Of a DNA stretch of 64,000 bases, positions 1-64,000 are shown in pieces. This DNA is from a virus. The DNA is taken from positions 17,628 to 81,627 of the IMG/VR virus record IMGVR_UViG_3300046780_000484; one strand, written 5' to 3'. Every line of letters begins with the position of its first letter. Positions within the stretch are counted from its first letter, which is position 1. Below the pieces are notes generated by a model. The model was not told where the DNA came from, made no database searches, and saw only the letters and a program-made list of their open reading frames with translations. The translations under genes and the position numbers were made by a program.

Positions 1-2
1 GC

Positions 3-437
3 TCGTTCACCACCATCAAGGGAGCGAAGACCCCGAACCAGGGCGGGTCCTACGCCGGCGACACGATCGAGTCCAAGGTCACCGGCACGATGAGGGGCTA
101 CGCGGACTTCTCGTTCACCGCGTCGTCGCTGCCCTCGGGGGCGCTGAACGCGGGCGTGCCGCTGACGGAGAACGACCACGGGAACGCCCCGGCTGACAGC
201 ACCTCGGCATGGTACGAACTCGCGTTCCCGTCCGGGACAACCTTCGGCGCCGCTGGCATCGGCGCGTGGTCCTGGACGTACAAGGCGGTCGTCGTGACGG
301 TCACCTCACAGCAGGTGTGCCTGCCGCCGGGTCTCTGCTGGGGCATCCCGGTCATCCGGGTCAGCTCCCAGCGGTGGACCGACGCCAGTAGCAACGGGAA
401 CGGCAACCTGGCCGGAGACGGCAACATCGCTGGATAG
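3..437 (+). CDS. hypothetical protein, 5'-truncated by window edge
   Basis: Open frame from window start to TAG at 435-437, GC3-biased codons, converges on terminator. Confidence 0.7.
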   Translation, partial: SFTTIKGAKTPNQGGSYAGDTIESKVTGTMRGYADFSFTASSLPSGALNAGVPLTENDHGNAPADSTSAWYELAFPSGTTFGAAGIGAWSWTYKAVVVTVTSQQVCLPPGLCWGIPVIRVSSQRWTDASSNGNGNLAGDGNIAG

Positions 438-452
438 TCCCTCCGCGCACGC

Positions 453-491
453 CAAAAACCCCCGGCCGCCACTAAGGCGACCGGGGGCTTC
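453..491. terminator. intrinsic terminator ending the late (minus-strand) operon, possibly bidirectional
   Basis: Hairpin CCCCGGCCGCC-actaa-GGCGACCGGGG with A-run at 453-457 (U-tract on minus strand) between convergent genes. Confidence 0.75.
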
Positions 492-518
492 CCGTTGACC
501 GAGGGCGAGCCTACACCG

Positions 519-1061
519 TCAGGCGGCAGGCGGGGCCGGGGGCTGGTCCTCGGCGGTGCCCTCGGAGATCACCAGCGACGTCGCCGCGCTCGACACGACG
601 GTGATCGTGTCCGAGGCGGTCAGCGGCGGCGTCACGGAGTTGTCGGTCACGGTCACGACGGCGGTTCCGTCGGTACCCGCCACGCACAGGCACGACTGGG
701 TGTCGGCGGACGGGACGAGGCTGATAACGCTGCCGTTGTCGACGGACCACACGAGCTGGTCCGAGACCGGCTGGCCCTTGGAGTCCTGCTCTGCCACGGA
801 CAGGGGTACCTGCTGAAGGTCGGTGAGCTGCACGATGTTTCCTTTCCGGATCGTTGGCGTGCCCGGACCCTCCGGTGCAGCCTGGTCAAACGTTGTCGGG
901 TCGGTGGTGAGGAACAGGACGGCGGGGCCTTCAAGCCACTGGTAGTAGAGCGTCGCGACGGCGGTGACGTCGGAGCCCTTGTCCGCCGGGAATCCTCCAC
1001 CCTCAGGAACGACGGTCTCGATGGCGAGTTGCAGCGCGAGGACTCTGTTCTCGGCGGTCAC
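519..1061 (-). CDS. hypothetical protein with Ig-like beta-rich C-terminal half
   Basis: 180 aa ORF with GGAGG RBS; LVWSVDNGSVISL...GTAVVTVT resembles bacterial Ig-like repeats. Confidence 0.55.
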   Translation of the reverse strand: MTAENRVLALQLAIETVVPEGGGFPADKGSDVTAVATLYYQWLEGPAVLFLTTDPTTFDQAAPEGPGTPTIRKGNIVQLTDLQQVPLSVAEQDSKGQPVSDQLVWSVDNGSVISLVPSADTQSCLCVAGTDGTAVVTVTDNSVTPPLTASDTITVVSSAATSLVISEGTAEDQPPAPPAA

Positions 1062-1076
1062 ATACCTCCCGGGTCG

Positions 1077-1241
1077 TTACGTGCGCTGCGGCTTGGAGCC
1101 GACCTGATTGGCGGCTGTCACGAGTTCGGAGGCGATCTCCCCGGCCTCGTCGCGGACGTGGCGGGGGAGGCGGCGGTCCTTGGCGACGGACAGGGCGCGG
1201 GCGGCCTGCTCGAGCACGCTGTCGCGGGCGGCAGCGGTCAT
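1077..1241 (-). CDS. small hypothetical protein (54 aa)
   Basis: GAGG RBS, MTAAARDSVLEQAAR... Confidence 0.5.
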   Translation of the reverse strand: MTAAARDSVLEQAARALSVAKDRRLPRHVRDEAGEIASELVTAANQVGSKPQRT

Positions 1242-1287
1242 GGTTGCCTCCGGGGATTGTCGGGGCGCGGCGGTATGGTGGCGGGTT

Positions 1288-1932
1288 ATGGCTGACGAGG
1301 CAGCGGACCCTGTTGCGTGGCTCCGCGCTCAGATAGAGGCGGACCTGGCGGCAGCCCGCATCATCAATGCCGGCGGCTTCTCTCCGCAGCGCTGGGACAC
1401 TGAGCCGCCGGGGCAGGTGAACCCGGACGACATCCCCCAGAGCGATGCGGTCACCGCCGCTCTCGGCTGCGACCCGGAGTACATCTGCGGCTGGGTCCAG
1501 ATCGTCGCCTACGACAAGCTGAACAACGAGCCAGACGAGGCGTACGGGCGGGACAGCGAAGCCCCGTTCGCCCTAGTGGACAACGGGCGGCGCGAGTTCG
1601 AGCACATCATCCGCCACGACCCGCGCAACGTCGTCGCTGACTGCGAGGCGAAGCTGGCCATCCTGGACGAGCACTACATCCTGCGTAGCAGCGACACTAA
1701 CGAGGCGTACGAGGAGTTCTCCGTGGTCCCGTGGGGAGTCAAGGGCGGTTCAGGCGATCAGGACTCTGGCTGCGTCACCTGCCACTACTACGGGATGGGC
1801 GGCGTGAAGGGCTACGGGATCTGCCGCACCGTCCGCCTTCTCCTCGCCGCCTATAAGCACAGAAGCGGCTACGACGAGCGGTGGGGCGCTACCCCGGCAG
1901 GTACAGGGTCAGGCCCCTCGGCACCGGCTTAG
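1288..1932 (+). CDS. DUF6221-like hypothetical protein, counter-oriented
   Basis: WLRAQIEAD...HIIRHDPRNVVADCEAKLAILDEH...YKHRSGYDERW pattern; -10-like TATGGT just upstream of ATG. Confidence 0.7.
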   Translation: MADEAADPVAWLRAQIEADLAAARIINAGGFSPQRWDTEPPGQVNPDDIPQSDAVTAALGCDPEYICGWVQIVAYDKLNNEPDEAYGRDSEAPFALVDNGRREFEHIIRHDPRNVVADCEAKLAILDEHYILRSSDTNEAYEEFSVVPWGVKGGSGDQDSGCVTCHYYGMGGVKGYGICRTVRLLLAAYKHRSGYDERWGATPAGTGSGPSAPA

Positions 1933-2674
1933 CCGGGTCCACCGTCCCGCTGAACACGCCGTTCAGGTACACCGCCAGTTCGGCCGGAAGCGGCGACGGG
2001 GAGTGCTGAGCGGTCAGCTGGAGGATCACGGCGGCCGTGGTCTTCTGGTCGCCCGCCAGCGTTGCCAGTGATGACATGCCTGCCGTGATCCACTGCCGGG
2101 GCTGCGTCACCGTTCCTCCTTGGCGGATCGACATCGCGAGGGCGATGATCTTGGGGCGCTGGCCGGCTCGCGGGCCCGGACCAGGACACGTATGGCCGTC
2201 CGGGTTCCAGGCCGGGCCGCCCATGACGTGGGTGCCGTACCCCTTCACTGACGGGGAGTCGGTGACCTGCAGCGGGAACCCGGCGAAGCGGCTGAGCAAC
2301 TCCACTAGCTGGGCGCTGGCCGTGATCTGCGCGGCGGTCAGCGGGTTGCGCGGGTTGCCGTCGTCGGCGTGCTCGATGCCGTACCAGGCCCGGTTCGCGG
2401 CGACGGCATGCCAGGCCGCCCATCCTTTCCCGATCGGCCCGAATTGCCAGATCTCGCCGTCCTGGGCGATGCCGAAGTGGGCCGAGGCCTGCCGCGCCGG
2501 GTCGTTGAACACGCCGATCGTGCCGGGCAGGTTTCCGGCCATGGTGTGCATGACCACGCCCATCATGGCACCGGTCTCGAATGCCCCGTTGACGCACGGG
2601 AACGGCTCGTTGTACCTAATGTTCGCCGGACCCGTCACGCGCCCGTCCGCGCTTACGGTGAGCTTGCCGGTCAT
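1889..2674 (-). CDS. endolysin, N-acetylmuramoyl-L-alanine amidase (Amidase_2)
   Basis: VVMHTMAG, ASAHFGI, AWHAVAAN, GIEH, HTCPG zinc-amidase motifs. Confidence 0.88.
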   Translation of the reverse strand: MTGKLTVSADGRVTGPANIRYNEPFPCVNGAFETGAMMGVVMHTMAGNLPGTIGVFNDPARQASAHFGIAQDGEIWQFGPIGKGWAAWHAVAANRAWYGIEHADDGNPRNPLTAAQITASAQLVELLSRFAGFPLQVTDSPSVKGYGTHVMGGPAWNPDGHTCPGPGPRAGQRPKIIALAMSIRQGGTVTQPRQWITAGMSSLATLAGDQKTTAAVILQLTAQHSPSPLPAELAVYLNGVFSGTVDPAKPVPRGLTLYLPG

Positions 2675-3201
2675 GCCGCCCTCCTTCGCTTACGCGCCGC
2701 CTGCTGCATCATGTTGTGACACTGCCGACACCTGCGCTCCCTGTAGCCCTTGTGGGTTTTCCAGTAGGTGTTCTCGGGAGTGAACTCATGGCCGCGCCCG
2801 CATGTGGGCGCAAGTTGATGGCGGCTGGTGCCGTGGCGGATCTTGTCCTGCGCGTTCTCGGCGGGAGTGCCCCACGCCAGGTTGCTAAGGCGGTTGTTGT
2901 GCGGATTGCCGTCGAGATGGCGGACTTGGCAATGCGGCGCTGGACGCGGTTTGTCGAATGCTTCCAGTACCAGTTCATGCACGTAGCGCTTGGATTCGGT
3001 CGCGTTGAGGCAGAGTGTCACGCAGAAGTAGTGACCCTTTGAGCGCTCCCACGGGCGTAGCGCCCCTGCCTTGCGGCGCCACCCGCGCGCATCAAGCCGG
3101 GCAAGCACTCGGACGTTGCCGTGACTGCTGACCTCGTACACGCCCTCATAGCCGGGTACCGGCTTCCAGACTTCGAGGTCGTCAAAGCTAAGCTGTTCCA
3201 C
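2671..3201 (-). CDS. NUMOD4-HNH homing endonuclease
   Basis: EVWKPVPGYEGVYEVSSHGNVR (NUMOD4); VRHLDGNPHNNRLSNLAWGT (HNH); C-terminal CGRGHEFTPEN...CRQC. Confidence 0.92.
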   Translation of the reverse strand: MEQLSFDDLEVWKPVPGYEGVYEVSSHGNVRVLARLDARGWRRKAGALRPWERSKGHYFCVTLCLNATESKRYVHELVLEAFDKPRPAPHCQVRHLDGNPHNNRLSNLAWGTPAENAQDKIRHGTSRHQLAPTCGRGHEFTPENTYWKTHKGYRERRCRQCHNMMQQAARKRRRAA

Positions 3202-3440
3202 GCTGGACCTCTGCTCTTAGCCGGGCAGGTCTGGCGACTGCTCCAGCGGTGTTCCACCACCGCTGGAGCGCCAGAATTCGTACGCCTATTCTAGCAGATC
3301 AGACGGGCCGCGCCGCCCTCGCCGCGTAGTCCCGGTTCCACCGCTCGATGCATCCGGCACACCAGGCGGTGGCCCGTTCCAGCAGCACATAGGCACCGCA
3401 GCGGAAACAGAAGCCGGTCACGTGGCCGCCTCCTTGCTCG

Positions 3441-3839
3441 TCATGTTTCTTCCGTCTTCCCGCTCGCCGTCTTCCGCATCTCCGTGGCACCCCGCCGGGG
3501 CGCCTTCGCGTTCCTCGCGATCGCCCCGAGGGCCTTGATGTCCGCGTGGGCGGATTCGGCTGCCGTGACGGCACGCCTCACCTCATCCAGGACCGCGGCG
3601 AGGCCTCCGGGGCTGTGAGGGTCCAGCAGGCCGGCGTGGGCGTCGAGCCGGGCGCGGATCTCGTCCAGTTCGCCTCCGTGGCCGAAATGCCTCTTCCACC
3701 AGCCAGCGCAGGCACGGCCGATGTGATCCCTGAACAGGAACGCGAACAGGGCGGCGATGAGGCCGCACACGGGCATCGCGATGACGTTGCTCCAGGCCCC
3801 CCCGCCGGGCCACGCGAAGAAAAGCCAGAAGGTGCGCAC
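3441..3839 (-). CDS. membrane protein, lysis region
   Basis: N-terminal hydrophobic segments followed by coiled region. Confidence 0.6.
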   Translation of the reverse strand: MRTFWLFFAWPGGGAWSNVIAMPVCGLIAALFAFLFRDHIGRACAGWWKRHFGHGGELDEIRARLDAHAGLLDPHSPGGLAAVLDEVRRAVTAAESAHADIKALGAIARNAKAPRRGATEMRKTASGKTEET

Positions 3840-4021
3840 GGGGGGCGGCCTAGCCTCTTCGTTCCCACGGCGGCCAGGATGCGCCGGCCAGTACGGCGCA
3901 GCACAGCCCGGCGGCGATGAGGGTGACGGGGTGCAGCCACGCCGTCGAAGGGTGGATGGCGCCGCCCGAGATCAGGAAGGCGATGAAGAACAGGGCCGCA
4001 GCGAGCCACGCGAACATCGCC

Positions 4022-4453
4022 TCACCCCTTTCTTCCGAGGTGCGCGCAGTCCCTCGGGTGGAAGATCGACTTCACGTAGACGCCGAAGGCGCTGATCTCC
4101 TGCTGCTGCGCCTTCGTCCTCGGCGGCGACCCGGGCGCCCGGGGAAGGGTAAGCAGGTGTGTCCAGAGCGTGACCTGCTGAGCCCTGGCGGCGTTCCCCG
4201 CCGTGCACAGGGCCAGTTCGGACTGCTTCGCCGCCGCCGCCGCCGTGTTCGCGTCGTGGGCCTGCACGGCGACGATCGCGATGGTCACGGTGAGCACCAG
4301 ATCCAGGATGATCGAGATGATCAGCCCCCAGATCATGCGCCTGTTCCGGTGCCCGTAGGCGGCGAGGCGCTGGAGTTCGGCTGTCATGTCCGTCAGGGCC
4401 CCGGTGAGGCCCTTCGCTGCCGCCAGCGCCTCGGAGTCCCCTGGCACGGTCAC
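4022..4453 (-). CDS. membrane protein, lysis region
   Basis: Single long TM segment MIWGLIISIILDLVLTVTIAIVAV; C-terminal Cys pair. Confidence 0.65.
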   Translation of the reverse strand: MTVPGDSEALAAAKGLTGALTDMTAELQRLAAYGHRNRRMIWGLIISIILDLVLTVTIAIVAVQAHDANTAAAAAKQSELALCTAGNAARAQQVTLWTHLLTLPRAPGSPPRTKAQQQEISAFGVYVKSIFHPRDCAHLGRKG

Positions 4454-4598
4454 GGTGCTACCAGCCTCTCGTCGTCCTCGCCGCCGGGAGGGTCCGGCCG
4501 CGTCAGGATCGCGCTGAGCGCGTCCACGTTGTCGCGGAGCTCGCCGAGGAGCGCGTCGAGCTGCGCGGCTACTCTCGCGATCTCCGTGTCCTTGGCGC

Positions 4599-4856
4599 TC
4601 ACGGGTCGTCCTCGTCCCCGGTGAGGCCCGCCAGCTTGCCGAGCAGGTAGGACACCTGCTCGGCGTGGCGGAGGGCGTCGCGGGCCAGGGCGCGGATCTC
4701 GTCGGCGGTCATCTCGGTGCCCTTCGCCGCGGCTGATGTCAGCAGGGACCCGATCTCGGTGGCGCCGGGGGTGAGCGCGGCGCGTTCCCGGATGCGGGCT
4801 ACCATCTCGCGCGTCTCCTCGGAGATCCCGTCATCCCCGCCCGGTTCCTCGCTCAT
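4599..4856 (-). CDS. hypothetical protein
   Basis: 85 aa ORF with GGGAGG RBS in operon. Confidence 0.6.
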   Translation of the reverse strand: MSEEPGGDDGISEETREMVARIRERAALTPGATEIGSLLTSAAAKGTEMTADEIRALARDALRHAEQVSYLLGKLAGLTGDEDDP

Positions 4857-5214
4857 GGCCCTCCCGCCGGGTGACCAGTTCCTGAAGCAGCGGCAGCAGG
4901 GCCCCGGTGGTGGCGGTGAACTGGACCAGCAGCGGGACCAGCTGCACTTGCGCGATCTTCAGGGCGTCGTCGCGCTGCTCCTCGGCGCGGGTTTTCTCGG
5001 TGATCAGGCGCTCGTTCTCGGCGACGAGATCCCTGCGTGCCTGCTCCTTGGCCTCGTCGACGGCGGAGCGGGGGACGATGAACCGGAACGCGAACGCCAG
5101 CGCGATGATCCCGATCGGCCCGTAGCCCAGGATGTAGCTGACGATGCTCCCGGCCGCCGTGTCAACGGGGGAGACGTTGGCGGAGAGGGTGGCGATCAGC
5201 GCCCACGATGGCAA
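4831..5214 (-). CDS. holin-like membrane protein
   Basis: TM segment YGPIGIIALAFAFRFIVPR then coiled coil; upstream of endolysin. Confidence 0.55.
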   Translation of the reverse strand: MPSWALIATLSANVSPVDTAAGSIVSYILGYGPIGIIALAFAFRFIVPRSAVDEAKEQARRDLVAENERLITEKTRAEEQRDDALKIAQVQLVPLLVQFTATTGALLPLLQELVTRREGHERGTGRG

Positions 5215-5265
5215 CTCATCCCCCTTCGCGCAGGTCAGGACACTCGGAAGGGGGAGCTGCGGGCG

Positions 5266-5454
5266 TCATAGCAGAGTCAGCTCCGATGGGCGAAAGCTAG
5301 CCGGGGGCCTCCCGTCCAGGTTCACAATCACTACCGCGTTAGAGCCCGTGCCCCGCACGAACCTGATCGAGCCGCGGCGGTGCGGTGCGGCGTTCTCCTG
5401 GACCCGGCGGCCGATCTTCCAGAGTTGCCGGAAGGTTGCCGCTGAGGTGGCCAC
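5266..5454 (-). CDS. small hypothetical protein
   Basis: 62 aa ORF directly after tail protein stop. Confidence 0.5.
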   Translation of the reverse strand: MATSAATFRQLWKIGRRVQENAAPHRRGSIRFVRGTGSNAVVIVNLDGRPPASFRPSELTLL

Positions 5455-5457
5455 GGC

Positions 5458-8400
5458 TCAGCTCCAGTACGAACTCGGCTCGAAATCTGCTTGCAGCACG
5501 ACCGACGCCTCGGCGGGTTCCCTGTCGTCGCCGAACCGGATAACCCGCTTGACGTTCGATATCCGGAAGGTTCCCGTGATCCCGCCGCCGCCGATCTGCC
5601 AGTTCTGGACGGTCACGACGTCTCCGACATTGATCCCTAGCACCAGTGGCCAGGCTGCCGGGTAGGCGGCGGCGTCGATCCGGAGGTTGTCGACGCGGAT
5701 CTGGACCTGCCCGAAGTTGGACAGGATCCAGTCGGCCTGCGACTGCTGCCCCGTCGCGGACTGGAGGTAGGAGTTGACCTGCCTGGGCTGCGCGCCGTAT
5801 TGCGCTTGTGACGCGTTCGCTGATGTCGCGTTCGAGGGGGTGATGTCGGCGAGGCTCGCCCCGTCAGGAGAAAAGGGGGTGATGAGGATGGCGTTCCATA
5901 CCCGCTGCGGGTCGGCGAGCCACCGGTAGCCTTCCCGGTAGTAGGGGTAGGCCGTCAGTGTCGCGCCCGGGGTGGGCGGGGACTGCGGGGTGATCGTCCA
6001 CACCGGGGAGGCGTACTGCGCCGCGAGGTGGGATTTCTGCCAGTACGTCAGGTTGCCGAGGTTGTCGATGAACATCAGCCCGCCATCGCTCTGGGCGATG
6101 TTCTCCAGGTTCTGCCCGGTCTGCTGCCCGCCGATGTCGGTGGCGGCCTGCACCGGCAGGGGGGCGGGGTCGATGCACCGGCCCGGGTAGGTGGCCTGGC
6201 CGTACCCCAGGATCCGCTCGAGCCGCTGGGCCACCGTGTCGCCGAGGGCGGACGCGGAAGCCGGGGGGGATGCCCCGGTCCCGCCGCTGACCTGGCACTT
6301 CCCGGCACCGGAAGCGCCCGCCCCGTAACCGGAGGAAAACGAGTCCCCCGCCCCGGCCACGACAGCGGCTAGCGTCTCGGTCCCGTGGCCGGTCGCGGTG
6401 TACACGTTGAACTGCGCCGCGGCCCCGTTCCACCCGACCCACGCCCAGGTGTTCAGGGTGTAGTTCACGGTGGTCGCCCACGCGGACGGCCCGGAGCTGA
6501 AACCTCCGACGACCGACGTGGCAACCGCCGAGTACGTGACCGTAGCGCTGCCGAAGCCGCCCGAGTACGTGCCGGTGTCGATGCTGCCGTCCGGCGCAAA
6601 GGTGGTGTTGCTGGCCGCCGACCCGGGGGACAGCGTGACAGCGACCGCCTGAGGGGCGGGCACGATCCCGAACGCGGTCATGGCGGCGCAGTAGCGGGCC
6701 AGGATCCGCCAGGCGGGCAGCCGGGACGGGTAGACGGCCAGGTGGGAGAAGGACGCGTTGCCGCCGTGGACGAGGCCGGTGCCGGCGCTGGAGCCGCCGC
6801 TGGCGCCCAGGTCGCCGTTGGCTATGAGCCAGGTCCACGCCGAGGTCATGCCCGCGGCGGTGCCGGATACGACGGCGGTGACGCCGCCGTTCACGTACAC
6901 CGTCCAGGCGGTCGCGGTCATGGTGACGGCGATGTGCCACCAGGAGTCCGACCGCATGTCGGAAGCCGTGTAGATAGAGTGGCTGGTGGGGGTCGCGCCG
7001 CTGTAGGTGATGAAGTTCAGGTGCCCGCTGAGGTCCAGCTGGAGGATGGCGACGGGGTTCGACCCGGTGGCCAGCTCCCACAGGGTCAGGGCAGTGTAAG
7101 GCTGCTGGCAGATGACGATATCGACCTGGCCGGCTCCGGTCGTGGCGGAGGCGCTGCCGCCGAAGAACTGGTAGTTGAACCATCCCTCGACCGTCACCCC
7201 CGCCGACAGCGGCGGGAAGCCCGTGTCGTTGCAGATCAGGACGAAGCCGTAGGACCCTGTGTTACCCAGCTGGCCGCTGGCCTGCCAGGACGCCGAACCA
7301 GGGTTGGACGTGACCGGGTTAGATGTCTGGTATGACGCGGGGCCGCTCTGCGGGTCGCCGTACATCCACCCGGCGTTCGCCGCGAACGCCTCCCCGGCGA
7401 TGGACGGGAGGAGGGTGGGGGCGGTGACGGCGTTGCCGTTGACGCCGTACTGGTTCTGCGCGGTCGCCCCGTTCGGGGACAGGACCACGTTGAGGACATT
7501 CGTGTTGCCCTGCGCCGAGTTCCGCAGCGACGCGGGCAGCACCCCCCCGGTAAGGGGCTGGTCGTCCATCGGCCACCACGCGTACGGGGAGTCCTGGTAC
7601 ACCTCTCCCCGGTACGGGGAGGGGCCGGAGGCGGACAGGACGGACCAGATGTCGGTCCCGGTCCCGGTGATGTACCGGCGGTAGGCGGGGTCGATCTGCT
7701 GCGGCCATTCCTGCATGTTCCGGCTGATGACGTACCAGCGGTTCACGGTAACGCCGCCGATGACGCCGAGCGCCGCGCGGATCCGGAGCGGGGTGCCGGT
7801 CACCAGGTCCGGGTAGTACGGGGATGAGGGGTTGTCGCTGGACAGGTGGGCGTCGAAGTTGTCGAGTTCCATTTCCAGGTTGGTGGCCTGGATGCTGCCG
7901 AGCTGGTACTGGATGCCGGTGGTCTCGTCCCAGGACCACAGCCGGGACGACAGGTCGGTCCAGGTGAGCTGATCCGGGGGGGTCTGGAACCCGCCGCCGA
8001 GCGCCGCCTCGAACTTCAGGTACGGCCAGGCCGGGTTGTTCGCCGCCGGGATCGGGGAGGATCCGGTGACGCGGACCTGGAGGATCACCCCGGACAGGTC
8101 CGATGCGGCCGAGGCGGTCCCGGTCACCGAGATCGACCCCGACGTGGACGGCAGGAACGCGGATGTGAGCACCGCGTCGCAGGTGTTATCCGAGCCATTG
8201 GTCACGCTCACCGCGGACAGCGCCGTCCACGAGGCGGGCGCGAACGCCTGCGTCACGGCCGTGGTGTCGCCGCAGACGCACGCGATGGTGAACGCCTGCA
8301 CGCCCGGGGCTGACAGCGACAGGCCCAGGGAGGTGGCGGCGGCACTGTAGTTCGTGCCGACCCCGGTCACCGTGTCCCACGGGCCCAGCCCGGCGATTTC

Positions 8401-9636
8401 CACGATGAGGCACGCCTGGCCCGCCTGGACGCCATCCGGGGCCACGTACACGTTGCCGGGGGCGCTGGCGAGGTTCGGGGTGTACCAGATGGAGCAGCGG
8501 GAGTCCCCTGCCTGGGACGACACGGCCCACGTGGAGGTGGTCTCGTCGCCGGGCCGCCAGAACGAGTGAATGTCGTCCGCGTCGGCGACCGTGGACGCGG
8601 GCAGCCCGTCCTGGTTCCACCCGGTCAGGCAGAACAGCCAGTTTCCCGCCGTCGGCGTGCCTGAGCCCCCGCCGACGGAACTGGCGGGGGTCAGCGACAC
8701 GACGAGGCTCTGCAGCCTGGGGGGGGTCGTGCCGAACGAGGGCGGCTGGACGAAATCGGCGGCCCACTGGTTCACGCAGGCCGGGGCCGGGAGGCCGCCT
8801 GCGGCAGACAGGGTGCCGACGCCGGTCAGGGTGGCGGTGACCGCCTGGGTGGCGCCCGCCGTCAGGGTGCCGGCGCCTGCGAGGGTGGCGTTGCCCGCGC
8901 CGGCCCGCACGGCGGACAGCGTGCCGACGCCGGCGAGGGTGGCGTCGCCCGCCGGGCCGCCCTGCGCCGTCAGGGTGCCGACCCCGGTCAGGGTGGCGGT
9001 CCCGGCGGCAGGCGCGGAGTAGATCAGGGTGATCTGCCCGCCGTTGCCGGACCCGGCGGACCCGTTCAGGGTCGAGGTGGACCCGCCGCCGCCGCCGCCC
9101 GCACCCGGGGAGCCGCCCGCCGACCCGGCGTTGCCGGGGCCGCCGCCGTTACCGCCGGCCGCCCCTCCGCCCGAGCCGGCGGTGCCGCCGGTCCCGCCGA
9201 CGCTGGTCCCGCCGGTACTGCCGGCGCCGCCGGCCCCGGAAGCCCCGCCGGAACCGCCGCCCCCGCCGCCGCCCCGGTTCCCGGTGCCGGTGGACCCGCC
9301 GCCGCCCTGCCCGCCCGCCTTGGCGATCGTGTTACTGCCAGCGGTCCCGCCGGACGAACTGGTCGCGGCGTGGGCGGTGACGGTTACGCTGTCGCCGGGG
9401 AAACTCGTGGAGGTACCGGAGTTCGCCGCCCCGATGGTGAAGTTGTAGACGTTCCCCGGGGTGACCGCGAGGGTGGTCTCCTCGGCGTAGGCACCGCCGC
9501 CGCCGCCGTCGCCGGCCCGGGAGTTGTGCAGCCCGCCCGTGCCGTTAGCGCCCGCCCCCCAGCCCTGGCAGTCCACGCTCGTGACGCCGGCGGGGGCGGT
9601 CCACGAGCCGCTGGAGGTGAAAACTACGGTGGTGAT
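5458..9636 (-). CDS. large minor tail protein (glycine-rich N-terminus, LamG/ConA-like domain)
   Basis: Gly-rich repeats, PYAWWPMDD and WWHIAVTMTATAWTVYVNG LamG-like motifs; downstream of tape measure; coding sequence extends to ATC at 9636. Confidence 0.85.
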   Translation of the reverse strand: MTTVVFTSSGSWTAPAGVTSVDCQGWGAGANGTGGLHNSRAGDGGGGGAYAEETTLAVTPGNVYNFTIGAANSGTSTSFPGDSVTVTAHAATSSSGGTAGSNTIAKAGGQGGGGSTGTGNRGGGGGGGSGGASGAGGAGSTGGTSVGGTGGTAGSGGGAAGGNGGGPGNAGSAGGSPGAGGGGGGSTSTLNGSAGSGNGGQITLIYSAPAAGTATLTGVGTLTAQGGPAGDATLAGVGTLSAVRAGAGNATLAGAGTLTAGATQAVTATLTGVGTLSAAGGLPAPACVNQWAADFVQPPSFGTTPPRLQSLVVSLTPASSVGGGSGTPTAGNWLFCLTGWNQDGLPASTVADADDIHSFWRPGDETTSTWAVSSQAGDSRCSIWYTPNLASAPGNVYVAPDGVQAGQACLIVEIAGLGPWDTVTGVGTNYSAAATSLGLSLSAPGVQAFTIACVCGDTTAVTQAFAPASWTALSAVSVTNGSDNTCDAVLTSAFLPSTSGSISVTGTASAASDLSGVILQVRVTGSSPIPAANNPAWPYLKFEAALGGGFQTPPDQLTWTDLSSRLWSWDETTGIQYQLGSIQATNLEMELDNFDAHLSSDNPSSPYYPDLVTGTPLRIRAALGVIGGVTVNRWYVISRNMQEWPQQIDPAYRRYITGTGTDIWSVLSASGPSPYRGEVYQDSPYAWWPMDDQPLTGGVLPASLRNSAQGNTNVLNVVLSPNGATAQNQYGVNGNAVTAPTLLPSIAGEAFAANAGWMYGDPQSGPASYQTSNPVTSNPGSASWQASGQLGNTGSYGFVLICNDTGFPPLSAGVTVEGWFNYQFFGGSASATTGAGQVDIVICQQPYTALTLWELATGSNPVAILQLDLSGHLNFITYSGATPTSHSIYTASDMRSDSWWHIAVTMTATAWTVYVNGGVTAVVSGTAAGMTSAWTWLIANGDLGASGGSSAGTGLVHGGNASFSHLAVYPSRLPAWRILARYCAAMTAFGIVPAPQAVAVTLSPGSAASNTTFAPDGSIDTGTYSGGFGSATVTYSAVATSVVGGFSSGPSAWATTVNYTLNTWAWVGWNGAAAQFNVYTATGHGTETLAAVVAGAGDSFSSGYGAGASGAGKCQVSGGTGASPPASASALGDTVAQRLERILGYGQATYPGRCIDPAPLPVQAATDIGGQQTGQNLENIAQSDGGLMFIDNLGNLTYWQKSHLAAQYASPVWTITPQSPPTPGATLTAYPYYREGYRWLADPQRVWNAILITPFSPDGASLADITPSNATSANASQAQYGAQPRQVNSYLQSATGQQSQADWILSNFGQVQIRVDNLRIDAAAYPAAWPLVLGINVGDVVTVQNWQIGGGGITGTFRISNVKRVIRFGDDREPAEASVVLQADFEPSSYWS

Positions 9637-9698
9637 GAGATCACCGCCCCGCCGGCTACTTCACGCCAACTTGGATAACTGGCCGGAAACGGGGCAGG

Positions 9699-10103
9699 CT
9701 ATACGAGGCTGTACGCCGCGCCGGCTGCTGCGACCTGGAACGTATTGCCGTTCGCCACAGATACCGGCTGCCCGGTCCAGGACCCGTAAAGATGCCGCAG
9801 CGGCGTCCCCGCCGTGTCCCAGATCTCCAGGCCCACGATGCTCCAGGTACTGCCGGAGTTCGTCCACGACACCGACCCGGCGTTACTCGTGGCCCCGGCC
9901 GACGCGGCGTTCCACGTGATGGTGGACCCGCCCGTCGTGTACCCGCTGCCGCCGCCCAGTTCCGTCATGTTGGACGTCGCTGTCGGCGCGGTGGTCCCGA
10001 GGCGGATCTTGGTCGCGGCGACCGTCGTGTACGCCACGTTGCGGAGCTGGGCGTTGATGATGTTGTTCGCGTCGGTCTGATCAATCGCTCCCAACGTGGC
10101 CAC
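9699..10103 (-). CDS. minor tail/virion structural protein
   Basis: TELGGGSGYTTGG, EIWDTAGTP, VSVANGNTFQV pattern typical of actinophage tail-associated proteins. Confidence 0.7.
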   Translation of the reverse strand: MATLGAIDQTDANNIINAQLRNVAYTTVAATKIRLGTTAPTATSNMTELGGGSGYTTGGSTITWNAASAGATSNAGSVSWTNSGSTWSIVGLEIWDTAGTPLRHLYGSWTGQPVSVANGNTFQVAAAGAAYSLV

Positions 10104-10143
10104 CTGCCTCGCTTGCTAAAGGTTTGCTGATAGAATTTCAAGC

Positions 10144-10896
10144 GTGACCAAAGCCATTTGCGCAGTTGACGACTGCGACAAGATAGCGATTGCGCGCGGG
10201 TGGTGCGCCAGGCACTACCAGAGCTGGAAGAAGTACAGTGACCCGGTAAAGAGCACCCTGCGGCAGGCAGATTTCACATGCTCGGCAGATGGCTGCGACA
10301 GCCCCGCGAAGACCACGGGCTTGTGCATAAAGCACTACACGCGCCAACTGCGGAACGGTGACCCGCTCGCGGTTCAGTACATCCGGGGGGACGACCGCGC
10401 CCGGTTCGAGTCCTACGTGGACCGCTCGGAAGGCCCGGACGCCTGCCATCCGTGGACCGGGGGGCAGTGCACGGGCGGTTACGGCCAGATCAGCATCAAG
10501 GGCGCACTGCAACTGGTGCACATCGCGGCCTGGGAGTTCGAGCGCGGCCCGAAGCCCCTAGGAACGGACATCGACCACGAGTGCCACAATCAAGCCATCC
10601 GCGATGGCGCCTGCAAGCCGGGAATCTGCCCGCACCGGCTCTGCTGCAACGCCGCGCACCTGATCTCAAGGACGCGGCGAGAACACGCCGATGCCACGGA
10701 GTGCTCATACCGCACGCGAGGCAGCCGCGTGAATACCGCTAAGGTGACCGAAACTCAGGTGCAGGAAATCCGCAGGCTGCTGGCAGCGGACGTCATGCCG
10801 CAGATCCGCATTGCCGAGTTGTATGACATCAGCCCGAACGCGATCTCCCGTATCAAGCTCGGGCAGACGTGGACGTGGCTTCCCCCGGAGCCGTGA
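10144..10896 (+). CDS. HNH homing endonuclease with Zn-finger repeats and C-terminal HTH, counter-oriented
   Basis: CAVDDC...WCARHY repeats; CHPWTG...GYGQI...DIDHEC...CCNAAHL; leaderless TAGAAT-7nt-GTG. Confidence 0.9.
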   Translation: MTKAICAVDDCDKIAIARGWCARHYQSWKKYSDPVKSTLRQADFTCSADGCDSPAKTTGLCIKHYTRQLRNGDPLAVQYIRGDDRARFESYVDRSEGPDACHPWTGGQCTGGYGQISIKGALQLVHIAAWEFERGPKPLGTDIDHECHNQAIRDGACKPGICPHRLCCNAAHLISRTRREHADATECSYRTRGSRVNTAKVTETQVQEIRRLLAADVMPQIRIAELYDISPNAISRIKLGQTWTWLPPEP

Positions 10897-11160
10897 TCAG
10901 CCCCCCGTCACATGCACGGGCCCCGCGGGACCCACGGTGATCGTCACCGGCCGGCCGGTCGCATCCCCGGTCTCCCGGACATGGGCGACGTGCTGCTCGT
11001 GCGTGTGGCCGCGTGTCGAGCAGCAGCCCTCGACACTGCCCCCCGGCTCCCCGTCCGGGGTTTCGCACCGCACTGCGGCGTCCAGGTCACCCGGCCCGGT
11101 CTGGTCCGTGAATCCGTACGCTCCGCAGTTGTCGCATTGCACGTGGAAGACGAGCGGCAT
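10897..11160 (-). CDS. small Cys/His-rich hypothetical protein
   Basis: GGAGG RBS; CDNC, CC, H motifs. Confidence 0.6.
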   Translation of the reverse strand: MPLVFHVQCDNCGAYGFTDQTGPGDLDAAVRCETPDGEPGGSVEGCCSTRGHTHEQHVAHVRETGDATGRPVTITVGPAGPVHVTGG

Positions 11161-11213
11161 GGCACCTCCGGGCAGGGCGTGGTGAGGGGGGCGTGGAAAC
11201 GCGGAGACAGCGG

Positions 11214-14200
11214 TCAGGCGCCCTTGCCGGATGCCTGCAGGCCCGTCTTGTTATTGCGCCTGGCCTGTCGGAGCAGGGCGGCCTGGACCTGCTCGGTGAT
11301 CTTCTTGATGTCCGCCGCGGACAGGTTCAGGCCCCCGGACCCGCCCCCGGACACGTTGATCGTCACGTGGTTAGTCGTGGCCCCCGCGGACCGCAGGTTC
11401 GGCGCGGTCATCCCGCCGTACTGGGCCATGGCCGCCTGCGCGCCGAGCGCGTTGGACGCCTTCCCCAGCTGCGCCCACAGCGAGTTGACCTGCCCCACCC
11501 CGCTGCCGGAGGTGCCGCCCCCGGTGAGGATCGACTGGGCCAGGGCGTCTCCCTGGACGGGCCCGGCGGCGATCAGCTGCGCGATGAGGCTCTTGTTCAG
11601 GTGCTGCTTCCGCAGGGTGCCGATGTCCCCGGTGAAGCTCTTGACCGAGCCCAGGTAGGACTGCATCTGGTCGGCGACGGACCCCTGGGCCGGGTCCATC
11701 CCGCTCAGGTTCAGGCCCTGCTGGGCCGCCGAAGACACCGACCTGGCGTAGGCGAGCTCCTGGGTGATCTTGCCGACCAGGGCCTGCGCGATCTTCCCCG
11801 CCCCGGCCTGCTTCAGCGCCGAGGTGATCCCGTCGATGAGCGTCCACGCGAGGTGGCCCAGGTTCCCGGACATCCTCGTCGGGTCGGGGAACCCGATCAT
11901 GTGCGGGACGATGCCGCCCGCGGCGAAATGCGTGGAGTGGCTTTGCGGGGCGCCGAACCCGGGGACCCGGTGGGCGGCCAGGATCGGGGCGATGAGCGAC
12001 ACCAGGTTCCGGGGGACGACGACCTCGCCCGGCTCGAGCATGGCGGGGATGATGTCGCCGGAGCCGCTTCCGGGGACCAGGCCGCCGGTCTGCATGCCCG
12101 GGGCCCGGACCCCGACGGGGATGCCCCGGGTCACTCCCGCCATGCCGCCGATGGTGATCATCCGGGTGGTGATCGTGACTTCCTTGCTGTGCAGCGCGGC
12201 GATCTCCGCGTTCAGCGCGGCCACCGCAGCCGCGCCCTGGACGTGTGCCGCCGCCTGGACGTTCTTGCTTTTCAGGGCGGCGATCTGGTTTTCCAGAGTC
12301 TTAAGCTGCCCCGCGCCCTGCACGTTGACCTTGGCGCTGACCTGCTTGCCCTTGAGCGCACCTAGCTGGGACTGCACTTGCGCGGTGTTCAGCTGGGCGT
12401 TGATCTTGGCGACCAGGCCGGACGGAACGTGGAGGTTCTTCAGGATGGCATCGACTGCCACGGTCATCTGGCCGGGTTTCACCCCGCCCATGGCCAGGCT
12501 GGACGTCAGGCCCTGCAGCCCGGCCGCGTTCACGCCGCCGCCCCTGGCGAGCGGGTGCGCGGCGAGGGCAAGGGCCTGCTGGGCCATCTGCGCAGTCAGC
12601 CCGGACTGAAGGGCACTCGGGCCGCCCATTCCCCCGGTGATCAGGTCTGCCGCGATAGCGGGGATGTTCGCGACGGCCTTAGTGCCCTGGGTGAGAATGG
12701 CCTGCGCCTGTGCCGGAGTACCAGCAGACCCCGTGATCGCGCGGACGAGGTTCTTGTAACTCATCCCCACGCTGATCCCCGGGATGTTCGCCTGCATGGC
12801 CTGCTGCTCGAGCATCGCCTGGGCCATGGGGGAATGCGCTGTCAGCGGCAGCATCTGCTGCAGGTCGAACGCGCTCAGCCGGGTGCCCTGCTGCCCGGTG
12901 ATCGCCCCGAGCGTCAGGTAGGTCCGCATCTGGTCCAGGTTCGCCTGCTGCGCCGCGACCATCCCCTGCGGCCCGGCGAATGTCGTCCATGCCGCAGCGC
13001 CCTGCGGGGTGAAGATGTTGGATAGCGCCTTCGCCATCGCCGGGTAGGCAGGGCCGGCAGGCATCCGGAGACCAGCCCGCGTGTGCGTCACCGGAGTGCC
13101 GCCCAGCATCCCGAACAGCGCCGCCTGGCCCGCCGGGCCGCCGGTCATGATCTGGGTCATCGCGTCCAGGCCCTGGTTGACCTGCGCCAGCGACTTCATC
13201 TGCGTGGTGGACATGATGTAGTCCGCCGCCCCGGCCATGAGCAGCCCGGATGCCGTGCCCGGCTGACCGCCGATGGTCGCGGTGCGGTACGTCTGGGCGA
13301 ACTGCCTGAGCTGCTGCTTCGCCGTCGCGTCGAGCTGGCCGCCCTTGATGTCCTTCGGCGAGATCATCGCCATGCTCATTGCCTCGAAGGCCTGAGTCAG
13401 GGTCGTGCCCTTGATCCCGATACCTTGCAGGGCCTTGATGGCTGACGGCCCGGCCGTGACCAGATCGCCTAGCTGCTGGCCGAATGACCCGAGCGCGTTC
13501 TGGTAAACCTGCGCTGCCGTCGGCCCCATGCCCGCTCCCGGGCCGAACCGGGCATATGTGGAAGACGCCTGCATCGCAGGGAAATAATTCGCGACATATC
13601 CCGCATATCCGGCAGTAGGTACCCCCGCTGCACCCTGGGCCGCCTGGTACATGGCTTTCGTGATCGGGTGCAATGCCCCGGCGCCGAACGACTGGTCGAT
13701 CCCCGCCTGGAGGCCGGCCATCTGCCGCATCGGCCCGGTGGGCATCGTCGAGGCAAGCTGGGTCATCGCGAACGCCGACAGTGCCGCAGCCAGCCCTATC
13801 GGCCCGGCCCCGGCCCCCAGGACCCCGGCCAGCCCGGCACCTTCTATTCCCGCGCCGGCGTCGGCGACCGTGCCGAGCCCCAGCCTCTCCGCCAGCCCGG
13901 CCAGCCCCCCGAACTTCGCGCCGCCCAGCCAGCCGGGAAGCTTCCCGCCGCCCAGGACCGGCCCGCCCCACCGCCAGCCCGCCTCGGCCGCCAGTCCCGC
14001 CCCGAGGAGCGGCCCCGGGATGTGCCCGGTAGCGAAGGCCGCCGCTCCGGTGATCCCCTTCAGCCCGCCGATCAGCCCGGGGCCGATCCCGGGAAGGTTC
14101 GGCGCGAGATTGAGGAGGGTGTCCCCGATGTTCGCGCCGATGTCCCCGAACGTCCGCAGGAACCCGGTACCGCCCGCCATGGCGCCGGTGACCTGCTGCA

Positions 14201-15323
14201 TGCGGTTGTGCAGGACCATGGCGGCGATGCCGCGGTCGACCATCGCGATCGTCTGCACGCCCATCCCGGTGAACGCTCCGGAACCCTGGCCTACCAGGTC
14301 ACGCAGGCCGCCGCCGATCCCGAAGACGCCACCCTGGGCTAGGTTCTGGGCGTTCTGGAGGTTACGGCTGAGTCCCAGCATGGTGCCGAACGTCTGGTTG
14401 CCGTACGCGCCGCCGAGGGCTTCCTGCGCGTTGTACATGGCGTTGCCGCGCAGGTAGAGATTCTGGCCTGCCTGGAGCCCGACAGCGCCTGCGGCCCCGG
14501 CCGCTACCGCTGCGGGGATGACCGTGGACAGGGTTTCCATGGTGAGCATGGTGATCATGTGGGCAGCCTGGAGGGTGGGCAGCGCCCCGCCGAAGATCTT
14601 GCTGGCGAGTCCGCCGGCGGCAGCGCCGGCAAGAGCGCCGCCCCCGCCACCCCCGCCGCCGCCGCCTCCTGCGGCTGCTGCGGCGAGCGCTGCGGCCCCC
14701 CATCCGCCTCCGCCGCCGCCTCCTGGCATACCGCCGCGAAGGCTTCCGCCATACAAATCCGCGAACGGGGTGAGATTTTCCGTGAGGTTATATCCGCTGC
14801 GACTTCCGCGCCCCACAGTCCCAGCAGCATCCCGGGTTGCCCTAACGAAGCGCGTCGTAGCCTCGGCAGCAGCATCATGCGCGTCTGCGTTGTCCCGCAG
14901 GGTCTGCGTCTGCGCCCTCATCCCGTCAGCGGAGTCAGCGACGTTCCGGCTGATGACCCCCAGGTGCGTTTCCATCCGCCCCATGGAGTCGGTCGCCATG
15001 TCCATGTACGTGGAGATGTCCTTGAGGTGCTGGACCATCTCCCCGTTGCCGCCGCCGACGTGGACGGTCTTGTCGCCGAGGCCGTCAAGGGCGGCCCTGA
15101 GCGCGGCAACCTTTCCCATCGCGGCGGAGGTGTCGACGTCGATCTTGATGTGCTTGTCCGGGAGGGCGGCCATCGCGGTCCCGAGCCCGGCGATCTCGCG
15201 CTTGACCTTGGCGATGTCGGCGACTAGCCCCTCGTTCGCCTTGATCATCTTGGCGACGCCGGCTATGTAGCCTGAGGCGTCTGCGACGAAGGCCTGCTCG
15301 ACTGATGGCAATCCGCCCGGCAC
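11214..15323 (-). CDS. tape measure protein
   Basis: 1369 aa Ala/Gly/Gln-rich; MQTGGLVPGSGSGDIIPAMLEPGEVVV motif typical of TMP C-terminal regions. Confidence 0.9.
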   Translation of the reverse strand: MPGGLPSVEQAFVADASGYIAGVAKMIKANEGLVADIAKVKREIAGLGTAMAALPDKHIKIDVDTSAAMGKVAALRAALDGLGDKTVHVGGGNGEMVQHLKDISTYMDMATDSMGRMETHLGVISRNVADSADGMRAQTQTLRDNADAHDAAAEATTRFVRATRDAAGTVGRGSRSGYNLTENLTPFADLYGGSLRGGMPGGGGGGGWGAAALAAAAAGGGGGGGGGGGALAGAAAGGLASKIFGGALPTLQAAHMITMLTMETLSTVIPAAVAAGAAGAVGLQAGQNLYLRGNAMYNAQEALGGAYGNQTFGTMLGLSRNLQNAQNLAQGGVFGIGGGLRDLVGQGSGAFTGMGVQTIAMVDRGIAAMVLHNRMQQVTGAMAGGTGFLRTFGDIGANIGDTLLNLAPNLPGIGPGLIGGLKGITGAAAFATGHIPGPLLGAGLAAEAGWRWGGPVLGGGKLPGWLGGAKFGGLAGLAERLGLGTVADAGAGIEGAGLAGVLGAGAGPIGLAAALSAFAMTQLASTMPTGPMRQMAGLQAGIDQSFGAGALHPITKAMYQAAQGAAGVPTAGYAGYVANYFPAMQASSTYARFGPGAGMGPTAAQVYQNALGSFGQQLGDLVTAGPSAIKALQGIGIKGTTLTQAFEAMSMAMISPKDIKGGQLDATAKQQLRQFAQTYRTATIGGQPGTASGLLMAGAADYIMSTTQMKSLAQVNQGLDAMTQIMTGGPAGQAALFGMLGGTPVTHTRAGLRMPAGPAYPAMAKALSNIFTPQGAAAWTTFAGPQGMVAAQQANLDQMRTYLTLGAITGQQGTRLSAFDLQQMLPLTAHSPMAQAMLEQQAMQANIPGISVGMSYKNLVRAITGSAGTPAQAQAILTQGTKAVANIPAIAADLITGGMGGPSALQSGLTAQMAQQALALAAHPLARGGGVNAAGLQGLTSSLAMGGVKPGQMTVAVDAILKNLHVPSGLVAKINAQLNTAQVQSQLGALKGKQVSAKVNVQGAGQLKTLENQIAALKSKNVQAAAHVQGAAAVAALNAEIAALHSKEVTITTRMITIGGMAGVTRGIPVGVRAPGMQTGGLVPGSGSGDIIPAMLEPGEVVVPRNLVSLIAPILAAHRVPGFGAPQSHSTHFAAGGIVPHMIGFPDPTRMSGNLGHLAWTLIDGITSALKQAGAGKIAQALVGKITQELAYARSVSSAAQQGLNLSGMDPAQGSVADQMQSYLGSVKSFTGDIGTLRKQHLNKSLIAQLIAAGPVQGDALAQSILTGGGTSGSGVGQVNSLWAQLGKASNALGAQAAMAQYGGMTAPNLRSAGATTNHVTINVSGGGSGGLNLSAADIKKITEQVQAALLRQARRNNKTGLQASGKGA

Positions 15324-15340
15324 AGGTCACCCCCTCCGCA

Positions 15341-15826
15341 TCACGGGTCGTACGGGCGGAACGCCTCGATCGCGATCCGCTGCAGTTCCCCGTCATCGAT
15401 CGCGTCCTCGGTGGTCGGCTCGAGGAACGGGTGCTTCTCCATGAGGACCGACCGGTGCCGCCAGATCCCCCCGGAGTCCTTCCAGCCCATGTGCCTGCCG
15501 GACGTGGGCCGCAGGAGGCAGGAGCCGAACTCGAAGACGTGCGCCCGCCTGTCCGTGGACCCCGCCGACGACGACGACCGCAGCCCTTCCGTCGCCGGGG
15601 TCGAGTACATGCTGTCCGCCAGCGCCCCGGATCCGTACGAGGGGGGCTCGCCCGGCCGGGCCTTGTAGTAGGTGCCGGGCGGGTTGATCCGCCGGGTCAG
15701 GGTCTCGTTCGCCGTCCGGTCCGCGATGTACCGGGCCATCGCCCCGGCGGCTGCGGGAGCGCCCAGCCTAGCCTTCGCCAGGACGGCTTCCAGGTAGGCG
15801 ACGTTCTGCTCGGGAGTGATCGCCAC
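15341..15826 (-). CDS. HK97 gp10-like tail completion protein
   Basis: PGEPPSYGSGALADSM, AHVFEFG, KHPFLEPT motifs. Confidence 0.7.
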   Translation of the reverse strand: MAITPEQNVAYLEAVLAKARLGAPAAAGAMARYIADRTANETLTRRINPPGTYYKARPGEPPSYGSGALADSMYSTPATEGLRSSSSAGSTDRRAHVFEFGSCLLRPTSGRHMGWKDSGGIWRHRSVLMEKHPFLEPTTEDAIDDGELQRIAIEAFRPYDP

Positions 15827-15839
15827 GGAGCACCCCCCG

Positions 15840-16090
15840 GAGCGTCCTCAGATCGCCGCCGGCCGCCTGGAGGGGCATCACCCGCGCGCTGAGGCACGGC
15901 CGGCTCCAGCCAAGCCCTACACGGCGGTAGCGGCCCTTCCAGTCGCCGCCGGGCGCGCCGAAACCGAACCGTTCTGTCGGCTGACCCTCGCACCACCACC
16001 ACACCGGCCGGCCGAGCGCCATCAGCTCAGCCGCCTCAGCCCACGTACCCCGCGCCACCCAGCCGCTCAGATGTGATCGAGAAACACGCC
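15840..16090 (-). pseudogene. orphan 3' half paralogous to the 18321-18770 gene
   Basis: GVFLD-[5 nt insert]-LSGWVARGTWAE...GRPVWWWCEGQPTERFGF...DWKGRYRRVGLG aligns with the C-half of 18321-18770; begins exactly after the IS right end. Confidence 0.8.
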
Positions 16091-16123
16091 TTGACATCCT
16101 CCTTGCGTAATACAAGGATTCCC
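16091..16123 (-). mobile_element. IS200/IS605-type right end (3' end of omegaRNA scaffold)
   Basis: Minus strand GGGAAT-CCTTGT-attac-GCAAGG-AGGATG-TCAA directly after tnpB stop. Confidence 0.8.
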
Positions 16124-16131
16124 GGCGGCGC

Positions 16132-17415
16132 TCATGCGGCACCTGCCAGAGGTTCACGCAACCGCCTCCCGGCAAGCCGGGGACTCGGCGCTGTGCGCCT
16201 GCGCGTGCTGTTAAGGCCGGCTGCCCGCCGGGCCTTCCGCTCAATATTCAGAGCGGCATTCTTGTCCGCGTGATCGGTGTGGCCGCATGCGGTGCAGGCG
16301 AACTCCCGCCCGCAGCCGGGTCTACTTTTGGGATCCACTGTCCCGCATGCCGAGCACGTTTGAGACGTGAACGGCGCGGGAACCACCCGCAGTTCGCTCC
16401 CGAACAGGGGAGCCTTGTACTCCAACTGGCGGCGCCGTTCGTAAGGGATATTGTCCAGGATCGCCCGGTTGAGAGCCGCCTTCTGGCGGATGTTCTTACC
16501 GGGAGCGTCGGCAGTACCCTTCGCGCTTGCCGTCATCCTCATCACCCGCAAGTCCTCGATGCCGACGTAGCCGTGGTTTTTGGCGAGGTCGGTCGTGAGC
16601 TTGTGGGTGAAGTCGAGCCTGCGCCGCGCTTGCCGACCGCGCAGATCAGCGATAGCGGCGTACGTCTTGCGGAGACGACTGGAGTACCGGCCGCCGTTGT
16701 GCTTCTTTGCATAGGCGAGCTGCCGCCGCGCCCGGCGCTCCAATCCAAGCAGCCGTTTCTGCTCACCCGGCGTGAGAGTCGGAGGCATCAGCCGGGGCGC
16801 ATCCTCGTCGGAGACGTAGGCTGCGCAGGTAGTGCCGAAGTCCACCCCGCAACCCGGCTTCTCGTTTGCCGGAGCGGCCTTGCGGCCCGTTGCGACACCG
16901 ACGACGAGATGCCATATGCCCGCACCGTTCACCTTGACCGTTGCGTTCCGCAGTTCACCGCCGAGCGATCGGGACCAGCGGAACCGCACCCATCCGATCT
17001 TCGGGAGCCGGATTTCGCTCCAGTGTCGGTTCAGCCGCCGTATCTTCAGATCCTGGCCGGTGAACGGGACGGCAAGGATCTTGCTGCGCTTCTTGCGCTC
17101 GGGGGCACCCGCCAGATGTCGCGGGTTCCACCAGTTGTCGTAGGCGCGGTCAAGATGCCTGAGGATCTGGTGTGCGCTCTGGGCTGGCATGTCGGTCAGC
17201 CAGGGCAGGTCGGCGCGGGCCTGGGTTAGGTAGGCACTCTGATCGAAGGCGCGCAAGGTGCGCCGTCGCTGTTCCCAGACGAACCGGCGCTGCTCCAGCG
17301 CGAGATTCCAGACAGTGCGGCACATGTGACCCCAGGCAGTCAAGCGTTCCGCTTGATCTGGTTCTGGGTACAGGCGATACTTCCGCGCAGAGTCTGCCTT
17401 GCGAGTCTCGCTCAC
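16132..17415 (-). CDS. tnpB: TnpB RNA-guided endonuclease
   Basis: N-terminal KYRLYP HTH; RuvC residues GVDFG, IEDL, ADKNAALNI all present; CSACG/CTACG zinc finger. Confidence 0.95.
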   Translation of the reverse strand: MSETRKADSARKYRLYPEPDQAERLTAWGHMCRTVWNLALEQRRFVWEQRRRTLRAFDQSAYLTQARADLPWLTDMPAQSAHQILRHLDRAYDNWWNPRHLAGAPERKKRSKILAVPFTGQDLKIRRLNRHWSEIRLPKIGWVRFRWSRSLGGELRNATVKVNGAGIWHLVVGVATGRKAAPANEKPGCGVDFGTTCAAYVSDEDAPRLMPPTLTPGEQKRLLGLERRARRQLAYAKKHNGGRYSSRLRKTYAAIADLRGRQARRRLDFTHKLTTDLAKNHGYVGIEDLRVMRMTASAKGTADAPGKNIRQKAALNRAILDNIPYERRRQLEYKAPLFGSELRVVPAPFTSQTCSACGTVDPKSRPGCGREFACTACGHTDHADKNAALNIERKARRAAGLNSTRRRTAPSPRLAGRRLREPLAGAA

Positions 17416-18149
17416 GACGTCTCATCGAGCCGGTCGAATAGGCTTCTTTGCGCGCTCATGACTCCGACCAGCAGGTAGGAGTGGGCCCGGTGTGCTCGCT
17501 GCTGGCGTTTGGTTGGCTGCGGCATCCGAGAGGTGTTGACCAAGACGAACATGTCGGCCAGGTCCACGCCCGCCGCCGCCATGATCCGGATGACGTCAAG
17601 ATGCACGAGGTGCAGCCGGTGGTTGTAGGTCATGTCCTGGCACTTGACCATCAGCCGCCCGGTGCCGGGAGCCAAGACGCGAGCGCACTCGCGAACACCG
17701 TCCCGGTACAGGTCCAGTACGTCGTTCATAGTCTGACGCCCGGTGGTGTTCAGCGCGTAACTGCGGCCAACCCCGAAGTTGCGCTCAGGCTTGCCGTGTA
17801 CCGGCTGGTAGGGCGGGTCGAACACCGCTACGTCAACGCTGCCATCGGCGTATGGCAGGTTCCGGCAGTCGGCCACGAGGTCAGCCTTCGCGGTCGGCCG
17901 GATATCGCTGCACGTCACCTCAAGCTTGGGGGCGGATCTCCAGAACACGCCCTCGCCGCAAGTCACATCGACCACCCGGTCATCCGAGGTGATCCACAGT
18001 TGGGCGACTTGCTCAATCAGCCGGTCATTGGTGCCGACAACCGCCGACGTGACCACATCGGGCGTTACTCCGGGGCAGATGACTGGCGCTCCATAGGCAA
18101 CCGGATCTGTCGGAGTATATCGCCCGCGTAGCCCGCTACCAGGTGTCAT
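17412..18149 (-). CDS. SAM-dependent amino-methyltransferase (probable DNA N6A/N4C MTase)
   Basis: DVTCGEGVFW motif I and FDPPY catalytic motif; stop overlaps tnpB start; leaderless TACACT-6nt-ATG. Confidence 0.8.
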   Translation of the reverse strand: MTPGSGLRGRYTPTDPVAYGAPVICPGVTPDVVTSAVVGTNDRLIEQVAQLWITSDDRVVDVTCGEGVFWRSAPKLEVTCSDIRPTAKADLVADCRNLPYADGSVDVAVFDPPYQPVHGKPERNFGVGRSYALNTTGRQTMNDVLDLYRDGVRECARVLAPGTGRLMVKCQDMTYNHRLHLVHLDVIRIMAAAGVDLADMFVLVNTSRMPQPTKRQQRAHRAHSYLLVGVMSAQRSLFDRLDETS

Positions 18150-18171
18150 GTACGCAGTGTACCATATTGGG

Positions 18172-18366
18172 ATGGAGCCGAAGCGAATGGGCACACGCGA
18201 GTTGCGGGACAATCTCAGCGTCCGTATCGACGCCGCCTACGTCCGCCATGAACCGACGATCGTCACCAGGAACGGGCGACCAAGAGCCGTACTCATCTCG
18301 TACGAGGAATGGCTCATGTCTCAAGCAAGGGGACGGGACCAGGAGGCCTGCACCGGCCCGCCATAG
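18172..18366 (+). CDS. Phd/YefM-family antitoxin (orphan)
   Basis: MGTRELRDNLS...EPTIVTRNGRPRAVLISYEEW. Confidence 0.85.
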   Translation: MEPKRMGTRELRDNLSVRIDAAYVRHEPTIVTRNGRPRAVLISYEEWLMSQARGRDQEACTGPP

Positions 18367-18770
18367 CCGAGACCGACACGACGATAGCGATATCCCCAGT
18401 CCCCGCGAATGCCGTCCGGACTGAATCCGAACCTGTCCGTCGGATCGCCGTCGCAGAACCACCAGACGGGCTTGTTGTCCGACAGTAGGCCGCAAACCTC
18501 CAAGTAGGTACCCCTAGCTACCCATCGGTTCACGTCTAGGAACACGCCGTAGGCTGCCTGCCGCCTCACCTCGGGCCACAGGGCCTGCCACTCCTTCGTG
18601 TTCCGGTAGAGATCCTCCGCGACCAGCACCCTCACCGGGCAGCCAGTCAGCGTGTGGAACGGGAACTCGCGGGCCGCCTCGAGGACGGGAGTGCCATACA
18701 AGGCCATCGGGGACATCAAATAAAGAACAGGCGGCGACGAGGAAATGACAGGCCGGAAATGCGGGAGCAT
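18321..18770 (-). CDS. hypothetical protein, possible nucleoside 2-deoxyribosyltransferase-like fold
   Basis: LYLMSPM N-terminal strand and VARGTYLEV...NKPVWW resemble NDT-like motifs. Confidence 0.5.
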   Translation of the reverse strand: MLPHFRPVISSSPPVLYLMSPMALYGTPVLEAAREFPFHTLTGCPVRVLVAEDLYRNTKEWQALWPEVRRQAAYGVFLDVNRWVARGTYLEVCGLLSDNKPVWWFCDGDPTDRFGFSPDGIRGDWGYRYRRVGLGYGGPVQASWSRPLA

Positions 18771-18776
18771 GTATAA

Positions 18777-19938
18777 TTAAAGGCGTAAGGAGCGTCGCGC
18801 TGCCATGCGCGTCAGGAGTTCGTCAATGGCCGGTCCCATGTATTTCTCGGCGACATTGCCGACCTCGTACTGGCTCACCGACTCGCGGAGTTTTACCTGG
18901 TCAACGTCCTGCCGCTGCTCGTACGACTGCTCCAGCGCCGCAACCATTCCTGAAATGGAAGGGCGAATCCACCAGCCCCTGTGGACGCCATTGAAAAACG
19001 GCTCGCCGTCCACCTGGATGCCGTCCGGGTTCAGTTCCTCCATGGACGAGCAGCGGGTCGTGATGACGGGCGTCCCGCACGCTTTTGCTTCAACGATGGG
19101 CAGCCCGAATCCTTCCGCGTACGTCGCCGCCAGCAGCACGTCGCACATCCCGTACCAGTCAGCGAGATCAGCCGGCTGGATCAGCCCCGCGTTGTACCGG
19201 TACTGGTCCACTACCCGAACCCGGTCCGTGATCCCCAGCGACTCCGCCAGGAACTCCAGGTCCTGCCCCCCGTCGCAGTGCACCGCCGTGTGCAGCCACA
19301 GCAGCGAATCCGGCCGCGACCGCAGGAACTTCGCGAACGCGAGCAGCATCTCCGCCGGCGCCTTCCTGATCGCGTCGTTGTTAGCCGCGTTCACGCCGAT
19401 CACGAACGTCTCCGGGCCGAGCCCGGCCGCCTCCCGCAGCGCCGCCCGGTCCTCCGGGATGACCCACGTGTCGAACGGGATGCCGTGCGGCACGTAGAGG
19501 GCGTTGCCGAACCCGGCATCCCGGAACCGGTCCAGCCCGAACCGGGACATCGCTATCAGCGAGGCCCCGCCTGCTTCCACCACGTTCCTGTCCGCCACGG
19601 ACATCGGACGGCAGTCCGCGGGCAGCCAGTGCGCCACCGGGAGTTCCTTGAGCACGCCCGGGTCCATCACCCACACGTCGCCCAGGGTGATCACCAGATC
19701 GGGCTGGATGTGGCGGGAGTGCTGCTGGAGGGACGGGCTGCAGTACGACCCGCCGAAGCCGGGAAGGACCGGGATGCCCTCCCACTGGGTGACGGATCCC
19801 GACAGGCCCCAGTACGTAGCGATGAACACCTCGTGGCCCAATCCGGCAAGGCGCTTTATCCAGATTGCGGTCTGTTGTCCGTAACCGCTTTAAACTGGCG
19901 GACCACGGAGCGCAGCTGCTCCACAAGATCCTCGCCAT
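18777..19938 (-). CDS. GT4-family glycosyltransferase; frame broken by 7 nt insert at 19887-19893
   Basis: MARILWSSCAPWSAS + GYGQQTAIW in different frames; EGFGLPIVEAKACGTPVI GT-B motif. Confidence 0.85.
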
Positions 19939-20045
19939 TAAGCACCACCTCCCCTCGTCAGGGAGACGCGATGCCACGAAATACGGGTCACTCGCCGCCC
20001 CTCTCTAGTGCCACAGAAAATGGCGCATTGTGTTATTATGGATAA

Positions 20046-20837
20046 GTGAAAGAAATCCCCTTGCGTGGTCGCCACGGGCAAGGTCGCGTCATGCTTGTGG
20101 ATGACGAAGACTACGAGCTAATGTCCCGCATTAAATGGCACGCCATCGTCGATAACAACGGCTGCCTGAGCGTTCAGGCACGGATCTCTGCCCACAACTT
20201 CCTTACCGGCTACGCGCTGACCGATCACGCCAACGGGAACCCTCTGGACAACACCCGAGGGAACCTGCGCGATGCCACATCCAGGCAGAACAGCTGGAAC
20301 AGGCGACTCAGGAGCGACTCCCGAACTGGCTATAAAGGCGTCAACTCAAGGCGGGGCGGGCGAGGGTACGTCGCACGGATCCTCGTAGACGGGAAGCGTA
20401 AAACGCTGGGATGGTTTCACGATCCGATCAACGCCGCGAAGGCGTACGACGCGGCAGCCCGTGAAGCCTTCGGGGAGTTCGCCCGGCTTAATTTCCCGGA
20501 TAGCGAAGACCTTCCGGACGCCCGGGAGTCTCGGGTTTCTCGTACGCAGCGCCGCGTCCGGGAGACGATTTCCGGAATGGAGGATCAGCCCAGCGGAAAG
20601 CAGTCCAAGTACTCGGAGGCCAGCTGGAACCGGCCCTACCGCGGGGGAACGCGGGCAGGCTTCAAGGGGGTCAACTGGTCAGGCAGGAGATGGCAGGCTC
20701 GCATCATGAAAGACGGGAAGCGGCACTTCCTCGGCACCTACGACACCGCCGAGGAGGCGGCCCGAGCGTATGACGCCGCCGCTTGCACCCTGTTCGGGGG
20801 TCATGCGCGGTTGAACTTCCCAGGGGAGGCGGCGTGA
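20046..20837 (+). CDS. HNH-AP2-AP2 homing endonuclease, counter-oriented
   Basis: DHANGNPLDNTRGNLR (HNH); two AP2 domains YKGV...LGWF...AAKAYDAAA...FGEFARLNF and FKGV...LGTYDTAEEAARAYD. Confidence 0.92.
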   Translation: MKEIPLRGRHGQGRVMLVDDEDYELMSRIKWHAIVDNNGCLSVQARISAHNFLTGYALTDHANGNPLDNTRGNLRDATSRQNSWNRRLRSDSRTGYKGVNSRRGGRGYVARILVDGKRKTLGWFHDPINAAKAYDAAAREAFGEFARLNFPDSEDLPDARESRVSRTQRRVRETISGMEDQPSGKQSKYSEASWNRPYRGGTRAGFKGVNWSGRRWQARIMKDGKRHFLGTYDTAEEAARAYDAAACTLFGGHARLNFPGEAA

Positions 20838-20851
20838 TCGAGCTAGCCCGC

Positions 20852-21471
20852 TTAGTCGCTGCCGCCCTTGACCTTCGCCAGCGTCTCGACTGCTTCCGCC
20901 TTGGCGGCCTTGATCACCGGCAGCCAGAACAGTTCCTGCCGCCTGAGCCGGCGGACGACCTCCGGAGGCCAGCCCCGCTCGTCGGCCCACCGGTCATACA
21001 TCAGCATCTCCGGAGGGAAATCCTCAGGGAGCTGGAAAGCGGCAGGCTGATCGGGCCGGAGGTTCCGGTCGATGAAGAACTGCGCTAGCCGTCCTGCGAG
21101 CTTTTTGGGTCCTGCGACTCCAGGGCGTCGAGTTCCCTCAGCAGCGCCTTGGCCTTACCCAGCAGGGCCGCGTAGTCCCTGACCTTCATCACCCGAGAGA
21201 TCGCCACGTCAGCCGCCGCCACGCCGTTCTGGCTGGGAATCGGCGCCGGGTACGACCAGGCCGTGATGATGCGCCCCAGGAGGGCATTCGCCTGGTCGTC
21301 CTCCATCTCCTTCGGGGAGTACTCCGTTTCCCCGCCGGGGCCTGACTTGATCTTCACGGCCCGGCGGACGATGAGCAGGTCTTCGCCCATGAGGTCGTCC
21401 AGGTCGGTCAGGTCAACCCAGTTGCTGCTGGTGCCATCGGCTTGCTTCGAGGGCAACTCGAAACGCGGCAT
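20852..21471 (-). CDS. tail assembly chaperone with programmed -1 frameshift (short form 21085-21471)
   Basis: Slippery C CCA AAA at 21109-21103; -1 frame open to TAA at 20852 (FPPEMLMYDRWADERGWPPEVVRRL). Confidence 0.85.
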
Positions 21472-21488
21472 TCGCGCCTGCTTTCCTG

Positions 21489-22877
21489 CTAGATCTCCGA
21501 GAGGTGCCGCGCCGACTGGTACATGTCGAAATCGGACACCAGGGCGTATACGGCTGTATTGTTGACAAGAGTGAGCGTTCCGGGACCAAGGCCCCCAGAC
21601 CCACCCACATCGGTCGAATTCGCCACTGCCTCATATTGATTCCCGAAGCCAATGAGGCTCTTGTTGCGCATGATCTTCGACTTGGTGAAGGCCGCCTGAG
21701 TCATGGTGAACGTCAGCGTGAACGGTGTGCCGGCGTTCGCGATACCCGCGTTCGTCGTGGTGATCGACAGCGGGGCCTGGCTGTTCAGCAGCATCAGGTC
21801 CAGCGGCATTTCCGAGTTGGTCGGGTCGAAGTCGACCTGGCCGTCGGCGGTGAGCGGCCCGCGTCCGATGATGTAGGGGGTCTGGGTGCCGGCGACGATC
21901 CAGTAAACCTGCGTCTGCCGCTTAAAGCTCACTGAAAAGTTCCCGACCCCGGCATAGGTGTTGCTGCTCGAGATGGTGTTGCCGCCGATGACGACCGTGG
22001 AGTTCCAGTTCGGGATCGGCCTGCTGTTCGTGGTCACGTTCGTGACGGCAGTGCCGGCGATGACGGAGAGCCACGAGTCGCCGGAGCACTTCACGCCGAG
22101 GAGCTGCTCGGCGTTGCCGCTGAAGTCGAGGCTCTTGATCACGCTGCTCGGATATAGCCGGGCACCGAACGTGGATGTCGGAACCGTCCCGTACGTGGCG
22201 CTGGTGAACGTGTTGACCAGGTTCGTGGTGTCGCAGAACGTATGGGTAGGCGGCTGCGCCCCGTACGCCCCGCCGTAGCCGAGCGGCGAGTTGAGGGCCG
22301 CGAGCTTGTGGGTGTACGGCGTGCCGCACGTCTGGACCGTGGTGGCGGTCGGGTGGGTGAAGCGCAGCGGATAGGCGGCACCTGCGGCGCTGCTGGCGAA
22401 GGTCACCACGCTGGACGCCGTGGTCGTGCCGACGATAACCACCTCGGCGACCGAGCCGGTGCCGATCTGGATGCTCGCCCCGGCCGTGTAGGAGGCCGGG
22501 GGCACGGCGGACAGGGTGCAGGAGGTGGCGCCGACGGCCAGCGCGCCGGACACGGTAGAAGGGTTCGCCAGCGACGAGCCGGTCGTGCTCAGGTCCCCGA
22601 ACACGTTGTCAAACCAGTACCCCATCGAGTCCAGGAAGTTCGGGGCACCGAAGGAGAACGTTGCCTGCTCGACGCCGAGCGTCTTGTAGAACAGGTCCGT
22701 CATCGACCCGCGGATGGCCTTGTCGTCGAGGAAGTGAGGCATGTCCTCCGGCGAGTAGTCCGCCTGGTCCAGCGGCTGGGTGACCACGGGCACGAGGGGC
22801 GTGCCTGCGGTCAGCTCGCGCGCCATTCCGAGCCACGACAGCACACCGGGATAGACGTTGGGCGTTCCAAGCGCCAT
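21489..22877 (-). CDS. major tail tube protein
   Basis: 462 aa Thr/Ser/Gly-rich; WLGMARELTAGTP, LDDKAIRGSM; immediately upstream of chaperone. Confidence 0.85.
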   Translation of the reverse strand: MALGTPNVYPGVLSWLGMARELTAGTPLVPVVTQPLDQADYSPEDMPHFLDDKAIRGSMTDLFYKTLGVEQATFSFGAPNFLDSMGYWFDNVFGDLSTTGSSLANPSTVSGALAVGATSCTLSAVPPASYTAGASIQIGTGSVAEVVIVGTTTASSVVTFASSAAGAAYPLRFTHPTATTVQTCGTPYTHKLAALNSPLGYGGAYGAQPPTHTFCDTTNLVNTFTSATYGTVPTSTFGARLYPSSVIKSLDFSGNAEQLLGVKCSGDSWLSVIAGTAVTNVTTNSRPIPNWNSTVVIGGNTISSSNTYAGVGNFSVSFKRQTQVYWIVAGTQTPYIIGRGPLTADGQVDFDPTNSEMPLDLMLLNSQAPLSITTTNAGIANAGTPFTLTFTMTQAAFTKSKIMRNKSLIGFGNQYEAVANSTDVGGSGGLGPGTLTLVNNTAVYALVSDFDMYQSARHLSEI

Positions 22878-22967
22878 GGTCAGGCCTCCTTTTCGAACAA
22901 GATTACGAGCGAGACCTGAATGGCCACACGCCTCCCACTAGTCCGGAGATGGAACGGGTCTGGTAAG

Positions 22968-23252
22968 TCAGAACTGCTGAGGGTCGTCCGTCTCCGGGTC
23001 CTCGTCGTGCGCCGGCTCCCCGGCTTCCTGCTCGCCGGGCACGGGTGCGCCGTCCCCCTCGGCCGGCGCACCCTCGCTGCCTGGCGTGACCGGCGTGAAC
23101 CACGGCTCCGGGACGTCAGGGACGGCCCGTCCCGACGCGGGGGCGACGTCGTAGGTTCCCCCTGGTTCGGCGCGCAGGGTCTTCCCGGTGCCGAGGTCCA
23201 GGTAGTCGGTGAAGGTCAGGGCCTCGTGGCCGTTGTATGCGGCGAGGGTCAC
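22968..23252 (-). CDS. hypothetical protein, paralog of the C-part of 28810-29076
   Basis: YLDLGTGKTLRAEPGGTYDVAPASG vs YLDLQAQHTLVAQPGAEYDIMPASG. Confidence 0.65.
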   Translation of the reverse strand: MTLAAYNGHEALTFTDYLDLGTGKTLRAEPGGTYDVAPASGRAVPDVPEPWFTPVTPGSEGAPAEGDGAPVPGEQEAGEPAHDEDPETDDPQQF

Positions 23253-23285
23253 GGGAGCCTCCAGGTCGGGGGAGAATGGACGTCC

Positions 23286-23423
23286 ATGAGCAGCGACGGG
23301 AGACAGCCGGAACGCGGGTGCTGGGGCTTCGAGATCGGGAGCACCGCGAACGGCGTGTGCAACCTGATCTGGCTGGCGGTCCTCGCCGGCGCGGCGATCT
23401 ACGCGATCGTCAGCCTCGCCTGA
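23286..23423 (+). CDS. small membrane protein, counter-oriented
   Basis: GAGAAT upstream of ATG; C-terminal TM LIWLAVLAGAAIYAIVSLA. Confidence 0.55.
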   Translation: MSSDGRQPERGCWGFEIGSTANGVCNLIWLAVLAGAAIYAIVSLA

Positions 23424-23427
23424 AGCG

Positions 23428-23943
23428 TCAGGCCCTGATGAGTTCCCAGCACGTGACCTGCAGCAATGAGTCGTACCGGAGCCACCGTTCGTCCGCCGTC
23501 GCCTCGATGCCAACGCGGTATTTCATGGCCTCGCCGACGTTGTAGACGGTGCTCGTCAGGCCCGTGGCGGGGTCGGTCAGTTCCGCCGGGTTCGGCTGGG
23601 AGTACCGCAGCGCCATCATCACCGTGTCGACGATGCCGGGGAACACGGGGTCGGCCTGGCGTCCCTGGTTGGCGGAGAACCACGTGATGTAGACGTCCAT
23701 CTGGTGGAGCAGGCCCTTGGTGCCGGACGAGGTTCCGGGGCCGGTGTTGCGGGGGATGGTGCCGCCGAGCTCGGTGGACCGGTTCTCCTGGCCGTCGCTG
23801 GGCCAGATGTAGATCGCGGGGACCTTGGCCTTGACGCGGGGGTCCGGGGGGGTGATGAACGCCTCGGCCGCCGGAACGTTGTACGGCATCTCGAGGCCGT
23901 TCAGGATCGAGAGCAGAAAAGATTGGGTGACGACGAGACCCAC
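23428..23943 (-). CDS. tail terminator-like protein
   Basis: PAIYIWP motif, size, and position upstream of major tail protein. Confidence 0.65.
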   Translation of the reverse strand: MGLVVTQSFLLSILNGLEMPYNVPAAEAFITPPDPRVKAKVPAIYIWPSDGQENRSTELGGTIPRNTGPGTSSGTKGLLHQMDVYITWFSANQGRQADPVFPGIVDTVMMALRYSQPNPAELTDPATGLTSTVYNVGEAMKYRVGIEATADERWLRYDSLLQVTCWELIRA

Positions 23944-23961
23944 CGGGGCGCCCCCCTGTCG

Positions 23962-24192
23962 TCAGTCCGTGAGCTCGACTGCGGCGGCGTTCCTCTTGCC
24001 CTTCCGCAGGATCAGGTACTTCCCGTGCAGCAGGTCCGAGCCGAAGACCAGCTCGTCCGGCGGGGTGACCTTCCGGTTGTTCAGGTAGGCCCCGCCTGCC
24101 CTGATGACCCGGTACGCCTCGCCGCGGGAGGAGGTGAGCCCGGTCATCTGGAGGAGCCGGGAGACGGTCATGGGCTCGTCCTGGCCGTCCAC
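23962..24192 (-). CDS. stand-alone S4 RNA-binding domain resembling the TyrRS C-terminal domain
   Basis: GLTSSRGEAYRVIRAGGAYLNNRKV...DLLHGKYLILRKGKRN. Confidence 0.8.
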   Translation of the reverse strand: MDGQDEPMTVSRLLQMTGLTSSRGEAYRVIRAGGAYLNNRKVTPPDELVFGSDLLHGKYLILRKGKRNAAAVELTD

Positions 24193-24196
24193 CGGG

Positions 24197-24367
24197 TCAG
24201 GCCCTGCGCGCGGTCCCGAGCGCGAACCGGTAGGCGTGGGACCGCTGCTTGCACCTCGCCGAGCAGAACCGGTGAGTCCCGGTCTTAGGGGTGAACGTGA
24301 CCCGGCAGCCAGGGTGCGCGCAGGCGACGGGTTCCCTGGCGGGTGCCTGCGGGGCGGTCCGGGTCAT
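24197..24367 (-). CDS. small zinc-finger protein
   Basis: CAHPGC...FCSARCKQR; TGATG coupling to upstream gene. Confidence 0.6.
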   Translation of the reverse strand: MTRTAPQAPAREPVACAHPGCRVTFTPKTGTHRFCSARCKQRSHAYRFALGTARRA

Positions 24368-24927
24368 CAGCCCCCCTTGACGGTCTTCAGCGCCTTCTGG
24401 GGCTTGAACGACCTCAGTTTCTTCGGCCTGGTCTGCGACTTGAACCCGCTGGGGAGCGTGTACTGGCCGGGTGACCGTGCCGTGGTGACCGACGCGGCGG
24501 TCCTGGTGGCGACCCGGCAGTAGAACCGCTGCGCCTTCGCGTGGGACCGGGTGGTCTTCTGCGAGGCGCGTCTCGCCGCGGCGGCTTTCCGCGCGGCCCT
24601 GACCTTGGCGTAGGCGACCGCCGTGGCGTGGGCGCGGGCGCGCTTGCTGGCGATCCGGTGGTGCCGGTTCCGGGCTTTCAGCTGGGCGGCGGACAGTTTC
24701 CGTTTCGTCGTCTTCGCCGGCGCCTTGGAGGACTTCGCTGCCTTGGGCCGGGTCTTGCTCATGGCCCGCGCCTGCCTGTGCGCGTTGGCGGCTGAGGTGG
24801 CCTTGCGGGTGACGTTGGTGGTGGACTGGCGGGCGGCGTTGTGGGCGGCCTTGCGGACCGTGTGGCTGGTCTTGGCGCGGCGGGTGGCGTGGGCCTGGCG
24901 GCGGGTGGTGTGCTTCCCGCACGACAT
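24367..24927 (-). CDS. histone H1-like highly basic protein
   Basis: 186 aa dominated by K/R/A/T, no Asp or Glu in the given translation; GGAGG RBS. Confidence 0.75.
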   Translation of the reverse strand: MSCGKHTTRRQAHATRRAKTSHTVRKAAHNAARQSTTNVTRKATSAANAHRQARAMSKTRPKAAKSSKAPAKTTKRKLSAAQLKARNRHHRIASKRARAHATAVAYAKVRAARKAAAARRASQKTTRSHAKAQRFYCRVATRTAASVTTARSPGQYTLPSGFKSQTRPKKLRSFKPQKALKTVKGG

Positions 24928-24950
24928 TGCGCGCCTCCCGTTTCCGCAGG

Positions 24951-25948
24951 TCAGACGGTACGGCGGAAAGCATGCAAAAGAAGCTCACCCTCAGCGATCA
25001 GGTCCTCTGCGCCCTTGTCGCTGGACTGCGCCGCGCCGCCTACCGCGTGGATTGTCGTGGACGTCGCGCCCCGCGTGAGGGCCTCGGCGGTGCAGAAGTA
25101 GATGCACGCCTGCTGCACCGAGGACGGCATCGTCGTGACCACCGTCCCCGCCTGATGCGGGTAGGTGATCGCCTGCGAAAGGGTGAGGTTCCCCGGCCCG
25201 GAAGCAGCCGAGGTGGCGGTGACGTGGATGGATTCCTGCTGGCCGCCGTCCTGGATCACCCCGGTAGCCCCGGTGACCGTGCCGTAGTAGTTCGTGATCC
25301 CCCACCCGGTGCAGTCGTTCACCGGCAGCGACGTCGCTCCCGCCGCGACAGCGGAGGTGAGGGAGCAGTGCGGGTACCCGTTGATGTAGGTGACCTCGGC
25401 CGCCCACCCGTTCCGGCCGAGGGACCAGTTGATGTACCCGCCGCCCACGAGGATCGCCTGGCCGCCCTCGGCCGACCCGCCCGAGGAGACCGTGTTGAGC
25501 AGGCTAAGGGGGGGCACTTCGGGCTCGAAGAACCCGGACGGCAAGGACGTCCACGTGCGGGGCCACATCCCGTTCGGGCAGGTCTTCACCCCGGTCACCT
25601 GGAGTACCGGCCACCTGGACAGGATGATGCGGGCGTTCTGCGCCCCGGTGTTCCCCCAGTACGGCGTCGGCCAGGACCCGCCCGAGGCGGGGCCGACCGT
25701 CACCCGGTAGTCGGGGCCGTGGACCAGTTCGACGTCGATCGTGGCGCGGAGAGTCTGGGCGACGTAGCCGTCCGTACGGGCCGTGGCCCTTGCTGCCATG
25801 CTCCAGATTTCAGCCATATTCTGCGCTGGTGTCGGATCTGCGGTGGGTTCGCCTATCGTGCTCCAGTCGATGCTAAACCGGTCGGGGCCGTAATCAAGGT
25901 GGTCGGACTGATGTATGGAGCCAGACCAAGAGGAAGCGGCGTCGACAC
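24951..25948 (-). CDS. head-to-tail adaptor; frame broken by 5 nt insert at ~25872-25876
   Basis: GAGGTGA RBS + GTG gives MSTPLPLGLAPYISPTTLITAPTG, continuing as IDWSTIGEP in another frame; EVTYINGYPH, MPSSVQQAC, LLHAFRR adaptor-like motifs. Confidence 0.75.
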
Positions 25949-25965
25949 AAGGCATCACCTCGCCT

Positions 25966-26160
25966 TCATGCAGGTGATGCCTTGCGGCTGGGTTTACGAG
26001 CACACTTGGAGCAGATCCACTCGCCGTCGACCATGCTGATGTGCCGGTCGCAGCACCCTTCAAGGCAGACGGAGCACTGGGCGACCGGGGCGGACACGCG
26101 GGCGGCACGGCCGCGCTTGGGTCCCCCGCAGCGGGGGCAGAGTCCGGCCGCCCTGCTCAC
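25966..26160 (-). CDS. small Cys-rich zinc-binding protein
   Basis: CPRC, CSVC, CCDRH, CSKC; GGAG RBS. Confidence 0.6.
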   Translation of the reverse strand: MSRAAGLCPRCGGPKRGRAARVSAPVAQCSVCLEGCCDRHISMVDGEWICSKCARKPSRKASPA

Positions 26161-26167
26161 ATACTCC

Positions 26168-26824
26168 CTACGCGGCCTGGAGGCGCTGGATGAGCACGTC
26201 CTTGCTGCCCCTGTCGGGGAGCTTCGCCTCGCGGCACATCTTCCGCAGCGTCTGCGGGTGCAGGCGGCCCAGGTCCACGGCGGGCCCGGCGGCAGGCGCT
26301 TCGACGGCTGCGCGGGCGGCCATGGTGACGCCGCACTGCGGGCAGAACGCGCTCCCGGAAGGGACATCGTGGCTGTTGGCGCACACCACGGTCCCCTGCA
26401 GCACGCCCGCGGGAAGTTCCCGCTCGAGCAGCCACAGCGCCTCGGGCGGCACCTCGATGCCGGTGGAGCGGAGGGCGGCGAGGGCCTGGAGCATCTCGAT
26501 CTGCATCCGGCCCCGCTCGGACCGGACGGCGTTCGTGCGCGTCTCGTCCGGGGTGAGGGGCACCGTGTCCGGGGTGCTCGACCACATGGGGTCGGCGTCC
26601 GCGATGCGCTCCTGGTGGGTCACCTGGCCGGTCTTCGGGTTGGTCTGGTACCTGAGGATCTTCGGCTTCCGGTCGCCCCGGAGGTAAGCCTCGCAGGGCG
26701 GGCAGTCGATCTTGAAGATCTTCGCCGGGACGCCTCGGGTCACCTCGCGCTGATGCGAAGCTCCGCAGCCGTCCGGCTGGGGTATTGCGATCGAGCACAC
26801 GTCCGATCGCGAATAGAGGGTCAT
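26168..26824 (-). CDS. zinc-ribbon protein with C-terminal SAP-like domain
   Basis: CANSH...FCPQCG; LHPQTLRKMCREAKLPDRGSKDVLIQRL. Confidence 0.7.
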   Translation of the reverse strand: MTLYSRSDVCSIAIPQPDGCGASHQREVTRGVPAKIFKIDCPPCEAYLRGDRKPKILRYQTNPKTGQVTHQERIADADPMWSSTPDTVPLTPDETRTNAVRSERGRMQIEMLQALAALRSTGIEVPPEALWLLERELPAGVLQGTVVCANSHDVPSGSAFCPQCGVTMAARAAVEAPAAGPAVDLGRLHPQTLRKMCREAKLPDRGSKDVLIQRLQAA

Positions 26825-26851
26825 GGGTTTCCTTCCTGGGATGATGCTCGG

Positions 26852-27202
26852 ATGAGCGAGCCTGATGAGGTCACCGCGCTAAGCGGCGAGATCGTGAAGC
26901 GCCCGGCCGAGGTGGCCACCACCCCGTCAGCGGCGGACACGCGGTACGAGGACGATGAGGTCGTGACCCGCGTGTTCGTCCGGGTCGAGTACGCCGGCGG
27001 CCGGATCCGCGAGTACCAGGCGCAGGAGCCGCAGGACTTCAAGATCAACAACCCGGAGTCCGCGCCGTCGATGGTGTTCAGCCGGGCAATGTCTGCGACG
27101 CGGGAGGTCCGGCTGAGCTTCAGGCCCAACCCGAGGTGGAACCTGCACATCCGCACCGAGGCGACGGCACCGGAAGACTTCCCCGGCATCACCTACGGCT
27201 GA
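26852..27202 (+). CDS. hypothetical protein, counter-oriented
   Basis: MSEPDEVTALSGEIV...; GC3-biased; -10-like GATGAT 6 nt before ATG. Confidence 0.6.
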   Translation: MSEPDEVTALSGEIVKRPAEVATTPSAADTRYEDDEVVTRVFVRVEYAGGRIREYQAQEPQDFKINNPESAPSMVFSRAMSATREVRLSFRPNPRWNLHIRTEATAPEDFPGITYG

Positions 27203-27239
27203 TACGGCCATTCGGGCAGAGCCCTGGACGGTCTCCGCG

Positions 27240-28808
27240 TTACGGCAGGTTGATCCCCGCGAGCATGAACGTCGCTGACGCCGCCGAGGAGCTGATCGAC
27301 GACTTGATAGCGAACGTGACCTGCCTGACGATCCGCCCGTCCCCGCCGGACAGCAGCTGGCATGTCGCGTTGACCGACAGGCTGTTCGTCCCGTTGCTGC
27401 TGGCGGTGGTCAGCGTCTGCGTGTTCGTTGTGTTATCCGAATACGTGGTCACGCTCTGCACGGTGACCGTCTCGGTGGCCAGCCCGGAGGTCGTCCACTC
27501 CACCAGCAGCGGCGCGAAACCGGTGAACCCCGCCTCCGCCGCCAGGGTGACCACGGACCCGTAGGTGCCCAGCGTCGCCGACGGGGTGGCCGAGGCGGAC
27601 ACCTGCCGGTAGATCGTCAGGATCCCGGTCAGCTGGGACGGCTGGAACGGCGACGAGTACACCGCGGACGCCGCCCCGGTCCAGTTCGACGCGTGGTTGG
27701 CGCCGATGACGGTGACCCCGGTCGTGCCGCCTGTGAACGAGACCAGGGTGTTGCAGTTCTCCACCCGCGGGTTCAGGAACGTCAGGGACTGCTGGGTGGT
27801 GGTGATCAGGTACCCGGTGTCGAACCCCTCATAGGACGGGTTCAGGAACGTGCTGGTGGACGCCTTCGAGTCGACCCACAGGCCCGCCGACCCGGCCACG
27901 ACCGGGCTGTTGCCGTACCCGTAGCAGAACGAGTACGTGGTGTCGGTGACCCACCGGTAGATGTGCAGCGCGTAGTAAATGTTGCTCGAGGTGACGTTGG
28001 AGACGTACCCGTTCCCCGCGAACGTCCCCGCGCCGAGCGCGCCCTCATCGCCGCCGTCGATCAGCAGCCCCTCGTACAGCAGGGTGAAGTGGATGTCCTC
28101 GACGTGGAAGAACAGGCAGTTCAGGATCTTGACGCCGACCTGGGTGCCGAATCCGCCGGTTCCGTTGCCGCCGGACTGGCCGCTGATCGTGAACCCGGAG
28201 AATTTCCCCATCATGTTCGGCGGGTTCGCCCCGCCGGTCAGCGACCCGTTGAAGAAGCACCAGGTGGACACACCGCGGTGGTTGAACGTGGTGGCGTTCT
28301 TGCCGTCGCCGAAGATCGACACGTTGAGCGGGACGTTGTGGCCGCCTGTGGTCTTGTACGTGCCGGCGGGGAAGTACACCACGCCGCCCGCCGCCGGCAA
28401 GGCGGCGATCGCGGTGGTAATCGCGCTGGTCGAGTCGGCGGTGCCCGTGGGGTCGGCGCCGAACTGGGTGACGGCGTTCACCCAGTCGACCCCGCGCAGC
28501 TGGGTGAGCGCGCCGGCCGTGGCGACCTGGTACACCGTGAACCCCGCTGCATGGGCTACCGGGGTGGTCGATTCCGCGCCCCGCGTGACCGTCCACGTCG
28601 TCCCGGACACGTTCGTGACCGCGATCATCTCGGACGGGGCGGAGGGATCCGCCACGTGGAACTGGCTTACGCCCGTGACCGCCGCAGGAAACCCTGCCGG
28701 TGACACGACCGTCCACGACTCCGAGGTGCCCCCGGCGGGGGCGGTCGTGCCGCCCGAGGAAACGACGGTGGTCGCCCGGTTGGTGGTGAAAAGCTCGGTG
28801 CCGCTCAA
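27240..28808 (-). CDS. tailspike-like pectate-lyase beta-helix protein
   Basis: VNAVTQFGADPTGTADSTSAITTAIAAL...GGVVYFPAGTY; N-terminus shared with 48692-52303. Confidence 0.8.
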   Translation of the reverse strand: MSGTELFTTNRATTVVSSGGTTAPAGGTSESWTVVSPAGFPAAVTGVSQFHVADPSAPSEMIAVTNVSGTTWTVTRGAESTTPVAHAAGFTVYQVATAGALTQLRGVDWVNAVTQFGADPTGTADSTSAITTAIAALPAAGGVVYFPAGTYKTTGGHNVPLNVSIFGDGKNATTFNHRGVSTWCFFNGSLTGGANPPNMMGKFSGFTISGQSGGNGTGGFGTQVGVKILNCLFFHVEDIHFTLLYEGLLIDGGDEGALGAGTFAGNGYVSNVTSSNIYYALHIYRWVTDTTYSFCYGYGNSPVVAGSAGLWVDSKASTSTFLNPSYEGFDTGYLITTTQQSLTFLNPRVENCNTLVSFTGGTTGVTVIGANHASNWTGAASAVYSSPFQPSQLTGILTIYRQVSASATPSATLGTYGSVVTLAAEAGFTGFAPLLVEWTTSGLATETVTVQSVTTYSDNTTNTQTLTTASSNGTNSLSVNATCQLLSGGDGRIVRQVTFAIKSSISSSAASATFMLAGINLP

Positions 28809-28809
28809 C

Positions 28810-29076
28810 TCACGTCCCCTCGGCCGTCCACCGGCCGTCAGTGGGGAGCGCGGCCACGTTCACCTGTCCGCTGGCCGGCATGATGTCGTACTCGGCACCG
28901 GGCTGGGCGACGAGCGTGTGCTGCGCCTGCAGGTCCAGGTACTGGGGATAGGTGAGCACCTCGTTGCCCGTGAAAAGGGCGAACAGGTCCGCGCTGGCGG
29001 CAAGGGTGTCCCCGGGCCATGCCGACCCGAGCTGTATGGCACCGGGCACGGCGTAGGACCCCGGGTATGCGCTCAC
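28810..29076 (-). CDS. small virion-associated protein
   Basis: AYPGSYAVPGA...WPGDTLA shared with 48020-48208. Confidence 0.6.
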   Translation of the reverse strand: MSAYPGSYAVPGAIQLGSAWPGDTLAASADLFALFTGNEVLTYPQYLDLQAQHTLVAQPGAEYDIMPASGQVNVAALPTDGRWTAEGT

Positions 29077-29087
29077 AGGCCTCCCTG

Positions 29088-29429
29088 TCAGGGCGTGTAG
29101 GGGCCGTCGGGCAGGTCCCTGGGCATCTCCGCCTCGGACGCCGTGTCGTGCCCGCACTTGGGGCAGGTCAGCGACCAGCGGTTCCAGACGCGGCGGCAGG
29201 GCTTGCACCAGCGGCCGTCGTTCTTGCGGACGGTGAAGAACTTCTCTGGGCCGGCGTCCACGAGTCCGGCGGAGGCGTAGTCCTGGCCCCGCAGCTTCTG
29301 GAGCGCCCTCGCGCCGACAGGATCGGTGTCGTCGATGTTGACGAAGGACCCCGCGCCGCGCTCGGCCATGTACTTGCGGTCGCCGTCAGCGAAGCCGGCG
29401 CAGCCGGGGGGAAGTTGAACCCTAGGCAT
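29088..29429 (-). CDS. zinc-ribbon hypothetical protein
   Basis: CKPC...CPKCG. Confidence 0.6.
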   Translation of the reverse strand: MPRVQLPPGCAGFADGDRKYMAERGAGSFVNIDDTDPVGARALQKLRGQDYASAGLVDAGPEKFFTVRKNDGRWCKPCRRVWNRWSLTCPKCGHDTASEAEMPRDLPDGPYTP

Positions 29430-29602
29430 CCGCTGCAGCCTTCTCCCGCGCCCTGATACCGAGTTCGACCTGCATGTGAAGCACTCTCAGTTCCCGGAGG
29501 ATGTCATCTCCGCACTGGCGGGTGAAGTTGTGTCCCCTGATGCGGCTCGTCAGGACTTGCAGGTCCTTCAGGAAGCGTTCCGCGTCCCGGTCATTCATGA
29601 AG

Positions 29603-29875
29603 TCACCCGCCCGTACTCACGACGTAGTGGATGGCCACCGTGGTGGCCGCCGTGCCGACCGTGCCGTAGATCTGGGCGCCGCGGCTGCCGGAGAAGCACT
29701 GGAACGTAACGGGGGTCGTGGGGACCGACATGCCGCTCACCGTGCTCATGGTCGTGGACAGGCCCGCGTAGACGACCCCGGTGGGGGCGTACATCGTGAC
29801 CGCGCAGGGGCCCGGGGGGACCTGGAAGATCGCGATCGTCCCGCTGACCGCCCACTGTCCCATCTCAAGCGCCAC
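29603..29875 (-). CDS. small beta-rich virion protein
   Basis: GGAGG RBS; composition like 34301-34822 and 34855-35160. Confidence 0.55.
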   Translation of the reverse strand: MALEMGQWAVSGTIAIFQVPPGPCAVTMYAPTGVVYAGLSTTMSTVSGMSVPTTPVTFQCFSGSRGAQIYGTVGTAATTVAIHYVVSTGG

Positions 29876-29910
29876 ACGGCCTCCTCGGGATCGTCTGCGA
29901 TGATGGAGAG

Positions 29911-30069
29911 ATGAGCAAAAAGGACCGCGCAGATGAGGACCGCGTGCTGGCGAAGCTCAGTCCCGGCTACGTCTCCCTCGACGGCGAGGAATGGCACGAG
30001 GTACCCGAAGGCATGACCGGCCCGGAGTTCCTTCTGTCGTTGCTGAAGTCGTCAGGCAACGCGGGATAG
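29911..30069 (+). CDS. small hypothetical protein, counter-oriented
   Basis: GATGAT-6nt-ATG; 52 aa. Confidence 0.45.
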   Translation: MSKKDRADEDRVLAKLSPGYVSLDGEEWHEVPEGMTGPEFLLSLLKSSGNAG

Positions 30070-30756
30070 CACCCAGTCCACGTCCCGCGAGAACCGGCGG
30101 CGGAGCCGGGCCACCTCGTACGGCATCCGGTCCGCCTGCCACTCCCGGAACGCCTTCAGGTCGGTCTCGCCGTGCGCTGCCTCGGCTTCCCGGTACGTCT
30201 CGTCATGGACGGTCTCCGCGCACACCTGCCAGTGCCGGTGCTCGATCACCGCTTCGGGGCAGAACCGGATCAGCCCGGCCCGCTTCCCGAGCTCAGCCCA
30301 GGCGTTATCACAGTAGAAGTGGGCCAGGGAGGGCTCGGCGAAGTGGCCGAGTTCCCGCACCCAGTCCGACGAGATCAGCGGATGCTCGGGCACGTCGTAA
30401 CGCCGCTTCCCGTCGGGGAACACGATCCCCGTCCCGCCCAGGTCCTCCAGCGTCCCCAGCAGCAGCTCGTCCCAGCCGGGGGTGATGAACACCAGGTCGT
30501 CGGCGGCGAGGAACAGGGCGTCGTAGGCCCCGGCCAGGACGGAGGCCGCCGCGTTGACCGCGGTGATCAGGTTCCCCCGGGTCGCCGTGATCTTGTCCGC
30601 GTCGGTGATGCCCGCGTACGAGTCCTCGTCGTCGTCGTCGATGACCAGGATCAGGTCCGTGGTGTCCAGTGCTTTCGTCTCGCGGAACGAGTCGATGCAC
30701 CGCCGGGCCATCTCCGGGCGCTTTCGGGTGGGGAGCATGACGCACAGGTCTGTCAC
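30052..30756 (-). CDS. GT2-family glycosyltransferase
   Basis: VMLPTRKRP, ILVIDDDD, FLAADD, HFYCDN, IEHRH motifs. Confidence 0.88.
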   Translation of the reverse strand: MTDLCVMLPTRKRPEMARRCIDSFRETKALDTTDLILVIDDDDEDSYAGITDADKITATRGNLITAVNAAASVLAGAYDALFLAADDLVFITPGWDELLLGTLEDLGGTGIVFPDGKRRYDVPEHPLISSDWVRELGHFAEPSLAHFYCDNAWAELGKRAGLIRFCPEAVIEHRHWQVCAETVHDETYREAEAAHGETDLKAFREWQADRMPYEVARLRRRFSRDVDWVLSRVA

Positions 30757-30979
30757 CGCTTGATGACCTTTCCCATCAGTTCATAGAGCGCGAGGAATTC
30801 TTCATCCCGCAGGGTTAGGGCGTTCTTCCACTCGCCATGCCAGCACCAGTTGATGTCCACGGCGTCGGTGCCCGAATCGCCGCAGGTGCGGCAACTCCAG
30901 TCCGCGTGGGTCGTCATGACCTGGAAGAGGCCTTCGGTAAGGTTCTGGCTGCGGACGACTTCCCCGGGGCGGTCATCAC

Positions 30980-31333
30980 TCATGTGAGGATCGGCACCTC
31001 AAGCCGCCGGGTGTCCGTCTCGTACGCCTCGCCGGAGCGCGGGCCGCGCGTGAAGACGAGGACCGTGCAGTCGGTCTCGGCCCGCCAGGCGTGCGGGATC
31101 CCCGCCGGCTCGGTGATCAGGGAACCGGGGCCGTAGGTCTTCTCGTGCACCCCGTCGTCCTCGATCCAGGCGGCGGTCAGCCGGCCTGAGCAGACGTACG
31201 TGTACTGCGTAGTCGCCAGGTGAATGTGGTTACCCCGGACCGACCCGGCCTTCGTGGAGATCTCCGTCACGGCGTCGACAGGGCCCAGCAGGTCCTGGAT
31301 GACGCCCCGGTGATCCTCGAAACGGTCAGCCAT
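30980..31333 (-). CDS. cupin, NDP-sugar epimerase/isomerase-like
   Basis: FEDHRGVI, GSVRGNHIH, PAGIPHAW. Confidence 0.8.
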   Translation of the reverse strand: MADRFEDHRGVIQDLLGPVDAVTEISTKAGSVRGNHIHLATTQYTYVCSGRLTAAWIEDDGVHEKTYGPGSLITEPAGIPHAWRAETDCTVLVFTRGPRSGEAYETDTRRLEVPILT

Positions 31334-32480
31334 GCAGCACCTTCGGTTCCGGCAGCGGGGTGATGAAGACGCCCTGGTAGCCCTTGGCGCGGAGCGCGGG
31401 CACGATGTCTGCGGCGAGATGCCAGCTCAGTAGGAGCGCGGCGGGCGGCTGGTCGGCGATCAGCTTCGCCTCGTCCACCACCGGGATGGAAGTCCCCGGC
31501 AGGGTGAGCCCGATCTTGGCGGAGCCCGGGACCTCGCATACGCAGGCCAGGTAGCCCGCGATCCCGGCGTAGTGGATGAGGGGCGTGGCTCTCGTGGTCG
31601 CCCCGATGCCGTACACGGGGCCCTGCTGGGCGAACCCGTCCAGCATCACCCGCAGCGCCTTGGCGGCAGCCTGGGCGCGTTCCGCGACCTTTCCCGTCCG
31701 CTGCCTGAGCGCATAGACGCGGAACGACCCGCCGTGGGTGCCGATCTTCTGGACATCAGCGACGACGAGGCCGTGCATCTGCAGCAGCCGGGACATGGTG
31801 GAGATCGACCAGTAGCGGGCGTGCTCGTGGTACACGGTGTCGATCTGCAGGCCGTCCAGCACGGCGTTCACGTCATGGTTCTCGGTGACGAACACGCCGT
31901 CGTCAGCCAGCAGCCGCATGACGCCGGCCATGAAATCGTGGGCGCTGGGGACGTGAGCCAGCACGTTGCAGGCGGTGACCACCTTCGCCGGGCCGTACGT
32001 CTGCCGCAGCCGCTTCCCGGTGGCGTGGGTGAAGAACTCCTGGCAGACCTCGATGCCTTTCGCGGCGGCCTTGCCTGCCTGCCCGGTCGGTTCCACGCCG
32101 ACCACCTGCATGTCGGGCACCTCGCGGCGCACCGCATCGAGCAGCGTGCCGTCGTTGCAGCCTAGGTCCACGACGAGCTGGCCCGGCCCGGCGATCTCGC
32201 CGACTTCCCGTGCGAGGCCGGCGAAGTGGTCCCGCAGCGCCCTCGTGTTCCCGCTGCTGTACGAGTGGTCCTCGGCGAACACCTCGCGCGGCGGCGCGAT
32301 GTACGACAGCTGGACCAGCGTGCAGCTATTACAGGCGAGCAGCGCGAGGGGATATGTCTGGTCGCTGTCATACCGCTCAGGGAGGGGCTGATCGCCCATG
32401 TCCAGGACCGGCGCCAGGTCCCACGAGCCGCAGAGCCCGCAGGACGCGACCTTGCCGGGCAGCCCGGCGGGCAGGCTCAC
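31326..32480 (-). CDS. NDP-hexose C-methyltransferase (EryBIII/TylCIII-like)
   Basis: CGLCGS...DMGDQP, CNSCTLVQL, DLGCNDGTLL, NVLAHVP, DTVYHEH, THGGSFR, LLLSWH. Confidence 0.9.
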   Translation of the reverse strand: MSLPAGLPGKVASCGLCGSWDLAPVLDMGDQPLPERYDSDQTYPLALLACNSCTLVQLSYIAPPREVFAEDHSYSSGNTRALRDHFAGLAREVGEIAGPGQLVVDLGCNDGTLLDAVRREVPDMQVVGVEPTGQAGKAAAKGIEVCQEFFTHATGKRLRQTYGPAKVVTACNVLAHVPSAHDFMAGVMRLLADDGVFVTENHDVNAVLDGLQIDTVYHEHARYWSISTMSRLLQMHGLVVADVQKIGTHGGSFRVYALRQRTGKVAERAQAAAKALRVMLDGFAQQGPVYGIGATTRATPLIHYAGIAGYLACVCEVPGSAKIGLTLPGTSIPVVDEAKLIADQPPAALLLSWHLAADIVPALRAKGYQGVFITPLPEPKVLHG

Positions 32481-32812
32481 GTTCCCACCAGGATGCGCGT
32501 GTCGTTCCCGCGCTCATCCAGCCACGTGAACTCGCCCTCCCGGCCGACTGGGCGGTGCATCCGGCACCCGCAGCAGTAGGTGGCCCCGTAGAAAGACGGG
32601 TTGCGGGCGTAGGTCTCGCACAGCGCCTGACCCATCTTGGTGACCGCACCGCACTCCGGGTCGTGGTGGATGTATGAGCGGTACAGCGGCCGAACGAGGC
32701 CCTTCTTCCGGTCCTCCTCGGACAGTACGAGGTAGACGTCATGCTGGTCCCGCGGCTCCGTGTCGGCACCGTGACCGAGACGCGGGTCCTTTGGGTCGAT
32801 AGTCAGGCTCAC
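32477..32812 (-). CDS. hypothetical protein
   Basis: ETYARNPSFYGATYCCGC; translationally coupled. Confidence 0.65.
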   Translation of the reverse strand: MSLTIDPKDPRLGHGADTEPRDQHDVYLVLSEEDRKKGLVRPLYRSYIHHDPECGAVTKMGQALCETYARNPSFYGATYCCGCRMHRPVGREGEFTWLDERGNDTRILVGT

Positions 32813-32981
32813 GACTGCTCCTGGAGGCCGAAGACGCGGCCGATACCGAGGCGGACGGCAAGCTCGTAATTCCTAGCAGGCTCACCAGGTACGACGGCAC
32901 TCTCCAGGGACAGGCCGTCGCGTCGGCAGAGGGACTCAAGAATGTCCCGGATGAGGCTGTCCGCCGATTGCTCCGCCGCGC

Positions 32982-33335
32982 TCACGGCGGGAACCCCAAT
33001 TTCCGCATCGTCTCGCCGGCTTCCGGCATCCTCATGTGCAGGCCATCGCGGGTGCTGCGCCAGCCGGGATGCCGCTCCTCGTAGTCGTGGTCGAGCAGTC
33101 TCGCCTCGGCTTCCAGGGCGTTCTGCCATTCCTGCTGGGTGAACACGCCCTTCTTGACGAGAAGCCCCGTCAGGGCGCTCATCTCGGCGCGCAGCAGGAT
33201 CGTGATTTCCCGGTGGTCGGTCACGGCGCGAAACTCGCCATCAGTCGCCGGCTGGGTCCCGAGTTGCCAGCTAGCGAAGAACTTCCGCCACTTGCACAGC
33301 TTCTCCAGGGCTGCGCGCAGGCTGGACTCGCTCAT
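32982..33335 (-). CDS. hypothetical protein
   Basis: 117 aa, ATGA overlap with epimerase. Confidence 0.6.
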   Translation of the reverse strand: MSESSLRAALEKLCKWRKFFASWQLGTQPATDGEFRAVTDHREITILLRAEMSALTGLLVKKGVFTQQEWQNALEAEARLLDHDYEERHPGWRSTRDGLHMRMPEAGETMRKLGFPP

Positions 33336-34291
33336 CCGTGAGCCCGGTACCAGGCGACGGTGCGGGCGAGGCCCTCCGCGAACGGCATCTGCGGCCCGGG
33401 GTAGCCGAGCGCGGCGATCTTGGACGTATCGGGGAGGCGCCGCGGCGGAGCGCCCTTCGGCAGGGCACCGGGCACCACCTTCACAACCCTGCCGTACTCG
33501 GCGGCAACATCATGGGCCACGCTGGCGATGGTCCGCTCGTCCATGTTCCCGACGTGGTAGACGTTCGGCCCCTCAGGAGCCTTGTCCAGCAGCAGGGTCA
33601 GCTGGTCAACGCAATCACCGACCCAGACGAAACTGCGCGTCTCAAGGCCGGTGCCCTGGATCGGGAATTCGATGACCCCCTCGGGCTGCGCCGCGGCGAG
33701 CTTGTTCATCCGCAGGCAGAACATCGGGATCACGTGGTCGGCGCCGGCGTCGGGCCCGAAGCAGTTGTGCGGCCGGGCAATAACGAGCCGGTCCAGCACC
33801 CCCGTCCGCGCCCACGCCATCGCCATCAGCTCGCAGGCGATCTTCCCGCCGCCGTAGGAATACCGGGGGTTGCGCACATCCGGCACCGTCAGCGGGACCG
33901 TCTCCGGCGTCGGCACTACCAGGGCGACCTGGTATGCCTCCGACGAGGACACCAGCAGCATGTCCCCGCAGCCGGTCTGCTCGCACGCCTTCAGGACGTT
34001 CAGCATGCCCCGCACGGCCACGTCGAGGACCTGCCGCGGCTCGGAGTAGAAGACGGCGGTGCCGTTGAGGTACGCAAGGTGCGCCACCGAGCCGCAGCCC
34101 TGCATCGCGGCCGTCACGGCGTCCGGGTCCCGGATGTCGCCTTCCATGACCTCGCAGGCCACGCCCCGCAGCCGCTCCGGATGGCCGCGGGACATGTCGT
34201 CCAGGACCCGGACCTCGTGGCCGTCCGCAGCTAGGCGGCGGACCAGGGCGCTGCCTATCACGCCCGCGCCGCCGGTTACGAGTATGCGCAT
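33332..34291 (-). CDS. NAD-dependent NDP-sugar epimerase/dehydratase (extended SDR)
   Basis: ILVTGGAGVIG, SSSEAY, YGGGK (YxxxK), RPHNCFGP. Confidence 0.92.
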   Translation of the reverse strand: MRILVTGGAGVIGSALVRRLAADGHEVRVLDDMSRGHPERLRGVACEVMEGDIRDPDAVTAAMQGCGSVAHLAYLNGTAVFYSEPRQVLDVAVRGMLNVLKACEQTGCGDMLLVSSSEAYQVALVVPTPETVPLTVPDVRNPRYSYGGGKIACELMAMAWARTGVLDRLVIARPHNCFGPDAGADHVIPMFCLRMNKLAAAQPEGVIEFPIQGTGLETRSFVWVGDCVDQLTLLLDKAPEGPNVYHVGNMDERTIASVAHDVAAEYGRVVKVVPGALPKGAPPRRLPDTSKIAALGYPGPQMPFAEGLARTVAWYRAHG

Positions 34292-34300
34292 TCGCGGCTC

Positions 34301-34822
34301 CTAAACCACGCCGCCGATGACCTGCACCTGGCCGGGCAGCGCCGTAGCCGTGTAGATCACCCCGGACCCGACGTGATCCTGCACCAGGGGGTTGGCGAAC
34401 GTGATCTGCGACGAGGCGGTGGTCGAGTTCACGACCTGCGCCTCCCAGCCGGTGCCCGTCGTGGCCCCGACGACGATCGTCGTGCCCGCCGCGAGGCCGG
34501 TCGGCACCGTGGTAGTCAGGGTGATCGCGGTCGTCCCGACCGTCACCGCCGTCGAGCTCATCGTCCCGGCCGCGGCGAGGCCGCCGACCCCCGACAGGGC
34601 GTAAACGGCGCCGGTCAGCCCGATCACCTCGACGGTCTTGCTGTTCGGCGGGATGATCAGCCCGTTGTTCTGGGTGACCTGCGACCCGCCGATGTACACC
34701 GGGTTCCGCGACGTGTTCGTGACCCGCAGGACCGACACGGCCGACGAGTTCGGCGTGAACACCCACGTCGGCGTCACGGCCGGGTTCACGTTCGACGGCG
34801 AACCCGGGGGGATGTTCGGCAT
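34301..34822 (-). CDS. virion structural / capsid decoration-like protein
   Basis: Thr/Val/Gly-rich; VTNTSRNPVYIGGSQVT similar to next gene; downstream of capsid. Confidence 0.55.
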   Translation of the reverse strand: MPNIPPGSPSNVNPAVTPTWVFTPNSSAVSVLRVTNTSRNPVYIGGSQVTQNNGLIIPPNSKTVEVIGLTGAVYALSGVGGLAAAGTMSSTAVTVGTTAITLTTTVPTGLAAGTTIVVGATTGTGWEAQVVNSTTASSQITFANPLVQDHVGSGVIYTATALPGQVQVIGGVV

Positions 34823-34854
34823 CGGTGCCTCCTCTCCTCGCTGTCAGGGCTTGC

Positions 34855-35160
34855 CTAGGTGTAGTTGACGAGGGACCCGTAGCCGATCGAGACCGTGGAG
34901 GACCCGGCCCCGGTGCAGGCGGTGATCGGGGTCGACGCCGGCACCTGGCACTGGGTCAGGACCACGGTCCCGCCTGTCGGGATCCCGAAGCTGGCCACTG
35001 AGGTGGCGACGTTGGAGGCTCCCATCCCGATGAAGATGGTGGCCGTCCCGGAGTTGGTGACCACCAGGTCCCGCTTGTATCCGGCAGCGGTCGTGTAGAC
35101 CGTGCCCGCGGTGGTGGTGACGGCGGTGTTGTTGACGGCCCAGGCTGCGGCGATGGCCAC
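34855..35160 (-). CDS. virion structural / capsid decoration-like protein
   Basis: VTNSGTATIFIGMGASNV; AGGGAG RBS. Confidence 0.55.
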   Translation of the reverse strand: MAIAAAWAVNNTAVTTTAGTVYTTAAGYKRDLVVTNSGTATIFIGMGASNVATSVASFGIPTGGTVVLTQCQVPASTPITACTGAGSSTVSIGYGSLVNYT

Positions 35161-35228
35161 ACAGGCTCCCTTGCTGTTCGGTGAGTTGCGAGAGTTGCGC
35201 GGCAAGCGCGCCGCTATTCAGTTGTCGT

Positions 35229-35510
35229 TCAGTTGGTGAGGCCCAGGTTCGTGGTAGACCCAGCCGTACTCGTGCCGCTGGTAACCACGTAGTTCGGGTA
35301 GGTGACCGTTCCCGGGACCGTCCAGGTGTAGGGCTGCCAGTGGATGTGCATGCAGGTGCAGCCGTGGCAGTGGTGCGCGGCACGGTCGGCGCGGAGCTTC
35401 TCCACTTCGGCGCGCAGGTCACGGAGAGTGTCCGCTACCTCGCGGTCCTTCAGTTCGCGCACCGCCTCGGCCAGTTCGGCCACCTCATCGCGGATGCTCT
35501 TGTCGGACAT
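35229..35510 (-). CDS. hypothetical coiled-coil protein
   Basis: AAGGAG RBS; 93 aa. Confidence 0.6.
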   Translation of the reverse strand: MSDKSIRDEVAELAEAVRELKDREVADTLRDLRAEVEKLRADRAAHHCHGCTCMHIHWQPYTWTVPGTVTYPNYVVTSGTSTAGSTTNLGLTN

Positions 35511-35538
35511 CGGACTCCTTCTCTAGCCTGGAAACCGC

Positions 35539-35573
35539 GAAGGCCCGGGTGAATAGCTCTCATCCGGGCCTTC
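35539..35573 (-). terminator. hairpin terminator after capsid/LAGLIDADG
   Basis: GAAGGCCCGG...CCGGGCCTTC inverted repeat. Confidence 0.6.
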
Positions 35574-35587
35574 CTGCGTGCTGACGG

Positions 35588-36718
35588 TCAGAACAGGGTG
35601 GCGGCCAGAGGCTTCCCGTGGACGGCGAGGTCAGCCAGGGCCTTTTTGCGGGCGAGGGCGACCGGAGCGTCATCGTAGAGGGCAGCAAGGAGGCGCAGGA
35701 CGCGCACGGTCCCGCCCACCTGCACGCACCACGTCGTCGTGCTCGGCTTCTTCGGGGTGGCGTGCACGTTAGTGCCGATGAGCGCGTTGACCCAGGCCTC
35801 ATATGCCTTCGCCACGGATTCGCTACCGGTCAGTTGCGTGAAGACGCCGCGCTCGTTGATGGTGATGCTGCCATCCCCGTCGACCAGTCCGCGCCAGTAG
35901 TGCGGCATCAGGACGGCAGGGCCATCCCAGGGCTCAAGCACATCCGTCTTGCGGCGAATAATGCCGTTGTTCACCAGGGCTTTAGCCAGCGGAGGCGAGC
36001 AGACGGCGAGCATTGAGACGGGAACCATCTTCCCGTAGGACTCTTCCTCGAAATCGCGGATCGGACGCCGGGCCTTCAGTGACCCGTGAAGCGTTACGAG
36101 GTGGTCCCGGTCCTTGCGGGCCAACTTGACCTGAAGACGCAAGTACTCCCGGGTCCCCCTGGTGAATCCCGTTACGCATCCGTCTGCGCCAAGGAAGCCG
36201 AGCCAGTAGGCCTTGTCGGGGGTGTCGATCTGGTCGAAGTAGCCGGGGTTGTCGCAGGCGATCCGCTCCCTGCGCCCGATGCCCAGTTCTTCCAGCACGT
36301 TGTAGACGCTGGATGAATGGCAGCCGAGCACGCGCCCGATCTCCGGGGCATCCATGCCGCTCTCGTACAGGCCGGGGACGCGTTCGCGGAGTTCATCGGC
36401 GAGCCGGTGCGGCTTCCGGTCTGGCACGCTGCCATGACGGCGCAGCACCGCTGTGATGGTGTGCTCAGTACGCCCCGACCTGCTGACGATCTCAGTAAGC
36501 GGCACGCCGTCTGCGTACAACTGGAGGATCTTCGCCTCATCCTCGGGCGAGGTCCGGGTGTTGAGTTGCCCACGGTCGGCAGCAACGCCCTCCTTGCGAA
36601 GGGCGTTGCCGACCGTGTACGCGCTGAAGCCGGTTTCATCGGCAATCTCTTGCCATTTCATCCCGGCCTGATACATGGCGGCGATACGCCGCCGGTCCTC
36701 TGGAGTAGTGCGTCTCAT
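35588..36718 (-). CDS. LAGLIDADG homing endonuclease with three N-terminal HTH repeats
   Basis: AYWLGFLGADGCV and HYWRGLVDGDGSI motifs; repeated HTH segments. Confidence 0.92.
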   Translation of the reverse strand: MRRTTPEDRRRIAAMYQAGMKWQEIADETGFSAYTVGNALRKEGVAADRGQLNTRTSPEDEAKILQLYADGVPLTEIVSRSGRTEHTITAVLRRHGSVPDRKPHRLADELRERVPGLYESGMDAPEIGRVLGCHSSSVYNVLEELGIGRRERIACDNPGYFDQIDTPDKAYWLGFLGADGCVTGFTRGTREYLRLQVKLARKDRDHLVTLHGSLKARRPIRDFEEESYGKMVPVSMLAVCSPPLAKALVNNGIIRRKTDVLEPWDGPAVLMPHYWRGLVDGDGSITINERGVFTQLTGSESVAKAYEAWVNALIGTNVHATPKKPSTTTWCVQVGGTVRVLRLLAALYDDAPVALARKKALADLAVHGKPLAATLF

Positions 36719-36757
36719 ACCTAAAGCTTAACACGTTTCAGGTATGAGACGTTGCGC

Positions 36758-38917
36758 CTAACTGTAGGGGCTGATGTCGCTCACCTGGAGACCCTGAAGG
36801 ATTCCAGAGTAGAACGGCGCATGTGCGACCAAAGACCCCAAAAGGAATATCGAGTACCTAAAGGTCGCATCTATGACAGGCCACGCGCAAGGTGTTACAT
36901 CTACCCAAAACGGACAGATGGGCGGGTCATTTCTGCCGCGCCTCTGCATCTTCGCTGGTCAATGCAGTTCGGAACGTCTCACGATCTGCCGTCGCCCGGC
37001 CCGTAATGCCTCGGGCCGACGCCGGTTACACAGATCCGGCACATACGCTCTCTGCACACCGCCAGGCATCGACGGTGCTCACGATTCCCCTGTTGCTACA
37101 GCCGGGGTTTCCTGATCAGTGCCGTTATTCGACGGAGGTCACCCTCCGAAGCCGCCTGATTACTAGTTGACGGAAACGTAGTCCTGTACGCAGGTCATCT
37201 CCCACGCGTTGTCCACGTGGCTCCACGTCTGCGGGAGCTGGTAGGACATCAGCAGCGCCGTGCCCTGGGACATCCAGGGGTGCACGGTCAGCTTCACGGT
37301 CGACCTCGTGACGGGGTTCACGAACTCCGCCACGGCAGCCCCGGCGCGAATGCCGGAGATCTGGTCCTGGGAGATGTTGAGAAGGTAGTTCAGGCCCGCG
37401 CCCTGGGTGAGCATGTCGTTCGCGAGCCGCATCAGGTCGCCGCCGTCGGCGACGATCTCGGACGGGTCAGCCCGGTACACGCCCGGGGTGACGTTGTTCA
37501 TGCCGTTGTTCTCCCACAGCCCGTCGAGCGCCGTGAAGATGGCGTTCGTGCTGAGGTGGGTCCCGACGGACTGGTTGACGTAGCCGCCCTGCCACACGTT
37601 CGCGGCCTCGAACCCGACGTTCGCGTACGGGCCGGAGCCGGTGTCGGACAGGCCGGACAGCACCGGGATGAGGCCTTCCATCCGCTGGCTGGAGCCCGTC
37701 CCCGTGTCCGTCGCCGACGCGGTGTTCGCCGTGGCGACCGCGCCCTGGATGGTGAACCGGATACCGCCCACCGAGTTCGCGGTCTGCTTGCCCGTGGTCG
37801 TGACGCCGGCCTGCACCGACGTGCCGACCTGGAGGAACCCGTTCGCCCTCGAGGCCGAGGAGTTCGTCGACACGTAGATGTTGTACTGCTGCGCCCCGGC
37901 GACCGGGGTGATCACGACGTCGACGACGTTGCCGGTGGTCAGCGGGGTGTCCGAGGTGAACGAGCTGACCGTGGTCTCGCCGAAGTAGTTCAGCGCGGTC
38001 ACCGCGACGGCGAAGTGGGTGCCGCCGCCTGTGATGGCGGTCTCGTTGGAGCCCGCCACACGCTGGGTGATGGCAGGCGCTGCGGGGGTCGCGAGGTTCT
38101 GGGACGAACCCGCGATCATCTGATATTCCTCGCCCAGCATCATCTCTTGCAGCAGCACGAGATTAGCGAGGGCGGAGATGTCCTCAAATCCCTGACCCTG
38201 GAACTGGGCCAACCAGCTGAGCGACTCACTGAGCCCAAAAAACCTGTAGGGCACGTTGAGCCGGTACTGGGTCTGGGACCCGGCGCCGGGGATGTTGAGC
38301 GGCCAGGTCGAGCCGATGCCCGTCTGGCCGGACTGGACGAGTTCCGGCAGGGAGATGTCGATGACACCCTGGCCGCCGGTCTGGCTGCCGGAGATGCCCA
38401 GGAGGCCGTAGACCTGCTTGGACAGGCCCTGGCCGGCCGGGCGGGGGAACTTGTTGCGGAAGAGCGTGTACACGGGGTACACGAGCCGCGAAGGCGCCGC
38501 GAGATCGAACGGAACGAGCCCGTACGGCGCACCCGCCGTCCCGAGGTTCTGCGCGGTGAAGTTCTTCCGCACGTCGGCGTCGGCGCGAAGCCGGTACGCC
38601 AGCGGGGCGAACTGCGGGTTCGTCGCGAACTCCGTCGCCAGGCTGCCGATCACCGTGTCCGAGTCGTGGCGGCCCTGGACCGTCGCGGCCTTGGTCCGCA
38701 GCATCAGGTCATGGCTCTTGGTGAAGATCGTCCCGCCGTCGGACGCGTCGTCCAGGGGGATGCCCTTGGTGACGTGGCCGACGCCCTTGACGGCCTTGGC
38801 CGCGGACTTGGTGATCGCTTCCTCGAAGTTCCTGCCGGACGGGGGGGCCATGCGCGGCGCTCCCCCTGCCCCCATCTGGGGGCCTGCCGCCTCATCGGCG
38901 GCGTACGTTACTGCCAC
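36758..38917 (-). CDS. major capsid protein, two exons (38917-37170 and 36887-36758), 625 aa spliced
   Basis: Follows protease/scaffold; PFDLAAPSRLVYP; splicing restores ...QDYVSV-AWPVIDATFRYSIF...GILQG. Confidence 0.88.
36888..37169 (-). ncRNA. ORF-less group I intron (282 nt)
   Basis: P1 CCGU/GCGG with U-G at 5' splice site; P3 CGGCAC/GUGCCG; P7 GAGCGU/ACGUUC; terminal G; removal restores frame. Confidence 0.88.
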
Positions 38918-38932
38918 ATGTCTCCTAAAAGA

Positions 38933-41900
38933 TCATGGGGCTGCCTCCCGTCCCAGTGTCAACAGGGACTGACCGGCAGCCTCACGGATGCCTGGATCGG
39001 AGTGGTTGTAGTAGGTCTTCTCAAGGTTGCGCCGGATCATGTCCTGGGACCGCGCCGCGGCCTCAGCTACGTCGGGGACGGCCGCCGGCCGCCTCGACTT
39101 GATGACCTGGGGCTGGAACGCCAGGCCGCTGAACGCGGCCGTGGACGGGTCTGGCTGGTCAGCGATGGCGTCGATGACGCGCTGCTGCTCAGCAAGCTTG
39201 GTGGTGTAGGTCTCGTCCTGCTGCTGGATCTTCTCCAGGAGAGGGGCGACGGCCTTGGTCACTGCGGCCTCAATGTCAGCGGGGCCGAAAGAGGCGGCGG
39301 CGGGAGGAGCGGCCGGGGTGCCAGGCGGCAGCACGAGCACCTTGCCGCCTGCGGCCATAGCCGACTTCTCAAGGCCAGCCTGGATGCGGGCGATGTCGCC
39401 GGGGGTCGCGTCGGCGTTCGGCGCGAAGGTGATCGCAGGCTCAGCGGCCTTCTGGGCGAACTGGCGGCCGAGCTTGGCGCGGGCCTCGTCGACGGTCATC
39501 GAGCCGGACAGGACCTTCTTGCCGAGCTTCTTCCGCTGCTTCTTGAAGCCCTTGTAGATGTCGGCGTCCATGAACAGGCCGTCCCGCTCAGGCTCGGCCT
39601 TGAGGGCAGCGACGGGAGCGCCGGCCCTGGTCGGAGGATTGGCGGCGATGGCGTCCAGGTCCAGCTGAAAACCCTCGCCCTTGCCGATGCCCGCAGGCTG
39701 GGGCACGGGGTGGTTCTCGGCCTGCTGCGGACCGTCCAGGGCCATGGGGCACACCGGGGGGAACTGGCGGGACAGGTGCTCGTGCATCCGGACGAGGGCC
39801 TGCCGCTGGGCTTCCTTCTCCATCGCCGCGTAGGACAGCTGGGTGGGGACGCCCTGCTCGGACGGGTACTCGAACGACGCCTTCATGAAGCTGGGCGACG
39901 GGGACTGGTGCCCGGACGACAGCGGCGGCCGGTCGAAGCTGTGCGCGTCCGGGGCGCTGCTCGCGACCTGCGGGGAGGTGTTCGGCCCGCCGTGGTCGGT
40001 GGCGTACGCGGACCGTCCGTCCGTCAGGACCGGGCGGTTGTACGACTGCGGGGACACGCAGCCCGGCGTCGGGTACGACCCGGGGCCGGGGTTGGCGTCA
40101 CGGAACGCCTTGTGCAGCTCGAGCCGCCAGTCGTTCAGGTCGGCCGGGCTGGCGGTCTTCAGCAGCAGGGCCGCCTGCCAGGTCTCCTGCGCCTTCATGG
40201 CGGCCTCGAGCGGGCCGGCGGCGGCGGCGAGGGTCTTGCGCTGCCACGCCCCGGAGTCGATCAGGGTGCCGAGGTCGGCGTACGGGTGGTACTTCGCGAC
40301 CTGCTCGGGGTGGAACGCGGGGCAGGTCAGGTCGTGGAGGCGGCCCAGGTCCTCGTCGGCGCCGGTCGCCTTGAACCGCAGCAGCGCGGCGACTTCCGGG
40401 TCCGGGGCGAGGTCGGGCACCGCGGACTTGCCGCTGTCGCCGTCGGCCATGCCGGCGTCGGCCTCGAAGGATTCCGCCTCCGCCCCGTCCGGCTCCCGGT
40501 GCGCGGGGACGGGCTTCATCGACTCGCCGACCGCACCCGACGCGGACGCCGGAGTGGCGCCCTTGGTCGACGCCGGGCCGTCGGACTCCATCAACTCGGG
40601 GACGGGTGCGCAGGTCATGTCGTGGGTGCCGGCCACGCCTGCCGCCTGCGCGGGGGTGGTGTGGCACTTGGAGCACACGATGTCGCTGGTGCCCTCGACC
40701 CCGGTCCACAGGTGGTCGGTGACGGACTTGCACGCCTTGGAGGCGTCGTCCGAGTCATCGCTGCCGGAGTCGTCGTCAGCAGGCTTGTTGAGCCACGGGG
40801 GGAGCTTCTTCTTCTTGGCCTTGGCCTTCTTGACCGGCTTGTCCTTGGGCTCGGGCTCGGGGTCCTTGGTGACCTCAGGCTCGGCTTCGGCCTTCGCCGC
40901 CTGCTCTTGCACGGCCGCCCTGGCGGCAGCCGCCTTGTCGGCAATGACATCATCGAGCAGCGCGCGGCCGGCCTCTTCCAGGCTGCCGCCCTTGCTCACG
41001 CCGTCGCTCTCATCGAGCGGATTGGCCACACCCAGCTCCTCTGCCCTGCGGGCGATAAGGCGGCGCGCAGCCGCTGTGTCACCGTGACCCGAGCGCGCCA
41101 GCGTGGCAGCGTTCCCCAGGTCCCCGGCGTTCTCGATCGGGTACGACAGGTTCGGGAGTGCCTTGCCGTCCGCCGCCAGCCGGCGCCTCGTCGCGGTGTC
41201 GATGTCCCGCTTGTAGACCGCCGCCTCGGCGTCCGTGACGGCCTTGAGGGCGAGGTCGTCGTAGTGCTGGCCGACCGCGAGCTTGCGGCTCAGCGTGTTC
41301 AGCTTGGCGATGTCGGCGGGCGAGATGGACAGGGACAGGCTGGCGGGCAGGTCGACGTTCACCAGTTCGTCGGGGGCCGGCCACGTGTCGGTGCCGCCGC
41401 CCTTGGTCAGCAGGTTCCCGCCGGTCACCTTGGCGAGCAGCGCGGGAGGTGCCGCCTTGGCGATCTCTTCCTGCGAGCCGACCATCTCGCCGGCGAACCC
41501 GAAGTCGTCCCCGCCACCCGCCGACTTGCGGGTGATCTGGAACTTGCTGGAGAAATTGGAACCCCGGTCGACCACGCTCAGCTCGGCGATCTTGCTCAGC
41601 CCGTCCGGCCGGCCGGTGATGATGCCGCCCGTGGCCGCGCCGCGAGGGTCCAGGGCCTTGTCCGGGCCGAACTTGATGTGCGGCATCGAGATGCCCACCG
41701 AGTAGTCGTTCAGGACCCCGGTGCGGACGAAGTGCTTGGCCAGCGGGTCGCAGATCAGGCTCTTGACGTAGTGGCCGTCCGTGGTGACCTGAACGTCGTG
41801 GCCCTTGCCGACCGGCCGCTTCGGGTCGTGGCTCATGCGGACGTTGCCGCCCGTCGCGGCCCATTCCTTCAGCGCGACGGCACTCCACTGCGGGTCCACG

Positions 41901-42058
41901 ATCTGCCGGTCCGCGTCCACGGTGCCGTCCGTGGCCTTGCCGACAATCCAGATGTCAGGCGTCCCGTCGACCGGGTTGATGGAGTCGGTGTCCTCTTGCT
42001 TCTCGATCGGGAAGCTGAAGTGCAGCAGCTCCTGATCGGCATCAAGCGTTGTGGCCAC
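38933..42058 (-). CDS. prohead protease-scaffold fusion
   Basis: NVRMSHDPKRPVGK, LNDYSVGI, ELSVVDRGSN protease motifs; long low-complexity C-terminus with repeated TKA/TKG. Confidence 0.85.
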   Translation of the reverse strand: MATTLDADQELLHFSFPIEKQEDTDSINPVDGTPDIWIVGKATDGTVDADRQIVDPQWSAVALKEWAATGGNVRMSHDPKRPVGKGHDVQVTTDGHYVKSLICDPLAKHFVRTGVLNDYSVGISMPHIKFGPDKALDPRGAATGGIITGRPDGLSKIAELSVVDRGSNFSSKFQITRKSAGGGDDFGFAGEMVGSQEEIAKAAPPALLAKVTGGNLLTKGGGTDTWPAPDELVNVDLPASLSLSISPADIAKLNTLSRKLAVGQHYDDLALKAVTDAEAAVYKRDIDTATRRRLAADGKALPNLSYPIENAGDLGNAATLARSGHGDTAAARRLIARRAEELGVANPLDESDGVSKGGSLEEAGRALLDDVIADKAAAARAAVQEQAAKAEAEPEVTKDPEPEPKDKPVKKAKAKKKKLPPWLNKPADDDSGSDDSDDASKACKSVTDHLWTGVEGTSDIVCSKCHTTPAQAAGVAGTHDMTCAPVPELMESDGPASTKGATPASASGAVGESMKPVPAHREPDGAEAESFEADAGMADGDSGKSAVPDLAPDPEVAALLRFKATGADEDLGRLHDLTCPAFHPEQVAKYHPYADLGTLIDSGAWQRKTLAAAAGPLEAAMKAQETWQAALLLKTASPADLNDWRLELHKAFRDANPGPGSYPTPGCVSPQSYNRPVLTDGRSAYATDHGGPNTSPQVASSAPDAHSFDRPPLSSGHQSPSPSFMKASFEYPSEQGVPTQLSYAAMEKEAQRQALVRMHEHLSRQFPPVCPMALDGPQQAENHPVPQPAGIGKGEGFQLDLDAIAANPPTRAGAPVAALKAEPERDGLFMDADIYKGFKKQRKKLGKKVLSGSMTVDEARAKLGRQFAQKAAEPAITFAPNADATPGDIARIQAGLEKSAMAAGGKVLVLPPGTPAAPPAAASFGPADIEAAVTKAVAPLLEKIQQQDETYTTKLAEQQRVIDAIADQPDPSTAAFSGLAFQPQVIKSRRPAAVPDVAEAAARSQDMIRRNLEKTYYNHSDPGIREAAGQSLLTLGREAAP

Positions 42059-42122
42059 ACGGCTCCTTGCTGTCGGCGTCCATGACGGGGTGGCCGCCCG
42101 TCAGGCGTGCCACGATGAAGGA

Positions 42123-42434
42123 ATGAGCGGGTACTGGACTCCCTTGCGCGACGAGTCACGCAGGTACTGGCAGCGCGTACGCAACCAGCGCGAAGCCGAG
42201 GAGCGCAGCCGACGGGAATGGATCAGCGAGGTCAAGCAGCGCCTCGGCATCGTCTGCTGGGGCGACGAGGCACCCTCGCGGCCACTCCCCGACTGGCCGG
42301 CCCTCCCCGAAGGAACCCGGCCCGGCGACTGGAAGGTCGTCAGCGAGCAGGCCGTGGCATCCCGCGACGGCATCAACTTCTACGTGAAGCCCGAGGGGAT
42401 GCCGCTCACCGAATGGTGGGACTCAATCCCCTAG
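42123..42434 (+). CDS. hypothetical protein, counter-oriented
   Basis: CACGAT-6nt-ATG; Trp-rich 103 aa. Confidence 0.55.
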   Translation: MSGYWTPLRDESRRYWQRVRNQREAEERSRREWISEVKQRLGIVCWGDEAPSRPLPDWPALPEGTRPGDWKVVSEQAVASRDGINFYVKPEGMPLTEWWDSIP

Positions 42435-42830
42435 TCCTCGTCGCTGCTGTCGTCAGGCGGCTGCAGCGGCGTCCACAGTCGCGTCCGCGCCTGCCACCTG
42501 CTGCCGAGCCGGTCATCCCCGAGGGCCATCACGTAGCCCCGGGGGGTCATCACTGCCCCGCCTGCCAGGTCCACGGTGACCCCGGCGTTCTCCAGGGCGT
42601 TCAGGGCGTCAGCGACGGCGGACAGGAGGCGGGCGGGGTCAGATATCAGGCTCATCGCCTGCTGCCGCCAGGTAGTCGGCCAGGAGCCCTTCCGGCTCGC
42701 TTTCCCCTGCGAAGGTGACCGCGAACCGGAACTCCGCTCCCCGGCCGGCCAGGTTGGCGTTCAGCTCGTCCACGATCTGCCGGGCCACGGCCAGCTGCTC
42801 CCGCTCGTATTCGGTGACGGAGAGCTTCAC
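42431..42830 (-). CDS. two small hypothetical genes (42431-42655, 42639-42830)
   Basis: Overlapping ORFs in operon orientation. Confidence 0.5.
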
Positions 42831-43184
42831 GCGCTCGCGGGCCGGAGGCGGAGCCGCTTCCTGGCGCGCTGCTCGTCCCGCAGCGGCCAGCCGGTCACAG
42901 CACTGCGCCGGTCTCAGCGTCCCGGTTCAGGAATACGACCGGGCTCCCGTCATTCGCGACGAACGCTATCCAGCTCGCGTCTGCCGGTTCGATCCACCCC
43001 TGGTGTCCGGTGCTCTCGGGGTGGCCGTACCTGCCTACGGTGATGTTGCCCACGGCTCTCACCTCCTCTCGGTGCATGCCTGGCCAGCATCGAAACGCGA
43101 CCTGCGGAAACGTGGAGTCTTTGCAGGTCAGATGAGCTGGCCAACTAATGCTGCGGTGCCATCGGGGCACTTCGTAAAGCTATT

Positions 43185-46100
43185 CTACTTACCCTCTTCC
43201 ATCTGCGCGTGCTGTGCGGGCCAGTAGCCGAGCGCCCTGTGGTGCATGAGATTTGCGTAGCCCTTGGCCTGCTCGTCGGTCATGTGGGCGTGCTCTTTCA
43301 GCAGCGCGACCGCGCGCATGAAGTCGCCGTCGGTACCCCAGGCAATTTCGTCGGCGTAGGCGAAGTCCGTCGGGCCGCCGTGGGCTTCGTGCGTCCAGTA
43401 CTCGCGTAGCGTCTCGGCGTCACCCTTGTTCGCGGGGTCGTCGCCCTGATGCAACTGACTGCTGTGCGTCTGCAGCGCTTGGGGCATCCACCGGGCCGGG
43501 ACCGTCCCCACGTAGGCGAGGACCGGCTTGCCGAGCTTGAAGTGCCGCGCCATTCCCCGGTGATGGCCGTCGATGATGATCTCCCGGCCGTCGGGGTGGT
43601 TCGCCTGGTGGACGAGGACCGACGGGTTGGTGTGCGCCCCGCCCCTCGCGATGTCCTTGGCGAACCGCTGTACCGCTTCCGGCTGGTGGCTGGCGGCCCA
43701 CGAGTCGATGTCGTCGTCGTCGACGCGCGACCAGGGAACGTTGACGGGCCCGACCCATGTCGAATGCTTGACCCATTCCAGCGCGGAGTCCGGGAAATTG
43801 CCCTCTAGCTGGGCATATACGTGCCGCCATTCCACCGGGTTCGCGTCGGTGACGTGCTGCGCGCCCTTGGGGAGGTCGTGGACGACGTTGCTGCCGGCCT
43901 CCGGGGACCATTCCTCCACCGTCTCGGCCGGGTCGAACGCCTCAGGCTCGGCGGTGTGCGGCTTGTACGGCTCCGGGGTTCGTGCCGGAACGGAGCCGAC
44001 TACCGGGTGCCCGGAGTCGTTCGCGGACTTCACCCCGGACGGCGGCACCCCGGTACGGCCGCCGACGGGAGAGGCGGCAGGGGTGAGCGTGTTCTGCGGC
44101 GCAGGCCACATCTCGTCGTGCGCGTACCCCTGGTTCGGGAACGCCACGGCGGGAGGGTTTGGCTTGCGCCCGCGCGAGGGCATCTCCCCGTCATCCCCGC
44201 CGCGGGGCTCGAGCGTGTCGTGCGGCTCCGGCTCGGCCATGTCGTCGGACCAGCGCGGCGGTTCCCCGCCCGCGCTTCCGGCATCGCCTGGAACGGCCCC
44301 AGGGCCCGCGTCAGGCCATTCCGAGCCGTCCGCCCTGTGCGGATAGGGCCAGCGGCTGCCGACCGCCTGGAGCGCCTGCGAGGCCGGGGTGAGGGTGAGG
44401 ACTTCCCCGTTCGCGTTCACCATGCGCTGGAGGGCCTTGGTGACGTGCTCCCGCAGGGTGATGCCGTGCTCCCAGTCCTCGCGGAACTTCGGGGCCAGGT
44501 CCAGGGCGGCGATCTCCTTGCGGCGGAACCACGCCGCGCCCCGCGTCTCGTCCGGGGTGGCCCCGTCGAGGGTGGGGTGGAAGTACGCGGTGTCGCACAG
44601 CCACAGGTACACCTGCGTCTTGCCGTCGTCCTCCACATGGTGGAAGGTCCCCGCGATCCGCAGTTCAGGGAACTGGCCGATCTCCTCGGCCGTCTCCCGG
44701 AGCACAGCGGTCCACGAGTCCTCACCCACGTGCGGCTTCCCGCCCGGCATGCCCCAGGTGCCGTCGGGGCGCTGCTGGAGCAGGAACCGCCACTTGCCGT
44801 CCTCGTCGCGGGCGCGCAGCAGCAGCCAGACGAGGCGCGTCTCGTCGTCTACGGCGGCGGATTTACCCAGGTGCGCCAGCGGCGGCTCAGCTTCCACGCC
44901 TGCTGGCGCAGGTACGCATCGGCAAGCCGGATGGACCAGCCCCAGTACGCCCCCCGCCGAGAAGACGGCATCGAGCGGGATTTCTCCGTCATCGGCGGCG
45001 TCCTTGCACAAGTCACAGGCGTTAGGCGACAGCAGCAGGTGCTTGAACTGCACCCCGTGGTCGCGGTAGCACTGGATGGCCGCGCTGTTGACCGCCCTGG
45101 CCACTTCGGTCCGGGCGATGAGTTCCGCGCGGACGCTGTTGTTCCCCAGCCCGGTGCGGGCGACCTGCTGGAGCCAGTGCTCCCCCTCGGAGCCGATGAA
45201 CCCGGCCAGCGCCTCAGGGTCCTCCCCCTTGGCGCTGAAGTCCGCGGGAGCGCCCGTGACGAGGGACTTGGCCGCCGCGTAGCCGAGGTGCCACGCTTCG
45301 GTCCACAGGGGCGCCAGGACGCCGGAGAAGACGTCCCGCACCTCGTCGGAGATCAGGTCCCGCAGGGTGGCGTTGCTGACGTACATGCCCCCGGTGGCGG
45401 CCTTGCGGCGCAGGTCCGAGCCTTTGGCCTCGGCGTCGTGGAACGCCTGCCCGATGAGGTTCTTGTACGCGCCGACCAGGCCGAGGTCGCGCTCCCAGCC
45501 GGGCCAGTGCGCGGCGGCCTTCGTCACCTCGCCTGCCGGCGGGTATGAATCAGGGACGGGCCGGGGGCTGCCGCAAGCGACCGGCCCGTCGTCGTCAGCC
45601 TTGAGGCAGATGTCCCCGGCGCGTTCCACAGCCGTGTCGATCAGCACGCCCCTGGCGATGTCCTCGGCGATCATCCCGAGGGCGCGTTCCGGGATGTGCT
45701 CCGTCACCCACGTGCTGATCTGCCGGCCCTTGCGCAGGTGCCGGGCCAGCGCGCCGAGCTCGGAGTCGACGGCCTTCTTGCGGCTGCCGGCGACGGACGA
45801 CCGTGACGGGGTGCCCCCCGTGCGCGGGCCGGGCGACTGGATCGCTCCGGCGGCTGCGGAGTGGGCGGGGGTGACAGACTCCCGGTGCGGCGACACTGGT
45901 GCGGGATGCGAGCCGTTCGGCCGGGTCTGGCCGCCGCGGCGGACGGCCGGCTGGCTGTTCCGGGTCCGCGACGACGTGGTGCGCTGCCCGGAGTTCGTCC
46001 CCTGGCCCCCGGCGCCGCCGCCCTGCATGTTCGCGATGAGCTGCGGGGCCATCGAGAACGGGATCGGCCCCTGCGCCGTGAACACGACCGGCTCGCCCGT

Positions 46101-47657
46101 CTCCTGCAGGCCCCACGGGGGCATGTCCAGCCGGTCCCGCACCTCGTCGATCGAGGAGATGCCGTTCTGCACCTGCTCGACGCCCAGCTGCGTGATCGCG
46201 GCCTTGTCCTCGTCGTCCTGCAGGCCCTCGAAGGAGAACTTCATGTCGTGCTGGCCGCAGATGTCCTGCAGGACGTAGTTGGCGATGCCGCACAGGGTCA
46301 TCAGCAGCGGCTTGGTGGACTTGCGGGACTTCGGGTCCCGGGAGGCCTGCGCGCCGAGCTTGATGCCCGACGCGGACGGGCCCTGCTGGGTGGCGCCGAT
46401 GTCCGGGACGATCCCCAGTTCGGTCGGCATCACGTCGAGCTGCATGAGGACCTGGTTCATCACCAGGTAGTCGAACGAATCCGAAAGATCTACCGGACGC
46501 TGCGGGTCAACCTTGCTGCCAGGCGGAAGTACTATCACTTTAAGGTGATATGCAGGGTCTCCAGCGATTCCATTCAATGCGTCCTGCAGTTCTTTTATCT
46601 GCGTCGGCGTCATGTTCGGGTCGCCGGGCGAGATGTACACCGCCGGGATGGTGCCCTCGGTGAAGTACTGGAGCTGGAACTCCTGCTTCTGCAGGCCCGA
46701 GATGATCGGCAGCAGCGCCTGCTCAATCGGCGGGAACCCGTAGGGGCTTTCCCGGCGCGGGACGAGCGGCAGGTACAGCATCGTGTCGGCGCGGAACTGG
46801 TTGACTTCCGCGCCGGCGAGCCCGTAGTCGTCGATGTCGGCGCCGGAGATGACCGTCTGGAAGTCGCTGCGGGGCACGCCGAAAAGGAACTGCTGGTACG
46901 CCGGGGCCGGGGGGCGGGGCTTGCCGCCGTGCATGTTCAGCAGCGGCCGGATCGTGGGCCCGCTGATCAGGCTGAGGCTGTCCAGGTCGCTGCCGAGCAG
47001 GCCCCGGCCGAGTCCCTTGCCGTACTTGGGCCGGAAGATCAGCGCCAGGGCGTCAAAGACGAAGATCTCTTCGAGCAGCGCCTTGAGGAACGAGCCGAAG
47101 TCGAAGTAGTCCGGGTCCGGGTGCCGGAAGAACTTCGTCGCCTCCGCTGCGCGCTCCCCGAAGTCCCGCATCGCCTTGTGGTCGCCCTGGTAGGCCTTGG
47201 CCGCCTTGGTGGTGAGCTCGATGGACCACTCGAGCCCGGCGATCTCCTCCTTGCGGAGCTCGATGGCGCGGCGGGCGACGTTGTATTTACTGGCGATGGT
47301 CTGGAGCTGGGCGAAGCTGGCGAGCTTGAGGCCTTCGGCGCCGGGCTGGGTGGGGAGGTTCCACCCGACGGGGTACTGCCAGTAGCGCGGGTCGGGGAAG
47401 CCGCCGGGGGCCGCGGGCTCGTCGACGGGGACGGGTTGGATCGGCGACATGGGGCCGAACGCGCCGTCGGTGAACGTCCTGGACGGCCGGGGCAGGAACG
47501 GGCCGTAGCCGTTCTGGCCGGCGCCCGGGTTCCCGTACATCGCGTTGGCGGCGACCTGGTTCATGCCGCCCCAGCCGCCCGACTGCGGCGCGGGGGTGTA
47601 GCGAGCGCCGCCGGGGACTGCCTTCATCGCAGCGAGGACGCCCGAGGTGCGGCTCAT
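43185..47657 (-). CDS. portal protein fused to MuF, NUDIX and ParB/Srx-like domains
   Basis: Portal SPYGFPPIEQ, ISSIDEVRDRLDMPP; MuF IARTEVARA...HPACRC; NUDIX WGMPGGK...AVLRETAEEIG; ParB IIDGHHR. Confidence 0.9.
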   Translation of the reverse strand: MSRTSGVLAAMKAVPGGARYTPAPQSGGWGGMNQVAANAMYGNPGAGQNGYGPFLPRPSRTFTDGAFGPMSPIQPVPVDEPAAPGGFPDPRYWQYPVGWNLPTQPGAEGLKLASFAQLQTIASKYNVARRAIELRKEEIAGLEWSIELTTKAAKAYQGDHKAMRDFGERAAEATKFFRHPDPDYFDFGSFLKALLEEIFVFDALALIFRPKYGKGLGRGLLGSDLDSLSLISGPTIRPLLNMHGGKPRPPAPAYQQFLFGVPRSDFQTVISGADIDDYGLAGAEVNQFRADTMLYLPLVPRRESPYGFPPIEQALLPIISGLQKQEFQLQYFTEGTIPAVYISPGDPNMTPTQIKELQDALNGIAGDPAYHLKVIVLPPGSKVDPQRPVDLSDSFDYLVMNQVLMQLDVMPTELGIVPDIGATQQGPSASGIKLGAQASRDPKSRKSTKPLLMTLCGIANYVLQDICGQHDMKFSFEGLQDDEDKAAITQLGVEQVQNGISSIDEVRDRLDMPPWGLQETGEPVVFTAQGPIPFSMAPQLIANMQGGGAGGQGTNSGQRTTSSRTRNSQPAVRRGGQTRPNGSHPAPVSPHRESVTPAHSAAAGAIQSPGPRTGGTPSRSSVAGSRKKAVDSELGALARHLRKGRQISTWVTEHIPERALGMIAEDIARGVLIDTAVERAGDICLKADDDGPVACGSPRPVPDSYPPAGEVTKAAAHWPGWERDLGLVGAYKNLIGQAFHDAEAKGSDLRRKAATGGMYVSNATLRDLISDEVRDVFSGVLAPLWTEAWHLGYAAAKSLVTGAPADFSAKGEDPEALAGFIGSEGEHWLQQVARTGLGNNSVRAELIARTEVARAVNSAAIQCYRDHGVQFKHLLLSPNACDLCKDAADDGEIPLDAVFSAGGVLGLVHPACRCVPAPAGVEAEPPLAHLGKSAAVDDETRLVWLLLRARDEDGKWRFLLQQRPDGTWGMPGGKPHVGEDSWTAVLRETAEEIGQFPELRIAGTFHHVEDDGKTQVYLWLCDTAYFHPTLDGATPDETRGAAWFRRKEIAALDLAPKFREDWEHGITLREHVTKALQRMVNANGEVLTLTPASQALQAVGSRWPYPHRADGSEWPDAGPGAVPGDAGSAGGEPPRWSDDMAEPEPHDTLEPRGGDDGEMPSRGRKPNPPAVAFPNQGYAHDEMWPAPQNTLTPAASPVGGRTGVPPSGVKSANDSGHPVVGSVPARTPEPYKPHTAEPEAFDPAETVEEWSPEAGSNVVHDLPKGAQHVTDANPVEWRHVYAQLEGNFPDSALEWVKHSTWVGPVNVPWSRVDDDDIDSWAASHQPEAVQRFAKDIARGGAHTNPSVLVHQANHPDGREIIIDGHHRGMARHFKLGKPVLAYVGTVPARWMPQALQTHSSQLHQGDDPANKGDAETLREYWTHEAHGGPTDFAYADEIAWGTDGDFMRAVALLKEHAHMTDEQAKGYANLMHHRALGYWPAQHAQMEEGK

Positions 47658-47670
47658 GCTGACCCCCGCC

Positions 47671-48006
47671 TCACTGGATCTGGAGGTAGCCCACGATGTC
47701 GAACGGGATCTCCGGTGAGTCGGTCGTCTTCTGGTACACCACGTATGTCCCGATCCCGAGGGTGATCGTGCCGCCGGGCCCGACGAGGCACTTGGCGTTG
47801 TACGGGTAGAGAAGGCTGGACGGGTTCGCGTCCCAGGAGCCGGTCACCAGGTCGGAGACCTGCGGGACCTGCGTGGCTGTGGGCATGAACGCGAACTGCA
47901 CCGCGTCGCCCGTCGGGTTGTAGGAGACGCCTGCCTTGGTGGCGGCCACCGGGACGATGTAGTACTTCAGCGACAGGTGAGACATGCCGATGATGGTGAG
48001 CCCCAC
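47671..48006 (-). CDS. virion structural protein
   Basis: Beta-rich; CLVGPGG...TDSPEIP. Confidence 0.6.
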   Translation of the reverse strand: MGLTIIGMSHLSLKYYIVPVAATKAGVSYNPTGDAVQFAFMPTATQVPQVSDLVTGSWDANPSSLLYPYNAKCLVGPGGTITLGIGTYVVYQKTTDSPEIPFDIVGYLQIQ

Positions 48007-48019
48007 ACGCCTCCCGGCT

Positions 48020-48208
48020 TCAGGACAGGTAGGGGTCTCCCGTCGCCCACTCGAAGTACGGGGTTCCCGTCTCCCACTCGAAGTACGGCGTGCCGTAGGT
48101 GAACACGACCGCCGGCGCGATGACGGCCGGGGCCAGGGTGTCGCCGGGCCAGATCGCGCCGGGCCACATCGATCCCGGCACGGCGTAGAAGCCGGGATAT
48201 GCGGTCAC
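48020..48208 (-). CDS. small virion-associated protein with GTPYFEW tandem repeat
   Basis: N-terminus paralogous to 28810-29076. Confidence 0.55.
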   Translation of the reverse strand: MTAYPGFYAVPGSMWPGAIWPGDTLAPAVIAPAVVFTYGTPYFEWETGTPYFEWATGDPYLS

Positions 48209-48312
48209 CGGGGCCGCCCTCCTTCTTGCGGGGGCAGCGCGGCAAGCCTGAAGGCCGCCGGGCGCGGAGGCGTGACCACGGTCAGCGGGCAGCCGTCACG
48301 GCAACTCGACGA

Positions 48313-48660
48313 CTAGCTTGGCGTTACATTTGCGGACGTCTCGCTGAATTCCGTTGCCGTGAGCGATGAGTACGCATAGCCCGTGAGCGTTGACCAGTCG
48401 TAACCCTCGGCCCATGTTTTTACAGCCTCCAACAGAGAGGCGACTGCCGAGGAGCCACCTTCATAGAAGGCTGGCCCGATGTCCATTATGTCAGGGTTGG
48501 CGAAGGAAGGCGCCTGGTAACAGGGATAGCTGTTAGCCGCCGGGAAGCCCGAGAAGTTGCCGATCCAGAAAGCAACATTCTCGTTAGCGCCGTCTAGCGA
48601 GACCTCCACCAGGTACAACGGATATTCCGAATACTGGTTAGTGAAGCTAATGCCAGCCAT
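48313..48660 (-). CDS. hypothetical protein, lower GC
   Basis: 115 aa ORF with AT-rich codons. Confidence 0.55.
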   Translation of the reverse strand: MAGISFTNQYSEYPLYLVEVSLDGANENVAFWIGNFSGFPAANSYPCYQAPSFANPDIMDIGPAFYEGGSSAVASLLEAVKTWAEGYDWSTLTGYAYSSLTATEFSETSANVTPS

Positions 48661-48691
48661 CCCAGTCCCCTTTCAGCGCTCGCCGGGCATG

Positions 48692-51600
48692 CTAAGGCAG
48701 TTCAACGAAGCTCATGCTCACATTCTGGATCTGAGCAGTATCGGCAGCGTTGTTGGTGGCGGCAGCTATGTCGAACCAGTACGCCGTACTCGGTGTGAGG
48801 GTGAGCAGCGCGGTGAACGCGAACGCGGTGCTGTTGTTCGTCCCGGTGTTGTTGCCCCGGATCTGCGGGTCGCCGACTGCGCCGAACCTGGTCCCGCTGA
48901 CTGCCGCGCCGTTGACCGGTGCCGTGCCGGTGCCGTAACGGGCGCCGACCGTCATGAACGTCAGGGTGGTGTTGATGAACCCGTACCCGGTGACGTTGAC
49001 CAGGACGAGCCCCGATCCGGTCGGCGTGTAGGCGCACGTCGACCCGAGGCCCATCATGACCAGGGTCGTGCTCGCGGTCGCTGTCGGGTTAGCCGGGGTG
49101 AACCCGGCCGGGGCCGCCTGCCCCCACGAGTGGACGTGGTTAGCGGGAGCGCATTTAGTGCTGCTCCCGGCGACAGCCGACGTGCCGATGGGCTGGATGT
49201 CGCCGGCGGTGCCGGTAAGGATAATGGCACCCTGCGTGGACGTCGTGGCTGCCGGCAGGTCCCCGGCGGCGATGGTGCCCCACGCCGGGGCCTGGGCCGC
49301 CGCGCCGGTCCCCGTCGAGGTGAGGAAGTTCTTCGTCGCCGAGGTGGGCCCCGCTAGCCGGGAGGCGGTGGACGCGCCGGACTCGTACTCGATGTCCCCC
49401 GTGGTGGTCATCGGGGACAGGGCGTTGTACGCGGCGGCTGCCGACACCTGCCCCGTGCCGCCCGACCCGACCGCCAGGGTGGCGGACAGCCCCGCCGCGG
49501 TTCCGCTGGTGTTCTGGTTCAGGGTGGGCACGTCCCCGGCCTGGATCACGGCCAGGGTCGCGTTGGCGCCGTCTGACCGCAGGACCTTCCCGCTTGACTG
49601 CGTGCCCGTCAGGGCGTTTATCGCGGCCTGCTGGGTCGTCTGCCCGGTCCCGCCGGCGGTGATCGCGATGGCGTTGCCGGGCGTGAGGTTGCCGGAGTCG
49701 CTGAGCTGCAGCTTCGTCGAGCCCTCGGGGTTCTTGAACTGCAGCGTCCCGGTCGCCGACGTGTCCATCTGCATGGACCAGGCCTTGCCGTCCATGGCGC
49801 GGGAGATCTGCAGGGCGGCGGTGTTCGCGTTACCCAGCAGCAGCAGCGGGCTCCGCGCCTGCCCGGGTGATGCCTGCGCCAGCGCGGCGAGGGTCTCGGC
49901 GTTGTCGGCGAGCGCCCCGGCGTAGTACCGCTGGGTGAACCGGGAGCTGGTCACGGACTGCAGGACGACGACGCCGCCGGTGGCCAGCGTGCCGGACCCG
50001 CCCGTGCAGCCGGTGAACGTGGTCACGCTCCCGGCGGTGGACTGCCCGGTGTAGGTGACCGACTGCGGTCCGCTCGCGGTGGTGGCCACCATCAGGGACC
50101 CGGCCGCGGGGAGCGTCCCGGTCATGTTGTCGACGGCGATGGAGGCCTGCGGCAGCGTCAGGGCGTTCATCGTCGAGTCGAGCGTCCCGGCGGCCTTGCT
50201 GTTGTAGACGAACCCGCCCTTGGACTGGGTGAACCGGGTCTCTACGAAGTTGAGCTGGGTGTTCACCCCGTCGAGGAGGACGCCGAGGCCGTTCCACTTG
50301 CCCTGCCCGACGGTGATGTCAGCGCAGTTGGTGAGTTTCAGCGACCACATGCCCGCCTCGCCGACAGGGGCGGAGGAGGCCCAGTAGTTATCGCCGAACG
50401 CGGCGACGACCGCGTTGTTCAGGCTGACCCCGGCGCCGTTCCCGGCGTTGTCGAATGAGCCGTCGATCTCGTGCATGTCGGTGAACATGAACAGGTTCTT
50501 GGCGGGGCTGAACTGGGAGAAGTCGACGTTGAGGCCGTTGAGGACATAGGCGGCGATGCCGGGGGTGCGCAGGGAGTGGCCGCCGATGATCTGGAAGTCG
50601 TTCCCGGCCCTGATCGTGTAGAAGGCGTTCGCGGTGATGCCGAGCGCGCCGGCGGTCAGGTAGTTGTACGGGTAGATCAGCTCGAACTGGATGGGGTCGC
50701 CGTACGTCTGCCCGGGGCCGACGGTGTTCCCCGCGTTGGCGGTGTCCCACGGCGCGTCAGCGCTGTAGGAGGTGAGCCACTTCCAGTAGGAGTCGGAGGC
50801 GTTGAAGCATTCGGGCTGGAAGAACCGCAGGTTGTTGGCCCAGCCGGTGACCCGGCCGCACGCCCCGCCGCGGACCTTGACTTTCGTCTCGAGGAACTGC
50901 TGGATCCGGTCGTAGTAGATCCCCACGGCGCCCGTGGCGGTGGGCACGTCGGCCAGGTCGATGTACAGGTTCTCGATCTCGCCGAACGAGAACTGGGTCG
51001 CCGTGCCGCCAGGCGCGTACTTCGTGGAAGCGTCGATGACCGGCTTCTGCGGGAACGCGGTAGAGGCGAGCAGGTGCGCGCCGACGTCGCCGCGGTCCGC
51101 CCACCCGGCCAGCTTGACCGGCACCGGGCTGGAGGCGGTGGCCCCGTACAGCTTGAGGCTGCCGGTGACCAGGTAGGCGGCGTAGGAGTTCGGCACGGCC
51201 AGGACGCAGGTGCCGCCTACGGGGGTCGCGTTGATGGCCGCCTGGAGGTTCGCGGTCTGGTCGGCGCCGTAGATGGACGCGCGGGCGTTGCTGACCGTCG
51301 TCGAGGCGGTCGCGGCGAGGGTGACGGTGGTGGAGTTCACGAACGCGGAGATCGTCGTGGTGAGCATCGCCCCGGCGGCGCCGGCTCCGGTGACGTTGAC
51401 CGTCTTGCCGGCGCTGGCCGAGGTGAATCCCGCGGTTGCCGAGGTGAGCGTCGCGCTGGTCGCGGTCATGGCCGCGTCGCCGACGACCAGGCTGTCCGGT
51501 TTCGCGCCGTAGTTGACCGCGTACACGACCGGCATGTACCGGGTGTCAAGCTGGGACAGGGCCAGGTCGTCGGCGTAGACGTACCAGATGCCGCCGGCCG

Positions 51601-52303
51601 CCTTGTACTGCAGCAGCATGCCCTGGGCTAGCAGGGTCAGTGTCGCGGTGGTGCCGCCGCCCGTCTTGTTGAACACGTCCGACCCGGCGCAGGCGACCGT
51701 GACCGTGTTCGTCCCGCCCTGGATGACCTGCTTAACGCCGACCACGGCCAGGTCCGCCGGGGCGTTCGGGAGCGTGACGGTGAATCCGCCGGATGTCGTG
51801 TCGCACGGCACGAAATCCCCGGCCGCCGCGCTGTACGTCGTGGTCTTGACCGCGACCGGGGTGAGCAGGCCGGCGAAGTTCCGGGTCGTGCTGCCCGTGC
51901 CGCCCTGGTTCACCGGCAGCGCCGCGCTCAGGTGCGTGGAGGTCACCGTCGGCGCGGCCCCGGTGCCGCCGAGGTCCCCGTTGCCCGCCTGGGCGAACGC
52001 GCCCAGCCCCGCGGTGGTCACGACCTGGTAGACAGTGAACCCGGCTGCGTGCGTGACCGGGGTGGTCGATTCCGCGCCCCGCGTGACCGTCCAGGTCGTG
52101 CCGGACACGTTGGTGACCGCGACGATCTCAGTGGGGGCAGCGGGGTCGGCCACGTGGAACTGAGAGACACCCGTCGACGCTGCCCCGAACATCGCCGACG
52201 AGGCGACCGTCCAGGTTTCCTGCGTGCCGCCCGCCGGGGCTGTGGTTCCCCCCGAGGAGACCGTGGTGGTGGCCCGGTCGGAGGCGAAAAGCTCGACTGC
52301 CAC
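48692..52303 (-). CDS. long tailspike/fiber-like protein with beta-helix
   Basis: VYAVNYGAKPD, ADQTANLQAAINA, LPVNQGGTG/GSGGTG repeats; N-terminus shared with 27240-28808. Confidence 0.8.
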   Translation of the reverse strand: MAVELFASDRATTTVSSGGTTAPAGGTQETWTVASSAMFGAASTGVSQFHVADPAAPTEIVAVTNVSGTTWTVTRGAESTTPVTHAAGFTVYQVVTTAGLGAFAQAGNGDLGGTGAAPTVTSTHLSAALPVNQGGTGSTTRNFAGLLTPVAVKTTTYSAAAGDFVPCDTTSGGFTVTLPNAPADLAVVGVKQVIQGGTNTVTVACAGSDVFNKTGGGTTATLTLLAQGMLLQYKAAGGIWYVYADDLALSQLDTRYMPVVYAVNYGAKPDSLVVGDAAMTATSATLTSATAGFTSASAGKTVNVTGAGAAGAMLTTTISAFVNSTTVTLAATASTTVSNARASIYGADQTANLQAAINATPVGGTCVLAVPNSYAAYLVTGSLKLYGATASSPVPVKLAGWADRGDVGAHLLASTAFPQKPVIDASTKYAPGGTATQFSFGEIENLYIDLADVPTATGAVGIYYDRIQQFLETKVKVRGGACGRVTGWANNLRFFQPECFNASDSYWKWLTSYSADAPWDTANAGNTVGPGQTYGDPIQFELIYPYNYLTAGALGITANAFYTIRAGNDFQIIGGHSLRTPGIAAYVLNGLNVDFSQFSPAKNLFMFTDMHEIDGSFDNAGNGAGVSLNNAVVAAFGDNYWASSAPVGEAGMWSLKLTNCADITVGQGKWNGLGVLLDGVNTQLNFVETRFTQSKGGFVYNSKAAGTLDSTMNALTLPQASIAVDNMTGTLPAAGSLMVATTASGPQSVTYTGQSTAGSVTTFTGCTGGSGTLATGGVVVLQSVTSSRFTQRYYAGALADNAETLAALAQASPGQARSPLLLLGNANTAALQISRAMDGKAWSMQMDTSATGTLQFKNPEGSTKLQLSDSGNLTPGNAIAITAGGTGQTTQQAAINALTGTQSSGKVLRSDGANATLAVIQAGDVPTLNQNTSGTAAGLSATLAVGSGGTGQVSAAAAYNALSPMTTTGDIEYESGASTASRLAGPTSATKNFLTSTGTGAAAQAPAWGTIAAGDLPAATTSTQGAIILTGTAGDIQPIGTSAVAGSSTKCAPANHVHSWGQAAPAGFTPANPTATASTTLVMMGLGSTCAYTPTGSGLVLVNVTGYGFINTTLTFMTVGARYGTGTAPVNGAAVSGTRFGAVGDPQIRGNNTGTNNSTAFAFTALLTLTPSTAYWFDIAAATNNAADTAQIQNVSMSFVELP

Positions 52304-52353
52304 CCGGTCCCCCTAGTCCCCTGATTTGCGCCGGGCAGGACGGGGGGAGCCGG

Positions 52354-52789
52354 TCAGGCTTCCGGCGGATCCGGCTGCTGCTGGGCCGGCTGGCTCATGC
52401 TGATCGTCACCACGAAGCTGATGTACCGGGCGGTCAGTTCCAGGGCCTGCGCCTCCGTGAAGCCGGCCGCGAGGTGGCTGGCGAAGAAGGAGAAGTCGTT
52501 CGCGGCGAGCGGTCCCCAGTCGGGCAGGCCGTCGCGGAACGGGTCGGCGGGCATCTCATCGCCCATCCGCGCTCCCGTCCTCGGGATCGTAGGCGTCCTC
52601 GGGGAAGACGACGCCCGTCTGGTCCCATTTGCGCCAGTAGGTAACGGCGATGACGTTGCCGTTGGGGTGCTTCTCGATCCTGCGGACGCGGGGGCAGGCG
52701 CGCTGGTGGAGACCGCCGCAATGCTCGCAGGCAGTCCCGGCCTCGAACAGCAGGCGGGCGTCGGCCTTCTCAGCCTTGGTCAGGCTCAG
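52354..52789 (-). CDS. two small hypothetical genes (52354-52566; 52556-52789 with probable CTG start)
   Basis: AAGFTEAQALEL motif; CEHCGGLHQRACPR; GGGAGG RBS before CTG. Confidence 0.5.
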
Positions 52790-52877
52790 AATTTCCTCCC
52801 CGCCAGCCAGTCCCGCCCGGTGTACGAGTGCCAGCCCTGCCCCGCGGACATGGAGAGGGCCTTGGCCATGTACCGCC
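52786..52877 (-). pseudogene. displaced duplicate of terminase C-terminus
   Basis: RYMAKALSMSAGQGWHSYTGRDWLAGRKF* vs terminase end QYLAKALTLSAGGGNGRFAYSGMDPFRGRRL*. Confidence 0.7.
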
Positions 52878-53531
52878 TCAGGCGCTTCTCTTGAAGAGGC
52901 TCGAAGGTGTCAGTTCGGGACGGAACCAGTGGTACTCGGTCAGTTGCGCGATCCACGCCATGAACTCGTCGTAGGACTTGGCCCACTTGGCGCGATTGCA
53001 GAACGTGCAGCACGGGAGCGTGTTGTCCGGCGTGTAGCCGAGGGCGTTATCTTTCCGGTCGAGACCGGTATAGATAAAGTCTCCGTTCTCGTGCACCACG
53101 CCTACGCTTCTCACGGTGCTCGGCGGCGTGCCGCAGTAATGACAGGGCTGCGAGGTCAGCCGGTCGAAGTCCTCGCCGGTCAACTCCCAGGCGAGACCCC
53201 GGTGCTTGGCGCCACCTTGATAGTTCTTGAGCACAGCGTTCCTGGCTGCCCCGTTAGGGGTGGCCAGCCGGGGTAGCTTATTCCCGCAACCGCACCCCGT
53301 GCGGCTACCGCCGAGCACCTCATTAATGTTGCAGACAAACTCGTTTCCGCACTCGCAGAGGAGACGGACGGCCCGGTAAGTCCTGCGGCGATTCGCACCC
53401 GGCCGGGAAGGGATTCGGAGGTCGGTTTCAATGACGATGCTTCGGCCGATGCGCTGGCCTACCTCGACGAATCGCCTCGGCGGCTTGCCGGGGAGTTGGC
53501 GGGGGCCATCAGGGAACTTACGCTTGGTCAT
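52878..53531 (-). CDS. HNH homing endonuclease
   Basis: CECGNE...CGC; CHYCG...GLDRKDNALGYTPDNTLPCCTFCNRAK. Confidence 0.9.
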   Translation of the reverse strand: MTKRKFPDGPRQLPGKPPRRFVEVGQRIGRSIVIETDLRIPSRPGANRRRTYRAVRLLCECGNEFVCNINEVLGGSRTGCGCGNKLPRLATPNGAARNAVLKNYQGGAKHRGLAWELTGEDFDRLTSQPCHYCGTPPSTVRSVGVVHENGDFIYTGLDRKDNALGYTPDNTLPCCTFCNRAKWAKSYDEFMAWIAQLTEYHWFRPELTPSSLFKRSA

Positions 53532-53664
53532 GCTGGACCTGCTCAATCAGGTTCGGCGAAGCCCTGGCGGGTGGTGACACACCTGCCGGGGCGCTTATGT
53601 AGAACAGTCTAGCGTATTTTACCTGCTCACGTGGCCAAAGTGACACCCGTGTCGGCTAGGGCCG

Positions 53665-55410
53665 TCACAACCGCCGCCCCCGGAACGGGTCCATCCCGGA
53701 GTATGCAAACCGGCCATTCCCCCCGCCTGCGGACAGGGTGAGCGCTTTCGCCAAATATTGCTCAGGGTTCATCGAACAGTGCGGACACGACGGCTCACGG
53801 GGCGGGTACGTCTTCCCGCACTCCTCGTTCGTGCAGGTCTTCAGGTACGCCACCGACCACGGGACCTGCGCGGGCCTGCCCCCGGCGTGCTTGGCGGGCA
53901 TCGGGGTGACCTCCGCGCCGCAGTTGGCGCACCGCTGGTCCTTGTCCTCGTTGACCCGCGCCCCGCACTTGGTGCAGTCACGGAACCCGTAGACGATGCC
54001 CCAGTCGCCCTGATTGCCGCCGGCGAGGTGGATCATGGCCCAGACAAACGCGTCCGCACGGTCATCGTGCATGCGCGAGCGGTCGTCTTCGATAGTCATC
54101 GCCGACAACTGCTCTTCCAGCTTGCCGAAGCTGTCCCCGACCATGTGCACCCGGCCCTGCATGAACAGGCTGGAAGGCCCCTGCGCCCGCGCGACCTTGC
54201 CCTTCATGCCCGAGACCGGCCGGATCGGGATGTTCGGGTCGACCGTGGCCAGCAGCGACCGGATGAAGTCGCCTGCCACGTTCACTTCCGCCACCACGCA
54301 GTCCGCGGCGTTGCGGTAGAACGCCTCGGCGATGACGCGCATCTGCTGCTCCGGGTCGAACCGGCCCGAGCAGTCCTCGAGGCAGTAGTAGTCCCCGTCC
54401 GCACCCTCCGCCAGGACGGCGATACCGGACTCGTCGCTGCGGGCACTGGACGTGGTAGCCGGGTCATAGCCGACGACGACGCGCCGCCACTGCGGCAGGT
54501 GATCCATCCCGGGGAACACGCGGGTCTCGTTGAACTTCTCCAGCGGGAACAGGCACCCGTCGACCTCGGCCAGCAGCTCGCCTTCGAGTTCCTGCCTGAG
54601 CATGGACGTTCCGGCGTACTTGCGCTCGAGGGTCTTGCGCTGCCTCGCGGCATAGTGCGGGTTCTCGGCGGTACGCCCGCGGGTGACGTGGACGCCGGTC
54701 TCGGCTTCGTTGTCGCCGTCGGCCAGCAGGTCGCGCAGCAGGCGGACCCGCTTAGGCGTGGTGGTGATCAGCAGCCGGGGGTTGTCTCCCTTGCGGAGCG
54801 CCGGCTGCAACCCCTCGTGGTAGAACTGGAAATACCTGATCATCGCCAGTTCGTCGAACCAGGCGTACGCCAGGTTCTCGCCGCGGATCGAGTCGGGCTT
54901 CTCGGCGCTGAAGCCCCGGATCTTGCTTCCGTTCTCGAACGTGAGCTCAAGCCGGTTCTTGTTGTAGTCGGTGATACTGACGCCGTTCACGCGCGCCACG
55001 GCCTCGACGCCGGATTCCCCTTCGATGCAGATGGAGCGGACGGCTTTGTCGGTGGGGGCGCAGATGCCGACGTAGATGCCGGGCTTGGACAGGGCCATCT
55101 CTATGACCCAGTTTGCCCCGCAGAGCGTTTTTCCCCACCCGCGCCCGGTAAGCAGCATCCAGGTGGACCAGTCCGGGTTCCCGTCGCAGCCGCACCTGTT
55201 GCCTTGCAGGTCAGCGTCAGCGTGACGGGGGTGGTCCGGGGGAAGCTGGGACGGCCGGGGCCCGGAGTCTTCCTCCAGCGTCTCCGGCTTGTCCCACCAG
55301 CGGAGCTTCGGGAAATACAGAGCGTGATAATCGCTCAACCAGCGCTCTTGCACGGCCCTCGGCCAGGCCTCGAACCCGTCCGGGAAATCGAGGCCGCCGG
55401 GGGTGCTCAC
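53665..55410 (-). CDS. terL: large terminase subunit with C-terminal zinc ribbons
   Basis: Walker A GRGWGKT, Walker B AWFDELA, ITTTP, QELEGE, GYDPA nuclease, DDRADAFVW. Confidence 0.95.
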   Translation of the reverse strand: MSTPGGLDFPDGFEAWPRAVQERWLSDYHALYFPKLRWWDKPETLEEDSGPRPSQLPPDHPRHADADLQGNRCGCDGNPDWSTWMLLTGRGWGKTLCGANWVIEMALSKPGIYVGICAPTDKAVRSICIEGESGVEAVARVNGVSITDYNKNRLELTFENGSKIRGFSAEKPDSIRGENLAYAWFDELAMIRYFQFYHEGLQPALRKGDNPRLLITTTPKRVRLLRDLLADGDNEAETGVHVTRGRTAENPHYAARQRKTLERKYAGTSMLRQELEGELLAEVDGCLFPLEKFNETRVFPGMDHLPQWRRVVVGYDPATTSSARSDESGIAVLAEGADGDYYCLEDCSGRFDPEQQMRVIAEAFYRNAADCVVAEVNVAGDFIRSLLATVDPNIPIRPVSGMKGKVARAQGPSSLFMQGRVHMVGDSFGKLEEQLSAMTIEDDRSRMHDDRADAFVWAMIHLAGGNQGDWGIVYGFRDCTKCGARVNEDKDQRCANCGAEVTPMPAKHAGGRPAQVPWSVAYLKTCTNEECGKTYPPREPSCPHCSMNPEQYLAKALTLSAGGGNGRFAYSGMDPFRGRRL

Positions 55411-55685
55411 GCCGCCTCCGTGCCGTCCTCGTCAGGCTCGTCTTCGCAGATGCACTCGGCGACAGGCTTCCTGCAGAACCCGCAGACGCGGATGCGGGCC
55501 ACGGCACCTCCCGCACCAGGAGTCAGGCTCTCAGGACAGGCTCCCAGCGGGCATCCGGCAGCCACCCGAGCACCGCGACGGCCATCAGCACGTCCCGGTT
55601 CGTGGGCACCGTGGCCGCTACGAGGTCAGGGTGCGGGTCGGGGCCGCCGATGAGGTCGGACAGGAGCACGGGACGATGCTAGCGG

Positions 55686-55940
55686 TCAGGCGGCGGCGGG
55701 AAAGACCTCGCGCCGCCCGCGCCTGCGGGTGTGCCACTCGGCTTTCTGCACCTCGATCACCGAGTACAGCGGGTGGCGTCCCTCGCGCTTCGCCACGGGC
55801 AGGTACAGCCGCTGGCTGCCGTCGCGGGTCTTGTACCCGCGCTTCGACCACGCCGTCACCGCATCAGGGGTGACGCCGCAGAGCGCGGCGGCCTGGTCCC
55901 GGTCGATGAGGCCGTCGCCCCTGGTGATCCGCAACCTCAC
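55686..55940 (-). CDS. HTH DNA-binding protein
   Basis: DQAAALCGVTPDAVTAWSKRG; GGAGGTGA RBS. Confidence 0.8.
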   Translation of the reverse strand: MRLRITRGDGLIDRDQAAALCGVTPDAVTAWSKRGYKTRDGSQRLYLPVAKREGRHPLYSVIEVQKAEWHTRRRGRREVFPAAA

Positions 55941-55950
55941 CTCCGGGCAT

Positions 55951-55994
55951 AAAAAAAGCGTCCCGGCCAGGGATTACCTCCCGGCTCGGGACAC
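55951..55994 (-). terminator. intrinsic terminator at head of late operon
   Basis: GTCCCGAGCCGGGA...CCCTGGCCGGGAC followed by T7 on minus strand; -10-like TATAAG just upstream. Confidence 0.7.
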
Positions 55995-56051
55995 ACTTAT
56001 AGCGCAGTTCCCAACCTACTGCGAGTTTGCCTCCCTGTCCACGCCCGCCAC

Positions 56052-57062
56052 TCACGCCACGGCGGGAAGTTCTTCCAGTTCCTCGGGGGTGCGGGCCCGG
56101 TGCCGCTCGTACGCGGCGCACAGGGCGACCCATTCGCGGTACTCGGTCTCGGTCATCTTGTCGCCGCACCGGGTGCAGGCGGACCACCAGGCGGGCTCGT
56201 CCTCCCGTGACGGCAGTTCGGCGCGGACCAGGGCACGCCAGCCGCAGCCGCCTTCCGGGTCCCGGCACGGCACCCCGGACAGTTCCTCCGGCCTCTGGCG
56301 CGTCTCCCCCAGGACCGCGCGGGCGAGGTACTGCAGGGCGAGGATCTCCGTCCCCGCGTCGGCGCCGTCGAGCACCGCGACGATCCCGGCCATCCCGGCG
56401 AGGCGGGACACGTGAATGGTCCCGTCGAGCAGGTGGTCCCATAGCGACCCTTCCGCGATGCGGCGGGCCTCCATCAGGTCCATGGTGCGGTCGACCGGCT
56501 CAGGCTGCAGGGCGAGCAGGACGGACAGGTTCAGGCCCAGCATCTTCGCCGAGTCGCGCACGGCGACGAGGCCGCGCCGCTTCCGCGAGTCCTCCGTATC
56601 CCGGACCGCCAGGTCGCGGACCGCCGCGACGCGCTCCTCCCAGCAGGACAGGATCTCGCGGGTGAACCGGGTCAGGGAGTCGATGTCGAGCCGCAGCGGG
56701 ATGCGGGGGCCGAACGGGACGCGGATCACCTGGCCCTCGCGGGACGGGTTGCCGATCTCGGCGAGCAGGTGGGCGTACTGGCCGGGCATCCCGTACAGCG
56801 CGGCGGCTATGGCCGCCTGGTCGCCGGGGCAGAACGCCTGGTAGCCGAGGGCGGGCTCCTTGCGGGTCGTGCCGTTGTCCAGGGTGATGACCGTGCTCCT
56901 GGCGCACCATTCGCCGCGGGCGCAGGGCCGCTGCCCTTCGGTGGTGCCGGACGGGACGAGCGCGGCAGGGTGCCTGCGGCCGGGATGTCGCTCGTCTCGC
57001 AGGCGCAGGGATTCGGCGGAGCGGAAGTCGTAACCGGGGTTGAACTTGCGCGGCATGGGCAA
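56052..57062 (-). CDS. zinc-binding protein, possible late transcription regulator
   Basis: Cys pairs at both ends (CARGEWC/FC; PCRD...GCG...CTRCG); position upstream of late operon. Confidence 0.55.
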   Translation of the reverse strand: MPMPRKFNPGYDFRSAESLRLRDERHPGRRHPAALVPSGTTEGQRPCARGEWCARSTVITLDNGTTRKEPALGYQAFCPGDQAAIAAALYGMPGQYAHLLAEIGNPSREGQVIRVPFGPRIPLRLDIDSLTRFTREILSCWEERVAAVRDLAVRDTEDSRKRRGLVAVRDSAKMLGLNLSVLLALQPEPVDRTMDLMEARRIAEGSLWDHLLDGTIHVSRLAGMAGIVAVLDGADAGTEILALQYLARAVLGETRQRPEELSGVPCRDPEGGCGWRALVRAELPSREDEPAWWSACTRCGDKMTETEYREWVALCAAYERHRARTPEELEELPAVA

Positions 57063-57119
57063 AGTGTGGAGGAGAGTGGCGCGTGATGCAAAGCAGGGCG
57101 CGCTACGGTAGCTCGCGGG

Positions 57120-57205
57120 AAGCCGGCAGCCATGCTGGTGTCGGCAAGCGGCGGCCTAGGCGTCGCGCCCTAACGGGTACGCGGGTTCGATTCCCGCCCG
57201 GCTTC
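57120..57205 (+). tRNA. degenerate class II tRNA-like element (anticodon CUA if 6-bp stem)
   Basis: Acceptor AAGCCGG/CCGGCTT, D-stem GCC/GGC, GCGGCG-gcctagg-CGTCGC, variable arm GCCC-taac-GGGT, T-arm GCGGG-TTCGATT-CCCGC; no CCA. Confidence 0.55.
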
Positions 57206-57215
57206 CCGCGCTAGC

Positions 57216-59890
57216 ATGAGCGGAATCATGAAGGTCTACGTCTGGAATGAGCGTAACTCGGGCAAGCCGGCCGAGCCCATGGACCTGGAGGCCGCCCCCC
57301 GTGAAGGCGATACGGTCGCGCTTCGCGGGGCGGCCTGCGCGCGGGTGAAAAGGGTCCACTGGGATCTGGTAACCGGCATCGTGCACGTCTACGTGACCTA
57401 GCCGATCGTGGCCCCGGACCGTGAATCTCGCTCGAGCTTCCCGCAGGAGGGGCAGTACGTCACCGCTTCGTCTGCGTACGCGTCCCCTTGGGGATACTCC
57501 ACACGCCACCCGATGCTCTCCACGTGCCTCAAGACGACCCTCAGCCGGTCATCGCGGGTACTGTCCTCCGCCACGATGAAGTCGCCCTCGAAACAGGTGC
57601 CGCAGTCTGGGTCGTCACATCTGACGCCCAACCGCCATGGCGTTCCTTGCATGATCGCGCCTCCTTCTTTCCGGTGCCCACATGGCGGTGGGCCGTTCAG
57701 GCTAGCTAAGAAAAAGCCCGCCTGACCCCTTGCCGCCATACCGCTTGTACCGCAGGGCGACTTCGCCGCTCACGGCTTCACCGCCGGGGACCTGGACGGG
57801 ACAGCGCCGGGAGAAGCGGGCTGCGCGGGGGATGCGGCCCGGCCCGGCCTGATGCGCCGGTCGGCGAGGGCCTGCTTCGCGACCTTCTGCAGCGGTGCCC
57901 GCACCCACGCCTCCAGCGCCATCTCCAGCCCGTCATTCATGGTCGGCAGGCCGACGGCCTCGACCCTGGCCGCGACGGCGGCCATGAGGTCGTCGCGGGC
58001 CCGCAACGTCTGGACATGCCTGTCGCCGGGCCTGCACTGCGAGCGGGGCTGGTGGTGCTGGGAGCAGTAGCGCTCGCCGTTCGCGGTCATCGGGAGGTTC
58101 CGTTCCGTGAGGCGCGGATGCTGCCGGCCATCATGGCGGCGAGGATCAAGGCGGCGCCGATGCCGTAGGCGATCCACGTGGCGGTGTCGGGATGCTGCTT
58201 CCCGTCAGCCCCGGTGACGTGCCAGATCCGCAGCGGGGCCGCCGCAATCCAGCAGATGCCCGCGACGACGGGGATCGCGACCCAGATCCATGCGCCGCTC
58301 TGGAGCGGCCGGCTCCGGCACTGGACGCACCGCGGGCACGGGCAGTTATACACGTGGCTGCGCGGCGGGTAACGGTAAACAGGCTGGTTGCTCATACCGG
58401 GAGTGTAGCACGTCTTGAGGGACGTAGTGTAATACGGGTCCCGTACGGGGGAAGATTTTCTGCCCGGACGGTAGAATGGGGGTGTGACGTTCATTCCCGG
58501 AGCGCGCGAGATCCCGGACCCCGTGGCCGAGATGAACCGCCTCGCCGGCCTGCGGGACAAGCCGCAGCCGATGACGGAAGAGGACTGCACCCGCCATGGC
58601 GGCCACTGCTTCGAGGGCACTGGCGAGGCTCTCCAGTCGAGCCCTCCGCAGTACCCCGAGGTCTGCAAGCACTGCCAGAAGCGCAGGGTCGCCGTCCCGA
58701 GAGAACCGTTCGAGTACCGGGACGCTCCCTGATGGCGCACATCCTGCCCGGCCCCGACCTGTACGCCTGGTGCGAGCACGGCACCCCGCTCGGGCACTCA
58801 TGCCAGTTCTGCCGACGCGCAGAGCCAGCGCCGCCGCCAGGCCGCGGTTCCGCTTCGCCGCCTCCGGCACCATCTGGCTGGTCATGCCCTGGCTGCGGCC
58901 ACTCCTACGCCCCGTGGGTACCCGAATGCCACCACTGCCCGCAGCCGCCCGCGTTCATCACCGGGGACAACGACCCCGGCCCGATCGAGGTGGGCAGGTG
59001 ACAGCGATCCACCTGCGCGGCCTCGCGGAACGGGCTGACTGCGCCGAGCAGCCTCTCGGGCCCGGCGTGATCGTTCCGGAGACGGTCAGCGTCTACCTTG
59101 AGTTCGACCTTCGCAACGGCCCGGTCGGAACCGCCAAACTGCGCCGCGACGAGCAGGGCATCTGGGCTGACGTCACCCTCGAGCCCGACGCGCGCACCAG
59201 AAGCGCAGACCTGATGCGGCACGTCATCGGCAAAGGCGAACTCCGCAAATTGTGGCCCGCGTTCGCGATCAGCATCGCCCGCACGGTCGTCATCAAGAGC
59301 GAGGACCACCCGGCGGGCGTGATCACGGCTGGCGAAGTCGGGAACATATCCCTCTGCCGGGCCAACCGCGACCCTGATCTGCCGGGCTACGAGGTGGTGG
59401 ACGATGCTGCCGACCCCGCAGCCTGAGCAGGACGCCTCCCTCGCTGCCGCCTACAGCACCGCCCGCCGGGTGGATGACCCCGGCCCCCGGTACCGGCCGA
59501 CGCCGTACGGATGGGAGCCGACCGGCGCCTTCAAGCCGGCCGCGCCCATCCCGCCGGACCCCGCGGAACTCCTCCTCCGCCTGATCCAGGAAACCACCGA
59601 CCTCGGAGTACCCCCGAAGCGGGCCCTCAAATGGTGGACGTACATCCTCGCCAGCCTGCGGGCGTGACCTACAGCGTCACCTTCAGCAGCATCCGCTCCA
59701 GTGCAGCCACCTCGCCGGTCTCGATGAACCTCTCGCGGGCGGCCTCATACGACAGGCCGCAAGCACAACGCACCGCCTGGCCCGTATGCGGCCCCTCATG
59801 ACCCGACTCCTCCATGCACCAGCGGTCATCACCGCACGGCGCAGGACACCGGTCCCCGTGGCTGCAAACCATCCGCGTCATGACCGCCAA
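57216..59890. other. cluster of short hypothetical genes on both strands, several Cys-rich
   Basis: e.g. 57216-57401+, 57398-57652-, 57770-58090-, 58484-58732+, 58998-59426+, 59404-59667+, 59669-59890-. Confidence 0.55.
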
Positions 59891-60356
59891 GCTAGCCCAC
59901 CTGCTGTGATACGGCCTCGCGTCCGCGCGTAGACCTCCTCAGAAATCCCAGGCACGGGGCGTGACCAGGGCATGTGCGCAGGGTAACCAGGCTCACTTCA
60001 GCCGAAAATCTTGACTGGTGCGAGAGATGGCTTAGGCGCGCTCTGTGACTAGTAGGCACGGAGAGTAACCGGGTTCACTCTGGCCGAAATCTTTGCCAAA
60101 TACGAGAGGGGGCTTGGCGGTACCCCGAATCGTCCCTTTCGTCCCGCGAATCATCCTTGTACCCTGGTGTCCGTTTCCGGTGCGAGCCGGGCCCGCGGCT
60201 CTGTGCGTGCCCGTGCTGCGTCCCCTCCCCTCGCTGCGCTCTGTCCCTCCCGAGCTGTGTGCGTGCGTCTGGTGTCCGTACGGGGGGCATGTGTGCGCTG
60301 TCCTCCCCCGCGTGCGTGCGCATGGGTGCGCGTGCTGAGTTCGTGCGCCGTTCCCC

Positions 60357-60385
60357 TTGACACGCCATGTGGGACGTGGTGTAAT
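60357..60385 (+). promoter_or_regulatory. principal-sigma promoter, leaderless transcript
   Basis: TTGACA-17 nt-TGTAAT, ATG at 60392. Confidence 0.8.
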
Positions 60386-60391
60386 ACACGT

Positions 60392-60619
60392 ATGGCACGG
60401 AGCAAGAGCACGACCACCCGGCACACCTGCGGCGGTCCCGCGTTCGGACGCAAGACCCCCGGATGCCCGCGCTGTGACGAGCTCATCGGTGGCGCAGCCC
60501 CGGTGAAGTGGGCGGGTAGCCAGCGACGGCAGGATGACGAGCGCCTCGCAGCTGAGATCCGCGCGCATGACTGCACCCGCAGCCGCTGCGCCATTGTGTG
60601 CACGTTCGGCGACTGGTGA
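60392..60619 (+). CDS. small Cys-rich protein
   Basis: MARSKSTTTRHTCGG...CPRC...VCTFGDW. Confidence 0.7.
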   Translation: MARSKSTTTRHTCGGPAFGRKTPGCPRCDELIGGAAPVKWAGSQRRQDDERLAAEIRAHDCTRSRCAIVCTFGDW

Positions 60620-60632
60620 GAGAGGACACGTC

Positions 60633-60848
60633 ATGCAGGACATCAACGGACGCGAAGTCACGATCAAGGCGGCGAGCGGGTACCACGGCTACGGCAGTCG
60701 CCCGTTCAGCATCACGGCAGAGACGCGGCAGGGACGGCGCGGATTCCGCGCAACGTGGCTGCCCACGAACAACAGCGCGCGATTCGCCACGATGCGGCAG
60801 GCAACCGCGTTCATAAAGGCCCACGAGCGCATCGCCTACGGCGCCTGA
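60633..60848 (+). CDS. small hypothetical protein
   Basis: GAGAGGAC RBS; MQDINGREV... Confidence 0.65.
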   Translation: MQDINGREVTIKAASGYHGYGSRPFSITAETRQGRRGFRATWLPTNNSARFATMRQATAFIKAHERIAYGA

Positions 60849-60992
60849 CGTGAGCGACTACCAGCCGCGCCACGCGCGCCCGCTACCCGCCATATTCCGC
60901 GGCCTGGCCGACCGGATCGAGCCGGCAGGGAACCCCCGATACCGGGGACGCCACGCTGTTATTGAAGACACGCAACGAGAGGACTGACAGAC

Positions 60993-61148
60993 ATGGACTA
61001 CCCCGCGAACTACGCGAACGGCCGCTGCCCCGAGTGCGGTCGGCCGATGACCTACATTGCCGACAGCAGCGGTCACCAGCCCGGCACGTGGCTTCACGAC
61101 AAGACGGCCGACAGGGACGCCTGCCAGTCCGGTGACGGCCGGTACTGA
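60993..61148 (+). CDS. small zinc-ribbon protein
   Basis: GAGAGGAC RBS; CPECG...H...C. Confidence 0.6.
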   Translation: MDYPANYANGRCPECGRPMTYIADSSGHQPGTWLHDKTADRDACQSGDGRY

Positions 61149-61151
61149 GCA

Positions 61152-61218
61152 GCCTAGGACGAAACGCGCGCTCATCACCGCGCGTCGGCCCGTGAAACGG
61201 GCCCTGATGAGTCCAGGC
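61152..61218 (+). ncRNA. hammerhead ribozyme (type II), copy 1
   Basis: GGAC-GAAA-CGCGCG..CGCGCG-UC^-GGCCCG-ugaaa-CGGGCC-CUGAUGA-GUCC; predicted cleavage after 61186. Confidence 0.92.
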
Positions 61219-61234
61219 GAGAGGACTGAGGGAT

Positions 61235-61405
61235 ATGACGCGCAAGCAGCGTAACGAGCGGGAGCACGAGCGGCGGGAAGAGGAGCGCAAACGCGCCGGC
61301 GCGTGGGGCACGGCTGGCGAGCACGGCATGCGGTGCGCGCACTGCGGCCACGGTCCTCACGGTGACCGGTGCCCCAACTGCGAATGCGCCGACTTCGACT
61401 TCTAG
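61235..61405 (+). CDS. 56 aa protein, charged helix plus CxxC/CxxCxC
   Basis: MTRKQRNEREHERREEERKR...CAHCGH...CPNCECADFDF; between the two ribozymes. Confidence 0.65.
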   Translation: MTRKQRNEREHERREEERKRAGAWGTAGEHGMRCAHCGHGPHGDRCPNCECADFDF

Positions 61406-61466
61406 GACGAAACGCGCGGATGTCACCGCGCGTCGGCCCGTGAAACGGGCCCTGATGAGTCCAGGC
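61402..61466 (+). ncRNA. hammerhead ribozyme (type II), copy 2
   Basis: Same core and stems as copy 1 with a different stem III loop; predicted cleavage after 61434. Confidence 0.92.
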
Positions 61467-61482
61467 GAGAGGACGAGAGAAC

Positions 61483-62094
61483 ATGACGATTACGGCAGAG
61501 CGGCCGGCGCAGACGGCGAACGCAGCCAAGCGCGGGGATCTCGTGGTGTTCGAGGAGCATCACCGCGATTACGTGCTTCACGGCGAGAACCGCGAGTACA
61601 GCACGTTTACGGTAGGCGTCGTCACCAGCGTTACCCGTGACGGTCATGTCAAGATGTACCGCCGCGCCGGCAACTTCGACCAGGGCAAAGACTGGCGCGG
61701 CGAGCCTGACCGCGGCGAATCGGTTCCGTCGCGGATGGTCCGCTCGTACCTGATGAGCTCCAAGAGCATCGACGTGGCGGGGGCGCTCGCTACCGCCGCG
61801 TGCCACGTCTGGGTGACGGACACGGCGCACGAGGACAGCGCGAAGGCGTATGACTCGCTCGCGGAGGTCAAGGCCGCGCTGAAGCCTCACCTGCTCAGCG
61901 CGGCCAGCTGGCGGGAACTGCGCGACGCTGCGGCCGTCTGGGAGAAGTCGCGCCGTGAGGACTCGCCGATGCTCACCGCCGCGCTGGCGGTTGCGTACGA
62001 CGACCGTCCCAGGTACCTCGAGATGTCAGCCGCCTACCACGCGGCAGTCACCGCGGCCAATGAGGCTTACCGCACCGTGTACGCGAACGCCTAG
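61483..62094 (+). CDS. hypothetical protein
   Basis: 203 aa, GAGAGGAC upstream. Confidence 0.75.
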   Translation: MTITAERPAQTANAAKRGDLVVFEEHHRDYVLHGENREYSTFTVGVVTSVTRDGHVKMYRRAGNFDQGKDWRGEPDRGESVPSRMVRSYLMSSKSIDVAGALATAACHVWVTDTAHEDSAKAYDSLAEVKAALKPHLLSAASWRELRDAAAVWEKSRREDSPMLTAALAVAYDDRPRYLEMSAAYHAAVTAANEAYRTVYANA

Positions 62095-62199
62095 CACGAC
62101 GCAGGCTCACGGGTTACGGCCCGTGGCTTGCCCTGGGTGCCCGGAAATGGCCGGGCACCTTGGGTGGGCAGGGAAAAGACGCAGCAACGAGGAGGAGAC

Positions 62200-62508
62200 A
62201 TGGAGACGGTAGCCAGGCACAAGAAAGGCGACCTGCTGAGCACGCTGGCCGCTGGTGACCGCATGTGCTGGCACGCCGGCGCGGGCTACAGCGCCTGGGG
62301 CACCGTGACCGAGGTCAAGGAGCTGCACTACGTGGCCGGCGTCAACGGCCCGGTGTTCCACGGGATCACGGTCCTGCTCGACGTGCCGCACTTCCCGACA
62401 TTCGACAAGTGGGGATGGCCGGTTGACGAGCCGCGCACCGTCACCCGCCGGTTTGACCGCTGGGGCAGCGACATCGAGTACGCCTACACGCCGGGCGTCG
62501 CGCCGTAG
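62200..62508 (+). CDS. hypothetical protein
   Basis: GAGGAGGAG RBS; METVARHKKG... Confidence 0.7.
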   Translation: METVARHKKGDLLSTLAAGDRMCWHAGAGYSAWGTVTEVKELHYVAGVNGPVFHGITVLLDVPHFPTFDKWGWPVDEPRTVTRRFDRWGSDIEYAYTPGVAP

Positions 62509-62613
62509 CCGCATCACGGCGCGGCAGCAAAAGAAAGAAAAGACTCAACTCTTCAATTGTGCCCAACGTACACATCTTACCAGGTCAGACCACCTAAGCG
62601 AGAGGACACGCAC

Positions 62614-62923
62614 CATGCGCAGAACCGTATCCGTCACCCTGGCCGCGCTCCTGGCCGCCGGCGCCATCCTGGCCGCTACCCTCCCCGCGTCGGCTCAGCC
62701 GGCCGTGAACTGGCACCAGCGGACCTGTACCGCGTTCCGCGCCTGGGACGCGCACCGCACCCCGGGCAGGCTCACGGCGCTCGTGATCGACTCCACGCAC
62801 CTCGGCCGGAGCTACCTCAAGGCTGACGTGGGCTCGCTGTACGCGGACGCCAGCTCGCCCAGCCCGAAGGCGGCCAAGTACCTGGCGAACGACGCCGGCT
62901 ACGTCCGGCAGGACTGCGCGTAG
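62614..62923 (+). CDS. secreted hypothetical protein
   Basis: Signal peptide MRRTVSVTLAALLAAGAILAATLPASA; Cys pair. Confidence 0.7.
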
Positions 62924-62967
62924 GCGCAGCGGTCACAGACAGCAGCAACGAGAGAGGACACGCCGAG

Positions 62968-63144
62968 ATGTTGCCCAAGCCGAGCGCGCAGGATCTTGCC
63001 GAAGCGCGGAAGTCGAAGCCGGTTCACCAGCCGGCGACCGCCGAGTACCGCGAGTCATGGTCGGTCCTGAACCCTCGCGGCAGTGAGGTCTGCTACGGGA
63101 GCTACGAGGAGGCGCTAGCCGCCGCGCAGACCGGAATCTACTAG
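62968..63144 (+). CDS. small hypothetical protein
   Basis: GAGAGGAC upstream; MLPKPSAQDLAEARK... Confidence 0.55.
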   Translation: MLPKPSAQDLAEARKSKPVHQPATAEYRESWSVLNPRGSEVCYGSYEEALAAAQTGIY

Positions 63145-63157
63145 CCGCCACGTCGCC

Positions 63158-63191
63158 GAGAGGCCCGTCCCGATCCCGGGGCGGGCCTCTT
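63158..63191. terminator. hairpin terminator between convergent genes
   Basis: AGAGGCCCGTCCC...GGGGCGGGCCTCT. Confidence 0.7.
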
Positions 63192-63208
63192 CGCATGCCC
63201 GGGGACAG

Positions 63209-63460
63209 CTACGGGTCCTCCAGGTACGCCTCACGCTCGTACTCGCGCGCCCCGTAGCTAGCCGGCGCACCATCGGCAGCGGCAGAGAGGCCAGACAGCT
63301 CCTCGCGGATGATCTCGCGGACAGCATGCCGCATCGTGATCTCATCGACCGGGCCGCCAGCCGCCAGGCCCCGCCGGATCACCTCGGCGAGAGGCAGTCT
63401 TGACGCGCGCCACATGGCGTTGAGCTCGTCGGTCAGGTAAACGCTGGTACGCAGGCCCAT
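63209..63460 (-). CDS. ribbon-helix-helix DNA-binding protein
   Basis: RTSVYLTDEL...LAEVIRRGL. Confidence 0.65.
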   Translation of the reverse strand: MGLRTSVYLTDELNAMWRASRLPLAEVIRRGLAAGGPVDEITMRHAVREIIREELSGLSAAADGAPASYGAREYEREAYLEDP

Positions 63461-64000
63461 AACCACAATCGTACTACAGCCCATGTCACACACTTACCAC
63501 ACGCGCGGGGCTCAACTACGGCTGCGCGCGACTACTGCGGAGACGGGAGGCGCCTCAATCCGATCCGCTCTGGAGTGCTGCTTTGCCGTGGCGTCGATGC
63601 TGTGTCCGGGCTGGTCGTTTGTGCTGCCCGGCCTGGTCGTGCGTGTCGTCTGGGCTGGTCGCGCCGGTTGCTGGCCTGCGTGGTCGTGTCGTGGCCGCGG
63701 TTGTTCGGGGCCTGTGGCGTGCCGTGGTGGGCGTTGAGCGGTTGGGGGACGGTGGGGCGGGGTTCGGGCTGGTGTCTGCTGTGAGCTTGGCGTCTGGGCG
63801 CTCTCAGGGCTCCGGGATCGTGAGCTCGCTTGCGGCTTGCGGGTGCTTGTGTTCTTGGCGGCGAGGAGGAGAGGCGGCCGACGTTGGCTAGGTCGCTTGA
63901 CCCGGGGTTTCGCTTGGGTGGTCGCCCCATATGGCTGGGTCCGGTGTCCAGTCTTGGCGGGTTTCGTCCCAGAGCATGCCGGCGGCTTTGAGGCGGAGTT

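What the first reader, a model, noticed from the sequence alone, without database searches (positions are those of the whole stretch)
15840..18770. Transposase-free TnpB cassette carrying a synonymously recoded copy of its own target: candidate RNA-guided gene drive
Seen: intact TnpB ends in an IS605-type right end (TCAA at 16094-16091). The flank that would form the guide is GGC GTG TTT CTC GAT, the start of an orphan gene half. The intact paralog on the other side of the cassette reads GGC GTG TTC CTA GAC (18548-18534): same GVFLD peptide, differing only at third positions (guide nt 9, 12, 15), and its 3' half uses AT-rich codons. No TnpA and no evident left end. A 5 nt insert in the orphan half lies at guide nt 16-20. 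Known: TnpB guides derive from the right-end flank. Inference: the cassette cuts the uninvaded allele in co-infecting phages and homes by recombination while supplying a cleavage-resistant replacement 3' half, i.e. TnpB used like a free-standing homing endonuclease.
Basis: partly seen in the sequence, partly recalled or inferred. Interest (0 to 1): 0.85.

Follow-up and report, generated by a model that had tools for sequence, protein, structure and literature searches.

The report
TnpB cassette carrying a spare gene half
A soil phage carries an RNA-guided nuclease (TnpB) cassette lodged inside a conserved gene together with a foreign replacement for the cut-off half of that gene, an arrangement that looks built to spread by cutting uninvaded relatives, though this is the only copy found and no activity has been shown.

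Summary
On the minus strand, conserved phage gene X (18321-18770) runs normally up to a CTAC. It then continues into a divergent 3' half (X', 18548-18321), followed by a Phd-like ORF, a DNA methyltransferase and an intact TnpB (16132-17415). The TnpB right end stops at TCAA (16091) and abuts the original, now orphaned, 3' half of X (16090 to about 15768).

- Nine relatives confirm the right-end boundary.
- Four independent left-end flanks of relatives give CTAC as the target motif, the same four bases that precede the junction in X.
- No left-end hairpin is detectable, and the 81.6-kb record holds no TnpA.
- The 5' half and the orphan belong to one X lineage (up to 92% and 88% aa identity to the same clade). 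X' matches nothing better than 72% and has the lowest GC3 of 35 alleles.
- X' keeps the family's invariant residues. Against the guide it mismatches at positions 9, 12 and 15, and again from 16 on.

Corrections: X' is a divergent allele, synonymous only over its first 15 nt. The orphan's indel is +2 nt at nt 22-24.

None of 38 related alleles is invaded, and none is a perfect target. A homing (gene-drive) reading is plausible but untested; a frozen accident remains a serious rival.

The parts
18549..18770 (-). Gene X, resident 5' half (74 codons up to ...RRQAAY)
   Evidence: Up to 92% aa identity to homologues P0014 and P0003. 88.7% nt identity to naive locus L025. GC3 0.85, like the phage's other genes.
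18549..18552 (-). CTAC, the putative TAM directly 5' of the target-like site
   Evidence: GCAGCCTAC|GGCGTG. CTAC precedes the left end in 4 of 4 independent insertions of relatives: L011/L066, L014/L063, L019-L020/L065-L067 and L064.
18321..18548 (-). X': divergent replacement 3' half of gene X, in frame with the 5' half, stop at 18323-18321
   Evidence: Best identity to any of 67 homologues is 69% over the core; the closest found is P0079 at 72%. It keeps all invariant family columns. GC3 0.731 is the lowest of 35 alleles. Against the guide it mismatches at nt 9, 12 and 15, and from nt 16 on.
18172..18366 (+). Phd/YefM-like small ORF (possible starts 18148, 18172, 18187), divergent from the MTase-TnpB operon; its tail overlaps the X' stop on the opposite strand
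   Evidence: Pfam PF02604, E 6.8e-10. A 68% identical ORF sits directly upstream of the TnpB in Actinomycetes MAG locus L008. Homology between the window and L008 starts at about 18323.
17412..18149 (-). DNA methyltransferase cargo; its stop overlaps the TnpB GTG start by 4 nt (GTGA)
   Evidence: phrog_24333, DNA methyltransferase, E 8e-40. Weak Pfam N6_N4_Mtase hit. Absent between the Phd-like ORF and TnpB in L008.
16132..17415 (-). TnpB, intact, 427 aa
   Evidence: Pfam PF07282, PF12323 and PF01385. Full-length match to PDB ISDra2 TnpB, E 2.5e-32. 74% identical relatives L007 and L008.
16091..16235 (-). omegaRNA scaffold and right end: terminal stem-loop 16101-16117, terminus GGAGGATGTCAA ending at 16091
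   Evidence: Consensus fold of 9 family members: 32 pairs, 15 with compensatory changes. Terminus conserved in 9 relatives. No Rfam family matches.
16075..16090 (-). Predicted 16-nt guide, GGCGTGTTTCTCGATC (the first 16 nt of the orphan)
   Evidence: Its position directly 3' of the right end. The guide-from-flank rule and the length of about 16 nt come from ISDra2 (PMC8612924, passages read).
15768..16090 (-). Orphaned original 3' half of gene X; +2 nt indel at 16067-16069; its distal part overlaps the start of the next gene
   Evidence: tblastn E 1.5e-18 to X. Core up to 88% aa identical to the same clade as the 5' half. 84.5% nt identity to L036. Differences from the closest alleles fall mostly at third codon positions.
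15341..15826 (-). Downstream gene (161 aa), which follows X directly in relatives (context; part of the right homology arm)
   Evidence: The order GT - X - this gene - tape measure is kept in every related locus long enough to show it.

Best explanation
An IS605-family TnpB/omegaRNA unit sits inside conserved phage gene X, exactly 3' of a CTAC TAM. The unit has lost its left end and has no TnpA in the record. It carries a Phd-like ORF and a DNA methyltransferase as cargo.

Its right end abuts the original 3' half of X, so the omegaRNA guide is the X sequence GGCGTGTTTCTCGATC. Between the TAM and the unit lies the 3' half of a divergent X allele (X'). X' completes the reading frame, so the phage still makes a whole X. 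At the target-equivalent site X' has seed mismatches, so the phage's own copy should not be cut.

Most likely mode of action is non-restorative homing, a gene drive that also harms competitors. During co-infection, TnpB-omegaRNA cuts X alleles of close relatives that carry CTAC plus the matching sequence. The break is repaired by recombination, with the 5' half of X as the left arm and the orphan as the right arm. This copies the whole block (X', Phd-like ORF, methyltransferase, TnpB) into the naive genome.

Shown: the anatomy, the boundaries, the TAM coincidence, the chimeric origin of X, and the intactness of TnpB and the omegaRNA fold.
Inferred: expression, cleavage, immunity of X', and recombinational copying.
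For: (1) Right-end boundary. It is fixed by 9 relatives that share the terminus GGAGGATGTCAA and diverge right after it.

(2) TAM. CTAC lies 5' of the left end in 4 of 4 independent insertions of relatives, and it is the tetranucleotide before GGCGTG in X. Only 7 of 38 naive alleles have CTAC at that place.

(3) One gene split in two. The 5' half and the orphan track the same clade: maxima of 92% and 88% aa identity among 67 homologues. X' reaches only 69% or 72% to P0079.

(4) Codon usage. X' has GC3 0.73, like TnpB (0.76) and the Phd-like ORF (0.75). Phage genes run 0.84-0.94. X' is the lowest of 35 alleles.

(5) X' is probably functional. It keeps every invariant column of the family alignment.

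(6) Machinery intact. The TnpB ORF is whole and its RuvC motifs align. The omegaRNA-like fold shows 15 of 32 covarying pairs.

(7) Self-immunity. X' mismatches the guide at positions 9 and 12. In ISDra2, double mismatches within 1-12 abolish cleavage (PMC10097598).

(8) Orphan state. Its differences from the nearest alleles are mostly third-position: 0/2/8 against L026 and 2/1/7 against L036, with 2-4 aa changes in 35 codons. Its single indel lies at nt 22-24, next to the 15-21 bp cleavage zone reported for ISDra2 (PMC8612924). Either a recent event or repeated refreshment of the right arm would give this.

(9) Precedent. TnpA-independent, TnpB-dependent spread of an IS through plasmid populations has been shown (PMC11870625, abstract). 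A 2026 review treats the phage case as theoretical (PMC13565253, passages).

(10) No intron. No group I intron or other Rfam family is present, so splicing does not explain tolerance of the insertion.
Against: Only one invaded allele is known.
- 0 of 38 related X sites are interrupted (37 distinct contigs, since L051 is the same contig as L005).
- A pattern joining the right end to GVFLD found nothing in the viral collection.
- None of the 38 sampled alleles has CTAC with zero mismatches in guide positions 1-12. Two have CTAC with one (L036, L039). A drive could therefore act only on very close, unsampled relatives.
- The contigs of the probable source sample show no naive junction, though contigs drop rare variants.
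- The target-copy architecture does not recur: 0 of 7 usable bacterial relatives and 0 of 4 cultured-phage TnpB loci have a copy of the right-end flank upstream.
- The synonymous differences at the X' site are ordinary allelic variation (TTC and GAC are the common codons), so they are no sign of design.
- The TAM is inferred from relatives whose TnpB is only 54-60% identical.
- The mismatch rules come from ISDra2 TnpB, the solved structure that matched the window's TnpB at E 2.5e-32.
Confidence: 0.45

Rival explanations
1. Frozen accident. An ordinary TnpA-mediated IS605-type insertion hit X at CTAC and split the gene. A later illegitimate or homologous recombination with a co-infecting phage of a divergent X lineage patched in a new 3' half and deleted the left end. 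The TnpB unit is now stranded and does nothing for the phage beyond residual self-maintenance; the resemblance to a drive is incidental.
For: The structure is a singleton (0 of 38 other alleles). No sampled allele is a clean target. Relatives in bacteria and in cultured phages show no such architecture. X' has a natural full-length relative, P0079 at 72%, so it can be the end of an ordinary allele. The region is a hot spot for insertions and endonuclease genes, so recombination there is frequent. The junction between X' and the unit falls at an arbitrary point just after the conserved RPL motif and creates the stop codon.
Against: Even a stranded unit with intact TnpB, an intact omegaRNA fold and a guide equal to the naive allele would, by the known activity of TnpB, cut naive relatives. 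'Accident of origin' therefore does not exclude 'works as a drive'. X' has cassette-like rather than phage-like GC3, the lowest of 35 alleles, which suggests longer linkage to the cassette than a recent patch from a sister phage. TnpB and its RNA show no decay.
Confidence: 0.33
2. Competitor-killing weapon without homing. The phage keeps TnpB and its guide to destroy related phages that carry the conserved GVFLD-coding sequence. It is protected by its own divergent X'. The orphan is kept only as the guide and because its distal part overlaps the next gene.
For: The guide lies in the most conserved block of X: V, F, L and D are invariant in 25 sequences. The review notes that homing endonuclease genes can favour their phage by killing competitors too divergent for conversion (PMC13565253). 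X' carries seed mismatches.
Against: Third-position variation means 0 of 38 sampled alleles match the seed with the right TAM, so the range of victims would be narrow. About 240 nt of dispensable orphan upstream of the next gene are still present and still similar to naive alleles, as expected of a homology arm. Killing and homing are not exclusive.
Confidence: 0.12
3. Assembly chimera. The duplicated half and the cassette were joined by mis-assembly of two phage strains in a metagenome.
For: The record is an uncultivated metagenomic contig. Related strains co-occur in soils.
Against: A 26-kb Logan contig of run X1 spans 15300-19300 with 0 differences at even depth 13.8, though X1 may be the source sample. 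The junctions are biologically exact: the right-end terminus meets the target, and the TAM meets in-frame X'. A mis-join would not place them so.
Confidence: 0.03

Closest known systems
IS200/IS605-family TnpB-omegaRNA elements (ISDra2 type): RNA-guided cleavage of the vacated donor site, 'restorative homing'
   Same: TnpB with RuvC motifs and a zinc finger. The omegaRNA overlaps the 3' end of tnpB and the right end, with the guide taken from the flank (rule from PMC8612924). The target is TAM-adjacent.
   Different: No TnpA in the record and no left-end hairpin, so excision and peel-and-paste transposition are not possible from this copy. The unit carries a methyltransferase, a Phd-like ORF and a gene fragment as cargo.
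TnpB-driven gene drive of IS elements through plasmid populations (Mears et al. preprint, PMC11870625) and the 'transposon non-restorative homing' of review PMC13565253
   Same: Spread is proposed to depend on TnpB cutting IS-free homologous molecules, independently of TnpA. I saw the abstract and review passages.
   Different: There the IS is a complete element in a plasmid and has been shown experimentally. Here the setting is a phage structural-gene region, the element lacks its left end, and it brings a replacement for the gene half it displaces. Nothing has been shown experimentally.
Free-standing homing endonuclease genes of T-even phages (Seg, Mob): intronless homing with co-conversion and marker exclusion
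   Same: A nuclease gene sits between conserved phage sequences. Self and non-self are told apart by substitutions in a conserved gene. Flanking DNA is co-converted (review PMC13565253). The neighbourhood here also holds AP2-HNH type genes.
   Different: Recognition would be by an RNA guide plus TAM rather than by protein. The cassette lies inside the gene and substitutes half of it instead of sitting between genes.
IStrons (group I intron plus TnpB), which tolerate insertion in genes by splicing
   Same: A TnpB element sits inside a gene whose function is preserved.
   Different: No intron: 0 Rfam matches at E<=1 over 15500-19000. Function is preserved at the DNA level by a spare gene half, not by RNA splicing.
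Integrative elements whose attachment site carries the 3' end of the target gene, such as phages and islands in tRNA genes (recalled from general knowledge, no call)
   Same: The incoming DNA supplies a replacement 3' end, so the interrupted gene stays whole and a displaced 3' remnant is left at the far junction.
   Different: No integrase is involved. The two copies are not an identical core repeat: 12 of 15 nt match, then they diverge. The far junction is an IS605 right end.

Membership tests
IS200/IS605-family TnpB element | TnpB protein with HTH, OrfB_IS605 (RuvC) and zinc-ribbon domains and catalytic D-E-D | tested here: met
   Pfam PF12323, PF01385 and PF07282. Full-length match to ISDra2 TnpB structures. 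GVDFG, GIEDL and HADKNAALNI align to the RuvC motifs of the hits. The residue numbering D191/E278/D361 is recalled; only D191A was seen, in a passage.
IS200/IS605-family TnpB element | Right end with subterminal hairpin and conserved cleavage site; structured omegaRNA overlapping the tnpB 3' end | tested here: met
   Stem-loop plus GGAGGATGTCAA shared with 9 relatives. Consensus fold has 15 of 32 pairs with compensatory changes.
IS200/IS605-family TnpB element | Left end with hairpin similar to the right-end hairpin, directly 3' of the TAM | tested here: not met
   Relatives L011, L014 and L019 have such a left end. The window has none: fuzzy searches and repeat finder, and DNA folds of candidate regions no better than shuffles.
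IS200/IS605-family TnpB element | TnpA (Y1 transposase) in the element or genome | tested here: not met
   PF01797 is absent from the 81.6-kb record, while controls were positive in 6 of 14 genomes. The record is 67% complete and the host genome is unknown.
IS200/IS605-family TnpB element | Insertion 3' of a fixed TAM, with the guide equal to the sequence 3' of the TAM in the empty site | tested here: met
   CTAC precedes the left end in 4 of 4 independent relatives. In X, CTAC directly precedes the sequence homologous to the guide. Naive alleles show TAM position and target contiguous.
Homing (gene-drive) cassette of the intronless type | Presence/absence polymorphism at one site among related genomes | tested here: met
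   The window is invaded; 38 of 38 related X sites are uninterrupted. Only one invaded copy is known, however.
Homing (gene-drive) cassette of the intronless type | Nuclease cuts the naive allele and spares the resident allele | not testable with these tools
   The sequence is consistent: the resident site has mismatches at 9, 12, 15 and 16+. The rule comes from ISDra2. No cleavage data exist.
Homing (gene-drive) cassette of the intronless type | The same cassette found in different genomic backgrounds (evidence of transfer) | tested here: inconclusive
   X is a chimera of a B-type 5' half and orphan with a D-like X'. This fits block transfer but equally a one-off patch. No second copy was found. 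Run X2, from another study, holds two 151-nt contigs identical to the MTase/TnpB region but no flanks.
IStron | Group I intron ribozyme flanking the TnpB element | tested here: not met
   0 Rfam matches at E<=1 in 15500-19000, both strands.
TldR-type nuclease-dead TnpB repressor | Loss of RuvC catalytic residues or C-terminal truncation | tested here: not met
   The motifs are present and the protein is full length.
Integrase-type element with a target-gene 3' end in attP | Tyrosine or serine integrase and identical core repeats at both junctions | tested here: not met
   No integrase lies among the ORFs of 15300-19900. The two copies share only 12 of 15 nt and then diverge.

The most novel reading that the evidence does not exclude
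The block X'-Phd-MTase-TnpB is an autonomous RNA-guided gene drive of phages. It has dispensed with transposase and left end and moves between phage lineages purely by TnpB cleavage plus recombination. It carries its own cleavage-immune, function-restoring half of the essential-looking target gene. That half now evolves with the cassette (hence its codon usage) rather than with any phage. The orphan half is continually renewed from each new victim.
Probability: 0.3. Interest if true: 0.85.

Novelty: new variant of a known kind. Interest (0 to 1): 0.62.

Why it matters
TnpB is known to keep its transposon in place by cutting the empty site. It has also been shown to drive IS elements through plasmid populations. 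For phages, TnpA-independent homing is so far only a theoretical entry in a review table (PMC13565253).

This locus would be a natural candidate for that case, and it adds a twist. The cassette sits inside a conserved gene and avoids the cost by bringing a spare, mismatch-bearing gene half. That is a DNA-level alternative to the splicing used by IStrons and homing introns.

It also makes a concrete experiment possible: one guide, one TAM, and two natural targets, naive and resident. If confirmed, it would show that RNA-guided nucleases can take over the ecological role of protein homing endonucleases in phages. It would also explain some of the orphan gene halves seen next to TnpB right ends. 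Two literature searches found no paper in the held library describing a TnpB cassette with a replacement half of its target gene.

Tried and rejected
Searches that found nothing
- Megablast of 15300-19900 against 50,697 GenBank phage records: no match.
- tblastn of X against the same records: no match. The phage group is uncultivated.
- Rfam on 15500-19000 at E<=1: nothing.
- TnpB relatives in viral contigs by peptide patterns: none.
- Pattern joining the right end to GVFLD in viral contigs: none.
- Naive-allele pattern in viral contigs: only L004's contig.
- MTase relatives in viral contigs: none.
- P0079-like loci in viral contigs: only ordinary alleles.
- Earlier findings near this place: none.

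Ideas tested and dropped
- A canonical left end hidden inside the start of X' (CCTAG...CTAGG): rejected. The DNA fold is no better than shuffles (z +0.81) and the loop is unlike the right-end hairpin.
- The homology boundary with L008, next to the X' stop, as a TAM-flanked left end: the flanks TTGA and GTGC share nothing with CTAC.
- A copy of the right-end flank upstream of TnpB in relatives: 0 of 7 usable bacterial loci (L016 gave a slicing artefact and L013 was too short; both were dropped). 0 of 4 cultured-phage loci, where the L073 hit is a 27-nt end repeat.

Weak or uninformative results
- Promoter scan: 0 sites.
- Sequencing runs: no RNA holder listed.
- Laid contigs: no joint that would mark a naive allele. 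Contigs cannot show rare variants.
- Representative-library search with X': 14 hits, none closer than 65%.
- Structure of X: mean pLDDT 67.6. Foldseek on PDB gave only weak matches (best E 5e-3, TM about 0.40-0.45) to nucleoside 2'-deoxyribosyltransferase/MilB/DNPH1-like folds. I do not name a function from this.
- Pfam on the largest ORFs in the GT-X gaps of relatives: 2 of 25 hit (AP2), the rest nothing.

No supplements of any paper were consulted.

Full report
WHAT THE WINDOW IS

The window is part of an 81.6-kb IMG/VR virus record, rated 67% complete, with 68% G+C. All genes around the finding lie on the minus strand. In that direction the order is:
- a capsid-region gene;
- a glycosyltransferase (GT, 18777-19841);
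- gene X (18321-18770);
- the cassette;
- a 161-aa gene (15341-15826);
- the tape-measure gene (11214-15323).

X has no Pfam or PHROG family and no homologue in 50,697 GenBank phage records. It does have 78 homologues among metagenomic proteins. The order GT - X - 161-aa gene - tape measure is kept in every related locus long enough to show it.

CHECKING THE OBSERVATION

TnpB. The ORF (16132-17415) is intact at 427 aa. It has the three Pfam domains of TnpB. It aligns over its full length to the solved ISDra2 TnpB (E about 2.5e-32), and its GVDFG, GIEDL and HADKNAALNI motifs align to the RuvC motifs of the best hits.

Right end. Forty-one bases after the stop codon the sequence reads GGAATCC-stem-loop-GGAGGATGTCAA and ends at 16091. 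Nine relatives found through the protein (L007, L010-L014, L016, L019, L020; TnpB 54-74% identical) have the same terminus, and each diverges immediately after TCAA.

omegaRNA. A consensus fold of the last 200 nt of these nine elements has 32 pairs, 15 of them with compensatory changes. These include the terminal hairpin, where the window has CCTTG/CAAGG against CCCCG/CGGGG in others. That fits a conserved omegaRNA scaffold. Rfam has no family for it.

Orphan. Directly after TCAA comes GGCGTGTTTCTCGATCAC..., which is the 3' half of an X gene (tblastn E 1.5e-18). The intact X reads ...GCAGCCTAC GGCGTGTTCCTAGAC... at 18548-18534. This encodes the same GVFLD peptide and differs at nt 9, 12 and 15.

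THE TAM

Three relatives (L011, L014, L019/L020) are complete IS605-type elements, with a divergent Y1 transposase gene and a left-end hairpin nearly identical to their right-end hairpin. A scan for that left end found one more independent insertion, L064. In all four insertion sites the element's left end is preceded by CTAC. The base before CTAC (G, A, G, C) and everything upstream differ. CTAC is therefore the target or TAM motif of this family.

In the window, CTAC (18552-18549) is exactly the tetranucleotide that precedes GGCGTG in X. Among naive X alleles only 7 of 38 have CTAC there.

The junction between the right end and the orphan thus has the signature of a TAM-dependent event (transposition or homing). 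It does not look like a random recombination joint.

WHAT IS MISSING

No sequence in 15000-20500 resembles either the window's own right-end hairpin or the relatives' left end. The first 77 nt of X', folded as single-stranded DNA, are no more stable than shuffles (z +0.81). I therefore reject the idea that a left end is hidden in the coding sequence. The record has no Y1 transposase, although it is incomplete and the host genome is unknown.

WHAT LIES BETWEEN TAM AND RIGHT END (2,458 nt, 18548-16091)

(a) X', 228 nt including its stop codon.

(b) A Phd/YefM-like ORF on the other strand (Pfam E 6.8e-10).

(c) A phage-type DNA methyltransferase (phrog_24333, E 8e-40). Its stop overlaps the TnpB start (GTGA).

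(d) TnpB with the omegaRNA region.

An Actinomycetes MAG locus (L008; TnpB 74% identical) has the same Phd-like ORF (68% aa) directly and divergently upstream of TnpB, with no methyltransferase. Its homology to the window begins within a few bases of the X' stop codon. The Phd-TnpB pair is therefore a pre-existing unit of bacterial origin. The methyltransferase and X' are additions specific to this phage.

WHICH HALF BELONGS TO WHICH GENE

I compared the three pieces with 67 of the 78 homologues. The other 11 lacked the motifs needed to split them.
- The 5' half reaches 92% aa identity (P0014; P0003 is 91%).
- The orphan core reaches 88%, to the same clade (P0002-P0008).
- X' reaches only 69% and is about equally distant from all.

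At nt level:
- the 5' half is 88.7% identical to L025;
- the orphan is 82-84.5% identical to L025, L026 and L036;
- X' is 64-71% identical to everything.

A search restricted to X' (residues 80-149) in 5.8 billion proteins found one relative, P0079 (72%). P0079 is a full-length natural X whose 5' half is unlike the window's. A search of cluster representatives found nothing closer.

The 5' half and the orphan were therefore once a single gene, and X' comes from a different X lineage. X' keeps every invariant column of the family alignment, so it probably works.

Its codon usage (GC3 0.731) is below all 34 naive alleles measured (0.761-0.955). It resembles TnpB (0.76) and the Phd-like ORF (0.75) rather than the phage's genes (0.84-0.94).

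- 'Synonymously recoded' holds only for the 15-nt GVFLD block. Over the core, X' is 61.5% aa identical to the orphan.
- At the site itself, X' carries the common codons TTC and GAC. The orphan and guide carry the rarer TTT and GAT. Only CTA is unusual, with 0 of 38 naive alleles. The mismatches need no special explanation beyond allelic divergence.
- The orphan's indel, measured against naive alleles, is +2 nt at nt 22-24 after the TAM boundary (16069-16067). It is not 5 nt at nt 16-20.

STATE OF THE ORPHAN

Over 35 codons its differences from the closest alleles fall mainly on third positions:
- L026: 0/2/8 by codon position;
- L036: 2/1/7;
- L027: 0/3/10;
- 2-4 amino-acid changes in each case.

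X' differs from the same alleles by about 11/9/20, with 13-15 amino-acid changes. The orphan has therefore accumulated little since it stopped being translated. Its only frame-breaking change lies just beyond the 15-21 bp zone where ISDra2 TnpB cuts (PMC8612924, passage). A recent insertion would give this. Repeated homing, in which the right arm is renewed from each recipient while the tract nearest the right end is co-converted, would give it too. I cannot tell these apart.

RELATIVES

Forty-one loci were examined (3 viral, 38 metagenomic).
- 38 have a readable X site. L060 and L061 end before it, and the match in L062 is not in X. L051 is the same contig as L005.
- All 38 read straight through GVFLD, so none is invaded.
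- Mismatches to the 16-nt guide range from 2 to 5, all at third positions.
- With CTAC and no mismatch in positions 1-12: 0 of 38.
- With CTAC and one such mismatch: 2 of 38 (L036, L039).

For ISDra2 TnpB, double mismatches in positions 1-12 abolish cleavage, and distal ones are tolerated (PMC10097598, passage). By that rule:
- the resident X' site (mismatches at 9, 12, 15 and 16+) should be immune;
- most sampled alleles should be immune too;
- a drive could act only on unsampled close kin.

Laid contigs of the probable source run show the arrangement in one 26-kb contig and no naive joint. A run from another study holds two 151-nt contigs identical to the MTase-TnpB region.

IS THE ARCHITECTURE RECURRENT?

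No. None of 7 usable bacterial relatives and none of 4 TnpB loci of cultured phages (Saccharomonospora PIS 136, Thermobifida P1312, Komagataeibacter phiKX1, Ralstonia Cimandef) has a paralogue of the right-end flank upstream of the element.

MECHANISM

What is established elsewhere:
- TnpB-omegaRNA cuts DNA bearing the TAM plus a sequence matching the roughly 16-nt guide, which is transcribed from the right-end flank (PMC8612924).
- Such cutting drives IS elements through plasmid populations without TnpA (PMC11870625, abstract).
- A 2026 review lists the phage equivalent as theoretical (PMC13565253).

Given an intact TnpB, an intact scaffold, a guide equal to the pre-insertion allele and homology on both sides, the expected behaviour in a co-infection with a naive close relative is cleavage. 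Cleavage would be followed either by loss of the competitor or by copying of the whole block. The block costs the recipient nothing, because X' restores X. I hold this as the best reading (0.45).

The main rival (0.33) is that the arrangement arose once and is not spreading: an ordinary insertion into X, rescued by a recombinational patch that also removed the left end. The two readings differ in history and in whether the block has moved as a unit. The present data (a single copy, chimeric X, cassette-like codon usage of X') lean slightly to the first but cannot decide.

A pure competitor-killing role (0.12) and mis-assembly (0.03) are less likely.

COMPARISON AND NOVELTY

The element is an IS605-family TnpB element by protein, right end, omegaRNA and TAM. 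It fails the left-end and TnpA criteria. It works like a free-standing homing endonuclease cassette but recognises its target by RNA. It is not an IStron and not a nuclease-dead TldR.

Carrying the 3' end of the target gene is familiar from integrase-type elements (recalled, not tested here), but I found no report of it for TnpB. Two full-text searches returned no such paper in the held library.

Orphan halves beside TnpB guides may therefore be worth a systematic look.

I rate the finding a new variant of a known kind, interest 0.62.

Noticed in passing
window 20046-20837 (+); L006:4152-4769 (-); L049:169-813 (-): A free-standing AP2 + HNH endonuclease-like gene lies on the opposite strand just upstream of the GT gene in the window (Pfam AP2 E 2.7e-10, HNH_3 E 0.0019). 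Relatives L006 and L049 carry AP2-domain ORFs in the variable GT-X gap. The gap between GT and X ranges from about 40 nt to 1.8 kb among relatives, so this is an insertion hot spot.
   Followed up: partly
L037:1-458 (-): A related phage contig has a different TnpB (32% identical, N-terminal 93 aa before the contig end) preceded by a 60-aa ORF. It is inserted between GT and X and points away from X. The small ORF has no Pfam hit. TnpB elements have therefore entered this phage group at least twice.
   Followed up: partly
window 18148-18366 (+) and L008:3780-3992 (-): A truncated Phd/YefM-like ORF with no toxin partner is conserved next to TnpB in the window and in an Actinomycetes MAG. The intergenic stretch (...CCATCCCAATATGGTACACTGCGTACATGAC...) is conserved as well. 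It may be a regulator of the TnpB operon, in the way a preprint reports for Arc in IS605 elements (10.64898/2026.09.24.754181; search listing only).
   Followed up: no
window 15768-16244 (-): Because of the +2 nt indel, the X frame of the orphan is continuous with an open frame that runs back through the right end. It is in frame with the ATG inside the conserved terminus GGAGGATGTCAA (ORF list; frames). Whether a C-terminal X fragment is ever made from it is unknown. Long open frames are common at this G+C.
   Followed up: no
window 18321-18770 (-), model m045d06b0f928: The AlphaFold model of X (mean pLDDT 67.6, disordered after residue 117) gives only weak Foldseek matches (E about 5e-3, TM 0.40-0.45) to nucleoside 2'-deoxyribosyltransferase, MilB and DNPH1 folds. 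Together with the neighbouring glycosyltransferase this hints at nucleotide or glycan chemistry rather than a structural role.
   Followed up: partly
proteins P0083, P0088, P0089, P0090: Long proteins (406-1141 aa) match residues about 28-65 of X' (the PVWWF...GF...RRVG region) in 6-8 separate stretches. The X 3' half may therefore contain a unit that occurs as a tandem repeat elsewhere.
   Followed up: no
window 17291-17441 and 17556-17706; run X2: A soil metagenome run from a different study holds two 151-nt contigs with 0 differences to the MTase-TnpB junction and the MTase. The cassette, or the phage, is thus present in a second sample; its flanks there are unknown.
   Followed up: no

What the first reader, a model, noticed from the sequence alone, without database searches (positions are those of the whole stretch)
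25860..25960. Second TTA-initiated coding gap (5 nt) in the head-to-tail adaptor gene
Seen (minus strand): GCC CCG ACC GGT [TTA GC] ATC GAC TGG. The RBS-preceded frame MSTPLPLGLAPYISPTTLITAPTG stops 7 codons later; skipping 5 nt gives APTG-IDWSTI. Same architecture as the GT4 gap (NGT|TTA...AGC|, near the N-terminus, in an AT-richer patch). Landing AGC pairs with a Gly(GCC) tRNA at two of three positions; a -1 slip at GGT TTA is an alternative. An ATG at ~25955 is in the downstream frame but has poor RBS spacing. Inference: two independent TTA-led gaps, one in a presumably essential gene, suggest a genome-wide UUA-sensing switch or mini-insert elements rather than error.
Basis: partly seen in the sequence, partly recalled or inferred. 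Interest (0 to 1): 0.78.

Follow-up and report, generated by a model that had tools for sequence, protein, structure and literature searches.

The report
TTA-led ribosome hop in phage gene
A conserved virion gene of an uncultured high-GC soil phage is broken after codon 24 by five extra bases that start with the almost unused codon TTA, and comparison with relatives indicates that ribosomes hop over them, a rare decoding trick published so far only for a few Streptomyces phage terminase genes.

Summary
On the minus strand, GTG 25948 opens a 24-codon frame ending ACC GGT. The five bases TTAGC (25876-25872) follow, and the 306-codon body continues from ATC 25871 in another frame. Skipping those bases gives a 330-aa protein whose junction (APTG|IDWSTI) equals uninterrupted homologs such as P0004, with no extra residue.

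This is not a sequencing error. Of 57 distinct homologous N-terminal regions (56 metagenome or virus loci plus the window):
- 21 are uninterrupted.
- 29 carry a TTA-led block of 5-26 nt after codons 23-28.
- 2 carry a TAG-led block.
- 5 carry other breaks.

Both flanks stay under purifying selection. In 25 of 26 gap-bearing loci the downstream frame has no usable upstream start.

The window's glycosyltransferase (GT4) gene has a second such gap, AGT[TTAAAGC]GGT, also seen in relatives.

The architecture matches the UUA-triggered translational bypassing proposed for phiHau3 terminase (Smith 2013; Antonov 2023). The best reading is therefore a new member of that kind. It has a shorter gap and an imperfect landing triplet (GGT to AGC).

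This scan has noted similar TTA-led gaps in at least 32 other genomes. The "head-tail adaptor" label has only weak support. The host, the tRNA status and the protein product remain untested.

The parts
25956..25961 (-). Shine-Dalgarno GAGGTG, 9 nt before GTG 25948. The body-frame ATG 25955 is part of this string (GAGGTGATG).
   Evidence: In one search, three of ten relatives shown carry GGAGGTGATG before the start (L013, L016, L017), and two carry a close variant (L007, L004).
25877..25948 (-). 5' coding segment, frame A, 24 codons (GTG ... ACC GGT). GGT 25879-25877 is the take-off codon.
   Evidence: Codon-position entropy in gap-bearing relatives is 0.55/0.26/1.42.
25872..25876 (-). Non-coding 5-nt block TTAGC. 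TTA (25876-25874) would sit in the A site. AGC (25874-25872) is the putative landing triplet.
24951..25871 (-). 3' coding segment, 306 codons plus stop, resuming at ATC (IDWSTIGEPTADPT...). The joined product is 330 aa.
25853..25855 (-). TAG that ends frame A if TTA is decoded normally, giving a 31-aa peptide.
19887..19893 (-). Second gap of the same build in the GT4 gene: AGT (19896-19894) [TTAAAGC] GGT (19886-19884). Take-off AGT and landing AGC are both serine codons of one tRNA.
18777..19938 (-). GT4 glycosyltransferase gene: ATG 19938, 15 codons, the 7-nt gap, then 369 codons plus stop.

Best explanation
The gene carries a phiHau3-type coding gap that is decoded by translational bypassing.

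Proposed steps:
1. The ribosome starts at GTG 25948 and reads 24 codons.
2. It arrives with peptidyl-tRNA-Gly on GGU in the P site and the very rare UUA in the A site.
3. UUA is decoded slowly or not at all in the host, so the peptidyl-tRNA lets go.
4. The mRNA slides 5 nt, and the tRNA settles over AGC. Positions 2 and 3 pair and position 1 is mismatched.
5. Decoding resumes at AUC, giving a 330-aa protein collinear with uninterrupted relatives.
6. If UUA is decoded instead, a 31-aa peptide is made and the virion protein is lost.

Shown: the sequence, the exact collinearity, purifying selection on both sides, the recurrence of such blocks in relatives, and a second site in the same phage.

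Inferred: the hop itself, re-pairing on AGC, dependence on tRNA-Leu(UAA) supply, and any regulatory use.
For: 1. Collinearity.
- 707 homologs have E <= 0.001.
- Among the 120 listed, about 330-aa forms read M[ST]TPLPLGLAPYISPxxLxxAPTG[IV]DW[ST]TI without a break.
- P0004 equals the window's two segments joined over the first 44 residues, except for residue 2.
- A21, P22, T23 and G24 are invariant in 25 full-length sequences.

2. Recurrence. There are 72 rows (71 loci plus the window) and 57 distinct N-terminal regions. They split as follows:
- 21 uninterrupted.
- 28 with frame-breaking TTA-led blocks. Lengths are 5 nt (2), 7 nt (16), 8 nt (1), 10 nt (6), 11 nt (1), 15 nt with an in-frame stop (1) and 26 nt (1). 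Take-off follows codon 23 (9), 24 (5), 25 (6), 26 (7) or 28 (1).
- 1 in-frame 9-nt TTA block.
- 2 TAG-led blocks (5 and 26 nt).
- In every case, skipping the block restores the same consensus length. Block lengths fall in all three classes modulo 3, so no single +1 or -1 shift explains them.

3. Selection.
- In gap-bearing loci the 5' segment varies mostly at third codon positions (entropy 0.55/0.26/1.42).
- The 10 codons before W47 in the resumed frame do so as well (0.75/0.46/1.06).
- In 25 of 26 gap loci the resumed frame is closed by a stop and has no start before the junction.

4. Same design as the published cases. phiHau3 terminase reads GGC[TTACTCCGGT]AAG and TCT[TTAACGGTCC]ACG. PMC10732093 (sections 3.4-3.6 and passages read) reports a full-length product in Streptomyces. 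It also reports a mass-spectrometry junction peptide in E. coli when UAA replaced UUA.

5. Second gene.
- The window's GT4 reads AGT[TTAAAGC]GGT, and uninterrupted homologs read PWSASGYG.
- 6 of 23 anchored GT4 loci carry TTA-led blocks.
- These include the same TTAGC after AGT (L122) and in-frame CCT[TTACCC]AGC (L132).

6. TTA is otherwise avoided in this phage.

7. The phage encodes a BldC-family regulator (97.8 bits against a cut-off of 77), which points to an actinomycete host.
Against: - The landing triplet AGC is not cognate to tRNA-Gly. The first position is mismatched, whereas both phiHau3 sites and the GT4 site have synonymous take-off and landing codons.
- Across the 28 distinct adaptor-gene gaps, only 7 share the first two bases. 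Another 16 match at positions 2 and 3 only, 2 at positions 1 and 3, and 3 match poorly (my tally). Re-pairing may therefore not be what sets the landing place.
- No significant RNA structure surrounds the site (z +0.93 and +1.02). There is only a 4-bp hairpin whose loop is the gap.
- No SD-like signal was seen upstream of the gap.
- No protein, ribosome or RNA data exist for this phage. The RNA runs found hold small shares only.
- Only the probable source run spans the gap.
- The host and its tRNA-Leu(UAA) are unknown.
Confidence: 0.78

Rival explanations
1. Programmed -1 (or +2) ribosomal frameshift at GGU UUA. The ribosome stalled on UUA shifts one base back and reads UUU AGC, giving APTG-FS-IDW. 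Alternatively it shifts two bases forward and reads AGC, giving APTG-S-IDW.
For: The body frame is -1/+2 of frame A and has no stop across the junction in the window. Hungry codons are known to provoke frameshifts (established knowledge; passages of PMC10732093 discuss this alternative).
Against: There is no X XXY YYZ slippery heptamer, and tRNA-Gly cannot re-pair on CGG. The product would add 1-2 residues inside the invariant APTG[IV]D motif. Relatives would need +1 in some loci and -1 in others, and would gain up to 8 extra residues, yet skipping always restores the consensus length. In several relatives the resumed frame has a stop directly before the landing triplet (L011, L013, L017, L018). 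The window's GT4 site has the same.
Confidence: 0.1
2. No recoding. The 24-31-aa frame-A peptide and the body are made separately, with the body starting at ATG 25955 or at the internal ATG (MAEIW).
For: ATG 25955 is in the body frame with AAGG 6 nt upstream. Gene callers start many homologs at MAEIW, giving 281-288-aa forms.
Against: The MPCVDAASS... stretch has no counterpart in any homolog. In 25 of 26 gap-bearing loci the body frame is closed upstream and has no start before the junction, and 9 have none before W47. Residues between the junction and the first Met stay conserved. The frame-A peptide is under purifying selection and is fused in 21 uninterrupted versions.
Confidence: 0.05
3. 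Artefact or decay: an assembly or sequencing indel, or a pseudogene.
For: The record is a metagenome assembly, and only the probable source run spans the site. The one other contig over it (X2 record 14, 25855-25994, no indel) has fewer than 31 letters on one side.
Against: Blocks of different length at the same few codons occur in 36 of 57 distinct regions from many metagenomes, and 29 of them begin with the rarest codon. Both flanks are under purifying selection. A second site of the same build lies in the same phage.
Confidence: 0.03
4. The five bases are removed from the mRNA (editing or an unknown excision) before translation.
For: Nothing direct. It cannot be excluded because no informative RNA data were available.
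Against: No known mechanism removes 4-26-nt blocks defined only by a leading UUA. For the phiHau3 gap, a bypass junction peptide was obtained in E. coli from an unprocessed reporter with UAA in place of UUA (PMC10732093, passage).
Confidence: 0.04

Closest known systems
UUA-led coding gaps in the large terminase of Streptomyces phage phiHau3 (g6/g7/g8) and of the StrepC.1 and S. catenulae prophages (Smith et al. 2013, cited as ref. 45; Antonov et al. 2023, PMC10732093)
   Same: The rare TTA follows the last in-frame codon directly. The non-coding block is short (7-10 nt there, 5 nt here). Removing it restores collinearity with uninterrupted homologs. The phage is high-GC and otherwise avoids TTA. 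The gene is a late or structural one.
   Different: The gene family differs (an unnamed virion protein and a GT4, not terminase). The gap is shorter. The landing triplet AGC is not synonymous with take-off GGT, whereas phiHau3 has GGC>GGT and TCT>TCC. The site lies only 24 codons from the start. The gap is polymorphic in about half of the relatives, against 3 of 100 terminase genes in the paper. The host is unknown and no strong local RNA structure was found.
Phage T4 gene 60 translational bypass (50-nt gap)
   Same: The peptidyl-tRNA is thought to leave a Gly take-off codon when a non-decodable codon is in the A site, and to land downstream. Relatives here include TAG-led gaps (L026, L029).
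   Different: The T4 gap is 50 nt, with identical GGA take-off and landing codons, a take-off stem-loop, a nascent-peptide signal and an SD-like element (established knowledge; passages). None of these features was shown here. The gap here is 5 nt.
Spontaneous hops at hungry or stop codons in E. coli (cited in PMC10732093 as refs 47-52)
   Same: Short hops occur when the A-site codon is slow to decode, with landing on a similar triplet.
   Different: Those are low-level errors of reporters or over-expressed genes. Here the gap is fixed in a conserved phage gene and recurs in many lineages.
Byp elements of Magnusiomyces capitatus mitochondria (mentioned in PMC10732093, passage)
   Same: Many short inserts that move between positions and are skipped during translation.
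   Different: Byps are 27-55 nt, lie in a mitochondrial genome and use different signals (recalled, not tested here).

Membership tests
phiHau3-type UUA-led coding gap (candidate translational bypass) | Rare TTA codon immediately 3' of the last codon that is collinear with homologs | tested here: met
   GGT TTA at 25879-25874. phiHau3 for comparison: GGC TTA and TCT TTA.
phiHau3-type UUA-led coding gap (candidate translational bypass) | Short non-coding block whose omission restores exact collinearity with uninterrupted homologs | tested here: met
   Omitting the 5 nt gives APTG|IDWSTI, as in P0004 and 21 uninterrupted distinct loci.
phiHau3-type UUA-led coding gap (candidate translational bypass) | Landing triplet read by the same tRNA as the take-off codon | tested here: not met
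   GGT versus AGC match at positions 2-3 only. The feature is met at the window's GT4 site (AGT/AGC) and at both phiHau3 sites.
phiHau3-type UUA-led coding gap (candidate translational bypass) | TTA otherwise avoided in the phage's genes | tested here: met
   1 TTA in 10,234 training codons; 4 in-frame TTA in 52 selected ORFs.
phiHau3-type UUA-led coding gap (candidate translational bypass) | Stimulatory stem-loop or internal SD near the gap | tested here: inconclusive
   Fold z-scores were +0.93 and +1.02 at the window site and -0.76 at the GT4 site; the phiHau3 sites gave -0.99 and -1.85.
phiHau3-type UUA-led coding gap (candidate translational bypass) | Host in which charged tRNA-Leu(UAA) is limiting (bldA-type) | not testable with these tools
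   The host is unknown. There were no prophage relatives in genome contigs. A BldC-family gene in the phage hints at an actinomycete host.
phiHau3-type UUA-led coding gap (candidate translational bypass) | Full-length protein with the junction peptide actually made | not testable with these tools
   No proteomic or ribosome data are available.
Programmed -1 ribosomal frameshift | Slippery heptamer X XXY YYZ allowing tandem re-pairing | tested here: not met
   The sequence is C GGT TTA.
T4 gene 60-type bypass | Identical take-off and landing codons about 50 nt apart, with a stop codon after take-off | tested here: not met
   The gap is 5 nt, a sense codon (TTA) follows take-off, and the pair is GGT/AGC.
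Head-to-tail adaptor / head completion protein | Sequence or fold match to a characterised adaptor | tested here: inconclusive
   No Pfam, PHROG or PDB-profile hit. tblastn gave E 4e-4 over 36% of the query to an annotated 'head-tail adaptor' of Alicyclobacillus phage MMB025. An Atlas cluster has PF24163 in 19% of members. The AlphaFold model had pLDDT 42.7 and was unusable.

The most novel reading that the evidence does not exclude
The TTA-led blocks are not relics. They form an actively turning-over class of mini-inserts, 4-26 nt long, that home to the first 15-30 codons of late genes in a large clade of uncultured actinophages.

Near-identical genes carry them at different codons or not at all. 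There are at least 23 state changes on a 61-row tree, and L054 and L055 have identical bodies but different gaps. TAG-led and in-frame versions coexist with the TTA-led ones.

This would make the family a natural mutagenesis series that defines the rules of short-range bypassing. One such rule could be landing by pairing at positions 2-3 only. The blocks might serve as a host-state (tRNA-Leu-UAA) gate on virion assembly, or as immunity to homing endonucleases such as the HNH/AP2 gene beside the GT4 gap.
Probability: 0.3. Interest if true: 0.85.

Novelty: new member of a known kind. Interest (0 to 1): 0.6.

Why it matters
In the papers found here, UUA-triggered bypassing rests on three terminase genes and one reporter study (PMC10732093). 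This locus adds two new gene families in one phage. Its relatives add dozens of independent, differently built gaps with their uninterrupted counterparts.

That is comparative evidence that the gaps are tolerated in conserved, probably essential genes. It also gives direct material for working out:
- what sets take-off and landing;
- how short a hop can be (4-5 nt);
- whether a stop codon and UUA are interchangeable.

There is a practical consequence too. Gene callers truncate these genes: 281-288-aa forms were called instead of 330 aa among the listed homologs. Annotation pipelines for high-GC phages therefore mis-call them.

Tried and rejected
- DNA search of 'phages' with 2 kb around the site: no match.
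- Pfam and PHROGs on the protein: nothing.
- PDB profile search: nothing at E <= 1.
- AlphaFold on a 25-sequence alignment: pLDDT 42.7, not used for a fold search.
- Genome-contig scan for prophage relatives: 42 pattern matches, none confirmed, so no host could be named.
- GC3-based and codon-score scans for further TTA-led gaps were dominated by antisense shadows.
- The frame-aware scan listed 55 TTA sites. By eye, only the two known gaps were convincing.
  - Window 30940 (ACC TTA CC) was rejected because a continuous ORF from ATG 30983 reads through it with TTA out of frame.
  - Window 26882 lies upstream of its gene's start.
- RNA folding gave no significant structure at the site.
- Sequencing runs: 24 listed, and only the probable source holds the whole stretch. 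RNA runs hold small shares, and the laid contigs of X2, X4 and X19 do not bridge the gap by the tool's 31-letter rule. There is therefore no independent read support and no RNA evidence either way.
- The tree is a FastTree tree of proteins that probably recombine, so the count of state changes is a rough lower bound.
- 11 of the 72 rows with the N-terminal motif (71 loci plus the window) were left out of the tree because the body was shorter than 230 aa.
- 28 of the 99 adaptor loci scanned (L002-L100) lacked the N-terminal motif and were not classed.
- For GT4, 7 of 30 loci did not match my anchor pattern and were not classed.
- Supplements of PMC10732093 (gap tables and structures) were not opened and may hold details on landing codons that I took from the phiHau3 record instead.
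Full report
**What is there**

The window is bases 17628-81627 of an 81.6-kb IMG/VR virus record, about 68% G+C and estimated 67% complete. The region belongs to a minus-strand structural block:
- large terminase, 53665-55410;
- a 1490-aa portal fusion, 43185-47657;
- pectate-lyase-like fibre genes.

On the minus strand an SD sequence, GAGGTG (25961-25956), precedes GTG 25948. From there:
- Twenty-four codons (MSTPLPLGLAPYISPTTLITAPTG) end with GGT at 25879-25877.
- TTA GC follows at 25876-25872.
- ATC GAC TGG ... then continues for 306 codons in the -1/+2 frame, down to 24951.
- If TTA is read normally, the frame ends seven codons later at TAG 25855-25853.

**It is one gene and the five bases are extra**

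A search with the body (residues 29-334 of P0001) found 707 relatives with E <= 0.001, all from metagenomes and none with a Pfam domain. The 120 listed fall into two main length classes, with a few odd lengths:
- Proteins of about 328-334 aa begin M[ST]TPLPLGLAPYISPxxLxxAPTG[IV]DW[ST]TI...
- Proteins of 281-288 aa were called from an internal Met (MAEIW...).

P0004 is identical to the window's two segments joined across the gap for the first 44 residues, except residue 2, with no residue added or lost. In 25 full-length sequences A21, P22, T23 and G24 are invariant and D26 nearly so. The joined window product is 24 + 306 = 330 aa, which is the modal length.

**The break recurs and is built in many ways**

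I fetched 99 adaptor loci: L002 from a first scan, 18 from viral contigs and 80 from metagenome contigs. I then read the junction in each.

Seventy-two rows (71 loci plus the window) have the N-terminal motif, and they reduce to 57 distinct 150-nt regions. By my reading:
- 21 are uninterrupted.
- 28 have a frame-disrupting block that starts with TTA directly after the last collinear codon.
- 1 has an in-frame 9-nt TTA block.
- 2 have blocks starting with TAG: L026 ACC[TAGCC]GGC, and L029 with 26 nt.
- 2 have a 12-nt in-frame block containing TAG.
- 3 have other breaks: a 2-nt insert in L051/L052 and L083, and homopolymer differences in L100.

The 28 TTA-led blocks have these lengths and positions:

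| Length (nt) | Count |
|---|---|
| 5 | 2 |
| 7 | 16 |
| 8 | 1 |
| 10 | 6 |
| 11 | 1 |
| 15 | 1 |
| 26 | 1 |

| Take-off codon | Count |
|---|---|
| T23 | 9 |
| G24 | 5 |
| I25 | 6 |
| D26 | 7 |
| S28 | 1 |

Three rows (two distinct sequences) carry two blocks in tandem: L045, and L046 with its duplicate L094. In all cases, leaving the block out restores the consensus APTG[IV]D[WFY]x[ST][ILV] at the right spacing. The closest interrupted relative, L002 (77% identity), has GGT[TTACCTGAGC]ATC at the same codon. There the shift needed is +1, not -1.

**Both sides are translated**

Window and L002 differ at 10 synonymous and 2 conservative positions in the 24 upstream codons (by eye). Over 30 gap-bearing sequences, entropy per codon position in the upstream segment is 0.55/0.26/1.42. 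Over 26 of them it is 0.75/0.46/1.06 in the ten codons before W47 in the resumed frame.

In 25 of those 26 loci the resumed frame is closed by a stop and has no ATG, GTG or TTG before the junction. Nine have none before W47.

The window is the exception. Its ATG 25955 lies within the SD string GAGGTGATG. Of the ten relatives shown with upstream sequence, three carry GGAGGTGATG and two a close variant. In L007 this ATG is followed at once by TAG. Separate initiation of the body is therefore unlikely.

**Not an error**

The same design is seen in many independent metagenomes with different block sequences, which excludes an assembly artefact.

Direct read support is thin. Only the probable source run spans the site. 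One other contig (X2, record 14) covers 25855-25994 without an indel, but it has fewer than 31 letters on one side.

**Second site in the same phage**

The GT4 glycosyltransferase gene (Pfam Glyco_trans_1_4 and Glycos_transf_1) starts at ATG 19938 and reads MARILWSSCAPWSAS (AGT). The block TTAAAGC follows, and then GGT TAC GGA = GYGQQT... in the +1 frame, with TAA directly before AGC in that frame.

Uninterrupted homologs read ...PWS[AP]SGYG[xQ]T (for example P0124). About a third of the listed homologs are again truncated calls beginning MGHEV.

Of 30 viral loci, 23 matched my anchor and six of those carry TTA-led blocks:

| Locus | Junction | Note |
|---|---|---|
| L103 | AGC[TTAATGC]GGT | |
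| L107 | TAT[TTAC]GGA | |
| L111 | CCG[TTAGCCG]AGC | |
| L122 | AGT[TTAGC]GGT | the same five bases as in this finding |
| L119 | 9-nt block | in frame |
| L132 | CCT[TTACCC]AGC | in frame |

In-frame blocks still begin with the rarest codon and end with a synonym of the take-off codon. This suggests that they too are skipped rather than read.

My scan of the 81.6-kb record found no third convincing site.

**TTA is otherwise avoided**

- One TTA occurs in 10,234 codons of the training ORFs.
- Four in-frame TTA occur in 52 selected ORFs. At least two lie before the likely start, and one lies three codons before the GT4 stop.
- No tRNA gene is present in the record.

**Mechanism**

The design is that of the phiHau3 terminase gaps. 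I read these from the record as GGC[TTACTCCGGT]AAG and TCT[TTAACGGTCC]ACG, each with a synonymous landing triplet.

I read sections 3.4-3.6 and passages of the introduction and discussion of Antonov et al. 2023 (PMC10732093). The paper reports:
- Only 3 of 100 terminase genes carry such blocks.
- A full-length product is made in Streptomyces.
- In E. coli, with UAA in place of UUA, mass spectrometry found the bypass junction peptide.
- A +1-frame stop placed in the gap did not lower the yield.

By analogy, I propose that peptidyl-tRNA-Gly leaves GGU while UUA waits unread in the A site, the mRNA slides 5 nt, and decoding resumes at AUC.

A single ±1 shift cannot explain the family. Block lengths fall into all three classes modulo 3, and translating the blocks would add up to eight residues inside an invariant motif.

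The weak point is landing. AGC pairs with the glycine anticodon only at positions 2 and 3. Across the 28 distinct gaps:
- 7 have the same first two bases as the take-off codon.
- 16 match at positions 2 and 3 only (GGT>AGC or CGC, ACT>GCC or GCT, ATT>CTC).
- 2 match at positions 1 and 3.
- 3 match poorly.

Either a first-position mismatch is tolerated in the P site, or something else fixes the landing place.

Folding gave no significant structure (z +0.93 and +1.02). The small hairpin CGGU/AUCG whose loop is exactly UUAGC is too weak to build on.

**Dynamics**

On a FastTree tree of 61 bodies (52 different), the gap state changes at least 23 times, and gap versus no gap changes at least 9 times. 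Examples:
- The window's nearest row, L027 (87% identity), is uninterrupted.
- L054 and L055 have identical bodies but ATT[TTAGCTC]GAC against GGT[TTACCGC]ATT.
- L025 (no gap) and L036 (26-nt gap) are almost identical.

The blocks are therefore gained, lost or exchanged quickly, probably with recombination of the 5' end. Because of that recombination, the counts are rough.

An HNH_3 (weak) / AP2 gene lies 108 nt from the GT4 start, on the other strand. Earlier notes of this scan link such gaps to homing endonucleases. I found no endonuclease next to the adaptor-like gene.

**Host and role**

No isolate phage is close. The terminase reaches 38% identity or less, and the protein itself has only two distant hits. 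No prophage relative was found.

This fits an actinomycete host in which tRNA-Leu(UAA) is scarce or regulated. A gate on virion assembly by that tRNA is therefore plausible, but it is untested.

**Comparison and verdict**

My four paper searches found UUA-led bypass only in PMC10732093, in the works it cites and in reviews. No report of such gaps outside terminase genes or in metagenomes turned up in that library.

Within this scan, 46 notes in at least 32 genomes describe similar TTA-led gaps in portal, tape-measure, capsid, neck and nuclease genes.

The finding is real. It is a new member of a published but little-known kind, and its rich set of natural variants gives it more weight.

The name 'head-to-tail adaptor' remains a guess.

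Noticed in passing
window 20046-20837 (+): A gene with an AP2 domain (40.8 bits, above cut-off) and a weak HNH_3 match (18.3 bits, below cut-off) looks like a homing endonuclease. It is divergently placed 108 nt from the gap-bearing 5' end of the GT4 gene.
   Followed up: partly
G000:C1:16958-17254 (L102:259-555, about 370 nt before the window): A 98-aa BldC-family regulator (NF033787, 97.8 bits against a cut-off of 77), which hints at an actinomycete host.
   Followed up: yes
L026, L029, L024/L072 (N-terminal junction of the homologous gene): Some relatives carry blocks led by TAG instead of TTA: ACC[TAGCC]GGC, and a 26-nt block after ACA. Others carry a 12-nt in-frame block CAACCGTAGGAC between GAT and TGG. 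These look like stop-codon equivalents of the TTA gaps.
   Followed up: partly
L051/L052 and L083 (N-terminal junction): A 2-nt insert without TTA (TGG TCT [CC] ACC/ACG) is conserved in two diverged sequences. It may be a +2 hop from TCT to TCC. It is unexplained.
   Followed up: no
window 18786-18788 (-): An in-frame TTA lies three codons before the stop of the GT4 gene. It is one of only four in-frame TTA in the selected ORFs.
   Followed up: no
window 25953-25961 (-) and starts of L004, L007, L013, L016, L017: The SD string GAGGTGATG contains an ATG that mimics a start in the body frame. Three of ten relatives shown carry GGAGGTGATG and two a close variant. In L007 the ATG is followed at once by TAG.
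   Followed up: yes
window 25966-26160 (-): A 64-aa Cys-rich (zinc-ribbon-like) ORF lies directly upstream of the gap-bearing gene, with no Pfam or NCBIfam match. The gene upstream in L002 is different, so this neighbourhood is variable.
   Followed up: partly
window 43185-47657 (-): A 1490-aa fusion protein matches portal, minor-head (SPP1 gp7-like) and NUDIX families in PHROGs.
   Followed up: no
contigs behind L002/L132, L004/L119, L011/L122: The same phage contigs carry TTA-led blocks in both the adaptor-like gene and the GT4 gene, as the window does.
   Followed up: partly

What the first reader, a model, noticed from the sequence alone, without database searches (positions are those of the whole stretch)
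61152..61466. Tandem hammerhead ribozymes bracket one small gene, predicting a 248 nt circularisable mRNA
Seen: two near-identical type II hammerheads with complete cores; cleavage after 61186 and 61434 releases a 248 nt RNA holding an RBS and the whole 56 aa Cys-rich ORF; joining the ends would rebuild one intact ribozyme. Each ribozyme starts at the previous stop codon and ends at the next RBS. Known: hammerhead cleavage leaves 5'-OH and 2',3'-cyclic phosphate ends that can be ligated, as in retrozymes and viroid-like RNAs. Inference: ribozyme-punctuated operon giving stabilised monocistronic or circular mRNAs, or a mobile ribozyme-gene cassette.
Basis: partly seen in the sequence, partly recalled or inferred. 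Interest (0 to 1): 0.85.

Follow-up and report, generated by a model that had tools for sequence, protein, structure and literature searches.

The report
Two hammerhead ribozymes flanking a phage gene
Two genuine self-cutting hammerhead RNAs sit on either side of one tiny gene in an uncultured soil phage, an arrangement described in phages since 2011 that most likely chops a multi-gene message into single-gene pieces rather than making RNA circles.

Summary
Two type II hammerheads lie at 61152-61218 and 61401-61466 (+). Both have complete catalytic cores. They differ at 4 of 73 positions, all in loop III. The predicted cuts after 61186 and 61434 release a 248-nt RNA that carries the ribosome-binding site and the whole 56-aa ORF.

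Seven related soil-metagenome contigs carry the same ribozyme (12 copies). Stems I and III are always paired and show compensatory changes, so the fold is under selection.

The arrangement is not new. Perreault et al. 2011 described several hammerheads flanking single, non-constant genes in prophages. They proposed processing into single-gene mRNAs, considered circles, and did not detect them. In my own sample of 120 IMG/VR loci, 35 hold 2-6 same-strand copies, and 121 of 145 copies sit between a stop codon and a start codon. This scan has also noted such arrays on other DNA before.

In the relatives the ribozyme plus ribosome-binding site is a conserved island of 70-90 nt, while the genes on either side are swapped. 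The closest relative has the same cargo gene and the downstream ribozyme, but no ribozyme within the 52 nt available upstream of the cargo.

Best reading: self-cleaving gene joints that give hairpin-capped monocistronic mRNAs. A circular mRNA is possible but has no support. This is a new member of a known kind.

The parts
60357..60394 (+). Promoter-like site: TTGACA at 60357-60362, a 17-nt spacer, TGTAAT at 60380-60385. The ATG of the first gene follows at 60392, which implies a leaderless start of the + strand accessory operon.
   Evidence: Read from the sequence. The consensus scanner did not list it, because it requires A at position 2 of the -10 hexamer. Inferred, not tested.
60850..60987 (+). 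Conserved 45-aa ORF (called F0 here). It is the left anchor of the variable interval in relatives.
   Evidence: 50% identity to the 38-aa ORF of L123, E 5e-09. Homologous ORFs are present in L123, L125, L126 and L128.
60993..61148 (+). 51-aa ORF with CxxC motifs, upstream of HH1.
   Evidence: Third-position G+C 0.88. Only sub-threshold zinc-ribbon hits in Pfam.
61152..61218 (+). Hammerhead ribozyme 1, type II. Predicted cut after C61186.
   Evidence: 30.4 bits RF02276; 93 bits with model R1.
61219..61226 (+). Ribosome-binding site (GAGAGGAC type) directly after HH1, 8 nt before the ATG at 61235.
   Evidence: Read from the sequence. The same motif precedes the genes at 60633 and 60993, which have no ribozyme.
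61235..61405 (+). Cargo ORF of 56 aa: a charged N-terminus and a Cys/His-rich C-terminus (zinc-ribbon-like). Function unknown.
   Evidence: Third-position G+C 0.86. 86% identical ortholog in L127. One 58-aa homolog in the 5.8-billion-protein set. No Pfam or PHROG family.
61401..61466 (+). Hammerhead ribozyme 2, type II. Predicted cut after C61434. The cargo stop codon TAG (61403-61405) lies in the 5' flank of its stem II.
   Evidence: 33.3 bits RF02276; 93 bits with model R1.
61483..62094 (+). 203-aa ORF downstream of HH2. Function unknown.
   Evidence: Third-position G+C 0.86. 63% identical ortholog behind the same ribozyme in L127. No Pfam or PHROG family.
62618..62923 (+). 101-aa ORF with a signal-peptide-like N-terminus (called F1 here). 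It is the right anchor of the variable interval in relatives.
   Evidence: 78% identity to the ORF at L125 1144-1452, E 2e-47. DNA matches to L123 and L125.
63155..63194 (.). G+C-rich hairpin of 15 pairs between convergent genes. It is the likely end of the + strand transcript.
   Evidence: Fold z -2.69. The region 63142-63206 is 78% alike in L126. Inferred terminator; it has no U tract.

Best explanation
**What it is.** The two elements are active-type type II hammerhead ribozymes. They work as self-cleaving gene joints in a polycistronic accessory-gene transcript of an uncultured, high-G+C soil phage.

**How it likely works.**
- The transcript probably starts at the leaderless promoter near 60357-60392 and ends near the hairpin at 63155-63194.
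- As it is made, each ribozyme folds and cuts after its GUC.
- In the type II order the cut lies between two closed hairpins. The upstream mRNA therefore ends in the G+C-rich stem III hairpin with a 2',3'-cyclic phosphate. The downstream mRNA begins with a 5'-OH and the stem I hairpin, followed directly by its ribosome-binding site.
- The result is separate, hairpin-capped mRNAs for the 51-aa, 56-aa and 203-aa genes. Their decay and translation are uncoupled from each other.

**DNA-level consequence.** The conserved module (stop codon, ribozyme, ribosome-binding site, start codon) also offers 70-90 nt of homology at gene borders. Related phages swap the genes on either side of it.

**Shown versus inferred.**
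- Shown: sequence, fold, covariation, position between genes, and gene swapping in relatives.
- Inferred: transcription of this strand, cleavage in the cell, and the effect on mRNA stability.
For: **Ribozyme identity.**
- Complete core and three stems in both copies.
- Full-length Rfam RF02276 matches.

**Selection on the fold.**
- In the 12 aligned copies of the subfamily (2 from the window, 10 of the 12 in 7 soil contigs), stems I and III are paired in 100% of cells.
- Three pairs in those stems change on both sides. The covariation score is 0.204 against 0.091 in shuffles (0 of 500 reach it), and slid controls score 0.096 or less.
- The one core change seen, in the second copy of L129, is at position 7. 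I recall this as the one core position where any base is accepted.

**Position between genes.**
- 11 of 12 copies carry the upstream gene's TAG inside CTAGGAC, and a ribosome-binding site plus ATG follow within about 20 nt.
- Across 145 copies in 120 unrelated IMG/VR loci: 128 have an upstream ORF ending at the ribozyme, 136 have an ORF starting within 45 nt after it, and 121 have both. Random positions give both in 18% (n=2900).

**Arrays are common.** 35 of 120 of those loci hold 2-6 copies, always on one strand (my hand count of the tables).

**Product ends.** The 248-nt product folds with the stem I hairpin at its 5' end and the stem III hairpin at its 3' end.

**Literature.**
- Perreault et al. 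2011 (PMC3088659, passages read) describe the same arrangement. They showed cleavage of three such arrays in vitro and proposed processing into single-gene mRNAs.
- Olzog et al. 2021 (PMC8782182, abstract and passages read) detected cleavage of three type II hammerheads near phage-like genes in Desulfovibrio vulgaris RNA.
Against: - There are no RNA data for this phage, so transcription, cleavage and product stability are untested here.
- Both copies score below Rfam's gathering threshold.
- By eye I found no pseudoknot between loop I and the 3' tail. Perreault et al. report such a pseudoknot for most type II hammerheads. Fast cutting at cellular Mg2+ is therefore not assured.
- That a 5'-OH and terminal hairpins stabilise bacterial mRNAs is recalled knowledge, not tested here.
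- The reviews read (PMC6765202; PMC6155905) still call the role of phage hammerheads open.
Confidence: 0.6

Rival explanations
1. Circular mRNA. After both cuts, the 248-nt fragment re-forms one hammerhead from its two ends. It is then sealed, either by the ribozyme's own reverse reaction or by a host RtcB-type ligase. The result would be a nuclease-resistant circular mRNA for the 56-aa protein.
For: - The fragment's ends are the two halves of one ribozyme. The two copies share identical stems I and II and identical cores, so the joined form equals HH2.
- The ends (5'-OH and 2',3'-cyclic phosphate) are the substrates of such ligation. Reviews describe this for viroids and retrozymes (PMC6765202; PMC7761336).
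- Four of 7 related contigs also have one or two small genes between two ribozymes that share stem II. Part of that shared stem was required by my search pattern.
Against: - L127 has the orthologous cargo (86% aa identity), the downstream ribozyme and the orthologous next gene. Its 52 nt before the cargo hold another gene's stop codon and a ribosome-binding site, with no ribozyme.
- L125 holds the whole anchor-to-anchor interval with only one ribozyme.
- The 248-nt RNA is not more structured than shuffles (z -0.36; 65 of 200 shuffles fold as well). I recall circular ribozyme RNAs as rod-like.
- Three searches of the paper library found no report of a hammerhead-made circular mRNA in phages.
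Confidence: 0.1
2. Recombination joints or selfish linkers. The main reason these sequences persist would be at the DNA level. The conserved 70-90 nt module acts as a portable border at which co-infecting phages exchange gene cassettes in frame. RNA cleavage would be secondary, or would only serve to make any neighbour gene expressible.
For: - Between contigs, DNA similarity is often confined to the ribozyme module. Window versus L124 matches only at the ribozymes (90-92% over 73-74 nt for the like-type copy).
- L124 and L126 share both ribozymes (90% and 96%) around unrelated 88-aa genes.
- The interval between the conserved anchors F0 and F1 holds different genes and 1-2 ribozymes in the window, L123 and L125.
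- Contigs of another soil run pile up on the two ribozymes and leave the window at their edges. That tool warns that such joints can simply reflect repeats.
- Copies within one IMG/VR locus are more alike than copies from different loci: 0.80 against 0.67 mean identity (42 pairs versus 400 random pairs).
Against: - A mere homology patch would not need an intact catalytic core or compensatory changes in stems I and III.
- Gene swapping is expected next to any conserved intergenic element, so it may be a by-product.
- This rival is compatible with the best explanation rather than exclusive of it.
Confidence: 0.2
3. Slow or conditional cutters. The ribozymes would lack a tertiary contact and cut only under particular conditions (a Mg2+ level, a protein, or a ribosome pausing at the embedded stop codon). 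They would then act as a regulated switch rather than as constitutive processing sites.
For: - Scores below the Rfam gathering threshold.
- Loop I has only about 5 nt, and I could not find a loop I-to-tail pseudoknot by eye.
- The upstream stop codon lies inside the stem II flank. A terminating ribosome would therefore cover part of the ribozyme (read; inference).
- Perreault et al. raise regulated cleavage for phage hammerheads.
Against: - The cores are fully consensus.
- Stems I (6-7 pairs) and III (7-8 pairs) are long and G+C-rich.
- Minimal hammerheads cut without tertiary contacts at higher Mg2+ (recalled).
- No ligand-binding or extra domain is present.
Confidence: 0.1

Closest known systems
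Clustered hammerhead ribozymes flanking single genes or short gene blocks in prophages (Perreault et al. 2011, PLoS Comput Biol, PMC3088659; restated in de la Pena et al. 2017, PMC6155905)
   Same: - Several hammerheads lie close together on one strand.
- They flank small genes of non-constant identity and unknown function, in a phage context.
- The proposed outcome is single-gene mRNAs, with circles considered as an alternative.
   Different: - The host here is an uncultured, high-G+C soil phage with no close cultured relative: terminase identity to known phages is at most 38.5%.
- The unit is very small (248 nt, one 56-aa ORF).
- The two copies are nearly identical.
- I saw passages of the paper only. 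Its figures and supplements were not available to me.
Rfam RF02276, Hammerhead_II
   Same: - Core, three stems and type II order.
- Full-length alignment to the model.
   Different: - Scores of 30.4 and 33.3 bits are below the gathering score of 37.
- Loop I is shorter than in the model.
- The conserved 3' tail of the model, which forms the pseudoknot, is replaced by the ribosome-binding site.
Type II hammerheads of Desulfovibrio vulgaris shown to cleave in cells (Olzog et al. 2021, PMC8782182)
   Same: Type II hammerheads next to hypothetical and phage-like genes. That study detected cleavage fragments with a 5'-OH or a cyclic phosphate in total RNA.
   Different: Those three lie at separate places in a bacterial genome. 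They are not a pair around one gene.
Retrozymes and viroid-like circular RNAs with hammerheads (de la Pena et al. 2020, PMC7761336; Cervera and de la Pena 2020, PMC7229834, listing and abstract only)
   Same: Two hammerheads a few hundred nt apart release a fragment whose ends can be ligated into a circle.
   Different: - Those are eukaryotic.
- They use type I or III hammerheads.
- They are non-coding, and they spread through RNA.
- Here there is a DNA phage operon, a type II hammerhead, a coding fragment, and no excess structure.
Synthetic ribozyme insulators such as RiboJ (recalled; only a search listing was seen)
   Same: A hammerhead placed before a ribosome-binding site cuts off the upstream RNA and leaves a 5' hairpin. 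The gene is then expressed independently of what lies upstream.
   Different: RiboJ is an engineered part, derived (as I recall) from a satellite-RNA hammerhead. The natural phage module also caps the upstream mRNA.

Membership tests
Hammerhead ribozyme, type II (RF02276) | Conserved catalytic core: CUGANGA, GAA, the A15.1-U16.1 pair, and a cleavage-site H17 that is not G | tested here: met
   Both copies read CUGAUGA, GAAA and GUC with the cut after C. These columns are invariant in 12 of 12 aligned family copies. Parts of them were required by my search pattern. The consensus itself is as quoted in Perreault et al. 2011.
Hammerhead ribozyme, type II (RF02276) | Three helices around the core, supported by covariation | tested here: met
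   Minimum-energy folds give the junction. Stems I and III are 100% paired, with 3 pairs changed on both sides. The inner 4 pairs of stem II are invariant, and its outer extension is only about 50% paired.
Hammerhead ribozyme, type II (RF02276) | Type II order: stems I and III closed by loops, stem II open | tested here: met
   The order of elements in the sequence and the cmscan alignment over model positions 1-66.
Hammerhead ribozyme, type II (RF02276) | Score at or above Rfam's gathering threshold (37 bits) | tested here: not met
   30.4 and 33.3 bits. No match at gathering level.
Hammerhead ribozyme, type II (RF02276) | Tertiary contact between stems I and II, for most type II members a pseudoknot of loop I with the 3' tail | tested here: inconclusive
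   Read by eye on alignment A2 and on L129. Neither flank holds a stretch of 4 nt or more complementary to loop I. A non-Watson-Crick contact cannot be judged from sequence.
Hammerhead ribozyme, type II (RF02276) | Self-cleavage | not testable with these tools
   No RNA holder is listed for this DNA. This needs in vitro transcription.
Clustered phage or prophage hammerheads (Perreault et al. 2011) | Two or more hammerheads on the coding strand, flanking single genes or short gene blocks of a phage, with gene identity not conserved | tested here: met
   The window lies in a virus record with terminase and portal genes. Two copies lie 248 nt apart around one ORF. Relatives carry different genes next to the same ribozyme.
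Retrozyme or viroid-like circular ribozyme RNA | A circular RNA form exists | not testable with these tools
   No RNA data.
Retrozyme or viroid-like circular ribozyme RNA | Non-coding, highly base-paired (rod- or branch-like) unit | tested here: not met
   The unit is filled by a 56-aa ORF with gene-like third-position G+C. Its fold has z -0.36. That this feature defines the family is recalled.

The most novel reading that the evidence does not exclude
The pair of near-identical type II hammerheads turns the 56-aa gene into a covalently closed, translatable 248-nt circular mRNA in the infected cell, sealed by the re-formed ribozyme or by a host RtcB-type ligase. This would be the first natural ribozyme-made circular mRNA in a bacterial virus. 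The conserved stop-ribozyme-start module would then serve both as an RNA-circle maker and as a DNA-level cassette border.
Probability: 0.08. Interest if true: 0.75.

Novelty: new member of a known kind. Interest (0 to 1): 0.3.

Why it matters
**Open question.** The reviews read here still list what hammerheads do in phages as unresolved.

**What this locus offers.**
- It is a very clean and very small example: one 56-aa gene, two nearly identical ribozymes, and a 248-nt unit.
- It comes with a set of natural variants that keep the ribozyme and change the cargo, or keep the cargo and lack the upstream ribozyme.
- This makes it a convenient construct for testing two things: whether such joints stabilise and uncouple mRNAs, and whether circles ever form.

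**What it does not change.** The arrangement, the processing idea and the circle idea were all published in 2011. This scan has met similar arrays on other DNA: a word search listed 192 notes in at least 175 genomes (unchecked notes).

Tried and rejected
**Searches that found nothing**
- Default Rfam scan: nothing at gathering level. The E-value mode was needed.
- BLAST of 60850-61700 against 50,697 phage records: no match.
- Exact-pattern scan for the window's own stem I version in IMG/VR: 0.
- Search for relatives of the 203-aa protein in IMG/VR: 0 confirmed.
- Two pattern scans of 185,579 species genomes for this ribozyme subfamily: 0 and 0. No prophage copy and no host were found.
- Library search for hammerhead plus actinobacteriophage: 0 papers.
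- Searches for phage hammerhead circular RNAs: nothing relevant. These cover only the held library.

**Weak or unrelated hits**
- A wider subfamily pattern in IMG/VR gave 6 loci (one of them L031, already held). Their copies score only 25-60 bits with my model, so they are more distant.
- The third loose-pattern match at 24364-24421(-) was rejected as chance.
- Pfam and PHROGs on ten neighbouring ORFs gave only sub-threshold zinc-ribbon hits.

**Sequencing runs**
- No RNA holder is listed. Three soil DNA runs hold the stretch or parts of it, and one of them may be the source.
- Laying their contigs gave no information on RNA. I used it only as a weak hint that other phages in one run share the ribozyme. 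That tool warns that such joints can come from repeats. Parts without cover are not interpreted.

**Ideas dropped**
- That the freed GUCC strand pairs with GGAC of the ribosome-binding site after cleavage. The fold shows 4-5 pairs. However, the same ribosome-binding motif precedes genes without a ribozyme, and the pairing is weak.
- That the two copies are a recent local duplication. They are as alike to each other (69 of 73) as HH1 is to the copy in L123 (94.5% of 73), so nothing can be said either way.
- A loop I pseudoknot: none seen by eye.

**Limits on the literature**
- The supplements of Perreault et al. 2011 (Figures S1-S3 and the alignments) were closed. They may hold closer examples and the data behind the statement that circles were not detected.

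Full report
**Where the window lies.** The window is bases 17628-81627 of an 81.6-kb IMG/VR virus record, estimated 67% complete. Its G+C content is 68%. It encodes a large terminase at 53665-55410(-) and a portal fused to a NUDIX domain at 43185-47657(-). The terminase is at most 38.5% identical to that of any phage in the 50,697-record collection. Arthrobacter phages reach about 30-32% over 78% of its length. The only public runs that hold the DNA are soil metagenomes. Most genes run on the minus strand. From about 58.5 kb to 63.1 kb a block of small genes runs on the plus strand. The finding lies in that block.

**The observation.** Reading 61140-61480 shows the same order of elements twice:
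- GGAC, GAAA, a G+C-rich hairpin, and GUC;
- a second hairpin, CUGAUGA, and GUCC.

This is a complete hammerhead core in the type II permutation, with stems I and III capped and stem II open.
- The minimum-energy folds are the expected three-way junctions. Their z-scores are -4.07 and -3.32, with 0 and 1 of 200 shuffles as good.
- Rfam's Hammerhead_II model aligns to both over its full length at 30.4 and 33.3 bits. Both are under the gathering score of 37, which is why the default scan is blank.
- A loose core pattern has 3 matches in the window against 0.09 expected. The third match is not supported by any model.
- From the CTAG before stem II to the end of the ribosome-binding site, the copies are 69 of 73 identical. 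All four differences are in loop III.
- The three flanking ORFs (51, 56 and 203 aa) have third-position G+C of 0.86-0.88 in their own frames.

- The 51-aa ORF stops at a TGA three codons before the in-frame TAG of HH1.
- The outer part of stem II is not conserved in relatives.

**Relatives and selection on the fold.** No close copy exists in IMG/VR or in 185,579 species genomes. A pattern scan of JGI metagenomes gave seven short soil contigs, L123-L129, with G+C 0.66-0.72.

A covariance model, R1, built from 12 copies gave these results:
- It finds 11 copies at 69-95 bits in the seven contigs. One of them is a second copy in L129 that the pattern had missed.
- It finds none in the rest of the phage record.
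- It finds only the two known copies in the window, at 93 bits each; the next hit scores 12.6 bits.

On the 12-copy alignment:
- 91.8% of the 243 cells are standard pairs.
- Stems I and III are paired in every sequence.
- Three of their pairs change on both sides.
- The covariation score is 0.204, against 0.091 in shuffles (0 of 500 reach it) and at most 0.096 when partners are slid.
- The inner four pairs of stem II never vary, but my pattern required most of them.

The second L129 copy has A instead of U in CUGAUGA. That is the core position I recall as free. The fold is therefore under selection as a ribozyme. Cleavage itself is not shown.

**What surrounds the ribozymes.** The relatives share two anchor genes with the window:
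- a 38-45-aa ORF, at 60850-60987 in the window (50% identity to L123);
- a 101-103-aa ORF with a signal-peptide-like start, at 62618-62923 (78% identity to L125).

Between the anchors, gene content differs in every contig, and there are one or two ribozymes:
- Window: 51 aa | HH | 56 aa | HH | 203 aa, then further genes.
- L123: 154 aa | HH | 91 aa and 38 aa | HH | anchor.
- L125: 57 aa | HH | 105 aa, 74 aa | anchor.
- L124 and L126: two nearly identical ribozymes 339 nt apart, with unrelated 88-aa genes between them.
- L129: two ribozymes around another 88-aa gene.

Four of the 7 contigs have two ribozymes. In pairwise BLAST the similarity between contigs is often confined to 70-90 nt, namely the ribozyme plus the ribosome-binding site up to the start codon. 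In 11 of 12 copies the upstream gene's stop codon is the TAG inside CTAGGAC.

The module is therefore a stop-ribozyme-RBS-start joint. Contigs of a second soil run pile up on the two ribozymes and diverge at their edges. This fits, but the tool warns that such joints can arise from repeats.

**How general this is.**
- By that pattern, 24 of the 120 hold two or more same-strand copies.
- By model R1, 35 of 120 hold 2-6 copies, always on one strand (my hand count; 171 hits in total).
- Of 145 copies far enough from contig ends, 121 lie between a same-strand ORF end and an ORF start. Random positions do so in 18% of cases.

The window's layout is the usual one for this ribozyme in phages.

**What is in print.**
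- Perreault et al. 2011 (PMC3088659, passages read) make these points:
  - Multiple hammerheads flank individual genes or short gene blocks in prophages.
  - The gene identities are not constant.
  - Spliced or circular products were considered but not detected.
  - Three such arrays cleaved as expected in vitro.
- The 2017 review (PMC6155905) repeats that hammerheads lie close together, flanking small non-conserved ORFs, with a persistent phage link.
- The 2019 review (PMC6765202) calls the purpose open.
- Olzog et al. 2021 (PMC8782182) detected cleavage of three type II hammerheads near phage-like genes in bacterial RNA.
- I found no report of a phage hammerhead circular mRNA in the held library.
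- Earlier notes of this scan describe similar arrays on other DNA. I did not check them.

**Mechanism.** The plus-strand block is preceded by a near-consensus promoter: TTGACA, a 17-nt spacer, then TGTAAT. The first ATG lies six bases after the -10 hexamer, which implies a leaderless transcript. A 15-pair G+C-rich hairpin lies between the convergent genes at 63155-63194.

On such a transcript each ribozyme would cut between its two closed hairpins. The upstream RNA would end in stem III with a cyclic phosphate. The downstream RNA would start with a 5'-OH and stem I, followed directly by its ribosome-binding site. The fold of the 248-nt product shows exactly these terminal hairpins.

That such ends slow exonucleases and 5'-end-dependent decay is recalled knowledge. 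That the type II order suits this role is my inference. I rate this processing reading at 0.6.

**The circle hypothesis.** The two halves at the ends of the 248-nt RNA would rebuild one intact ribozyme, so ligation is chemically possible. Four points count against it as the selected product:
- L127 has the same cargo (86% aa identity), the downstream ribozyme and the same next gene (63%). Its 52 nt before the cargo hold another gene's stop codon and a ribosome-binding site, and no ribozyme.
- L125 has a single ribozyme in the whole interval.
- The product has no excess structure (z -0.36).
- The only published attempt on comparable arrays found no circles.

I put this reading at about 0.1.

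**Verdict.** This is a new, tidy member of a kind described in 2011, with a useful set of natural variants. It is of modest interest unless a circle is demonstrated.

Noticed in passing
window 60357-60394: Near-consensus promoter: TTGACA, a 17-nt spacer, then TGTAAT. The ATG of a 75-aa ORF lies 6 nt after the -10 hexamer, which suggests a leaderless mRNA. I recall this as common in actinobacteria. The region 60350-60400 is 79% alike in L128, just before a gene there.
   Followed up: partly
window 59977-60033 and 60059-60115: A 57-nt direct repeat (70% identity, 82 nt apart) inside a stretch of about 480 nt (59900-60390) with little coding signal, upstream of the promoter-like site. Its purpose is unknown.
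   Followed up: no
window 62095-62205: Strongly folded intergenic element after the 203-aa gene. It has two hairpins, one of about 18 pairs (-51.7 kcal/mol, z -3.78, 0 of 200 shuffles as good). It is 81% conserved in L125 at 699-806. It could be a terminator or attenuator, or another RNA element.
   Followed up: partly
window 61146-61157: The 51-aa ORF ends at a TGA, but the TAG embedded in HH1 is in the same frame three codons later. The module's own stop codon may have been the original one.
   Followed up: no
L129 572-651 (-): A second hammerhead in this contig has CUGAAGA instead of CUGAUGA, a different loop I, and a G-U pair in stem I. The same stem I version appears as loose ends of contigs in another soil run.
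   Followed up: partly
window 57118-57206: Weak tRNA-like match: Rfam tRNA-Sec at 30 bits (gathering score 47, E 0.069). ARAGORN finds no tRNA in the window.
   Followed up: no
L123 971-1087, L129 (reverse strand) about 223-495 and 587-769, L128 (reverse strand) 786-950: Many of the small genes next to these ribozymes are Cys-rich (runs of CC/CxxC), like the window's 51-aa and 56-aa ORFs. This suggests a recurrent class of tiny metal-binding proteins as cargo.
   Followed up: no
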